DNA of 64,000 nt from Cetorhinus maximus (Eukaryota), in NCBI RefSeq assembly GCF_964194155.1, contig NC_135884.1, positions 34,162,001 to 34,226,000 on the forward strand. Reading direction: 5' to 3'. Numbering within the stretch: position 1 is the stretch's first letter; the number at the start of each line of letters is the position of its first letter. Below are positions 1 through 64,000 of this stretch, one piece after another. A program made the position numbers and the translations under genes. The notes under the pieces are model-generated. The model did not search any database, was not told the DNA's origin, and saw nothing but the letters and a program-made list of their open reading frames with translations.

Positions 1-31
1 TGACTTAATTCTTATCCTTTTGTCTACTTAC

Positions 32-218
32 CTATTACTCCACTCTATCTTGGCGTTTTTATGAGTTTTTTGAAGTACTGAAATATTGTGATAAAGTTGT
101 ATTGCATAGCAGATGTTGAAAATATATTGTAGTGAGAAGCAGCAATCAGCAGAGTCTTCAGGCTTGCTGATCAAGAAAACATACAATTGTGAACCATTCA
201 GTCTTTGTCCTCTGGCCT
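32..218 (-). other. Candidate internal exon of the minus-strand gene whose promoter is at ~8.7 kb
   Basis: Minus strand has a cctttcag acceptor (219-220) and a gtaagt donor (26-31). One frame is open (ARGQRLNGSQLYVF...KIEWSNR) and phase-compatible with the 8659 donor. The peptide is not recognised. Confidence 0.25.
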
Positions 219-1034
219 CTGAAAGGTTGTGTTGCACAGAGACACCTGAGGCTTCCAATTGTCAGTGAAGACCTATGTTGTTCAATCATTCCACTTTGTT
301 GCTCAGGAGTCATAAGAACATAAGGAATAGGACCAGGGGTAGGTCATTTGATCTTTCTATCCTATGACATTACTGGTAAAATAGAATCCAATTACAACCC
401 TTCTATGAAATAATTATATTGAACAATATCATGCACCCAGGCAGGAGAAAGTCTTCTACTTCTGCAGAATGGAAAAGATCTTGTGCAGTTTATCTGGCCT
501 GCAAGTATTGAATCTTTTCTCCTAATATAAATTTACTGTCACCATGTCCATATGATGCAATGTGCAGAACATGTTAATGAGGGGCTGAGGCAGTCACAGA
601 AATCAGTGTTATCATCTGTATAGGGATATTTTCCTGTCAAATTAACCATATTGCAAGATGCTGTTAAAGCAAAATTTATACTCTCTGGTTTGTTTAATAG
701 CCACGGTGGGATCACCTATAGGGTACATACGAACTAACAGTGCATTATATCGTTGATGGTCTTAATATTAAAGACCCATGCTGCATATATATCAGATGAT
801 ATTTGTAACCAGATGCCAACAATGGGCATTATCATTTTACTGGGGCCTTTCTGTGATTGTTTGGTGAATTGATTGGTGAATTTTGAAAGGGGAAAAATGA
901 TCACACATGATTGAGCTGGAAGGTTAAAGCGGGGGTCAGGGGGGTGGTGGGGGTGGGGGTTGTGCAATAAGGGGCCCAAAAACAGGAGAAGCACCAGGGC
1001 ACATAATGTTGCTCCCTGGCCCTGCCTCGAACAT

Positions 1035-1152
1035 TGCAGTACCCCCTCAGAGTATCAAGTAGATTTTTGTGCTCAAGTTTTTGTAGTGGGAATTGAACCT
1101 ACAACCTTCTGACTCAGAAGTTTGAGTGCTACCATCTGAGCCATGGCTGACA
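1035..1152 (-). mobile_element. DeuSINE/SacSINE1-like SINE, 5' fragment (tRNA-derived head)
   Basis: Minus strand reads TGTCAGCCATGGCTCAGATGGTAGCACTC...GGTTCAATTCCCACT with A-box-like and B-box-like motifs; same family as 34832-35277. Confidence 0.7.
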
Positions 1153-2077
1153 TAGTTGAATAGTTCAGATATAAAGAATATGGAGATAAATTCAAATTTG
1201 GCTCAGAACACAAAACAGGTGGCAGTGGATCTCATCACCCATTATGCATCCTGCCCAATTTTCCTTTTCATTCATTTCAGTGGAATGGAAAATTAGGTTG
1301 GGGTGTTTAGCAGGAAGCTGATTTGCACAATATGCTGTGCATCCTTGTCGAAATTAAATTTTACCCAACATAGGATAACTTCAATGGCCAGGGTGCCAAA
1401 TGGGCAGTCATTCCGATAGTACTTGTTTTACATCATTGACAAAGGTTAAAATTACCCCCGTTCTGTACTTCACTTGATTTCTGAGGTTGTTTATAGGAAT
1501 TGACAGTTATACATTCATATTACTGTCATAGTGTTCAATATTTATGCCTGCTGTATGTGATACAAGATGTAAACGATAGGATGTTAACTTTACATAATTG
1601 ATTTTTCTTAAATTGAAAAACAAAAATAAACACAATGGGTTAGTGTGATTTATAGTTGATATGTCATCCGCCTCGGCGATTTACCTGAGGGAAGTTTACA
1701 ACGCAACAGCAAACATGTTAAACATAATTTTCCAAAATTATTTGGAAATGGGAATTGCACAAATCCTGCTTTGTATTTATGTTCCCGTTCATCAAGAGAA
1801 AAACAATAAACCAGGCAATTTTAAACAACTTAGCAGAAAAATTAGAGATCATAATGAAGTTTTGAGATAGTAAATAGTGAAAGTTTATTTCCATTAGTCA
1901 ATGATTGGTAAAAAAGGTTACAAACTTCAGATCAGGAAGCATTAAAGGGAAATTTAGTAGAAACCCGTTCATACAAAAAGTGCATCACCACAGGGATTAG
2001 TGAAGTCAATTTAACCATAATGTTAAAAAAAATAGTTGGCGAAACGCTTCAAAAAAAAGGCTACAGGGAATGAGCAG

Positions 2078-2974
2078 GGGCTGGATTTAACCGAGCTCGC
2101 TCGAGTGGGCTAGGCGGCAGGTGACCCACATAATCGTGGGGAAGGTTGCGCGCATCCCATTCCAACCAGTAGGAAAACTGACCCCATTGTTAGTAACTCT
2201 TTCGAGTTATCAACAGATCGCATGTAACTCTTTCGAGTACATTCACAGTTCTTGGTTTCCAGGAGTGGGACATGAACCCACAACCTTCTGGCTCAAAGGC
2301 GAGGGTGCTATGAACTGAGCCACAGCTGACACCTCCCCACCATTGTTAGTAGTGGAAATGGGCTGATGCAGGGAACCTGCCCAATGGCTAATTGGGCTCA
2401 TTAACAAGCCACTTAAAGATATTATTCCTGAGCCCACCAGGATTTAGTGATGGCTCAGGGATTCTCCTGAACTCACATGTGTTTCCCGTGCCTCCTTAAG
2501 GCTGCCCAGCAAAACTTGTCAGAGTTTCTACGAGCCTCCCGGGAAGATCCCTCTTTCAAAGGCATTTAGTGCCCGACGTAGGGACCCAGCATCGGGAAGG
2601 GGGATGCTCAGAGCCACCCCCTGCCCTTGCATCCAATCCTCCTCCCACTCCCTCACTGGTAACCCCTTCCCCATGACCCCCAACCCATCCTATCACCTTT
2701 TTCCAGGGATCCCACGATGATCTCACTGTCTAGTAACAGCCACCAATGCCAGTGGCGCTGCCTTTACTGGAAAGCTGCCAGCTTCCGACTGGCTGGCAGC
2801 TCTCGGTGGACGGGATTTGCATGGCCAGGGTGCTAAATCCCAGGAAAAGCCTACGCTGGCCACTTCAGTGCCTGACAGGCACTTCGATCAGGCCTCCCCA
2901 CTGAAGCAACGTAGGTCTCCCGCCGTTCTTCAACCGGTAAGCGGGACCCGCATCAAGAACACTAAATCCAGTCC
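2078..2974. mobile_element. Non-autonomous Harbinger-type MITE
   Basis: TIRs GGGCTGGATTTA (2078-2089) and TAAATCCAGTCC (2963-2974), with a 3-bp CAG duplication at 2075-2077 and 2975-2977. Confidence 0.75.
2196..2339 (-). mobile_element. Short tRNA-headed SINE with twin GAAA hairpin tail (copy A), nested in the MITE
   Basis: 12-bp TSD ccattgttagta at 2184-2195 and 2340-2351; closely similar to the two copies at 20570-20875. Confidence 0.85.
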
Positions 2975-3020
2975 CAGGAAAATTTAAATGAAGTAGAACT
3001 CCAGTGGTAAGTAACAGTGG

Positions 3021-3117
3021 AACAAAAACAAAGATAGCTGGAAAAATTCAGCAGGCCTGACAGCATCTGCAGAGAGGAATACAGTTAACGTTTCGAGTCC
3101 ATATGACTCTTCATCAG
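3021..3117 (-). mobile_element. Short Penelope-like repeat carrying a minimal hammerhead-ribozyme motif
   Basis: 12-bp TSD aagtaacagtgg (3009-3020, 3118-3129). Minus strand reads CTGATGA-A-GAGTC-atatg-GACTC-GAAA-CGTT. Confidence 0.7.
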
Positions 3118-3639
3118 AAGTAACAGTGGCACAGATATGATGGGCTAAAATAAAACCTCTATGATTCAGGACATCAATAAGGTTCAAATAAGTAAAACAA
3201 GATTTTGCAATAAATGAGCAAATAAAGATTAGACGATGTTAAGCTTAGATCTTATAAGCCTGAAGATGGCAGGAGGGAGGAAAGATTGAAAAGAGAGAGA
3301 GAGAGAACGCAAGGCACTCCATAGTTTTGGGGTCCTGCAAGAGAATGGAGTTAAAGTAAGCTATACAATGAGTGTTGATTTCAATGGAGTGAGAATGCAG
3401 AGAGGACAAACAGTAGATGGGCAGCTTTTCTACTGCTTAGCTGTAAAAAGTCAGGAACGTTCAGAGGATTGTTGACCATAATAATATTGAACAAGTAAAA
3501 AGCACCGAGAAAGTTTATGACAGAAAGAGGTGGGGCGGGGGGAGATGGTTGAGGTTTAAGGTAAACGATACAAAGTTGAATGGAAAGTAAACACTGAGGA
3601 GGACACAAAGAGGCTGCAGAAGGATGTGGAGAGGTTGGG

Positions 3640-4410
3640 TGAGCAATCATGATTATGGCAGATGGAGTACAATGAGGTGGAGTGTGAAGTTATCCACTTC
3701 AATAAAAATAAAAAAGAATAATATTTTTTGAATGGTGAGAGACTGGAAGACTTTTGCACTCAGAGGAACCTGGGTGTCCTAGTACATGGATCACAAGAAG
3801 TTGCCATGCAAGCACAACAAGTCATCAGGAAGGCAAATGGTATGTTTACTTCAATCACTTTGTAACAAAAGTTAAAAATAAAGAAGTCTTACGGCAATTA
3901 TACAGGGAATTGGAAAGACTACATCTGGAATACTGTATGCAATTTTTGGCTCCTTACCTAAGGAAGGACATGTTTGCCCTAGAAGAAGTGCAACAAAGAT
4001 TCAGTAGATTTGTAGTAAAAATAGAAAATGCTGGAAAAACTCAGCAGGTCTGACAGCATCTGTGGAGAGGGAAACAGAGTTAATGTTTCGAGTCCACATG
4101 ACTCTTCTTCAGGGGAAACTAGAACGTGGGGTCAGTCTCAGAAAAAGAGGTCAGTCATTTAGGACTCAGATGGGAAGAAATTTCTTCACTCAAAGGTTGC
4201 CAATCTTTGAAATTCTGTACCCCAGAAATCTATGGATGCCCAATCACTGAGAATATTCAAGACAGAGGTTGATAGATTTTGCGGCATTAAAGAATATGAG
4301 GATAGTCCAGGAAGATGGAGTTGTGGTAGAAGATCAGCCATGATCTTCTTGAATGGCAGAATATGCTTGAGGAGCCAAATGGCTCACTCCAGCTCCTATT
4401 GCTTATGTTT
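3640..4410 (+). mobile_element. CR1 LINE 3' fragment interrupted by a short Penelope-like repeat (~4018-4111)
   Basis: Degenerate RT C-terminal peptides (LEYCMQFLAPYLRKD, NFFTQR) and a CR1-type 3' UTR. Confidence 0.75.
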
Positions 4411-4789
4411 TCATATGACTAACTTTCTCCTTGTTAATCTATGGGGTGAAAATCTTCTTGGATAGCAGTGCAAAAAGGGCTGGTGAAGTTAATGGAAAAG
4501 GGAATTATATGGCATAAAATGGGCTGTTGATTTGCAAGCTTAACCTTCTTCATTTATGAAAAGGAGTCCAGCTCTCTAGTCTCTCCTGATAACTAAAGCC
4601 TCAAATCCAGTACATATGGGGTAGAATATATTCAGAATAGTCACGTAAGAACTGCAGCATTATTATTTGTCATTTTTAACTTATTACATTTTTCTTTCTT
4701 GTTAAGTTACCTATTCCTTCACAGCACCTCATTGAGTGACTCCCACTTATTTTCTGGGCATCATCCTCCTCCAAGGTTCTAACCTACCA

Positions 4790-7700
4790 TAGCCCTCAAA
4801 GCACGTCTTTGTCTGGTTTCTCTCCTATTACCCCTCCTGCCTTTTCCAAGTTCAAATTGTCCACGAGACACACATCCTGCTCTCTCGACCCTAATCCTAC
4901 TAAGCTACTGATCACCCAACTTTCCTTCCTAGTCTTCATGCTATTTATTATTGTTAATGTCTCCTCTCTTCCAATATTGCATCCCTGCCTTTCAAATTTA
5001 TCATCATCAATTGCACCTTAAAGAACTCATCTTTGACTACTTTGACCTTACAAACTGCCACCCCATCTCCAATTTCCATTTCCTTTCCAAAGTCCTTATA
5101 TGCGAACATACGAACAAGGAGCCAGCGTAGGCCATTCAGACCCTCAAGCCTGCTCCGCCATTTAATATGATCATGGCTGATCTGATGGTAATCTGAAATC
5201 TGCATCCTACCTATTGCCAATAACCTATCACCCCCTTGCTTACCAAGAACCTATCCACTTCTGCCTTAAAAATATTCACTCTACTTCCATCACCTTTTCA
5301 GGGAGACAGTTCCAAAGATTCACGACCCTCTGAGTGAAAAAATTTTGCCTCATCTCTGTTTTAAATGGGCAACCCCTTATTTTTAAACAGTGACCCCTAG
5401 TTCTAGATTCTCCCACAAGAGGAAACATTCTCTCCACATCCACCCTCAGGATCTTATATGTTTCAATCAAGTCACCTCTTACTTTTCTAAACTCGAGCGA
5501 TACAAGCCTAGTCTGTCCAACCTCTCCTCATAAGATAACACGCCCATTCCAGGTATTAGTCTGGTAAACCTTCTCTGATCTGCTTCCAACGTATTTACAT
5601 CCTTCCTTAAATAAGGTGACAATCCTGTACACAGTACCTCAAATGTGGTCTCACTAGTGCCCTGTACAACTGAAGCATAACCTCCCTGCTTTTGTATTCA
5701 ATTCCCCTAGCAATATATGATAACATTCTATTAGCTTTCCTAATTACTAGCTGTACTTGCATACTAGCCTTTTGTGATTCATATATGTTGTTGCCTCACA
5801 AATCTGTGCCCAACTTTCCCACAAATTGATATTTGAACTTCTGCAATCACATTTCTCCCCCGCCACAGAACTGAACCCCATATCTTATTCATCACAAAGA
5901 CAACCTAGTGCACCTCCATAACCTTGCTCATCTCCAACTCTTTCTCAGCTTATCTGGAGGTAAACCCTCATCCTTGCTTCTTCCCTCCATACTTGATTAT
6001 TCCTATGCTTCCCCTAGATACCCTCCCATCTTCCACCCTTCATAAACTTGAGGTCAACCAAAACTCTGCTACCTATTTCCTAATCCAGGTCAAATTCCAC
6101 TTTTGACCCTAAATTAGATTCCGGTCCACTAACACCAGGATTTTAAAATTCTCATCCTCATGTTCAAATCCATCCATGTCTCTATAAGTTCCACCAGTCC
6201 CACAATGCTAGAAGAATTCCACATTTTTGTAATTCAGACCTGTTTTGCATCCCTTATGGTCTTACCCACACCATTGGCGACCATGCCTTCAGCCATCTAG
6301 GACCTAAGCTCTGGAATTCCCTCCCTAAACCTCTGCACCTCTTTCTCCTCCTTAAAGAGACCACTTTGGGAAATTTTACGTTAAAAGCGCAATATCAATG
6401 TAAACTGTTCTTGTTAACATGTTCACAGCCAAGAAAAATGTCAGTGTAGACAATGTTATCATGCCTACCTGTCCCAGAACTCCATGTTTAAATTCCTCCA
6501 ATCAGGTTTCCCCTTGCCAAAATACCAAAATAGCTCATATCGAAATCACAAATGACATTCTATGCAAGTGTGACAAAAGAAAACTATCCTTCTTGATCTA
6601 TCTGCAGCCTTTGATATGGTTGATCACACTATCCTCCCTCCAACTCCTCTCCACTGGCATCCAGCTGTATGAGGTTGCTCCCACCTATTTTTCATTCTTA
6701 TCTATCTAATCGTGGCTAGAGTATCACTTGCAATGGCTTCTCTTCCTGCTCCCGCATCATTACCTTGGTGACACCAAGGATCTATCCTTGGCCCCTTTCT
6801 AATTCTTATCTACATGCTGTGCTTTGGCAATATCACCTGAAAGCACCACATTAGTTTTCATATGTACACTGATAACACTTAGCTTTACCTCACCACCACC
6901 TCTCTTGACTTTTACTCTATTACTAACCCATCAAACTGCTTACCGACATCCAATGCAGGATGAGCAGAAATTTTATCCAATTAAATATTGGGAAGACCAA
7001 AATAATTTTTTTCAGTCCTCATCACAAACTCTGTTCCTTAGCTACCAACTCCATCCCTCTCCCTGGTAACTGTCTGAGATTAAACCAGGCTTTCATAGCC
7101 TTGACGTCATGTTTGACCCGAGATGATCTTCTGACCATATATTCAAGCCCATCACTAAGGCAGCCTATTTCCACCTTTTATCTGACTCCATCCCTGCCTC
7201 AACTCACCTGTTGCTGAAACCCTCATTCATGCCTCTGTTCCCTCTAAATGACTATTCCAATGCACTCCTGGCTGGACTCCCACATTCTACCCGCCATAAA
7301 CTAGAGGTCATCCAAAACCCTGCTCCCTATATCTTAGCTTGCACTGCTCATTCCTCTATTACTGACCTACATTGGCTCCCAATTAAGCAACGTCTTGATT
7401 TTAACATTCTCATCCTCATTTTTAAATTCCTCCATGGTCTCACCCCTCCCCATCTCTGTAATCTTCAATCCCAACACCCTCACATATATCTGTGCTCACT
7501 AATTCTAGCCCCTTAAGCATCCCTGATTTTAATAGCCTCATAGTTGGTGGCCATGCCTTCAGTTGCCTTGCTCCTAAACTCTGGAATTCCCTCCCTACAT
7601 CTCTCCACCTCACTTTCACTCCTTAAAACATATCTCTTTGACCACATTTTTGGACATTTAACCTAATATATCCTTATGGGGCTTGGTGCCATTCTTTGTT

Positions 7701-8232
7701 TTATAACACTCCTGTGAAGTGCCTCAGCACGTTTTTATTATGCTAAAGACACTATATACATGCAAGTTGTTATTGTTATCAATAATGTACCAAAACGATT
7801 GTTGTCAAAGTTACAAATTATATACTATTTGACTGTGACAAAGGTAAACTAGCCACCTCAACCTTCTCAACTTGTCTGCTGCCTTTGCCATGTTGACCAC
7901 ATGCCTCACCTCTGTAGTCTCCTCCAGCCCCACAACACTCGGAGATACCTGTACTCTTCCAATTCTTGCCTCCTGATATTATCAATTTTCATTGCTCCAC
8001 CACTGATAGCCATTTCTTCAGCTGCCTAGGTACTACGCTCTGGAATTCCCTCTGCCTCTCTCTCCTTTTTTAAGACGCTCCTTAAAACCTACCTCCTTCA
8101 CCAAGCTTTGGCCATCTGCCTTAATATCATCACCTTATGTGGTTTGGTGTCAAACTTTGCTTTATGACTCTCCTGGGAAGCACCTTGGAACGTTTATCAC
8201 CTTAAAGGTGCTATATAAATACAAGTTGTTGT
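4790..8232 (+). mobile_element. Cluster of degenerate L2-clade LINE fragments
   Basis: Peptides SLDPNPTKLL, QLNIGKTKII, DYSNALLAGLP, LHWLPIKQRLDF; repeated 3' tails ending ...gctatataaatacaagttgttg. Confidence 0.7.
5103..5781 (-). mobile_element. CR1 LINE 3' end inserted into an L2 fragment
   Basis: ORF 5276-5470 (ESRTRGHCLKI...NFFTQRVVNLWN); the L2 sequence resumes on the far side; tatatg flanks both ends. Confidence 0.8.
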
Positions 8233-8658
8233 CAATTTCAGAATGAGCCATTTAAAGTTTTTTTCCATATCAGTTACCAGGTCAATCCATTGCTGGAAAT
8301 ATTTATCCCTTCCCTACATTCGCTATACATATTGCAGTTAAAAGTAACATAAACTTTAAACAAATACATACACCAGGGAAATAACTTATCACACCACTGT
8401 TTGACGGTCAAATCAAAATTGCAGGTATGTCGACAGTAATCCTTGTTTGGATAAATTATACTGATTTTGTCTTATTAGAACATATCACTTTGGAGAGAGA
8501 GAAGAAACAATCTGACTTGGTCTCAGAACAAATTAATGCTCGTCCACAGTCGGGTTGCTTATTTAACCGAGATTCATGGTGGATCAGTCCCGAGCTCGCC
8601 CCCAAACTGCCCGAAAGTTTGACGACCCCTCGCCCCGGACACTTGTCGGGTGACTTAC

Positions 8659-8775
8659 TTTGACGACCTGTGTTTATAGCCTCAGTCCGCCGCGGATCCC
8701 AAGCTGCATCCACCGCAAACAACCTGGTTACCATGGAGACGGCATTTCCGGCCTGGCCCCGCTACTTCCGGTCTG
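8659..8775 (-). promoter_or_regulatory. CpG-rich promoter and first exon of a minus-strand gene, with an RFX X-box and ETS sites
   Basis: Local CpG enrichment ~8540-8830; X-box GTTACCATGGAGAC at 8727-8740; CCGGAA(A/G)T ETS motifs at ~8744-8752 and ~8764-8772; minus-strand donor gtaagt at 8653-8658. Confidence 0.6.
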
Positions 8776-9189
8776 GAATCGGCGTGTTGAACGCGGCCCA
8801 TTTCTTGCTCGATTCTGGCCGCTGCATCGTTGGTTGTTATTCCCCATAACTTGTTTTAAATCTGAGACTGCTCAGTTAAATTATATAGCAGTCACATCTC
8901 ATTCATTCCGGTTTAAAAATATATCGATTTTTGTCCTCAGCCTTACGTAATTTGTTGCTTTACGAAATTTTGGTTGCCAAAATTTGGTAAAGCAACAAAT
9001 AAGGTTGTATGTTGTCTCTTCAAGAGGCCGACAGGCTTGTATGCATGAACAATAACTTTAATAATAACAACTATATACAGTCCTGACTAGGTGCTATCTT
9101 CATGCAAACTTATGGCAGACTCACTACTGGCCTACTACTCCCATGTGACTGTCTCCATCACACATGGGCGCCAGTGTGCTGAGAAGCCA

Positions 9190-9600
9190 TTTCAGCTGAT
9201 TCACTAGCTATGACTGGATAAAGATGGAACCAGGTGAGTGCAGTCCCACCCAGCTGGATGACAAGAAGGGCATTGAAAGAGAATTGTGTGATCAACTATA
9301 CCAAAGGCTGCAGACAGGTCAAGAAAGAGAGGAGGGATAGTTTACCTTTGCCATTATCACATAGGATGTTATATCTGACTTTGGTCAGAGCCCTTTCAGT
9401 GTGGCCAGGCAGAAACCTGATTGGAGGGATTCAAACATGGAGTTCTAGGAAAGATGGGCATATATTTGGAAGGTGACATATTGAAGGACTTTGGAAAGGG
9501 AAGTTGGAGATGTAGCGATAGTTTGTAAGGAAGGTGGTGTCAAGAATTGTTTTTTTAGCGGAGGAGTGATGACAGCAGATTTGGAGGGACAGTAATGTAG
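9190..9600 (-). mobile_element. L2-clade LINE fragment
   Basis: Reverse complement resembles the L2 RT region seen at 6480-6720 and 28078-28330. Confidence 0.6.
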
Positions 9601-10199
9601 CAAAATGCATCAGTAAATTTGTGCAGAGTAGCAATGAGATAAATGAAAATATTTTGGTTTAAGTGAGTCATTTAATGCAATGGTTTGTGAAACATTTTCC
9701 CCCACAGACTACTTAGGCATGTGAAAGACCCTGTGGACTACCTCCTGGTCCTACTACACCAGCTTTCACTAGCCAGCACCAAAAAAACTCATCAGAATTA
9801 ACGAGAAGAATGTCACTGCTTTTGATGAGACATTAGTGAGGTGATGTCTGGTTGCAAGCTGCAGAGCTTTGGTCTCATGTCAGGCTCCACATTTAACCAG
9901 TTCGTCCCCTTTTGTTTCCAGCTCCAGAAATGCTGAAATCCAATCTTGCATATGTTGTAAGTTACATAAGACTTGCTTATAAACTACATTATTGCTCACA
10001 CTTATGACCACTCATGCAGGAACCAGTCACTTTGTGTGACATCATGCGAGTGGTGGGTTGAGGGTTCTAGCCTGTGGCCTCAGTTGTAGTGTTGCTCGTC
10101 AGTGACTTGCATTTTGGACCAGTCTGCAGACTATCTGTAGGATCCTCTGGTATAGAGATGTGTTGGTGAGGTCATTAGATGAATTCCCTAGTTCTTCTT

Positions 10200-10765
10200 C
10201 ACCATCTATTTCTACCTCCCTAACATGGCCCGACCATTCCTGCATTAGCCCATCTGCCGCCCAAACTCTGGTCTGCGCCTTTACCTCTAGGCATGACTAT
10301 TCCAACACACCACTGGCTGGCCTCCCACATTTTATGTTGTCTAAACTTGAGGTCATCCAAAACTTGGCTGCCCATTTCCTTACCCTCACCAAATCTAGTT
10401 CACCTATCATCCTTGTGCTTGCTGACGTACGTTGGCTCCTGGTTAAGGAACTCTTCCATTTTAAATTTCTCAACTCCTTCCTAGCTCTGTAATCTCCAAC
10501 CTTCTGAGATATCTGCACTCCAATTATGGCCTCTTGAACATCCCCAATTTAAATTCTGACCATTGGTAGTTGTACCTTTAGCTGCTAAAAGCCCAAGCTC
10601 TAAAACTACCTCCCTAAACCTCTCCACCTCTTTCCTCATTTAAGGCACTCCCTCTTTGACCAATCTGCCCTGTGGCTCGGTGTCAAAATTTTGTTTGATA
10701 AAAGCCTTCTGAAGCACCTTGGGATGTTTTGTTATGTTTAAGGCACTAAATAAATATTTTGTTAG
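10200..10765 (+). mobile_element. L2-clade LINE 3' fragment
   Basis: Peptide FTSRHDYSNTPLAGLP...KLEVIQN plus the same 3' tail as the other L2 copies. Confidence 0.65.
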
Positions 10766-10989
10766 TGTTCAAAATACAGGTACAGCAGACAAATTCACCC
10801 TTGTAACCTCACAATTGCCCACAAAAATCAAGGGGGAAACAATTTCAAGAAAGGGTGTCCCTGTACACATTACCTTACATTATGGTTGCTTCATAGTGCA
10901 AACAGGGCTGGACAATTACATACACAGGCGTATCATTGAGAGCAGGAAAATAATGCAGTTTGATTGAAGAGTGTGGAATACAGAATCTG

Positions 10990-11400
10990 AGGAGCTGCTC
11001 TACATTGAGGAGTCCAAATGCAGATTAGTTGATCGTTTTCCTGAACACCTGTTCAGTCCAAAAGTGTAATCCTTGTTTCCAGTTGATAGCCATTTTAATT
11101 TTATGACCCACTAACTCTGACCTTCACCTCCAACACCGTCCCAATGAAGGTCAACAAATGCTCAAGGAACAAACCACATTTTCCTACCAGGCACTTAGCA
11201 ACCTCCTGGACTCAATATAATGACCACTGCTTCATTATTTTGCATGGCATCTGGTAATTAGCCATTTACAGTTCCCCTTGACCCATCTTTTGTTTCTTGT
11301 TCCATTAAAAACTCCTTCTGCCTTGCACCCATCAGCCTTTTTGTCATTTAATCAATACCATCTTCCACACGATCATAGACCTTCCTTCCCTTTGGTTCTT
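10990..11400 (+). mobile_element. Penelope-like element 3' fragment
   Basis: ctctacattgaggagtccaaatgcagatta...gaacacc resembles a degenerate GIY-YIG (YIGET...RL..R..EH) region; similar to 58250-58780. Confidence 0.5.
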
Positions 11401-11769
11401 TCAGGAAGAGTTGCAAGGAAAGAAAATAAGCTTGTCTCAATGACTTTGAAGATGAAAGGAGTAAAATACAATTGAACCGTTTCTTGATCACCACCCTTTC
11501 TATTGAACTCAATATCCACCCTCCACTATTAACAAGCTTATTTTGACATCAGTTCACAGCTTCCTCACTTCTCAACATGGACAAGAGCAGATTTAACATG
11601 TTGTTGTATTTCTAAGTTCTTTCCCAATGTCACTTATGACCTGTACTGTTTCTTCCTCACCAACTCACTTTCATATGGAATTTGCCTTCCAGATGTCTTT
11701 ATTGACTTTTCACCAGATTACCCAACTTAGTTTATGCCATTTTCTTTAAAAAACTTATTGATGAATTTT

Positions 11770-12680
11770 GTTGCCAGCATTTATTGTCCATCTAGTGCAG
11801 TTGGATAGGGAGTTTCCAGGATTTTGATCCAGCAATGAAGAAATGGCAATATATTTCCAAGTCAAAGTCTGTGACTCGGATGAGAACTCAGATGCTCCCA
11901 TGCACCCGCTGCCTTTCTACACAGTACAGGTCACATGGTTGGTAGGTGTTGTCAAAGCAGCCTTGGTTGGTTGCTGCAGTGCATCTTATAGATGGTACAC
12001 ACTGCAGCTATTGTGCACTGATGAGAGAATGTTTAAGGTAGTGCCAATCAAGCGGGCAGATTTGTCCTGGATGGTGATCAGCTTAAGTGTTGTTGAAGCT
12101 GCATTCATCCAGTTGAGTGGAAAATATTCTCACACTTCTGACTTGTGCCTTCCAGATAGTGGAAAGGCTTTGGAGGGTCAGTACATGGATCACTGGTGCA
12201 GAATACAGAGTCTCTGACCTGTTTGTGTAGCCACAGTATTTATGTTGTTGGTCCAATTAAGTTCTGATTAATGGTGGCCTCCGGGATATTGACAGTGATG
12301 GATTCAGCAAGGATAATGCTGTTGAATGTCATGGGGAGATAGTAGACTCTTGTTGGATATGTTCATTGCCTGGCACTTTTGTGCTGCAAATGTTACTTGC
12401 CATTTATCAGCTAAAGCCTGAATATTGGTCCAGGTCTTGCTGCGTGTGGGCACAGACCGCCTCATTATTTGAAGAGTTGTGAGCCAACATCCCCGTTTCG
12501 GACCTTACTATGATGGAGGGAAGGCCATTGATGAAGCAGATGAGCATGATTAGGAATAGGACCGTAGTGATGACATGGGGCTGAGATGATTGGCCTCCAA
12601 CACAACCATCTTCCATTGTGCTAGGCATGACTCCGACCAGTAGTTTCTCTGATGCCCACCGACTTCAATTTTACTCTGTC
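11770..12680 (-). mobile_element. CR1-group LINE 3' fragment (family of 43705-46342)
   Basis: Minus-strand peptides GGQSSQPHVIT and CFINGLPSII; 3' end ...caataaatgctggc. Confidence 0.65.
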
Positions 12681-13027
12681 AAATGCTGGATAGAAAAATA
12701 CATTTTCATCTCATCCCATAACTGAAAACAGCAGCAACAAGAGATGCAAGGATTATCAGTTCAATAAAGGTCAATTGAAACCCCACCCCCCCTCCACCCC
12801 ACATGAAACAATGATTAATGGACTACTCCAAACCTACCTCTAGCTAGTTCAAAGAACTTGTGGTTTGCCCAGAGGAAAAAAATACAGAACCCTCAAATAC
12901 CAAAACCTAGAACATATATATGTTCTCAAGATTTTTTCCATTGAGTCTTAATGATGAAATTGTTGCAAAAGAAAGGATTCAATAACACAAGGACGTTTTA
13001 GCTTTGTCAAACATCTGTTTAAAATGT

Positions 13028-13033
13028 TTTATT
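13028..13033 (-). terminator. RPS23: RPS23 polyadenylation signal AATAAA
   Basis: tttatt on the plus strand, ~30 nt after the stop codon, matching the very short 3' UTR typical of ribosomal protein mRNAs. Confidence 0.8.
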
Positions 13034-13061
13034 TTCCATCTTTGTTAATATACTGAAAAGT

Positions 13062-18911
<5,850 letters not shown>

Positions 18912-18915
<4 letters not shown>

Positions 18916-18955
18916 GATCACAGACTCGGCCTCTCAGCGAAAAGACCAGAGGAGC
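18912..18955 (-). CDS. RPS23: RPS23 exon 1 (pyrimidine-rich 5' UTR plus ATGG at 18912-18915)
   Basis: Minus strand ctcctctggtcttttcgc...gatcATGG|gtgagt; TOP-like pyrimidine tract; the TSS is approximate. Confidence 0.9.
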
Positions 18956-19333
18956 CGTGCGCAGCACCTATTACCCAGCACTAGGACCCCAGCCGGCGGC
19001 TCTCTAGCGCCTGCCGTAAAACGCGACCAAAAAAAAAATCATCTTTTACGCACGCCTGTATAAAGTCTGAGAGGAAATAATCCCCTCATTCGAAAAATAA
19101 ATTATACTCACCGAAATCATATTTTTTAATCCGTTTAAAACGTGTAATTCTGGAGACCCCGCCTTATGTTTATCGTCATTGGGTCCTCGGCAGAAAATCC
19201 ATCGATGATTGGTGGAAATTACTGTCAATCACACGGATGTTGCTCGAGCTCTCGCAGCGGGCTTGAAGCCGACGTTCGGTTTTGGAACACAGCGATTCGG
19301 AGTTTCTGTTACAGTCGCTGCTCATATTCATCA
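18950..19333. promoter_or_regulatory. CpG-rich bidirectional promoter between RPS23 and the ATP6AP1-like gene
   Basis: Divergent start codons ~420 bp apart (18915 minus, 19334 plus); CpG enrichment ~18680-19420. Confidence 0.75.
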
Positions 19334-19434
19334 ATGGAAACCTATAAGATACACTACTTAACAATTTCCCTCCTCATTAGGCTTTCGATTACGGCTGATC
19401 AGACCGTGCCTGTTATAATGTGGTCATCGGCAAA
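19334..19434 (+). CDS. ATP6AP1L: ATP6AP1-like exon 1 (signal peptide)
   Basis: METYKIHYLTISLLIRLSITADQTVPVIMWSSA, followed by gtaagt. Confidence 0.85.
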
Positions 19435-22400
19435 GTAAGTGAAGGTTTTACAGCTACAAATTGTTTAATTTATAAAATATATTCCAAATATTTCATTACT
19501 TTATTTATACATCTATTTATGAGTATTATGAATAATCAATAAGTGGTTTACCTTTAATCTGCAGAAAAAAAAATGAACTTAGTATTTATTTAATCTAAAT
19601 TAACTGACAATAATATAAACGGGCATCTATTCTAATAGTTTGACCAGGGACCTTTCGTTGATTGGATTGTCCAAAACAAAATTCGTAAAGGGCTGGATTT
19701 ATGTTGAAAACTTCCTTCGGAACTGACTGCTTAGATTATCAATTTATTATCGCAGAGGAAGTCTTTACAAAAGGTGGCTATAAACAAGTTACATTCGTTA
19801 TTGCAACTTCATAAAGTGAAGGTCAAATGATTTATTACTTTCTGTTTTATGTAAACCTCGTTTTATTGCATATTATCCATTTTAAGTCACTAACATTTTT
19901 GTATTTCTTCAGTTCTAGTAGTTTTTAAATAAAACAGAAAACGATTGAAATGCCCCGTTAATTTAATCTGTCCACAAACGCTCATCTATATTTTTTTTCC
20001 TTTCAGATGTTGGGACCTTTTTGTATATCCAGCATTTTATGTTTTTATTTCAGATTTCTAACATCTGCAGTTTTTTTCTTGTCTGTACCAGATTTTACCT
20101 CGAACATATGATATAATCGTTTTGCTTGTGAAAAGCGAACAAGCCTAAAAAGTGTCCGATTCTATATTAACTAAAACGGTGTACTGCATTTCCCAACTGT
20201 GAATTTAATCTGGATACCTAGCTGTACTGGACAGATGGGACTTTACCGATGATGTAGGCCAATGTGGACATGTGATTCATTTAATCTTGTATTAGATAAT
20301 CTGAGATCCTCCAATAAATCAGTGGTCAGACAATGTTAGACAGCTCCTATGAAGAGTCATACGGACTCGATACGCCGGCTGTATCCCTCTCCGCAGATGC
20401 TGTCAAACCTGCTGAGTTTTTCCAGGTATTTTTGTTTTTGTTTCAGATTTCCAGCATCCGCCGTATTTTGCTTTTAGCTCCATGTTTTGAGTTGGGTTCT
20501 CCCACTTTACCATTTGTTGCCTGTACAATTAAGGTCCAGGTAGCGGTAGTGCTTCTTGATAGGGTACCCCACGAGGTGTCAGCTGTGGCTCAGTTCATAG
20601 CACCCTCGCCTTTGAATCAGAGGGTTGTGGGTTCATGTCCCACTCCTGGAAAACCAAGAACTGTGATTGTACTCGAAAGAGTTGCAATCTGTGACTGTTG
20701 ATAACTCGAAAGAATTTTGATAGGGTACCCCATGAGGTGTCAGCTGTGGCTCAGTTCATAGCACCCTCGCCTTTGAATCAGAGGGTTGTGGGTCCATGTC
20801 CCACTCCCGGAAACCAAGAACTGTGATTGTACTCGAAAGAGTTGCAGTCTGTGACTGTTGATAACTCGAAAGAGTTTGATAGGGTACCCAGTAGGATACA
20901 GGAGAGGGAGGATTAATCCCCAACAACCCCACAAAAATACATTCTCTAAATATTATTCACCAGCATATACATACCATACCTTAAGATGGTATGTTCTCGT
21001 TTTATATAAATGTTATAAACAAATGTTCAAACTCAAAATATTCTGTGAATAAGATAAAACATGGTTGAACTGTACTGTGATGCTATTTTCGTACCTGGAT
21101 CCGCTCGAAGTACTTGGTGCAGCGGAATCATTCCCATGGTCTCAGAAACATTTTTTTTTGCTGACCCGATGACCGCTGCGCATTATTCACATTCTCTATC
21201 AACTATCACCTGGCAACGTGCTAATAAATATCTGGGTAAATATCTTGCTGAGTAAGATATAATTATTATATATAAGATATAATTATTCAAAAATAATTAA
21301 TCCATAGCTATCTTTGCTCTTTAATACTTGACGTCCCATATCCCATCATCAACGCAGTGTTATTGTGGGTGCTTTTTCAGTCGTTCATCGCATCATTTCA
21401 TAAATTTGTAAAAATGTAAACAAGCTTCTGACCCGCCCTAAACGTTGAAAGGATGCGAGTACAATTGGCCTCTAAATTCCTGAGTTGAGGACGGTGCAGA
21501 TTGGGATTTGAGAGTTTGTGATATGAGGAGTCCTTCGATTTTGACCAACATAATTCCTGCTCCCACGTATTATTTCAAGTCCAACAAATCCGTTTGTGTG
21601 CGATAGTTTAAGTAACACTGGCTAAAGTTTGAAGCAATAGAAACAAAATAGGGCAGATGCTGGAAATCTGAAACAAAAACAGAAAATTCTGGAAAAACTT
21701 AGCAGGTCTGGCAGCATCTGTGGAGCGTGAAAGAGTTAATGTTTCCAGTCGGTATGACTCTTCTTCAGACTTTTGAACGGTTTGCCGCATTTTCCGGCTC
21801 AATCCCCGCCAAGACCGGCCGTAAAATTCTGCCCTGGTGTCAGAAAGGCTTTCTGATTTGAATATTACAACCTATTTTACCTCTTTTACTTGCTTAGCAG
21901 TTTGGCTCCCACTCACCAGTGTATTCAATTGCCTAATGCAAATAGTAACAAAAGCTAGGATTAAACCTTTTTAATTGAACATAATTACATAATTTTTAGA
22001 TAGTCATCTCACATTGACAAATGGAAACATTGTATCAAACATGCAGATTTTTCCATTTCAATATTTAACACAAATCTATGACTTCATTCAATTTAATACA
22101 GGGCATTGTGGCAGACGGTGAATATTCCACATGAAGAGCACATTGGGCCGCACAAAGAAGTGCTGGAGCTGTCCACATATCTCAGTCCTGTTTTCAACAG
22201 GGGTCCAAAGAAAGTAGTACTTTTCTGGCAAGACAAGGTAATTGAGGCAATTTTTTTTCTGCAAACATATGAGTTAAAGGATTTTAAAATCTGTTTTAAA
22301 AAGATCAACAGGCAACATTGTAACACTTAAAAAGGAATGTGTAAAGATCATTGTGATCCAACTGGTCAGTCCAGAAACTGAGAAAGATTGCAAATGGTTT

Positions 22401-25400
22401 AAAACTGCGAGCAAGATTCCAACCCGGAAATGTGAAAACTCACTAACAGATACTGCTTTTGTCTGCTAAGAACTCCTCACTATTCCAGGATCATCTTGGA
22501 ATGCAAAGATAACCCTGGCTTCTTTTCTGCACTGAAAACCCTCTTCTTCACCCCCTCCACCCTCATCTTCAACAAGCGTGAAGAGCTCATGAATTTCTTT
22601 GTCACTAAGATTGACAGAATCCAATCAGCATGCTTCCCTTCCACTAGCCAACCTGGTCAAACTTTCTTCAATGGTCCTCCCTGCCCTAGCCCTGAACTTA
22701 TATCTTTCTCTATTTTCTCTCTTACCTTTCCTCATCCCCTCTCCATGAGACCCTCCTCTTGTTCTCTTGATCCTATTCCCACTGAATTGCTGATCAGTCT
22801 ACTTCCCCTCCTGGCCCCCATGTTAGCTAATATTGTAAATAGCTCTCTCTCTTTTGGTGTTGTCCCTCTCTCCGTTACATATGCCATCATCACCCCTCTC
22901 CTCAAAATACCAACCCTTGACCCTCTGTTCTTGCAAACTACTGTCCCATTTCCAACCTCCTTACTTCCCTAAAGTCCTTGAACACGTTGTCATCTCCAAA
23001 ATCTGTGCCCACTTTTCCTCAAACTTCTTGGGCAGAATTTTCCATTTGCCGGTCGTGCGGGCCCGACCGACCCGGCGGCAGTGGGCGGCCAATTGCCACT
23101 GAAGAAACGGGCAGTGCTGCCATTTTCCACGGGTGGGCCAATTAAGGCCCACCCCGCGGGTAAGCGACTCCCGTGGAGAACGGGAAAATAGTCGCGGGGG
23201 GGTTGGGGGTGGGGGGGGGGGGGGGGGCGGCCTCAGGCTGCCGGCTCCAATAGGGAGCCAGCAGCCTGCATAAAGAGTGGCCAGGCAGCCTGCTTGAGGC
23301 AGTGCACCATGGCCACTCATGGAGAGAGGGAGGGGGGTGCGAGTGGAGAGCAGCATGAGCAGGAAGAAGGGGCAGGCTTCAGGAGAGGCCAGCGGGAGGC
23401 CACTGTGCCCCCTGATTTTCCGATGCATGCCTTGCTGTCCTCCTGCAATCCGTCGGCAACTTCTGTATCCGGAGGATGGGAGGAGGAGGGCCCCCCATGT
23501 CACCAGCCAGGCGTGGGAGGAGGTGGGTGACGCTGTAAGTGCCCATGATGATGTGCGGTGCACTGGCACACAGTGCAGGAAACGATTCAATGATTTGCTG
23601 CGCTCTGGAAGGGTGAGTGCCATGTCTGTCTTGGCCATTTGACCCAGAAGGCAGCCTTAGCCCTTGACCCCCCCCCCACCATGTCTTGCTGTCGTTACTG
23701 CAGAGGGCATCTGTCGCATGCTGGGTGGGCAAATGGGTACTGACCATGCTTACACCAGCCTTAGTGGTTGAGGAGAAGAATGGTTCTCCCCGCAGCATAT
23801 GTTGGTCTTTGTGGCATTAGAGTAGTCTGGGGGCAACCTGCAGGGGAGGCCGCTAGACACATACTCAGGACTCCAACACATGTCATATTGATGGTAATGA
23901 GATGGTGCAAGGGCTGCATCAAGGTGTTTTGGGCAAGTGCCATCTGCTGGCATTGGCGCAGCACCTAGTTGTGCCTCCTTGCCATGGGCGCTAAGAGCCA
24001 TGTGATATTCAAAGTGATGGATGCCGAATGTGCCCAAGGTAGCGGTTGGGGGAGGGGGTTGGGACCAGCCGTGCTATCTTCTGGGAACTGATCACCAGTA
24101 GTGTGGACAGGAGCCGCTGGAGGCCTCAGATGGGCCACTGTGGTTGGGGTGTGGCGTGCGCGTGCAGACTACATGAGCAAGCAGCCCCAATAAATCCTCT
24201 TTTCTGTTTTGCAGGCAAAAACTCACCACAATGCCTGGGAGCGCCAGAGGACTGGAGGTGGGCGTGCCCTCCTGCAGCGCCTCATGCCTTTTGAAGAGCG
24301 GGCCATGGAGTTGGGCAGCAGTCAGGAGGCCAGGGCGGCCGGGGGCGGTGAGGCTGGGGTCCAGCGGGCAGGTATTTGAGGTCCACAGTCCCATCCACTC
24401 TGTCTGCACACCATCCAAACCACTGATGGTTGCTGCAATCATTAATGCTGAAACAATGCTCATTCACAGACTGAGACATTCTGACGTGTGGTTCATACAG
24501 AAGGGACCCTCGTCCCCTTGAGGAATCGCGTCTCCACCACCTTCCAAAGTCACCTTATCCCATTTGTGACCACTATCACCATGGTCTAACATGCCATTAG
24601 ATCTCCGCTGCACAGCCAAAGACTTATTTCATCTGAGGGGGTTTGAGACCTCTAGCACCCTTTCAGCCAGTGCGCCCCACATTACTTTGTCCAAAAGGTC
24701 CTCAGCACCTCAGCTGTGAACATCATGGCACTCAACTTAGATGAATGCCACCACGTTACTCATTCCTGCGCCAAGGGGAAATGTTGCCTTCTGCCCACCC
24801 GGTCTATGCCCCTCCTTACGGAATGAAGGCCAATAATGTGACCTCTCAATCTCCTGTGATCGACGGCAAATGTCGCTACTGTTTGCGATGTTTCCTCAGC
24901 CCCGCAACTATCCAGGCCACAATGCATCCAAGTCAGGTACCTCTGCATTCTCCCCACTCCTATGGTTCATAACATGCCATGTGGCATTCCTGAGGCCATC
25001 TGACCAGCCTGTCTGCATGTGCGTTTAATGTTTGAGGCTCGTCTTGATTCTTTTTCAACTCACCAATGTTCTTCTCCTTAGGGTCTTGAAGGGTGAGCGA
25101 CTTATGAGGCTGGGGGGGAAAGGGATGAAAGGTTGAACTGAATGTACACTAACTGATGCACTGTCCTTGTTGTTAATTTCAGCGTCACCACCAGAGAGTA
25201 CCGCACCTCGACCCCGCGGTTCCCCCTCCACACCTGAGAGCCAACAAGTGCAACTTGCGGCACATCATTTCAGCCAGCCAGGCACCAGTGTATACACATA
25301 CACCTCGGTGGGGACTTTACTGTCGGCTAGTGTCCCGGGTCACAGTGGAGAGGGCACATCACAATCGCTGGAGGAGGTGGAAGGGGCAGAGAGTGCCGAT

Positions 25401-28400
25401 GGCTCCAGCAGCCGGAGGGCTGCAGGGGATAAGGCACATGCTGACTCCGGCACTGATGACGTGCCTTTGGAGTTGTCCCCATTGCAGCAGCTGCAGGAAA
25501 GGTGGCAGGAAGTGCGTTTGCATCTGACAGGGTTGCATGAGGGAAAGGTTCAGTTGCTGTCTGTGACGGAGGAGTCTAGGCAGAGTGCAAGCGAAGAATC
25601 CACCCTCCGGGCAGAGCTTCAGGATTCCTTCAATGAGAGATTGGCGACTCTCATAGAGAGGGGCTTCCACCAAATGGATCAACATATCTGACCTGCAAGC
25701 CCTCACAACGGTTCTGGCCACAGGTGGTGTTTTCCATTGTGGGAGATGTTGTGGACACCAAGCGCCGGCACTCTATGCCCATGCATCTGCAGTGAGCAGG
25801 GAGGTAGATTTGAACCTCACATCAGCGCAGCAGCTGCCTGCCATTGCTGCGAGCTCCTCTCATGGTGCTCCGGATGAGAGCAGCAGCTCCTCCGCCCCTC
25901 TGCCAGTCAACGTTTCTTCCGTTGAGGCTGCGACAACTGGGGAGGTGCCAGTTCTGGAACTGGCCACTCCCTCCCAGGCGGGGGCATTACAGGCTCCACG
26001 GGCCAGAGTCAGCAGGCTGTCTTTCAAGCCACTCTGAGCGATGGGGTGGCACCTAGACATAGCACCTGAAAACATAAGCATAAGGCACCTTAGGCACTCC
26101 ACGGGTATGTCACTGGTGATTTTGTGTTGGCCTTAGAATAGGGACCCATATTTTTGTGATCGCTAACAAGTGGTGTGTGTTTTTGTTTTGGACAAAATAA
26201 AGTCCACCTTTGTAACCGTGGCTGAGGGTCTTTTGTTTGTGGTGCATTTTTCTTTTTCACATATTTATCATGAGTGTTTGAGTGGACATTGATGTTTCTG
26301 TACTAAGCCCTTATTTGCAGCTGAACAGGTGGAAGATGTGGCACCTAAGTGCCATGTGTGGAAGTGCCAGGCAATGCTGTTCCTGCTGTTCCATGTGTGT
26401 GGAGCTAGCTGAAGGTTCATTGGATTAAATTGTAGCAGGTGTCCCTGCCTCCTTGGTGTAAATGCGGGTCATTGTTCTGCCCCTCATCATCGCCCTGTGC
26501 TTCCTCATCCTCTGAGGCACTGCTGGATTCATCATGTGCAGCCTCATCCAGGGCGTCAAGGTCTTCATCGTCAACTGCATCCCCCCTTTCCAGCGCAAGA
26601 TTGTGCAGGGTGCAGCAGACTACCACTATCAGAGACGTAATCTGGGGGGTACTGGAGTGCGCCCCCTGAGCGGTCCACGCAACGGAAGTGCATCTTGAGA
26701 AGACCAATGGCTCTCTCCACCACAGCCCTTGTGGTCCCCTGGCTCCTATTGTACCGATGCTCAGCTTCTGTTCTTGGACGGCGTAGTGGCATCATGAGCC
26801 ACCTTCACAGAGGATAGCCCTTGTCACCCAACACTGAAGAGCCCCGGCATCTGGGAGTGTCTGAGGATGTAGGTGTCGTGGGAGCTGCCTGGGTACCTTG
26901 CACAGACATGTAAAATCTGCATCCAGTGATCACACACTATCTGCACGTTCATGGAGTGGAAGCCCTTCCTGTTGACGAAGGCACCGGGTTCACCTGCTGG
27001 CGCCTTGATGGCCATGTGTGCAGTCTATTGCACCCTGGACTCGGGGGAAGCCAGCAATGGCCGTGAAGCCTCTGGCTCGCTGTGCCTGACTTGCCTGGTC
27101 CCAGCGGAAGTGGATGAAAGTGGATACCCATCTGAACAGAGCATTTGTAACCTGCTTGACACAAGTGTGGACAGCTGATTGGGAGACACCGCAAAGATCA
27201 CCCACCGAGCCCTGGAAGGAGCCAGAGGCATAGAAGTGGAGGGCAACTGTGAGCTTCAGAGTCACTGGCATGGGGTGTCCACCCACACAGTTAGGGGAGA
27301 TCTCAGGGCCAATCATCTGAGATATAGTTGACTGACTCCCTTGAGAGTCGGAGCCTCCTTCGGCACTACACCTCAGTCATATTGAGGTGGCTGCTTTGCC
27401 GCCTGTATAGCCTGGCGGCAGGATAATGGCGTCTTCTGAGGACCCTTGCACCTTGGACAACCTCTTGGCCCTGTGCTCCTTGTGCCTGCGCCTGGCCTCC
27501 CATAGGTGGCTCCCCTGGAGGCTGATTGTCCAGTCCTGGCCTCCTCCTTATTCTATCCCTCCCTTCCTCGTCAGGGGAGCTGCCTCCAGTGGAGAGGTCA
27601 GAACCCATATCCCCAGGATAAATGGAGGCCTCCAGAAAGCTGCAGGCCTGAGAAAGATTACTGTCTGCAGACTGGTTTCAAAGTACACAAGAAGCTCTTC
27701 GAAATCGATGAGAACTACTAACAATCACACAGGCAACTTTTAAACACTTTCATCAATTATAACTTCGTCAAAAACATGAACAACCCCTCTGAGTCCACAT
27801 ATGCCGACATTGCAAAAGTTTTCTTAAATAATCTCCTACCCGCCTTCCCATTGGGCCCATGCGCCGACCCGAAGTTCGCACGGGCCCCTCAAAATCATAC
27901 ACAATTGGCAAGTTAAGGGGCTTAATGAGCCCTTCAATTAATGGCGGGCGAACTGAGCGCGTCCACTCACCGAAATACCGTGATGGCGCGCGCTGACGTT
28001 GGCACGCTCACGCGTCATTTTACACACTGACATGCGGGCTACGCCATCTGCACGTCAGCCGGAAAATTCTGGCCCTTGTTTGAATCCCTCCAATCTGATT
28101 TCCACCCCTGCCTTAGTACCAAACAATGCTTACCAAAGTCACAAATCGGATCCTATGTGACTGTGACAAAGGTAAACTATCTTTCCTTGTTTTTCTTGAC
28201 CTGTCTGCAGCCTTTGACACACCATCCTTCTCCAATACCTCTCCACTGTCATACAGATGGGTGGCACTGCACTTGCCTGTTTCCACTTTTATCTATCTAA
28301 TTGCAGCCAGTGTATCATTTGCAATGGCTTCTCTTCCTGCTCTGGCACCATTACCTCTGGTGTTCTCCAAGGTTCCATCCTTACCCCGCCCTCCCCCCCC

Positions 28401-31400
28401 CCCCCCACACACACACACACCACCCCAATCCTATTTCCTATCTCCATGCTGCCCCTCAGCAACATCATCCAAAAGCCCAGAGTTAGATTTCACATGTTCG
28501 CTGATGATACCCCAACTCCACCACCTTTCTTGACTCCTCCACCATTGATAAATTATTATTCTGGCTATTCGACATCCAGTACTAGTTGAATTGAAATTTC
28601 CTTCAGTTAAATGTTGGGGAAACCAAAGTCATTGTCTTTGTTCCACCACAAACTCTGTTCTCTAGCTACTGACCCCATCCTTCTCCCTGGCAACTGTCTG
28701 GGACCAAACCAGATTGTTCGCTATCTTGGTGTCATATTTGAACTCAAGATGAACTTCCAATCACATTTTTGCACCACCACTAAGATTGCCTATTTCCACC
28801 TTCATAATATTGCTGGATTCCACCCTGCTTCAGCCCATCTGCTGATAAAAATCCTCATCCATGCCTTTGTTCCCTCTAGACTTTGCTCATTCAATGCACT
28901 CCTGACCAGCCTCTCAGATTCTACCCTCTGCAAACTTAAGGTCATCCTAAACTCTGCTGCCATCCATTCACCTTTTGCTCCTGTGCTCACTGATCTACAT
29001 TGGCTCCCAATCAAGCAATGGCTTGATTTTAAAATTCTCATCCTTGTTTTCAAAGCCCACCATGTCCTTGCTCCCTCCATATCTCTGTAATCTCTTCCAG
29101 CTCCACAACGCTCTGAGATATCTGCGCTCATCTAATCCAGGCCTCTTTAGCATCCTGATTTTAATTGCTTCACCATTTCTGGCTGTGCATTTAGCTGCCT
29201 AGCTCTGGAATTCCCACCCTAAACCTCAGTGCCTCCTTATCTCCCTCCTCCTTAAAACCTACCTCTTTGACCAAGCTTCCGGCGATCTGATCTAACATTG
29301 CCACATGTGGCTCTGTGTCTAATTTTGCTTCATTATGTTCCTTTAAAGCACTTTTGGATGTTTTATTGCATTAAAGGTGCTACATATACTGCATTGTTAC
29401 TGAAAATATCAAATAATGTATGTTTTGCACTGATGAACTCAGATTTGCATTCAAATTCTTAATTCAGCTAAAGATCATTAAAAAAATCTTTTTAAAATCT
29501 ATACCCTCTTCTGAGATTTATAATAGGTTCAGGATTGTGTGATTAATAACAGCATTTGATTACCATGTTTTGTGGAAAATGATGGCAATTAATTCAATAT
29601 TTAATATCCATAAAGATTAGATTTTTACTGAGTGTCACCTATTACTAAGAGATGGTTCTTATAGCTTACAAACAAAATGATAATGTAACATAAAAAATCA
29701 ACTGGAGGCAACAATGAGATTTTATTCTATGTTTAGCTGTACAATAACACTAATAATTGCAACTGTTTGTGACAATTATGAGAAATCTCTTTTAATGAGT
29801 TCAGATGCTTAAGCAGAGTTTGAATATATTTTCACAACTAAACTAAACCATATATCTATAGAATATATTAGTGTGAATGGAAATTGTGTTGTTAGAGATT
29901 ACCTTGTTTTATAGGAACACCACTCCCTCTTTTTTATTTTTTTAAATTCCAATTGGAACCTGCCCTGGTGAATACTATTTCAGTCAAGCTGGGCCAACTG
30001 TCTCCAAACTTCCATCTATGCCAATTTTAAATCACTCATGAAGAGGAGACATGGAATGATCCTCCCTTCTAGTGAGGAAATGCTTGGTTCCCACTCAGTG
30101 CCTCCCTAAGGCAGCAAAGATAAGTCTGGGAATTTGAGATCAGCAGCAGAAGAGTGTGAGCGTACATTTATATCCCAGTACTAATACATGTGGAGGCTCT
30201 TAATAGTTAATCCTGTAGTCAATATCATGAAGGAATGGTCTTACAGAAGTAGCCAAAGATGTGTTTGTTCATATATTTTGAACATATTGAAGTTTTTTGT
30301 ACCTTTACCACAATCAGCCTTCATTTAAACATATACTTATAACTCCAATTTTGCTTTTCTGAGACACTTTTCAGCAGTGTCTGTAATAGGTGTAAGCACT
30401 TTAACGTGCTATCTTATATTCAGCATATGCATATTTCACATTCTGGTTAGCCTGATTCATGTTAATTTATAATGGAAGTATATTAACTGATTCAATGTGC
30501 ATCAATAATATATTAGTCATATTTGAAGCTAATTTACCCTGTACATATGTACTGCACCAAATAGTTATCAGCACTGATTTAATCACATTATGTTTAAGGG
30601 AAAACTATATTTAGTTAATTTAATACTGATTAACATTTTGATTGTACTTTCAGCTGAACGTCCATGATATTATCAATCTTGATGGCAAGTTGGTCCACAC
30701 ATTTTCAAATATTCAGGTATGATGGAACCTTACTTTGTGAATATATATTTCCAAATTATATATTGTAATTATTATAAGCAAGTAGTAAGCAAATGAAGTC
30801 TTTTATACAAAATAAAACTTAATCATTGAATTTCAAGGGCTAGTTTAGGTTATGAATAATATTCAGAATATAACTGATAGCTTCTAAAACTAATAAAAAA
30901 TCTTAATGAACTTCTAAGAAAGAAACAAATCAAGGAAAATGGTAAATGTAGAGTTCATTCATAGTAATGATAAAATAATGAGAAGAAATTGTGAATGGGA
31001 CAGTGCATAGCTTTATATTTAGGCTTTGCATTCACAATACCGAATACTGTTCTATCATAAATGAGGAGGAAGCCATCATACAGTATTTTATAACTGGTGT
31101 TTGTTTTCTCCTTCATCCCTCACCTACACTGTTGCCAAACAACAATACGGTCAAATACTGTTAAGTTCCGAAGATTATGATTTCTATAGGCTTATTTGTA
31201 AAGTTTATAATCCTTTTATTCTGTTTAAATTTAAACAAAAGCATATTGGGCATGATTTTGCTGTGAAAAGTGAAGCAATGGCTTTTGCCATTCACCTCAG
31301 GTATAGGTATCCAAAGGCTTATCAAGGTTTGTCAAAAAAACCTAACTTTTTCATCTGTCTTAATTGGAATAATAGTGGATAATTACCCTAAGTTCACACC

Positions 31401-34400
31401 ATTGCAGTGATCCCTGTCCACATTCCACTGGTAAAGTTTGCAACAGTGTAACCCACGGGTGTAAGAAGTAACTTCTCTGATTGCTGAATAGCTAAGTCAT
31501 ACCACTGTCAAGGTACCAGGCTGGATCAGTGATTTCTGCTTGCAACTACACTTTTGCAGGTGCCCGAAGTTGCTGTTAGTTTTACCCTGTGACAATGGCA
31601 GGTGCTGACAGAATCATTATTATTAGTAAAATAAAATCAGCCCTATGAATTCCTTGCCTCCTCAATGTTTAAGAATGATTGTAAATGAAAAGGAGGTATT
31701 ATTCTGTGAACTCAATTTTATCCTTTTGATTGCCTGTAGAATGCCTTGGATTCTTCTCCATCTTCCATTGTCTTACCAGCTGTAAACCAGCATTGGACAA
31801 ATCAGCTGCCTAGATATCTGCAAGAGAAGCTTGGAGAAAACCCAATACATGTGGATTACTTATCTTCTTGGAATCCAGAACTGAGCAGCACAAAATCATC
31901 TCTATTAATAGTGAAATTGCCATCAACTGACAGGTAAAAGTAACTTGCACATGTACTATAATAGCCACTATCATACTGTTTATCTTAGGTTGGACTAAAA
32001 GGAAACTAATGTTCAAATTTTTTTCACTGAAGTCATATAAGATGCTGTAAAACTATAACATGTGTATAGTTTCCAAGAAAGGATACCACAAATCTGAATT
32101 CTTGCCTACCAGCAATTTTCTTCTCACTGTTCTTGAAAATGAAAGACTGAAGCTGGAGCACAGTTGTGAGAGAGTGATAGCCCTTCTATACCTTAATTAC
32201 CCGAGACAATATATGTAGGCTTAACAGGATTTTTGACTACAAGAGCATCGCAGCCAAGCTTGACACAGACCCTACTGATGTTTCCGTGTAAATACACTTT
32301 CTAGCAGGGATTGCAAGATTTCAATCAAGTTGGTTTTTCTCTTCTTAACCTGGGAATGTGGAGGTCAATTGTATACACTTTCAACCACCCCAGTACAGAT
32401 CTGTTGATTTTGCACAGATCTCACTAATGATCTAAATACAACCGAGATCTTGCCCCATGAGGAAATTATTGGAGCAAGCAAACTCAGCAGTAAAACAACT
32501 GAACATGCTAACTGTGATCGGCTTACCCTTCAAGCAAATACAAAGTAAAGATTTTAAACTCTTAGGGTAGAATTTTCAGATCCACCCACCCCCTTGGCAG
32601 GTTTAATGACCGGGGATTGGGGGGGAACAATGTGGCAGGATCTGAAAAATTGGTTTCCCGCCAGCATGAAATGACAGCGGGAATGCGTTCCCAACCATCA
32701 TGGCAGATCGCCATTCCCGCCAGAGTCGTTAATGGGATGCAGATGAAGACCCAACCAAATTCATCCCCCCCTCGTCAGATTTTCCACGCCACCAGTGGGG
32801 TATCATCGCATTGGTCCGAAACACAACGTGGCATGGACGTATCAGACATACCTGCAAGAAAGCTTGGGGCAGCTTGTAGAGATCAGACGATGGAGGCCTC
32901 CAGCGACTGTGGACCCTGGTTTTGCAGGTGTGAACAGGTATGGGGGGAAAGGGGTTCAGAGGGAGGGGTTTGTGGTGTCAACTGATGAGTCCTGGAGGAC
33001 ATACTGAGGGAATTGGTGATAGAAAGGGATAACCAGAGTTAAAGGGGACAGTGGGAGCCCGTAGGATGGGAGAATGAGGGTCCATCAATGTTCAATTATT
33101 GGAGGGGACACAGAAGTAAAACTGTACTCTCGGGGTTGGCAGGATGGTGGGTGGGCTCCTCGGGAATGTAGGGGACGTAGACATTCACCTGCATTGGATG
33201 GAGGGTATTGGGGCAGGTTGAAGGGTTCAAGGGAATGCCTCGATTGATAAAGGCAAGTGTCCCATATCCCTTTTTCACCACCCCATTAACATGCCCCTCC
33301 GCCTTCAGACACACACACTAAGGTCCCTTTGTTCCTCAGAACTTCCTGGTGTCATGCCGTTCATTGAATACTTCCTTGTCAAATTACTCCTTCCAAAGTG
33401 TATCACCTCACACTTTTCAGGGTTAAATTCCAACTGCCACTTATCTGCCCATTTGACCATCCCGTCTATATCTTCCTGTAGCCCAAGACATTCAACCTCA
33501 CTGTTAACCACCCGGCCAATCTTTGTGTCATCCACAAACTTACTAATCCTACCCCTCACATAGTCATCTATGTCGTTTATATAAATGACGAATAATAGGG
33601 GACCCAGCACACTTCCCTGTGGTACGCCACTGGACACTGGCTTCCAGTCACTAAAGCATCCTTCTGTCATCACCCTCTGTCTCCTACAATTAAGCCAATT
33701 TTGAATCCACCTTATCAAATTACCCTGTATCCCATGTGCATTTGCCTTCTTTATAAGTCTCCCATGTGGGACCTTGTCAAAGGCATTGCTGAAATCCATA
33801 TAAATTACATCAACTGCACTACCCTCATCTATACACCTGGTCACCTCCTCAAAAAATGCAATCAAATTTGTTAGGTATGACCTCCCTCTGACAAAGCCAT
33901 GCTGACTATCCCTGATCAAACCTTGCCTTTCCAAGTGGAGATAGATTCTCTCCTTCAGAATTTTCTCCAATAGTTTCCCTACCACTGATGTGAGACTCAC
34001 TGGCCTGTAGTTCCTTGGCTTATCTCTACAACCTTTCTTAAATAGCAGAACCACATTAGCTGTTCTCCAGTCCTCTGACACCTCCCCCATGGCCAGAGAG
34101 GAATGAAACATTTGGCTCCTCCCTTGCCTCCCTCAGCAAGTCTGGGACGCAAATCATCCGGACCTGGAAATTTGTCCACTTTTATGCCTGTCAACACCTC
34201 CAATACCTTGTCACTCCCTATATCAATTTGCTCAAGAACCTCGCAGTCTCTCTCCCCGAGTTCGATACCTTCATTCTCATTCTCTTGGGTGAAGACGGAT
34301 GTGAAGTATTCGTTCAACGCTCTACCGATGTCCTCTGGCTCCACCCATCGATTGCCCCCTTGGTCCCTACTCTTTCCCTGGTTATCCTCTTCCCATTGAT

Positions 34401-37400
34401 ATGCTTATAGAATATCTCAGGATTTTCCCTACTTTTATCATTTATCAGATAACTAACTGAGCTAATCCAATCATAGGTTAATTTAATATTACTTTGATTT
34501 CTTAATTGTGTATCCAACCTAGAGATATTAATTTTTAGTATTATTATAACAAGGTTTTAACAATTATGTTTCTGAATTGTTAGCATTGTCTAATCTTACC
34601 AAAGTTCTCAATCTTGTCTTCAGATCCCTTCACGGCCTTGCCCCTCCCTATGTCTATAACCTCCTCCAGCTCTACAACCATCTTAGATCTGTGCGCTCCT
34701 CTAATTCTGACATCTTGCATCTCCCCAGTTCTAATTGTTCAGCTGCATTGGACCTACATTCTGGAATTCCTTTGTTTACCTCTCTCTGCTGTCCCAGTAT
34801 TGACTCTTGGTGTCAAATTTTGTTTGCTAATTATAAAAAAAAGACTTGCAGTTATACAGCACTTTTCATGACCACTGGACCTCTCAAAGTGCTTTACAGC
34901 CAATGAAGTACATTTATTAGTTGCTGTTGTAATGTAGGAAACATGGCAGCCAATAAGCACAAAGCAAACTGCCACAAACAGCAATATGATAATAACTAGA
35001 TAATCTGTTTTTGTGATGTTGATTGAGGGGTAGATATTGGCCAGGACACCGTAGATAACTCCCCTGCTCTTCCTCAATATAATGCCATGGGATCTTTTAC
35101 ATCCATCTGAGCAGACACATGAGGACACAGTTTAATATCTCATTTGAAAGACAGAACCTCCCTCACTACTGCGCTGGAGCATCAGCTTTAATTGTACTTA
35201 AGTCCTGGAGTGGGATTGAACCTGGAGCCTTGTGACTCAGAGGCCAGAATGCTACCCACAGAGCCATGGCTGACATTCTCTAATGGTCCTGTGCAGCATC
35301 TTGGGATGTTTGACTACATTAAAAGTGCTATATAAATGTAAGTCATTGTTGCTTTGTGGATGGTTTTAAAAATACATGGTATTTCACTTTTTAAGAATAA
35401 TCAATTTGTCTCTTTTGAGATTTTCAAACTGCCTTGGCTTTTTTCCCAATCACTGCTTGGTCTATCTTGAAGTTAATTCAACATCAAAGATCCTAGATCC
35501 AAAAAGGACCACAGAAAAATGTATTTTACAGGGAGAAAACAAAGAATGAATGCTAAAAAATGTATTAAAAGGTGATAGCTATAATTAGCAAATAGAGGAA
35601 AACTATAAAATAAAGATCAAAGAAGAAATGTGATCCCCTCACAGGAACTGAAAATTTGGCCCAGATTTAACCGAACCCACCTGACAGTAACTTTGCGGCC
35701 CAAAGCTATCAGTTAACATTAGGCAGGTTAAGATAAAATTGAAGCCTATTTCTCCACTAAACCACTGTAACATAATATCAATGGAGCCAGGGTGAGTTTT
35801 CACACAGCAGTCAGCCAGCTTCCTTCACAGGATCAATTAGTCATGCGTGACCAATAGGAACAGGTTAAGTTTTCACACTTGTCCACTGACAGGACATGTT
35901 GTCACAAAAATCTAACTTACATGTAATTAGTTTTCATCTGTTTACTGATCATAACACAAATTCAAGATTATAAGGGCATAGTTGGTTTATACTCAACTAA
36001 GATCTATATTTTCCTTTCACAGACATGCAGTGACACCAGACACCAAAGTCCTAGCTGATGATGGTAAGCTTTCAGGCTGTTTTACATATTTTAATGCTGA
36101 TGAGATTGTAGAACTTCAAAAATTTAGATGAAAGATATCTATTTTAATGAGGAAAACTGCAGCCCAGTGGCCTAATGACCGAAAGCTGTCTTGGTTTGAA
36201 GTGATCTAAAAAGTAGATACAATTGTTGCAGCTCCGGCAGTATTTGCCTCTACTTTCTAATCAGCTGAATTCTGTGTAAAAACAGTGAACACTATAATAT
36301 GTTCCTAGACAACAGAAGACAAAAACAGAAGTTTATAGAACTGACATTTCAAAAATGTTAAAACCATCGAGTATGGGACAGTTTGCTCAAAAAGCCATGA
36401 ATTTATTTTCTTCACTTAATTTTTTCCACCATCAATCTGCTCTCTACTTCTCTCCAAAAGTCATTAACTTCTCAATGGGGTTCAGATTCATTGTTGATAG
36501 GTTTGCTTTGGTGGCATGGCAGTAAGTGTGGCTGGACTATTCTCCTGGGGCGAGTGGTAGTGGGGGATGTCCTTATTCGGCATCCCCACTTTCAGCTGAG
36601 GTGTGGTAAGAATCTTGATTTTCCTCTTTTTAGTGCCAAAGAGCACTGAGTCCAAAAGTAGTGCTCCACTAGCTACCAGGCTGAGGTAGCTAAATTCATT
36701 CAGGAATTGAAACTGTGATCTTCTCAGTTTGTAAAACTCAGTTCCTCATTGGATAAAGTTGTTGGATTATCAGGGGTTATCCAATTTATATGTCCAAGTA
36801 TAGCAATAGACTTCATAAATAACCTTATATCATATTTGGATTTGGAATTAGATCACCTTCTTCAAATAAAAATGATAATCATATGATTCTTAAACACTGG
36901 TTTCTATTGCAGTCAACATTGGTTGAGTTAACAATAATGCAGGTAAACATTTGGGTCCCTTCACATTTTGCAGTGAGGGACGAATTGATGCAGAAGTTAT
37001 ACCATGGCAGTATAGAACAGGTGTGATGGAGACCAGCTTATCTTTATCCGTCTTTTTCATACATTTTGCATCTCACGCTGTTCCACTAAGGGAGAGTGAG
37101 GTATGTTGTAAGAGCAGTTGCCTACCTAATTATGAATGAAATATTGTTGGCTTAATGTGGTCATTATTATATTAGAAAGAGCAAAAGTATATTTGCTTTT
37201 ATGTCACAGAGTTCGGAATTTACTAAAGAGTATTTTCTTTATTTTTAAACAGATGTCATTGAACTGGTCATCAATACGTTAAAAGCAAACAGTGTTCCTT
37301 ACACAGCTATTTTCACAGCCAGCAGGAGTTCACAGGTATTAGATATTAAAGCCACTGCAAGCATTTTTTGCATTATCCAACTAGTTATTCGTAATTGTGT

Positions 37401-40400
37401 GGTATTAAACATTTTGCTGTGCCATGGATAGTTATAATATTTGTTCATGCCCACAATGCTCCCGGTGGTAAATTTACTAATTTAGCCATGCAATTTTGAG
37501 TAAGTGCTGAGAGGAGAGCACCCAGACATTCCCTCAGGAGAGTGGAAATAAATCAGATTTTCTGGCCTGTCTCTCCACACCTCCTACTCAGTGGCTTCAG
37601 AGTGGAACCGGGCCATGCCAGACAGCAGGTTGGCCATTCAATACTTGGAACAGTTCAGAGTCACCAAGAAGGCATCGGGGGAAAAAAAGAACTAAATAAA
37701 AGAGCTAGTCACACCCTCAGCAAAAAAAAAAATGGACAAACCAGCACACTGAAAGGCGCATGTCCACCACAAAGTGCAAACCTACGTGTTAAGATGGACT
37801 AAGATGAGCAGAGAAGACTAATGCAGCAGGTTTTGTGAGGCTGTGGATTTCATTAGTCGAGTGAGTGATGTCATCAGGAACCATGTCGACAGGTGAGATA
37901 AGTGGTTCAAGGAAAGGGAGTAAAAGGATTTGGGCAGGGGAGGATGGGGTGGTACATGCTCACATGGAGGATAAATATGAGCTCGTTAAATTGAGCTATC
38001 GGTTTCTGTGTTGTAATTTCTCTGTAATTTCATGCAACAAGCAATGTCTGTCACAATGCTGGTGGACCAGTTTCCCTCTTGGGGAAAAAAAGAGTTGAGA
38101 ATTTAATACCTATACTGTTAGACCTCAAATAGTATTTGCTTTGATAGAGAGACCAAAGTAAAGCTAAAATAATATAATTCTCAAACAATTTTCCATCTTT
38201 CAGTATCCAACCATATGTGGTATATGTATTTGTATCAATACTTATCCTGTTTTCACTGCAACAGCAGCAAATCCTTTAGTCTGAATTCTTATATTGAAAC
38301 AATGAACAGTTTCACTGAATAGTTACCTTAACATTCATCATTAGGAATTCAATTCTGATACCTTTGTTTTACAGGTGGTTAGACATACTTTCAATGAAGT
38401 AATGAATACAGGTAGACAGCTTTTGCAAGTACCAAACTGGAACCAGCACGCTCCCATAAATGTTACAGATGGTGAAATACCCTGCATTCTCTTCATAGCC
38501 AAGAAGGTAACACTCCGATTTGGAGACCAGCCTGAGATAGATTTGACAAACAGAACTTTTGGGAGCACTGTTAAAGTTAATACCAGGGATTCAACATGTA
38601 CATCGGATAAAGCTACGTAAGTCACAATAAACTCATAACACTTTACCTTTGAACACTTTACATCATAATTAGAATGCTTTTAAAAATGAAATTTGTTGCA
38701 GATTAGAAACAATTGGTCATACAGTCATTTCATTAATTCATTATTATGAGGGGAGCAAGTAGTGCTGTGAACATTATTTACCTATCATATCTGAGAATCA
38801 CACAAGTTATAATAAGACGAAGAAAATAAAATTATTTTCTTTTTGTTGACATTGAAATGAGTTTAGACAGTCTTAATCAGTTCTCAGCTGTAATTTGAGT
38901 TTTCAGTGGGCACAAATCCACAGCACAAAATGGACTGTAGTTCAGCACTAAGTTTTAATTACAGCAAGATCACCAAGATGTGATTCGGAGAAAGCAGATG
39001 GGAAGAATGAATAAGCAATTTTAAATATGTCTGTATCATTTGTTTTGTTGTCTTTATGGTTTAAATTGTGTCCTTTGGTCATAGGTTGGTATATATATTT
39101 AAATTTCAGATGGCCTCACATTTAAGTAGCATGGGTTTCCACTGGCATGTATATTTGTAGTGAAAATATTGATTCCAGTGCAAATAGTCTTTTTACATTT
39201 TAGCAGACAGAATTGTATGTTTTTTACGTCATGGAATTTGTCTGTGGTATTTGATTGTATTTATGCACAGAGGATTTTTGATTTGCTGTTGCAATATCTT
39301 ACATTAAAGATGAGCAAGGTATTATTTTGATTTGAAATAGGAAAAGAACATATGAATGTTAACCAAAAACAGAAAAGGTCAATGAGGGTAATGCTGTTGA
39401 TGGGGTGTACATGGACTTTCAAAAGGCATTTGATACAGTGCCACACGACAGAGTTGTGAGAAAAGTTATTGCTTGTGGAATAAAAGGGACAGTCGCAACA
39501 TGGGAAAAAAATTGGCTGGAAAATAGGAAGCAAAGAGTAATGGTCAATGGGTATTTTTCGGGCTGGAGGAAGGCTTGTAGTGGAGTTCCCCAGGGGTCAG
39601 TATCGGGACCCTTGCTTTTTCTGATATATATTAATGATCTAGATCTTGGTGTGCAGCAGACAATTTCAAAGTTTGCGGATGATACAAAGCTTGGGTGTGT
39701 TGTAAACAGCAAGGAGGACAGTGTAGAACTTCAAAAGGACATAGACAAGTTGGTGGAGTGGGTAGACAGGTGGCAGATGAAGTTCAATGCAGAGAAGTGT
39801 GAGGTTATGCATTTTGGTAGGAAGAACATGGACAGACAATATAAAATAAGGGGTGAAATTTTGAAGGAGGTGCAGGAGCAGGAAGACCTGGGTGTATATG
39901 TGCATAGATCATTGAAGGTGGCAGGAGTGGTGGAGAGAGCAGTTAATAAAGCATATAGTATCCTGGGCTTTATTAATAGGGGCATAGAGTACAAGAGCAA
40001 GGAGGTTATGCTGAATTTATATAAGGCACTTGTTAGACCTCAGCTGGAGTTTTGTGTACAGTTCTGGGTGCCACATTATAGGAAAGATGTGAACACATTG
40101 GAGAAAGTGCAGAAGAGGTTTACAGGAATGGGTTCCAGGGATGAGAAACTTCAGTCATGAAGATAGATTGGAGAGGCTGGGACTGTTCTCCTTGGAGAGA
40201 AGAAGGCTAAGAGGAGATTTGATAGAGATGCTCAAAATCATGAGGGGGCTGGACCGAGTAGATAGGGAGAAGCTATTCCCGCTCATAAAAGGATCAAGAA
40301 TGAGAGGGCACAGATTTAAAGTGATTTGCAAAAGAAGCAAATGTGAGGTGAGAGAAAACTTTTTCACACAGCGAGTGGTTAGCGTCTGGAATGCACTACC

Positions 40401-43400
40401 TAGAAGTGTGGCGGAGGTAAGTTCAATTAAAGCATTCAAGAAGGCATTAGATGATTATTTGAATAGAAACAATGTGCAGGGGTATGGGGAAAAGGCAGGG
40501 AAATGGCACTAGGTCTTAGTGCTCATTTGGAGAGCTGGTGCAGACACGATGGGCCGAATAGCCTCCTTCTGTGCTGTTAAAATTCAGTGATTCTGTGAAG
40601 TATTGGTTTTGCTACCTACTGCAGGAACTTTGGAGCAGCTAATCGTTTTCTTTTCATTACAGAAGCTGGAGATTGCTGAAAAAGTTACAAAATCAAGGAA
40701 AAGTTCCTTGAATGAACACAAGGAAACAGAAATATGATGAAACTGATAGTATATCATGAGTGTTTTATGCAGGAGATTGAACAAAATTAGACAGGGTTGT
40801 CTTGAAAAGTTGCTGATAACAGGTTAAGAGGCAGTCAAACAAGATGATGTGATGGTATGGGAAAATGCAACATCAGGAACTGACCCATTCCACATGTGTA
40901 GAGATTGGAAAGCATGGAGAGTGCACAGGATGTGGAGAAGGGTTGGGGGAGATGGGGAGGAGAAGAGATACCTGAAATTAGATTGTTTGTTGATAACAAG
41001 TGCAAATCATGGAAAATGTTGCTTTGTCTACCTGTATCATTCCCGGTTTGATATGCACTTAAATGCATCTTAATCATTGTACAGGTTGTAAATAATTCTT
41101 AATACAATATTATTTGAATTTACCCTTTTAAAATATAAGCCTTGTTTCCACATAAACAATGTGAAATACGTTTTTAAAAAAATTTATAATTCTATTTTAT
41201 CATGTTCAGGCTTTCCTTGAACTATAGTGATGTTGGAAATCTAAAGCAACTTGTCATTAGGTAAGGATTATTACTTAGGAGCTTAGTACTCTTAACATTC
41301 CTCCTGAGTCCAAACAAGCTTATGCTGATTTGCAGTCTGTTCCATGTTCTAATATATTGCTCTTCTGTCTAGCATTCCATCTGTTTCGAATGACAGATAT
41401 TATAGATTTTTTGACATATTATAAAGATACAATACAAACACACATATATTAGAGGGATTAAGGGAAAGAGGTATTTGTGTGAGATCCAAGGTATAAACAG
41501 TCAATTTGGAAGAACATACTACACTAATGTTCCATGAAAGACCTTAATCTAGATTACATCTCAACAATGTCTTAGTCAAAGCTTTGGGACTAGGATGACA
41601 GGTTGGTTAACTGGTTAGAATATGCTAAGTGAGATGTAGGAATTTAAACAGTAGATGGGGAAATGTTTTTTAATTGTTTTTAACTGCAGACTATTATTAA
41701 TTTTTGGGAGAAGTAATTCTTGGTGTTTCAATGAAGAACATCATCCTGGACATTTCATGATCTATATCTGTGTTCACTAATAATGCTAGTCAACCCTTTA
41801 GTTTGAATGTGGGGTAGGGGATGCATTTGAATCTTGGCTCTATGTGCATCTCTGTCAGAGTGCAAGAGAGAGCACCTCCCATATTGTAGTGGTGCACCTT
41901 TGTGCTCATGGATAGTTATGTAGCTCCACTAAGTGCTATGTAAGAAGCAGATTTCAGCTTTGAAATCACTCAAACATTAGAATATCTGAAGTCAAAGACT
42001 AAAACACTCTGGACATTCATCCCCAGTAGTGCGAGGTTAAGACTCTATAACATATCGTGTATTTTCCAGCTATAAACTTGAGATTGGCTCTTGGTTTGAT
42101 TACATCATAAACCCTTTCATTCACAATAGCTTTCTCCTCTTCCTCCTCCTTCTAAACATAATACCTCTTTGTTGAGGTACAGCTCCACAAATGTTAATAC
42201 CTTAGCCAAGTAGCCATCATTCATATGTACAATTGACAATGAACGGTGGCACGCAACTCACTTACAGGGAACATTGTTCAGCTCAATCCTGTCCTCTGCT
42301 GATGCACTACATACACCTGCCTTACAGCTGAGGTTGCTGGAGGGGAAGTATAGACAACTTTCCCTTTCATAGACCCCACCCCTGCTGCCAAGGTTGAGTT
42401 CAATTGCAACATTTCTACCACCACTCTAGAATCATCAAACTCAGCACAATCCAAGGATTAAACCTAGGACAATCCAAATCCATAAGACTCAGTTATAGCC
42501 AGATAAATTTGCTGAGCCACTGTGGCAGGGGTTTTGAGGGGGGGAGCCACAATATAATTTTAATCTTTCCAGATAGATATCCTTGAATATCAAGAAATCA
42601 GCACAATGTACACTGTCAGCAAGAAAAACAGAATAAAATACCAAATTGAGTTAACAGCATATATGGCTACCCCACAGCTATTATTAGGGTTTATATGTTT
42701 ATCAACCTCAACTGAATTCATTGATTAATTTAATGCCTTGTATAGGTGTATTGTCTTATCATTCCAAAGTATTGATTCTCTAATTATGACGCAACAACTT
42801 GCACCAAAGCAACACTGGTATTGTTCATAAATCAACAAAACTCTTATTTGTTCAACTATGGCTATTTAATGCTATTAATGCTAATTATGTATTGTATTTG
42901 CAAAATTTAATATTTGAAATGTTTTGCGGCCCTGCCTTAAACTTTAGTGCTTCCATTGTCTAATTATAGGTTTGAAATGTCAAATTATTATCACAGAACC
43001 TCTGTTCAGAACTGGTTTAGCCTGGATTTTGTGCAGATCTTCCACAACAATTCATTACAAGCAATGTTCAATGCATCTGAAATATATGCTCCAGTTACAA
43101 ATTCATACCACTGTCAATACATCAGCAGCCTGCAGAAACATGAAGCATTACTGGTGCCCAGATCCAAAGAGGACACTACAAGATTCTGGCATATCACCTT
43201 TGTGGAGTTTCAGGTATAGTTCATGTCAATGATGCAAAATAAATTTGAGGTAATCATTCCAACAAGAAAAGTCCAAACTTGAACCATTCAATGGAAATGC
43301 ATGTTACATTTGCCCAAAAATATTGATCAGTTGTAGCACCTTGACTGCCACTGGCCAAAGTTGGTCTCAGTATGGTTAAGATTTCATGGACTGTATGTTC

Positions 43401-46400
43401 ATACACTGGAAACATTCACCAAAATGCAGCCTAAAGCTTGGCTGCTTTATATTGTGCAACTGTAGAAAATGTTTCCTCAAAGTAAACAAAGGAAAATTTT
43501 ATTTTCAGAGAAAGTCTTCCAGTCCCTATCTCAGTTCCTCCAATGCTTCAATGCCTTCATCAGGTGGAATTTAATGTCCCCCATCCCACTGATGAACTTG
43601 GAGGTGGGGGTGGCATTTAATCAGGCAGCAGGGTGACGACCCCAAGGAATTTTGCGGGGGTTAGGCTTGTGGATGGCCTTGATACGCCATCACGGTGAGA
43701 CAGTTGCTGTGTGGTAATGTCACTGGAGTAGAAATCCAGAGGCTCAGGCTTTGCTCTGGGGACATGGGTCCAAATGGCAACTGGTGGAATTTTAATTCAA
43801 TTAATAAACTATGGAATTAAAAGCTAGTCTCACTAATGGTGACCATGAAACCATTGTTGTCATCAAAACCCATCTGGTTCATGAATGCCCTTTAAGGAAG
43901 GAAATCTGCTGTCTTTACCTGGTCTGGCCTGCATGTGACTCCAGCAATGTGGTTCACTCTTAAATGCCTTATGAAATGGCCTTGCAAGCCACTCAGATGT
44001 ACCAAACCACTTCGAAGTATAAAAAGAATGAAAACAGACTGACCACCCGGCATCGATCTAGGCACCGGAAACAACAACGGCAAACCAGCCCTGTCAACCT
44101 TGCAAAGTCCTCCTTACTAACATCAGGGGGCTTGTGCCGAAATAGTCATACTCACTGAATCATACCTTACAATGTCCCAGACACCACAGTCACCATCCCT
44201 GGGTATGTCCTGTCCCACCAGCAGCACAGACTCACCAGAGTGAGTAGCGGCACAGTGGTATACAGTTCAGAGGGAGTTGCTTTGGGAGTCTGCAACATCG
44301 ACTCTGGACCCCATGAAGTCTCACAGCATCAAGTCAAACATGGGCAAGGAAACTACCTGCTGATTACCACCTACCGCACTGCCTATCCCCTTGCCCCTCA
44401 GCTGATGAATCAGTACTCCTCCATTCTGAACACCAATTGGAAGAAGCAATGAGAGTGGCAAGAGCATAGAATGTATTTTGGGATTTCAATGTCCATCACC
44501 AAGAATGGCTCGGTAGCACTGCTACTGATCGAACCGGCCGTGTCCTAAAGGGCAAAGCTGCTATACTGAGCCTGCAGCAGGTGGTGAGGGAACCAAAAAG
44601 AATGAAAAACTTACTTGACCTCGTCCTCACCAATTACATGTTGCAGATATATCTGTCCGTGACTGTATTGGTAGAAGTGACCAGCGCACAGTTCTTGTGG
44701 AGACGAAGACCCATCTTCACGTTGAGAACACAATGTTGTGTCACACTACCACCGTGCTAAATGGGATAGATTTGAAACAGATCTAGCAACTCAAAACTGG
44801 GCACCCACGAGGCACTGTGGGCCATCCGCAGCAGAACTGCAGAATTCAATCATAATATGTAACCTCATGACTCGGCATATCCCCCACTCTCCATTACCAT
44901 GAAACTGGGGGGATCAACCCTGGTTCAATGAAGAGTGCAAGAGGGCATGCCAGGAGCAGCACCAGACATCCCTAAAAATGTGGTGTCAACCTGGTGAAGC
45001 TACAACATAGAACTACTTGAACGCCAAACAGTGGAAGCACCATGTCATAGAGCTAAGTGATCCCACAATCAACGGATCAGATCTACGCTCTGCAGTCCTG
45101 CCGCATCCAGTTGTGAATGGTGGTGGACATTTAAATAACTAACAGGAAAAGAAGGATCCACAAATGTCCCCATCCTCAATGATGGAGGAGCCCAGCACAT
45201 CAGTGAAAAAGACAAGGCTGAAACATTTGCAACCATCTTCAGCCAGAAATGCCGACTGGATGATCCATCTTGGCCTCCTCTGGAGGTCCCCAGCATCACG
45301 GATGCCAGTCTTCAGCCAATTCGATTCACTCCACGTGATATGAACAGTGAAGGCACTGGATACTGCAAAGGCTGTGGGTCTTGACAACATTCCAGCAATA
45401 GTGAAGACTTGTGTTCCAGAGCTAGCCAAGCTCCTAGCCAAGCTGTTCCAATACAGCTTTAACACTGGCACCTACCCAGCAATGTGGAAAATTTTCCAGT
45501 TATGTCCTGTCCACAAAAAGTAGGACAAGTCCAGCCTGGCCAATAACTGCCCCATCAGTCTACTCTCAAATCATCAGCAAAGTGATAGAAGGGGTCATCG
45601 ACAGTGCTACCAAGCGGCACTTACTCAGCAATAACCTGCTCACTGACAGTTTGTGTTCTGCCAGGGCCACTCAGCTCTTGACGTCATTGCAGCCTGGGTC
45701 CAAACATGAATAACAGGATTGAACTCAAGAGGTGAGGTGAGTCACTCTCACTCTGCCCTTGACATCAAGGCAGCATTTGACTGAATGTGGCATCAAGGAG
45801 CCCCAGCAAAATTGAAGTCAATGAGAATCAAGGGGGAAACTCTCCACTAGTTGGAGTTATTCCTAGCAGAAAGGAAGATGGTTATGGTTGCTGGAGGTCA
45901 ATCATCTCGGTCCCAGGACATCACTGCAGGAGTTCCTCAGGGTAGTGTCCTAGGCCCAACCATCTTCAGCTGTTTCATCAATGACCTTCCCTCCATCATA
46001 AGGTGGGGATGTTTGCTGATGATTGCACAATATTAAGTACCATTCATGACTCCTCAGATACTGAAGCAGTCCATATCCATATGCAGTAAGACCTGGGCAA
46101 CACTGAGGCTTGGGCTGGTAAGTGGCAAGTAACATTTGCACCACACAAGTACCAGGCCATGACCATCTCCGTCAAGAAAAAAATCTTAACAATCTTCTCT
46201 TCATTTTCAATGGCATGACCATTACTGAATCCCCCACTATCAACATCCTGAGGATTACCATTGACCAGAAAATGATCTGGATCAGCCATATAAATACTGT
46301 GGCTGCAAGAGCAGGTCAGAGGCTAGGAATTCGATGGCGAGTATGGTTTACTGACACAAAAATATTTGGTCTGCCTTTAAAGAGAAGAGAATCATGTGAG

Positions 46401-47273
46401 TAATTCTAATGATCCCTGGTCTAGCTATTGTTTACCAAGATATTGGGCAGGAAAAGCTGCACTCTAGATCATGGGGAGCTTGAGATTTGCTAATAGGAGT
46501 GGTCAATGTTGCTGAACCCATGAAAATATTGACAATAAAAGCCCCAAAACATGACATCAACTCTTAATAAGTTTTAAAAAGTAACAAAGTTCCTATATTT
46601 TTTTCCCATCTATTCAAGTTGGTATCCTACTCAGTCAGCAAAGTTGGTTCAGTGATGCACATCTTTATAGTACTGTCAATGCTGCCATTTTACCTCACCC
46701 ACTGAGATGTGCATGAATGACGTGGGAAGAGATCCGTACCCCTAAAGCAGTGAACAGGCCTGCGTATAAACACCAATAAAGAAATAGGTTTCAAATCTGG
46801 ATCTTTTTCAGCACTTTTGCCTTAGTGCTCTGGGGACATGCTTGCTAATAGATGTATTTGGCGTGTCTGCACACGCCAAACATAGATGAATTGGGGCCTT
46901 CAATATAATGGTGCTGTACTATTATGCTATATACTACATTTAAGAGAAAACTTTGTATATAGTTTTACATTTTATTATTATATTAATCAAATGTAATTAG
47001 TACTAGTAATAAATAATAGGTTAAAACAGAATCAAAGTTTTATAGTGAGTATATTAGCATAGAGATAATTTTCACTTTTTGGTATCTCTGCAGATTCAAG
47101 GCTTTAATATTAAGGCAGGACAGTTTGCCTCTGCCAGAGACTGTGCCTCATTCTTCACACCAGCTGTCGTGATGGGCCTTGTAACTTCTCTCATACTCGT
47201 GCTAGTTTTTGCTTATGCAGGGCATATGCTGATCCACTTAAAGAGGATGGAAGAGTACAATGAATCCAAATAA
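19334..47273 (+). CDS. ATP6AP1L: V-ATPase accessory subunit S1 (Ac45) family protein, ATP6AP1L type, 10 exons, 444 aa as assembled
   Basis: Exons 19334-19434, 22102-22237, 30654-30716, 31740-31933, 36023-36063, 37253-37335, 38375-38616, 41210-41260, 42970-43213, 47094-47273 total 1335 nt, all GT-AG and phase-consistent. Motifs VPVIMWSS, PSSIVLPAV, GRQLLQ, SYHCQYISSL, DCASFFTP. Exact paralogue assignment is uncertain. Confidence 0.9.
20348..20475 (+). mobile_element. Short Penelope-like repeat with a degenerate hammerhead motif
   Basis: atgaagagtcatacggactcgatacg...gctgagtttttccag, flanked by agctcc on both sides. Confidence 0.6.
20570..20875 (+). mobile_element. Tandem dimer of the short tRNA-headed SINE (copies B and C)
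   Basis: Units 20570-20716 and 20731-20875; ttgatagggtaccc occurs at 20556-20569, 20717-20730 and 20876-20889. Confidence 0.9.
21635..21768 (-). mobile_element. Short Penelope-like repeat with a degenerate hammerhead motif
   Basis: Minus strand CTGAAGA-A-GAGTC-atacc-GACTG-GAAA-CATT; same family as 3021-3117. Confidence 0.6.
22102..22237 (+). CDS. ATP6AP1L: ATP6AP1-like exon 2
   Basis: ALWQTVNIPHEEHIG...LSTYLSPVFNRGPKKVVLFWQDK. Confidence 0.9.
23319..26100 (+). pseudogene. Harbinger Myb/SANT-like DNA-binding protein, spliced and disrupted
   Basis: Exon 23319-23612 has AP*FSDACLAVLL in one frame, then AWEEVGDAVSA...QCRKRFNDLLRSGR in another. Exon 24215-24371 encodes HNAWERQRTGGG. A long exon starts at 25183; AATAAA at ~26196. 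Confidence 0.8.
26417..27608 (-). pseudogene. Harbinger (HARBI1-like) DDE transposase, frameshifted
   Basis: Motifs spread over several frames: GAIDCTH, NRKGFHSMNVQIVCD, YPGSSHD, GDKGYP, VVERAIGLLKMHFRC, CCTLHNLAL, acidic tail. Confidence 0.9.
30654..30716 (+). CDS. ATP6AP1L: ATP6AP1-like exon 3
   Basis: LNVHDIINLDGKLVHTFSNIQ, phase 0-0, corresponding to the LSIEDF...FSNLE exon of ATP6AP1. Confidence 0.8.
31248..31643. mobile_element. Old MITE with Harbinger-like termini
   Basis: GGGCATGATTTT at the left end and AAAATCAGCCC at the right end. Confidence 0.5.
31740..31933 (+). CDS. ATP6AP1L: ATP6AP1-like exon 4
   Basis: NALDSSPSSIVLPAV...YLQEKLGENPIHVD...LLIVKLPSTD. Confidence 0.92.
32565..33230. 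mobile_element. Harbinger-related terminal fragment truncated at a CR1 copy
   Basis: Begins GGGTAGAATTTTC, similar to the TIR at 23030; GC-rich subterminal region. Confidence 0.5.
33231..34435 (-). mobile_element. CR1 LINE ORF2 reverse-transcriptase fragment
   Basis: ORF 33305-34111: NYRPVSLTS, QHGF, YMDFSNAFDKVPH, GVPQGSVLGP, KFVDDTK. Confidence 0.92.
34832..35277 (-). mobile_element. Near full-length DeuSINE/SacSINE1-like SINE inserted in an L2 3' tail
   Basis: tRNA-like head at 35200-35277, central domain and 3' tail; ctaat flanks both ends and the L2 tail continues on either side. Confidence 0.8.
36023..36063 (+). CDS. ATP6AP1L: ATP6AP1-like exon 5 (41 nt)
   Basis: HAVTPDTKVLADD; phases 2 and 1 exactly bridge exons 4 and 6. 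Confidence 0.85.
37253..37335 (+). CDS. ATP6AP1L: ATP6AP1-like exon 6
   Basis: VIELVINTLKANSVPYTAIFTASRSSQ. Confidence 0.9.
38375..38616 (+). CDS. ATP6AP1L: ATP6AP1-like exon 7
   Basis: VVRHTFNEVMNTGRQLLQ...PCILFIAKK...DLTNRTFG. Confidence 0.92.
39375..40590 (+). mobile_element. Relatively young 5'-truncated CR1 LINE (RT C-terminal half and 3' UTR)
   Basis: ORFs 39405-40160 and 40141-40512 are joined by one frameshift; motifs YMDFQKAFD, VPQGS, FADDTK, FFTQRVV; tail attcagtgattctgtga. Confidence 0.93.
41210..41260 (+). CDS. ATP6AP1L: ATP6AP1-like exon 8
   Basis: LSLNYSDVGNLKQLVI, phase 2-2. Confidence 0.88.
42170..42522 (-). mobile_element. Ancient tRNA-derived SINE (AmnSINE2-like); relatives at ~32150-32420 and ~36460-36775
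   Basis: Minus strand gtggctcag...ctaggtttaatccttggattgtgctgagtt...gcaattgaactca; family name from memory only. Confidence 0.4.
42970..43213 (+). CDS. ATP6AP1L: ATP6AP1-like exon 9
   Basis: FEMSNYYHRTSVQNWFSLD...FNASEIYAP...SYHCQYISSLQK...WHITFVEFQ. Confidence 0.93.
43705..46342 (+). mobile_element. Long degenerate CR1-group LINE (5' region, endonuclease and RT remnants)
   Basis: Remnants LLITTYR, LDIKAAFD, GVPQGSVLGPTIFSCFINDL and FADD; many stops. Confidence 0.85.
47094..47273 (+). CDS. ATP6AP1L: ATP6AP1-like exon 10 (TM helix and cytosolic tail)
   Basis: IQGFNIKAGQFASARDCASFFTPAVVMGLVTSLILVLVFAYAGHMLIHLKRMEEYNESK*. Confidence 0.93.
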   Translation: MQGFNIKAGQFASARDCASFFTPAVVMGLVTSLILVLVFAYAGHMLIHLKRMEEYNESK

Positions 47274-48189
47274 TTGTTTACAACCCTAAGATGGAAGAAC
47301 CTCATTATGTAGAGTAATCACCACTAAGACTGTGCCCAAAATTGCAAATTCTTTAGCCTGCATTTTCTTTACCTTGCTACCTGAAAATCGGGCAATATTT
47401 CGACAGTTGGATGAGGAGAATCATTACACTTTCCAACTCATCAAAATGTGCCACATTTTAGTCATAACACATTTTCTAGTGGGTTAAACCATTGCTGATA
47501 GAAGCATCCACCTTAAACAAGCAGGGACTTTATTTAATATTATGCTGGTAGCAAGTTGGTCTGGTACATCGCTTGCTATAGATCTGGCATGTAGGGTTCC
47601 TAATGTAAAAAATGTTTTCTGAAGTGGGTGATAGATGGCGGTTAGTATCCGAAAGCTCATAAAGAAGGCAGCATAATATAAACATCACTATGTTTTAGCC
47701 ATTTTAAATTAAATTTTCCTGTTGGCACTTAAAAGACTCTCATGATAAGCCTTGTGTCAATCAATTATGTAATTTTACCCCACACGACAACAAAAGGTTT
47801 CCCAATAGGAAATACCTTATATCACATGTCTGGAGGAAAATGAAACCCTACAGAAAGATCTGAGCAGAACAGGCTGTGAGATTTTTTGACCAATTCACTA
47901 CCTAGAAATCAGAAGCTGAAACCCCAAGTATTATTTTTCCTCTGCAGCCCAAACACAAAGAGACAAATAAAGCAATGGAAATATAGAAGCTTAAGTGAGC
48001 CTACTTGATAAAACATTTTCAATCATCATCTGCAAAGAAATATTCAGCTTTTCACAGTAGGCATTTCAGGAAGACCTGGCCTGAGTACACACACTGCTAA
48101 TAATCGCTCATCACTTTTGTGGTCCTGCCAATCGTACAATTAGGAACCAAGAAAGAACAGAAGTTAATGACAAGATCACACAAAATTCC

Positions 48190-48430
48190 CTTCCTGACTC
48201 CCATATTAGCTAAGATTTCTTAACAGCTGTCTCTCCTCAGGCTCTGTCCCTCTCTCCTTCAAATCTGACATCATCACTCCTCTCAGAAAAAGCAAGCCTT
48301 AACTCCTCCATCCTGCAAACTATCACGCCATCTCCAACCTCCCTTTCCCCTCCAAAGTCCTTGAATGTGTTGTTGCCTTCCAAATTCGTGCCCATCTTTC
48401 CCAGAACTCCATGTTTGAATCCCTCCAATC
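48190..48430 (+). mobile_element. L2-clade LINE fragment
   Basis: Matches the sequence on both sides of the Harbinger insertion site (aactccatgtttgaatccctccaatc), so it serves as an empty-site reference. Confidence 0.65.
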
Positions 48431-49779
48431 ATAACAATTGTTCAAATGAGAAGCATTTCAACAGAAAGCTTAAGTTCTTATCTATGTACGTGTAAAAAAA
48501 ATGCAGTACACCTTCACAGTTACTTGTTCTGTAATTGCTTTGCTTTGTAAAATCACCTATAATTCTTTTCATTTAAAAAAATAGAAAGGTAGACAAGTAA
48601 AATCTCTGAAGTGTGCTTTGCCTAACTTCTTTGAAACTGCTTCAAATTGCCCAGTGTTTCACAATGTTTGTGGTTTTACATCATTAATTTTGATATTAGA
48701 AGTATTTAAAAACCTAATATTCCAGTTTTATGTTGCTCCTTTTTGCTACTTCTATAAATATTTAACTGTGACCATATCATAAGTAAATGCAGAATGGAAG
48801 TAATAAAAATAAAATGATGGAACCACATAATATCACACAAACTTCAATAAATTAAAATAGCAAATGCAGGTCACATAGAATTACGGTGATGGAAAGAATA
48901 AATGTTTTATACTTTAATCCGTGAGGCCTCCTTCTACCAGGGCACACTCCAAGGCAAGCGGGAAACCCCTGTAGAGATGTTGGGTCAGTCATTTAACTAT
49001 TTAAATAACCAATTAATTGAACCCTTAACTCAGAATTATAGCTTCACAGTTACTTGTTCCGGAAGCCAGTGCTTCCCGAGCGGTAAAGAACTTGCTAGTG
49101 TCAACAAGGTGAGGGTACAATGGGGAGCCATTGATCAATTAAATTAATAGGCTGGAAAGCTCTTAAATATGATACTGCCGAGCTGCTGCCCTGCCTATGT
49201 GAAAGGTTTGTGTTATTGGGACTTGTTTTGAGAGTGTGTTTTTACTGGTTTGCGGAAAAGAAATTGAAAGTCCAGAGAAAATATCAGAGATTGAAATTGT
49301 TGTGAGAAGATACAATTGAATTAACAGACTATCATCTTGTCTCCTTTCTTCTGTTGTTTCACACTGCAGGGTCTGACAGAACAAGAAACAGTTTGACCCT
49401 TTGTAGTCCCTTTTGCTGCCATGAACAAAAATGCTGCATCTTGATCAGTATCTATTTTACCTATGTTGATTTGCATTTGTTCATTGTTTTCTCTGTATCC
49501 CAGAGATGCACAAATATGTTGTTTTTGCAGTAGAGTACCTCTATTTGTGTGTCTGACCAAATGATCAAATTATGAATACTACTTTTATAATAGAGGTCAC
49601 TTCTTGAAAACTAGTTATGTGAATAAGACCGGAATGATTGTGATTAAGGTACTTGGAGTTATGAGAGTCTGAATGTTGTCAAAATTACAGTATTTTTGTT
49701 TTAATTTAAGATCATGTCCACAAAGAAGTGGGAAATTAAAAAAAAGACTTTTATAAAAAGTGTTTGGTTTGTACTTTTT

Positions 49780-51270
49780 GGGTTAAAGATGTATCATATG
49801 GATTTATTTTGTCTGTAATTTGCATTTTACCACTGTTCAGCTGCTTTGTCAGTTCCCACTGGCAAATGTTTAGCAGAGAGTTCTTGTCAGCATACAGACG
49901 TTTGAGAATTTTGGTGTCTTTCAACTGGACACCAGCAGAATAGGAGGTGTGCAACCTTAAAAGGTTCAAGCAAGTATGCACCAGATTGTTTGGGAGCTGT
50001 CATGATGCTTTCACAGTGTGACAGTCCAATATTCCAGAGCTTTTTCTTACAGAAATTAGACATAAGGGCTAGCTCATAAGAGACATGGTTTAGCTTGGCT
50101 CATGACACCTGTGAGGAACTGCACCAGTGAGGTGCAAGTTCACTACAATAAGAGCAACATAACCATAAGATGTGTCCTAGAGCAAGCCATAGGCATGTTG
50201 AAGACACCCAGAAGGTGCCCAGATAGGTCTGGAGGTTCCCTTGAATACTCGCCAAGGAGGATCTCCAGAATAATGTGTACTGTGTTCTATACAACATTGC
50301 TTAACAGTGCGTATTACAGGTTGAGGAGGCTGAAGGCACACATTGGACATCTTCGAATGAGAACACTGGAGGAAGAGGAACAACCACCTCCCATCATCCC
50401 TCCCTTTTCCAAAAGCAATCTTTCCAACCATCCAATGGCATATCACCCATTGGGTCCCACCGTGTATTGACCTTCATCATAAAATAATTAAAAGGACAAA
50501 CTGGTAGTCAGGATGCAATAATGGGCAAAATGTGGAAGTGTTATTACTCGATAAATTTTGTGATGTTATTAAAAAAAAGTAAATTTAACAACATAACGTT
50601 TTGTAAAATGCCTATTTGCATACCCTTGGTGAATTTTAATTGCTTTAACATAGGTTCCCTACTTCTACATGATGCTTGTGGTGTGGCTTTAGCAGAAATA
50701 AAAGTAGGCTGTTCACATTCTTGCCCTGACTCTGAAAAACTTTTGACCTATGATGTCTGGATTTCAGCACCATTTATGCCTGCCAAAGACTTCACCTGTT
50801 TTGGGGCAGACTCAGTCATTGAAAACTGGTACTGGCTCATGGAGATGAGCCAGAGAGGTACGGGAGCATAATGAGTGAGAAATAGTAGCTCTTTGAAGGG
50901 ACTTGTTTCACATTTTGCCATCATCCCTCGCCTGGGTCAGCACTATATCAGCTTGGAGAAGATCAGTGACACATTAAGGCTACAAATAAGGTATCTGCCA
51001 ACCTATTTAAGGCGATGGATATGTTAGCATATAAAGTCTGCACGGTCCTGGTCACGGCATACATGGACTCATTTAAAAACCATGCTTGAAACTCCATGAA
51101 GGCAGCCATTCTCTTCATGGCATCTACACATCACAGACCTGATTATCATCAGCAATGCCAACTGCTCCTTTGCATCTCCTGTATGTCTTGTCTACTTTCT
51201 GCTGGAATTTGTACCATCCAGAGGGTGTGCTGGAATGTTGTCAATGAAAAAGATTCCTCATCATGCTTCA
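49780..51270. mobile_element. Old Harbinger remnant (transposase C-terminus on plus; probable second-ORF remnant on minus)
   Basis: GSCHDAF, WLMTPVRN, HYNKS...VLEQAIGMLK...DRSGGSLEYSP in and around ORF 50102-50470. Confidence 0.7.
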
Positions 51271-51274
51271 TGCT

Positions 51275-52800
51275 CTAGTAGCCATTTCTGGCATCAAGCT
51301 TGCTGAAAACTTTTGCCCCTGCCAGCGCTGGTGTGAATTCTTCTAGTGCTGGGGTAGGATTGTGATTCATCTTTATTGCTTGATTAAGATCTTTGGGATC
51401 CAGACAAATTCATGGCCATCCACTTGGCTTCTCTCTCACCATGTTGGAATTTACTCAATCTGTAGGCTCTGTGACTCTGACAGTTATTTTCTTTTCTTCC
51501 ATCTCTTGGAAGCTTTACTTTTAGCTCTACTGGTACTTCACATAGGGGTTAATCACTGGTTTCTTCTCTGGATCTATGGTGATGTGATACTCTAAATCTT
51601 CAAAGTGTCCAACCATCAAAACACTCTGGGTATATTTATAAGATTTTTTTGCTTATGATTGGAGGCACTTTTCAATGGGTGTCCTACATTCAAACTTCAT
51701 GGTTTTCTGAGATCAACTGCCGCTCTTCACAACTGCTTGACCTCAGGATAGCAGCACCATCTGTTTCAGTGACACAGAACATGCAGTTAACTTCTTTTTC
51801 TTTGAGTGTCCCTCTGATTTGGGTCGTTCCTGTCAAATTTCAAATCCACCTTATGCCATCAACATGATGTTGCTTGGTTTCAGAAGCATCTTTGGATAGC
51901 CATTTTTGTTTTAGGAAAGATCTTCTGATATAGTCTGAGTGGGAATCAAGTTTCAGGTTTGTGGTAAAAGCAAAATACTGCGGATGCAGATTTGTGGTTG
52001 TGGGCTTATTTCTCACTTTCTCCCTGATCTGAATGGTGTATGATTTTTTTTTCTGGGAACTGTTGCATCATGACATTTCACGTAGGTGTATGATTTCTAT
52101 GTCTGTTGTGTCCTTAAAGCAAAAATATCCACACGCTGCAAGATGACCATGAGTTTATTTCTCATTTGCCCTGTCTCTGTTTACTGCTTTACCATCTTCC
52201 ATATTTGTTCTGCACATCTTTTCACACTGATTGGACTTTCCACAAGCTCTGCAGTTTGATCCATATGCAGGACATTGCTTTCTGTCTGTGAACTCATGTG
52301 GTCATCCACAGCTCTCGCACATCTTTCTCTCCTGTCTACAAGGATGCGGCTGACTATTTCCTCTTCACTGGTGTGTTTTAGAAAGCTATTGAAGGTCAAT
52401 TTGTACTTTTGTTCGAACTCCTCGAATGCCTCCACGACATCATCAGCTTTCCCAATCCAATATGGGTTGGAGCTGTGCACTTACTGCTGCGGCAGCCATT
52501 TCGTTTTCGTGCGATTCGCTCACTGTCTTTCCCTCTGCCACTAATTCGGGTTGACTTTTCTCAATCTAATTCAGCATTCATAGTTTGGGTTTTACTCAGT
52601 GACATGTACCTGCTGCCACATGTTATGGTACCTTGTGGGCCCCCAGGAGTCTGAAATAATGACACTTTTGGTACAGGATACTGGGAGTTTTCATCATCTC
52701 CACATGTCTGGTGGAGTGATACCATGTTAGTTTGGTACACAGACTGAGTGATGTGGCATTCTGGATATACATACACATGACCATATAGTTCCTGAATCAT
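51275..52800 (-). mobile_element. Degenerate Gypsy LTR retrotransposon 5' half (gag, protease, RT start)
   Basis: Minus-strand remnants: PILDW..DDVVEAFEEFEQKYKLTF (gag-like), FCVTETDGAAIL (protease end), VTEPTD*VNS...ICLDPKDLNQAI...FSKLDARNGY* (RT). Confidence 0.8.
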
Positions 52801-52958
52801 TTTGGAATGAACAATATAACCAGAGCGGCCAGCACCATCTGACCCAGTTTTTCACTCCACACAATAGGTTTAATATTTTGATTTATTTCTAATCGGGTGG
52901 CCGATTGGATCCGGATCCGCAGTGAGGTACGTGCCGCTGAGCCGGCTTGTTCGGGTCC

Positions 52959-54155
52959 ATGTGCGGCCTGGTCAGCAGCGCCGCCCGCTCGTTACCCTCA
53001 GCCGGCTCACAGCGGCTTGTAGCCCGCTTCCCCTCGGGGCCGGTGGCCATGCAGACAGCGGTTGTCCGCTGTGTCCCCACTGAGACCAAGTTGACCATCT
53101 CGCTGCGGCTGGGGCCCGGGAACGGAACCCAGCGGCACCTGCAGCGGGAGCAGAGCGAGAGCCTGCGGACCGCGCTCGGCCGCATCGCCCAGAACCTGCT
53201 CAAAGCGCAGGCCAAGCCCGGGAAAGGCCGGAAGGCAGCCCAGGCCCAGGCTCAGGCCTCGGCCCCGCCGGTCGTCCTATACCAGGGAGAGGAGCCGGTG
53301 CCCGGGGACACGAGTAACGCCGAGGCCTGGCAGGATGGAGCCGTCTTACAGGTGGGGGAGGCCCGGTACCGAGTGGAGAGAAACCCGCCCACCTTGACCC
53401 AGCTCCGGTTACCCAGCTCCCTTCTGGCCGGCTTCCCGGTCTGCCCCAAAGTGGAGCTGGAGTTCGGGGAGGCCTCGCACTCTCTGTTCGAGTGGCTGAG
53501 GGAGGCGGACGGGGGCTGGGAGGCGGCGGCTAGCGGCCGAGTCTTCACCCCCAGTAACAGCCACATCGGCCTGAAGCTGAAGCTGAGATGTCAACCGGGC
53601 GACGGGCGGCGCTTCGGGGCCGCGGTGGAGCTGGAAAGCGGCGGCACGGTGGAGGCCGGCCCGGGAGCTTGTACCTGTGACAGCCGCCAGTGGTTCACCC
53701 GCCAGGGCCTGGAGGAGCCGCAGCTCCGGGTGGTTTCCTACAACATCCTGGCCGATGTGTACGCGCAGACCGAGTTCTCCAGGAGTAACCTGTACCCTTA
53801 CTGCCCGCCCTATGCACTGGAGGTCGACTACAGGCAGAACCTCATCAAGAAAGAGCTCAGCGGCTACAATGCCGACATCATCTGCCTCCAGGAGGTGGAT
53901 AAGAATGTGTTCACCAACAGCCTGTCCCCGGCCCTGGATGCTTTCGGCTTTCAGGGAGTGTTTCGGGTCAAGGAGAAGCAACACGAAGGTCTCGCAACTT
54001 TCTTCAGAGCCTCCAAGTACCGGCTGTTAAGTCAGCATGATGTGATCTTTAGCGAGGCTCTCGCTTCAGACCCCTTACACTTCGAGCTTTTGGAGAAGAT
54101 TTCTGCAAATCCCATTGTTAAAGAAAAGGTGTTGCAAAGATCAACCGCTTTCCAG
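52959..54155 (+). CDS. PDE12: PDE12 exon 1, within a CpG island
   Basis: Part of ORF 52947-54185; first ATG at 52959; donor TTCCAG|gtact. Confidence 0.95.
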
Positions 54156-57100
54156 GTACTTCAAAAGATATTTTGGACGCTGTAGCTTTCGAGATTTCAG
54201 TTTTGGGATATAGGCCAGTCTGTGCTGGGAAAATAGTATTTCGATTTTTCCTGGGAGCAAAATATTGGTACAATCAGATTTTAGGTGCAGATTTTTACTC
54301 TAAAGGTTTGAATTAATTAACATTGATGCAGCAAAGTAGAAATTTAGTGTTAATAACATTGAACAGATGCCTGTTGTTAAATAACAATCGCGGTATTATA
54401 ATGTACATTATATTGTGAAGATGAATGCCCATTTGGGAACTTTAAAGAATACACATGATTATCTTCCATTTTCAAAATATTGGGGCAGCAAACTACAGGA
54501 TAATTAAATTCTGAACAGCTGAAATCCCATTCAATACTTTGTGTTCTTTATATTTTTATACAGGAAATTATTAGGGTCTATGATTAAGTATAGAGTAACT
54601 GAACACGCTGAAACTTTTCAGCTGATCCGAGAGAATTTGTGAATGGTAGTCATGCCTAACAAACCTCAATTAATTTTTTAAAAAGTGACTGAAGTAGTGG
54701 CTAAGGGAATGCCTATAGATGTTATTTATATTGACTTTCAGAAGGCATTTGATAAAGTCCCTCATAAGAGACTGTTAGCTAAAGTTGAAGCTCATGGAAT
54801 TGAAGGCAAATTATTGACTTGATTAGGAAATTGACTGTGGCAAGAGACTGAGCTGGGATAATGGTCAAGGACTCTAATTGGTAGGATGTGACTAGTAGTG
54901 TTCCGCAAGGGTCTGCATTGGGACCTTAACTATTCACTATTTATTAATGGCCTAAATGATGGAAAAGAAAACCACGTGTCCAGGTTTGCTGATGACACAA
55001 AGATTAATGTCATTGTGAGCAGTGAAGATGGAAGCATAAAGTTACAAATCGATACTAATAGATTAAGATAGTTTTTGGTCATACAGAACTTGAGTAGTAC
55101 TGGAAAAAGAGACATATCAAACCTTTTTGTCTTGCACTCATCAGGACATACGCGAACATACTAATTGTAAAGGGAACATCAATTTATACTTCATGAGAAG
55201 AGAGTGCTGATTGGTTGGCAAGTGGACTCTGATCGGTCGAGGCGTTGCCTGGAGAAAGCTTCAACATGTGTCTTTTTTCAGTGATACTCAAGATTAAGAA
55301 TGGACAAAACTATGGCAAATGTGAAGTCATCTGCTTTGGACCTGAAAAGGATAGAACAGAGTATTTTCTAAATGGTGGAAAGCTAGAAACAGTGGAGGTG
55401 CAAAGAGACCTGGGGCCCAGATACATAAATCATTAAAATGTCATGAATAGGTATAGAAAGTAATTAAAAAGTCTAGTAAGAACATAAGAAATAACAACTG
55501 GAGTAGGCTATGTGGACCCTTGAGCCTGCTTCCCCACTGAATAAGATCATAGCTGATCTTCAATCTCAATTCCACAATCTCCATGTCCTTTAATTCCACT
55601 AGAGTCCAAAGACCTATCTGTCGGAGCCATGAATATACTCAACGACTGAGCATCCACAGACCCCGGGGTGGAGAATTCCAAAGATTCACAACCGCCTTAG
55701 TAAAAAAAGTTGCTCTTCATCTTAGTCTTGAATGATCAATCCATTATCCTGAGACTGTAACACCTAGTTTTAGACTCTCCAGTTAGGGGGAACAACCTCT
55801 CAGGATCTACCCTGTCAAAGCCCCCTTAGAATCTTATAAGTTGCAACAGGATCACCTCTCATTCTCTTAAACTCCAGAAAGTATAGGTCCAATCTATTCA
55901 ACCTCTTTATAGGACAATCCTGTAACTCCAAGAATCAATCTAGTGAACCTACACTGCACCACCTCCAAGTCAAGTATCCTTCTTTAGATGAGGAGACCAA
56001 AACTGCACAGTACTCCAGGTGTGGTTTCATCAAAGCCCTGTACAATTGTACAAATTTTTGCTTACTCTAGTACCCCACTCCCCTCTTTCTAATTGGTTGC
56101 TGTACCTGCATGCTAACTTTCTGTATTTCTTGTAATGAAATGCTTGCCTTCATATCTAGGGGATTAGAATACAAGTCATGCTGCAGCTGTACAAAGCCCT
56201 GGTTTGACCACACCTGGAGTGCATTAAGCAGTTTTGAACTTCAGACTTAGAAAGGATATATTGGCCTTGGACAGAATGGAGCATTGACTTACCAGAATGG
56301 TACCTGCACTCAAAGGATCAAATTACCAAGAGAGATTACACAAACTAGGGTTGTATTCATTGGAATTTAGAAGGTTATAGGATGATTTGATCAAAATTTT
56401 CAAGATATTAAGGGGAGCTGACAGGGTAGGTATAGAGAAGTTGTTCACATTGGTGAGGAACCCAGCACTGAGGGCATAATTTTCAGGCATGAAGTTATGA
56501 AACGTTTTTACGTGCAAAGCATAATGAAAGTTTGGAACTCTTCTTTTGCAATTGATGCTAAGTTTATTTTCAATCTGTGATTGATAGATTTTTGTTCACC
56601 AAAGGTATTAAAGGATATAGGGCAAAGACAGATATGTGGAAGTAGGTTGCCAACCACCAGGATCTTGTTTAATGGCAAACAGGCTCGAGAAGCTAAATGG
56701 CCTGCTCCTGTTTCTGTGTTGTTTAAGAAATCCAGTGTTTACTGTACATTATTGATTTTAAACACTGCTACTTTTATTTAGGTTTGTGTACTTCAGTCTC
56801 TAAAAGATTCATCAAAGAAGTTGTGTGTTGGTAATACTCATCTTTATTGGCACCCCAAAGGTAAATTTTACATCTATAAAATTATCTGGCATTTCCTTTC
56901 TTTTCCCCTCTCCCCTTTTTTGGATATGCATCTCACGTCTGCTTGGCATGAACTTGCCCATTAACAATTGTCCAATTAACTAATTGTGAGGCTGACTTAC
57001 TGCTCCAAGATGGATTGTGTTATAGTTGAAGACCTAAATCCTGTTTGAAATCTGTGTTATCTGAAATAGCTATCTTTTTATCAGTATTATCACTCGATTT

Positions 57101-59440
57101 TGTTTTTTATACCAAAATAGCACAGAAAAAAATTGCACTTAATCCTATACATTTTTTGTGCGTGTTACAATCTCAGTAGACACCAGTAACATTTTAAAAG
57201 AAATTGAACCCCCAGTTATTAACTGAAAGAATTATGCCACAGGATTTCATGTTTTAAACAAAAATGTTTACTGTACAAGTTAAATAAGCCAATACTACTA
57301 ATTTAACAAGCAGCTATATTTTAAACCTAAAAATCTCAACAGAATACTCCTGTTTTACTTTTTTTTCCATCCAAGAGTTCCCCTATACATGATCTTGATG
57401 GCTCCTTCACTTTTCCTGGGACCCAACCAAGGTGTTTTACAGCTCTCAGGAATTCACTTCAATTCTCCTCAGTGTTCCTGCTATTCTCCGAGGCATGAGA
57501 TTTTTTAGGGTCCTTCCACTAAGTAAAATCTCTAACTCTCCTTCAATCCCTCCCCAGCTCAAGCAACCCTCGGTTTCTGATAGCTATCTGTTCCTGGTCC
57601 ACAGTTCCTGGCAGATTCTCTCTATATTTGTTCAAACTGCTCCAGACCCAGACTTCAGCTAGCTACTTCTGTGAGAAATCACAAAAACAAAAAAAGAAAT
57701 TCTCCCTGCAATCTATCCCCACGGCAATGTGGCACACCTAGGATGTCACAGATAGAGATTTAAGCGAATTATCTCCAATTTTCAAACCTGCTCTCTGTTC
57801 TGGGAAGCCCTATGAATAAATTCACACATTCTCCCAGTTTCTCCTCCTCTGTCGTGTCTGTTCTGATGATGCAACCTTCCACACCAGCGCTTCTAATATG
57901 TCTCCTTTTTCCTCAACTGAGGATTTCCCCCCACTGTGGTTGACAGGGCCCTCAATTTCCCACACTTCTGCTCTCACCCCTTCCCCTCCCAAAACTGTGA
58001 TAGGGTTCCTCTTGTCCTTACTTTGCACCCCACCAGCCTCCACATTCAAAGGATCATCCCCTGCCATTTCTGCCACCACCAAACACGTCTTCCCCTCCCC
58101 ATTCAACATTCTGAAGGGACCGTTCCCTCCGCGAGAACCTCGTCCACTCCAAATCACCCCCAGCATCTTGTCCCCCTTCCCAGGCAATCGCAGGAGATGA
58201 ATACCTGCCTTATTACCTCCTCGCCGTCCAAAGCCCCAAACGCTCCTTCCAGGTGAAGTAGTGATTTACTTGTACTACTTTCAATTTAGTATATCGTATT
58301 CGCTGCTCACAATGCGCTCTCCTGTACACTGGCTAAACCAATTGGCTCAGTCCATAAGTATTACCTCAAGCTTCTGGTTGCTTGCCAGTTTACTTCACGA
58401 CCTTGGTCTCTCACTCACATTTCTGTCCTTGGCCTGCTGCAGTTTTCCAGTGAACTCAATGCAAACTTGGGCAGCAGCACCTCATCTTCCAATCAGGTAC
58501 TTTACAGGCTTCTGGACTCAACTTTCAGACCATGAACTCTGTCCTCCATTTTGATTTTGTTTTTTTGCCACGCGCTGATTTGAATCTTGTATTTTATGTT
58601 TTTGTTTTCGGACAGAGTTGTTCATTATTCTGGCATTTCACTCTGGACAAATGCTTTGTCTCTTTATTACAATCATTGCCACTCCTTTTGCCTTTTGTTC
58701 CAAGGCATCTTTGTCATTTAATTTCTCCTGTCCTCTACCCTATCCCAGACCTTTTCTTTTGTTCTTCCCTCCCCCTTTCAACAGCATATCTACATCACAT
58801 TTTTACCCTCCATCAATTCTGAAGAAATATTCAACTTGAAACATTAACTCTGTTTCTCCACAAATGCTGCCAGGCCTGCTGAGTATTTCCAGCACTTTTT
58901 ATGCCAATCGCGATTTGTTGGATGTGATGTCAGATAAGTTCTTTTGCCAAACTGTAATCTTGATATTGCAAGACTAAATAAATCGATTTTTTTTCAGGAG
59001 GACACATTCGCCTTGTTCAGATAGCAATCGCCTTTCGTCACCTCCAACGAGTTACAGCAGAGATGTACCCCAATATACCAGTAATTTTTTGTGGTGACTT
59101 CAACAGCACTCCAAACTCAGGCTTGTATGAATTTGTCACCAAGGGACACATTTCTGCTGATCACCCCGACTGGACTTCAAACGGTGAGGAAGAACAATGC
59201 AGCATGTCCCTTACACACTCATTTAAACTAAGAAGTGCTTGTGGAGAACCTGCTTACACAAATTATGTAGGTGGCTTCCAAGGTTGCCTGGACTACATTT
59301 TCATGGATATTAACATGTTTGAAGTTTTTCAGGTTATTCCTTTTCCAAGTCACGAGGAAATCATCTGCCATTTGGCTCTGCCAAGTGTTTCACATCCATC
59401 AGATCATATTGCACTTATCTGTGATCTGAAATGTAAATAA
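52959..59440 (+). CDS. PDE12: 2',5'-phosphodiesterase 12 (mitochondrial deadenylase), 3 exons, 572 aa
   Basis: Exons 52959-54155, 56782-56860 and 58998-59440 total 1719 nt; EEP motifs SYNILAD, ICLQEVD, NTHLYWHP, CGDFNS, LDYIF, PSDHIAL. Confidence 0.96.
54590..56720 (+). mobile_element. Degenerate CR1 LINE with nested inserts (inverted-repeat element 55069-55292; antisense CR1 3' end ~55480-56130)
   Basis: YIDFQKAFDKVPH, VPQGSALGP and FADDTK remnants; CR1-type 3' UTR at ~56600-56720. Confidence 0.75.
55069..55292. mobile_element. Short inverted-repeat element with a second-family hammerhead motif
   Basis: Inverted arms ~55089-55128 and ~55255-55292; agattaaga duplicated at 55060-55068 and 55291-55299. 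Confidence 0.6.
56782..56860 (+). CDS. PDE12: PDE12 exon 2
   Basis: VCVLQSLKDSSKKLCVGNTHLYWHPK. Confidence 0.95.
57822..58900 (+). mobile_element. Penelope-like element 3' portion (RT end, GIY-YIG remnant, terminal repeat)
   Basis: FSQFLLLCRVCSD- and DRVPLVLTLHP-like remnants; ends in the same repeat family as 3021-3117 (ctgaaga...gaaacattaactctg...gctgagtatttccagcac). Confidence 0.7.
58998..59440 (+). CDS. PDE12: PDE12 exon 3
   Basis: GHIRLVQIAIAF...IFCGDFNSTP...YTNYVGGFQGCLDYIF...HPSDHIALICDLKCK*. Confidence 0.96.
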
Positions 59441-59859
59441 ATGACGATGACTTGCAGGTTTGCTGCTACTTTAAATACTGAGGATGGTCCTTGTATGAGC
59501 TTGCAAACGCGCACACCTGGTAATTTACAGAAGTTTATCAGCATCTGTAAAGAGGATAATGGCTGGTAATGTTTTGGATTTTGATCTTTGTTCACAACTA
59601 TCAGATGCTGACAAACCTGTCATTCCTGTATTTTTTGTGTTTATTTTAAATTTCATCATTTGTAGTTCCTTTACATAAAAGTTGATTGGTCTTAATATAA
59701 TTGAATTGAATAGATCAGAATGGATGAGAATAACAATGCTGGACAGACTACACATTAATAATGTAAAAAGCAAAACTGGAATGTGACGACGAATTGAACC
59801 TGGCAGGATTTGTAATGTATGGATGCAGAAAGGTTCACACTTTACTGTACTCTAACTGG

Positions 59860-59865
59860 AATAAA
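59860..59865 (+). terminator. PDE12: Probable PDE12 polyadenylation signal
   Basis: AATAAA ~420 nt after the stop codon; other candidate signals exist nearby. Confidence 0.45.
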
Positions 59866-60989
59866 ATATTCCTTGCATGAAATTGAAACAAAAAAAGATT
59901 CCCAATTCAGCTGTGATACATTTCTAAATAAGCATTGCATTAATCACAGGTCTGCAATAATCTGGTAGCCAGTGCAATTAGGAGACTTTGTAAAATCTTA
60001 GGGAGATATATTGCAATTCCTCCTCTTCTATAAATCATAATATGCAGATACGATAGATATCTGAATACAGATTTGCACATTTTTATGGAAGCTGCTAAAT
60101 GTCGATCCCAAATATAGAAAATGAAATTGCATGTTCATTACTGCAAATAAATTGATTTTTAAAATGTACACAAGGTAAACGTAGCCAACCTCCTTGGTGT
60201 TAAGATTACATAATTGGAATATCCAATGGGCATAAATAATGAAGGGATGCCTATTAGTAAAAGCAAAGATTGAAACATCGCTGACTATTCATTGCAAGTA
60301 AATTAAGGCATTTATTGTTGAGTAGGCTACTCCTATCCAGATCCACCAAACTTTGCATGAACCACTAATATTTCAAATACTGAGCAAGTTTGACGCACCC
60401 TACTTTCAAAGGGATGTGCTGAGAGAAAAGGTCTTCGCATGAAGTAATGAAGACACACACACGTTTTAGTGAAAGGATAATGAAGGGTACAATTCATCTT
60501 TGGCAGGTAGTAGAATGTTGGCAATAAAATGGCAGTCTGTTTTATATACAGCTTTATTTTCCCAAATGTCAAATAGCTGCTGTTTTGTTCCACCATCCAG
60601 GACAAATTTCACCTTCATGTGAAGAGGACTGAATAATGTAAATATTTAAACTTTCATTAGACTAGAGAACATGAATACAAAATTAATCGGCCTTAAGCAA
60701 TACTGTATTTAAAACAGTGCAAATGTAAAACTCAATTAAAGCAACTACCTTCCAATACGAACAATGGTACATTGAGAAAGAAAACAGATTAAGTGACAAC
60801 GTACATTTATAGAATGCCTTTATGTCATACAACATCACAAGGTGCTTAGTGGAATTACAATAGCAGTTTTTTCATGGTGGTTTGCCATTACCTTCCACTC
60901 TCAGTTGACTTCAAACGTGAATAGAACCTGCACTGATGATGTTTTGAACCACACACTAGCCATCTGGTCAGCTGAACTAACTAGCTCCA

Positions 60990-62560
60990 AGTTGTAATGT
61001 TACTGGACCAGTAATTCAGAGGTCTGGATTAATGGTCTGGAGAGTTGTGTTCAAATCTCAGCATAGCAACTGGGGGAATTTATGTCTAATTAGTTAATAA
61101 ATCTGAAATAAAATGTAAGTCTCATTAATAATGATCATGAAAGTACCCTATTGTCGTAAAAACCCATTTGGTTCACTCATGTTCTTCGGGGGAGGAAATC
61201 TGCCGTTGTTACCTGCTCGAGGTGCATAGAAATGTGGTTGACTCTTAACTGCCTTCTGAAATGGTCTAGCAAGCCAGTCAGTGATATCAAACTGTTATAG
61301 AAAAGATGAATAATAAAACCAGACAAACCACCTCACATTGACTTAGACACACCCTGCCCAGTTGACCCTGCAAAGTCCTCCTCTCTAACATCTAGGCACG
61401 TGCCACAATTGGGAGAGCTATCCCATGGAGTCAAGCAACAGTCTGACAGTCATACTACCAAATCAAAGCTTACAGCCAATGTCCCAGACTCTTCAATCCC
61501 TTGTATGTGCTGTCCCACTAGGACAGACTCACCAGAGGTGGTGGCACAGTGGTATACAGCTAGGAAGGAATGGCCTTGTTTTAACATCTCTACTTATGGA
61601 GTCTTTTTCACATTATCCGTTAAGTATCGCAAAGAGTTTTATTACGTGTAGCAAAGCCGCAATAAAATGAACATCTTATTCTCTATCAAATAACTTCTAC
61701 ATATCAGAGATTATTAACAATCCACACTTAGACAATGGTACAGAACTGGTGAGAGATTGGAAAGATTCTAGCATCAGATCAAACTTGAGCAAGGAAACCT
61801 TTTGCTGAGTACCATCTATTGTCCTCCCTCAGCTGATGATTCAGGGTTCCTTTATTTTCAACACCACTAGACCGAAGCACTGAGGGCAAGGAACCCAGAA
61901 TGTACTCTGGGAAGCTTCAATATCCATCACCAAGAGTGGCTCATTACTACCTCTACTGACCAAGCTAGCTGAGTTCTGAAGGACATTGTGGTCAGACTGG
62001 GCCTGCAGGTGGTGGTGATGAAACAATATGGGGAAAAAACCTGCTTGATCTAGTCATCCTCAATCTACTTGTTGCAGATGCATCTGTCCCTGGTAGGAAT
62101 CCTCGTGGAGAAGTCCCATATTCACACTGAGAACATCGTGTTTTGTGACACTACCCTACCATCTTGCCAAATGGGATAGAACAGATCTAGCAGCTCAAAA
62201 TTGGGTACCCGAGGCACTGTCAGCCATCAGCAGCACCACAAACTGCAGCCTCATGCCCTGGCATATCCTTGACTCTACCATTATCATCAAGCACGAGACC
62301 AACCCTGGTTCAATGAGGACTGTAAAAGAACATGCCAGGAACAGCGTATCTAAAAATGAGGTGCCAGGCTGGTAAAGCTACAACACAGAGTTGTATGCAT
62401 ACTAAACAGCAGAAACACCATGCTATAGACAGGACTATGTAATCCCACAACCAACGGATCATATCAAAGCTTTGTAGTCCCGCCACATCCAGTTGTGAAT
62501 GGTAATGGAGAATTAAACAACTGACTAGAAGAGGAGGCTCAAAGAACACCCCCCATCCTC
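60990..62560 (+). mobile_element. Degenerate CR1-group LINE 5' half (same family as 43705-46342)
   Basis: Collinear similarity with 43705-45180, interrupted by unrelated sequence at ~61575-61780. Confidence 0.75.
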
Positions 62561-62564
62561 AAAG

Positions 62565-62860
62565 TGCCTTTGAACAAGGGACACTACCACCCCCACCCCC
62601 CAGAAGGCCACAGACAAACTCAATAGAGTTTGTCTGGTGGCCTTTGGAGGCAAAGGAAAAATGTGCAATTTGCATGTAATCCCTGAGCCATCACTAAATC
62701 CTGGTGGGCTCAGGGATAATTGGTGTCAATTGGCTCAATAATTTCCCTAATTGACAATACGATGAAAGCAGGTGTATTTCCCCCATGAACCCATTCCCAC
62801 CTCCGACTTAATTGATGATTTTCCCACTGCCAGGAAACCGACGTATGGCTTCGCTAAAGT
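62565..62860. mobile_element. Fragment of the 2078-2974 MITE family in opposite orientation
   Basis: ccctgagccatcactaaatcctggtgggctcagg is the reverse complement of ~2427-2460. Confidence 0.6.
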
Positions 62861-64000
62861 AAATGAAGTGGGAATAACTGGACCAGGCAATGCAGATGTA
62901 AAAGATTGGCACTCTGGCAAGGCAATGCATAATCTTGGCTCAGCAGTGGCATTCTCACCTGAGTCAAATGGTTTGCGTCCAAGTCCCAATCCAGAGACTT
63001 GCATTATGACAGCCACTACACTTAAGGAACTTAACTGGATGTGGAGTGCTTGGGGTGTCTTGAGCTTGTGAAAGACATCTTTTGAATACAATTTCTTCTT
63101 TAGATTTTATATTTCCATTATAAATGCCTAAGTCTGTATTTAGAAACTGTATAGGCTTGTCAGTGTAAGTGGACCTTTCCACCAGTGATGGCATTGCAAT
63201 GTGACCAATAATGTACCGATAAACTATTTCCCAAATTGCTATATGTTTTGCTATTTGATTACTATATATTAAATGAAACTGTACATAAAAGTCCACAATA
63301 TGACTTTAAAATAGCTATTAATTACATCTTGGCAAATTATTGGCCACCCTCTAACTCTGCTTCATATGAAGAGTAAACTTGGTCTTGACTCATGAATCTC
63401 CTGGTTCTATAATTCATTCTCATGATCTTAGAAGATCACAAAACTTTAGTGTCTAAAACAATTAGATTCAATAACATGCACAAAGTATTTCTATAAAGTT
63501 TATTTAATTTCATCAGAATTATGTCAAATGGATTACGTAGACACCTTTCATTATTGGAATTTTGATGTTCCCAAATCTTCCAGTTTCATGAAGACTTGCC
63601 CATCCGTAGACAAATAAACAAACAATAACTATATTACAATGAATAACAGCACACTGATACCAAAAAACAACATGCAACATTTAAAAAAGGTTACAACTTT
63701 CAACATACTAGAAAGACAATCTGATCTTATCTATGTGGATAGAAATGCCAACATGAGTGCATGCATACTTAAGGACTGGATCCTTTAGTAGTGTTATGAA
63801 GTTTACATTGCAATGGGGTGCACAACCCGTTGCTTCTTTTGTGAAAAAGGAAGAAAGGAACATTTAGAGTTTGCAGTATCAAATATGCAGAATGGGGGAT
63901 GGATGTGGTCCACTGAAACTGGCTATGTTGCCAAGAACAGGTGTCTACCAACAAAAGAAAAACCTTAACCTTTCTATTATTTTTAACAAATAACCTTGCA

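Follow-up and report, generated by a model that had tools for sequence, protein, structure and literature searches.

The window considered here, a stretch of 64,000 nucleotides from contig NC_135884.1 of Cetorhinus maximus, contains three copies of a short interspersed element (SINE), at 2196-2335 on the minus strand (copy A) and at 20573-20716 and 20734-20875 on the plus strand (copies B and C), much as an earlier description made from the letters alone (the original prediction) had them. Each copy holds two ACTC-GAAA-GAGT hairpin cores, such that ACTCGAAAGAGT occurs six times in the window (once with a mismatch) against an expectation of 0.15, and each of these copies ends without a poly-A or microsatellite tail. 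The target-site duplications (TSDs) measure 12-14 bp, being the 12-bp TACTAACAATGG around copy A and the 14-bp TTGATAGGGTACCC, which is present three times around copies B and C. In an alignment, the head is similar to two ordinary SINE copies of the window that likewise begin with a tRNA-like head (for the one at 1089-1164, 51 of 68 columns are identical) and that may be SacSINE1, the name given in the earlier description; the likeness ends with the head, the other ~70 nt being a linker and the hairpins, and the central domain is absent. The name aside, the original prediction was borne out on these points. The features are as follows.

2184-2195, minus strand: 3' TSD of copy A, TACTAACAATGG, with an A-type junction, GAGT/TAC
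2196-2335, minus strand: SINE copy A, subfamily A1 (hairpin 1 GAATGT...TTACATGC), bounded by GAGG and GAGT
2196-2207, minus strand: terminal hairpin core of copy A, matching the 3' end of the Tx1 partner
2227-2238, minus strand: hairpin 1 core of copy A, ACTC-GAAA-GAGT
2340-2351, minus strand: 5' TSD of copy A, TACTAACAATGG, separated from the element by four extra bases, TGGG (2336-2339)
20549-20556, plus strand: target motif upstream of the B/C site, GTGCTTCT, consistent with the family motif G-T-S-C-x-x-C-T
20556-20569, plus strand: first TSD copy of the B/C site, TTGATAGGGTACCC, followed by extra bases CAC (20570-20572)
20573-20716, plus strand: SINE copy B, subfamily B, with a GAATT(T) end variant and a 4-A run
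20671-20682, plus strand: hairpin 1 core of copy B
20704-20715, plus strand: terminal hairpin core of copy B
20717-20730, plus strand: second TSD copy, the spacer of the B/C array, followed by extra bases CAT (20731-20733)
20734-20875, plus strand: SINE copy C, subfamily B (GCAG variant), bounded by GAGG and GAGT
20734-20805, plus strand: tRNA-like head of copy C, with an A-box-like TGGCTCAGTTCA and a B-box-like stretch, both altered at positions that are normally invariant
20831-20842, plus strand: hairpin 1 core of copy C
20864-20875, plus strand: terminal hairpin core of copy C
20876-20889, plus strand: third TSD copy of the B/C site, TTGATAGGGTACCC, with a B-type junction, GAGT/TTG

Three properties had gone unnoticed: the family numbers thousands of copies, copies B and C form a tandem spaced by the TSD, and the SINE terminates at GAGT, the next base being that of the target. 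Copies B and C differ from one another at variants that are present elsewhere in the family. Outside the SINE copies, two open frames on the plus strand (52941-54185 and 58982-59440) appear to resemble a PDE12-like exonuclease gene.

The 20-mer at the 3' end of the SINE has 8,406 exact matches in the 3.99-Gb genome, where its reversed control has none, and the unit of ~143 bp is short, non-coding, dispersed, high in copy number and flanked by TSDs. An unbiased set was defined as the first 100 matches listed (contig C1), all of which were fetched, and targeted sets were added. The resulting 302 units fall mainly into four types by hairpin 1, namely B (GATTGT/GCAATC or GCAGTC), A2 (GAATGT/ACAATC), A1 (GAATGT/ACATGC) and the hybrid A3, and each subfamily diverges on average by only 1.0-1.9% from its own majority sequence. 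The family is therefore young and thousands of copies strong, and the earlier view is upheld that it is a chimeric SINE of recent origin, in which a tRNA-like head is joined to a structured tail and whose partner is not CR1/L2. In the unbiased set, a TSD (median 13 bp before the shared first base is added) flanks 51 of the 60 events that are complete at the 5' end, and only 3 of the 23 that are 5'-truncated. The whole unit is also covered by contigs of three other organisms (runs X6, X10 and X11), two of which (X10 and X11) contain tandem joints with spacers of 11-13 bases. At one locus (L022:1950-2020) a SINE lies directly behind sequence that resembles the end of a histone H2B frame, and on contig C11 (G000:C11:43.47-43.51 Mb, L081-L089) copies have been multiplied within a larger tandem repeat at a spacing of ~2-7 kb.

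A candidate partner is found in the arrays themselves, several of which start with a piece ending in TTGTTTTGACTCAAAAGAGTT and set off by a spacer identical to that of the SINE. This end belongs to a LINE whose full units measure 7.1-7.9 kb and encode ORF1 and a 1,296-aa ORF2 with endonuclease and reverse transcriptase (RT) domains. The best named relative of ORF2 is the Xenopus Tx1 149-kDa protein (646/1300 identical, 50% over the full length), and assignment to the Tx1 clade rests on this similarity ranking, with two ORFs, an APE endonuclease and an RT. The 1,296-aa frame is present in 27 of the 30 best ORF2 loci fetched, with a mutual likeness of 98.4-100%, and the intact ORF2s are of one family, their endonuclease domains being 97.5-100% alike; scoring covered the best 36 of 80,928 candidates, beyond which a second, rarer Tx1 family with another preference may exist. 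The 3'-end pattern of the LINE has 689 matches, and in all 100 of those listed the next base is A, mostly as ACATCTT. Like the SINE, the LINE is tailless and ends in the ACTC-loop-GAGT hairpin, and the match of 16-17 nt between the end of the SINE tail and the Tx1 3'UTR scores above 300 of 300 shuffles. The earlier description had called for an autonomous element sharing the tail; such an element exists as regards the terminal hairpin, but only about 16 nt are held in common. A search for the whole SINE tail behind non-SINE sequence, which covered part of the possible contexts, gave 51 matches, mostly indel variants, with no recurring foreign context and no Tx1 copy bearing the whole tail. Arrays at one site can combine A-type units, B-type units and Tx1 pieces (B-type included at L077, L168-L170 and L176). 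From these sequence comparisons, the Tx1-clade LINE is well supported and very probably the partner of the SINE, which it would likely mobilise. The linker AAGAACTGTG resembles part of the 5' region of Tx1, but not significantly, since 8 of 60 shuffles did equally well.

The LINE has features of its own. Full-length copies whose ORFs are open are arrayed head to tail, 7-9 kb apart, with a shortened spacer, ACATCTTAAC (G000:C2:163.81-163.87 Mb, C1:219.57-219.58 Mb and C21:27.32-27.34 Mb; L178-L185 and L247-L276), and their 5' UTR holds a long repeat of the GTTCCTGCTGCT type. At L182:770-975, a Tx1 end, a second, variant Tx1 end and an A1 SINE lie directly 5' of a full Tx1, and the block recurs 7.18 kb later; the SINE could here serve as an upstream promoter of Tx1. 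Older, diverged Tx1 3' ends occur at L002:979-1122 and L071:1878-2200, the latter as ATACT-AAAAG-AGTAT, which has the same hairpin plan with a different stem.

Mobilisation by a Penelope-like element, which the original prediction had suggested, now appears very improbable. In its favour, mini-elements of the Penelope type are common, a 12-bp TSD flanks one of those in the window, their hammerhead core contains ACTCGAAA, and a Penelope-like RT has been described to initiate internally in vitro (PMC11167929). Yet the arrays, the TSD spacer, the terminal hairpin and the target site are all shared with the Tx1-clade LINE instead. The SINE tail has neither a CUGANGA core nor stem II and matches no Rfam ribozyme, so that only ACTCGAAA is common to it and the local Penelope-type pieces, and its reading as a degenerate hammerhead was rejected. 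The arrays that were parsed held Tx1 pieces with a common TSD, and in an unsystematic look no Penelope piece was noticed as a unit. The mini-elements of the window, with the core CTGATGA...GAAAC, lie at 3015-3114, 4008-4094, 15177-15389, 20349-20476 and 21638-21763, one pair of them inverted.

For the tail, a compensatory change in hairpin 1 had been put forward. The letters are as described, but A2 (30 units) and A3 (7 units) carry an A.A mismatch at the pair in question, and the type of copy A itself, A1 (23 units), has a broken neighbouring pair. Moreover, the 3' letters that were compared are probably not homologous, since the 3' arm of A1 differs by an indel (ACATGCGATCTGTTGA versus ACAATCTGTGACTGTTGA). 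The A.A mismatch has been repaired in two ways, on the 5' side in B and on the 3' side in six units with ACATTC, which fits mild selection on the stem through at most a few events; hairpin-1 covariation as strong evidence is rejected by the 302-unit comparison. Conservation of the stem in the partner's terminal hairpin is the better evidence: the stem is kept (two rare ends change C-G to T-A) while the loop varies. The GAAA tetraloop accordingly holds for the window copies but is not required, the loop of the partner being mostly AAAA and otherwise GAAAA, TACAA, TGAAA and other variants. Several arrays (L015, L022, L046, L225 and L240) contain duplications of the tail or a hairpin only, several of them restarting at TCCCGGAAACC, and the double hairpin may have originated in this way.

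The tRNA A and B boxes have a consensus with invariant positions, from which the SINE head departs by GG to CA in the A box and A58 to T in the B box; its Pol III promoter may thus be weak, and ARAGORN called no tRNA. An Rfam scan of 20500-20950 with E up to 10 returned nothing relevant, a single weak trypanosomatid snoRNA match (E 7.3) being taken as chance; U1 and U2, from which a head of the SINEU type would derive, are absent from the matches. The idea that the copies were retrocopied from a functional small RNA of the host containing two GNRA hairpins, a variant of the undescribed small RNA once proposed, draws on folding, in which copies B and C surpass their shuffles (z -3.8 and -2.5) with pairing between head and tail. 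Copy A does not behave in this manner (z -0.9), four other units give z -1.5 to -2.2, several source loci and lineages have been active, and the hairpin matches the 3' end of a LINE and no Rfam family; we consider such an origin most unlikely. Head-tail pairing is predicted in the folds of several copies, and at 20573-20716 the head has changed to TTCA, through which CAGTTC becomes the complement of GAACTG in the linker.

The preferred insertion site, GTGCAACT/ACATCTTCTTAAC, lies within an old repeat of ~5 kb (65-84% between copies) that we call Harbinger-like because it carries a DDE_Tnp_4 transposase; the site is internal, downstream of the transposase frame, and the second frame of the repeat had no Pfam match. 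An exact pattern finds 624 empty sites, and there are 399 SINE ends directly adjoining the exact target. Of the 88 events in the unbiased set, 17 occurred at this site and the other 71 outside it. The sequences that preceded insertion in 60 non-Harbinger events share G-T-S-C-x-x-C-T upstream (~6.4 bits over positions -9 to +4), and G-T-S-C-x-x-C is common to the A and B lineages and to all three junction classes. As most of the motif lies outside the duplicated bases, we attribute it to the endonuclease. The Tx1 LINE likewise has a sequence-specific target, in that its end is followed by A in 100 of 100 matches listed, mostly in ACATCTT; the site lies in the DDE_Tnp_4 repeat. Elsewhere, two B copies (L129 and L131) occupy another repeated target, TCAGGTACCCCT/TCAATCGGC, and L126 shows a second insertion site inside the Harbinger-like repeat. 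In the window, a GC-rich block (22000-28000) includes a frame, 25137-25691, that appears by sequence to resemble the non-transposase frame of Harbinger-like repeats.

Beyond the shared motif, the first bases of the target follow the lineage of the inserted copy. Junctions read TAC for A-types and Tx1, TTC or TTG for B, and ATC for a sub-lineage of B. The base after GAGTT is A in 26 of 28 A-type events and in none of 47 B-type events (p 4e-18, a value that overstates independence because copies descend from few sources). The GAGTA class comprises 899 matches, with T next in 98 of the 100 listed; at all 11 loci that could be scored, the target itself has A at that place and the upstream motif keeps its register, from which it follows that GAGT is the end of the element and that the TSD begins one base earlier. 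This class behaves as a lineage, since none of its 30 units is A-type and it is rich in hairpin-1 loop variants (loop intact in 3/30 versus 42/64 ordinary B, with five unscored in each). T occupies +1 in only 1 of 100 empty Harbinger sites listed, and both exact B-tails at T-variant Harbinger sites lie in arrays or singles founded by B. Among 17 exact B-like tails at A-sites, 7 are A/B hybrids and 10 are true B, of which one is a clear single (L194) and the others lie upstream of other units, mostly internally or at the 5' end; these counts at T-variant sites and A-sites are low, and copies related by descent do not provide independent observations. Given the Tx1 partner, it is rather likely that target choice is partly set by the RNA and heritable, and the insertion-site choice of each lineage is likely inherited from the DNA just behind the parent copy.

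The same junctions would follow if each SINE lineage depended on a different Tx1 endonuclease, pairing of the RNA having no bearing on target choice. Different Tx1-Mar families were inferred for different SINEU families by Kojima 2015 (PMC4494074), older Tx1 ends have diverged at L002 and L071, and ORF2 scoring reached only the best 36 candidates. Against this, A, B and Tx1 pieces co-occur in arrays (mixtures account for 16 of 44 closed multi-unit events), the upstream motif is identical for all three junction classes, the terminal hairpin is identical in A and B, and the intact ORF2s, with their closely similar endonuclease domains, are of one family. We therefore hold separate endonucleases to be unlikely.

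Array spacers other than TSDs often prove to be captured 3' flanks with a T-run at the end. Spacers that are not TSDs end in TTT in 16 of 40 cases, against 1 of 69 TSD spacers and a background of 9%, while 24 of 40 do not; most of them start like junctions, with TCC, TCA, ACA or ATC. At L116 the spacer is the 3' flank of a TSD-flanked copy, L115, exactly to its T5 run, followed by a Tx1 piece, and L116 and L115 have a private head variant in common. Copies on contigs C1 and C9 similarly share private variants and a 24-nt flank that ends in a T-run. Three flanks were traced, only one of them to a SINE-bearing donor in the assembly; L169 gave a sibling copy only. The flank captured at L200 maps to L216 (1490-1565), where there is no SINE and the upstream bases resemble the motif. 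L216 may be an empty allele or a source of host RNA, the latter reading arising from a look-alike of the terminal hairpin, GATAACTCAAACAGAGTT, within the same interval. A further captured spacer of 98 nt, at L176:1678-1775 (= L242), ends in GGAAACCATATTTTTT and resembles a decayed tRNA-Asp. Collectively, the captured flanks suggest an RNA that continues beyond GAGT as far as a Pol III stop, with priming normally internal and the flank copied in full by jumps from end to end; the 24 of 40 spacers without the T end and the altered A and B boxes speak against this. The flanks that end at T-runs are an indirect indication of possible Pol III transcription of the SINE.

Multi-unit insertions make up 14 of the 71 non-Harbinger events in the unbiased set, and lineages are mixed in 6 of 29 closed non-Harbinger arrays, which duplication of a single copy cannot give. 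Some 10^8 motif-grade sites are available to ~10^4 copies, which would put independent re-hits at around 10^-4; insertion is therefore locally repeated. The extra bases of the outer junction are repeated in 12 of 19 spacers, as with CAC and CAT in the window, a pattern more readily explained by successive insertion or by duplication than by a single unbroken cycle. Arrays and junction classes might instead stem mainly from duplication at the DNA level or from hitch-hiking with Harbinger, as the repeated blocks of some arrays, the recurrence of extra bases at successive junctions and the copy within a larger tandem repeat on C11 would allow. However, the host repeat is old and the SINE 1-2% diverged, 71 of 88 unbiased events lie outside the repeat, the 5'-complete events mostly (51/60) have their own TSD, and arrays mix lineages and Tx1 pieces, the window's B and C among them differing at family variants. 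As the main source of the pattern, such duplication is highly improbable; repeated blocks in some arrays (L193, L196 and L064) do indicate that DNA-level expansion adds to array length. The arrays thus seem to reflect successive re-use of the regenerated 5' target together with later DNA-level expansion.

Taken together, the SINE shares its terminal hairpin, target motif and arrays with Tx1, by which it is likely mobilised, and the junction bases of each lineage are likely inherited through pairing of the read-through RNA with the nicked target. In the proposed sequence of events, Pol III would transcribe a copy beyond GAGT into its own 3' TSD and flank, halting at the first T-run. Tx1 ORF2p would bind the ACTC-loop-GAGT hairpin and so fix the start of reverse transcription, from which the sharp, tailless end of ordinary insertions at GAGT would result. 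All lineages insert just downstream of G-T-S-C-x-x-C, with a TSD of about 13-14 bp, presumably through one enzyme's cut, and the best natural match to this motif is the one site in the old Harbinger-like transposon. The first three to four TSD bases follow the lineage, as would be expected if the bases behind the hairpin pair with the nicked primer; the flank of the daughter would then resemble that of the parent, and the preference would be passed on. Finally, one site often takes several RNAs, from different SINE lineages and Tx1 pieces, presumably because the regenerated target is primed again and because template jumps from end to end carry over the whole read-through flank. The fullest form of this proposal, in which Tx1 has been hijacked via a 12-nt hairpin and retargeted, with the endonuclease setting the motif, the parent's TSD acting as a heritable guide of 3-4 bases, lineage B thereby free to spread across the genome beyond the Harbinger site, and the one enzyme joining several RNAs at a single site, has in our estimation slightly better than even prospects.

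The closest precedent is the crocodilian SINEU/Tx1-Mar system. According to Kojima 2015 (PMC4494074), use of Tx1-Mar was inferred from a common Mariner preference, tandem copies sandwich a TSD, SINEU heads are U1/U2-derived, no LINE with the same 3' terminus was detected for SINEU-1, and the SINEU-1/2/3 families stand at 85-91%, with most SINEU-2 above 90%. The two systems are alike in a short retroposon inferred to use a Tx1 LINE, a common site in an old DNA transposon and TSD-sandwiching tandems; the present element differs in its tRNA-like head, a terminal hairpin in common with an intact Tx1, copies 98-99% identical (SINEU families being older), junction bases that track lineages and 3' transductions that can be traced. 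Its partner resembles Xenopus Tx1L in its half-identical ORF2 and in targeting a DNA transposon. The crocodilian Tx1-9_AMi also prefers Harbinger (PMC4494074), but is placed about 300 bp from the Harbinger 5' end, whereas the site here is internal and 3' of the transposase frame. For SART1Bm and R1Bm, downstream target-like RNA bases have been proposed to pair with the target and so to make initiation more accurate (PMC7265360); both of those elements are autonomous, belong to the R1 clade and have a single fixed target, while the SINE is non-autonomous and has three junction classes under apparently one enzyme.

A 3' stem-loop common to SINE and LINE is also known from the stringent pairs, among them UnaSINE/UnaL2, HE1/HER1, SacSINE1 and CmiSINE/L2-2_CM (PMC3747384 and PMC5499810). 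Tx1 is not among the partners named in the SINE/LINE table of PMC3747384, and the shark and chimaera SINEs listed there have CR1/L2 tails; the word Tx1 is absent from PMC5786205. Like these pairs, the present SINE joins a tRNA-like head to a LINE-like 3' hairpin; unlike them, it has no central domain, no repeat tail and TSDs of 13-14 bp. Compared with the ordinary copies of the window, it has neither the Deu central domain nor the CR1/L2-like tail of SacSINE1/DeuSINE. It would appear to work like SINEU/Tx1-Mar combined with R1-type read-through priming, as a member of neither SINEU nor SacSINE1. A tRNA-headed, Tx1-tailed SINE was not found in open-licence PMC and bioRxiv main texts. Each mechanistic ingredient has a precedent, and the combination was not found in this literature.

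The family offers a young Tx1-clade SINE/LINE pair whose ORF2 frames are intact, whose RNA signal is very small and whose junctions number in the thousands, and in which the shares of endonuclease and RNA-primer pairing in target choice are separable in genomic data. It suggests that an insertion preference may be inherited via the flank and not the element, and 3' transduction makes SINE source loci traceable. TSDs of 13-14 bp and occurrence in other organisms make the SINE a likely phylogenetic marker. Furthermore, a vertebrate retrotransposase that is tailless, registered by a hairpin and partly tuned by RNA would have a bearing on tools for site-specific gene insertion.
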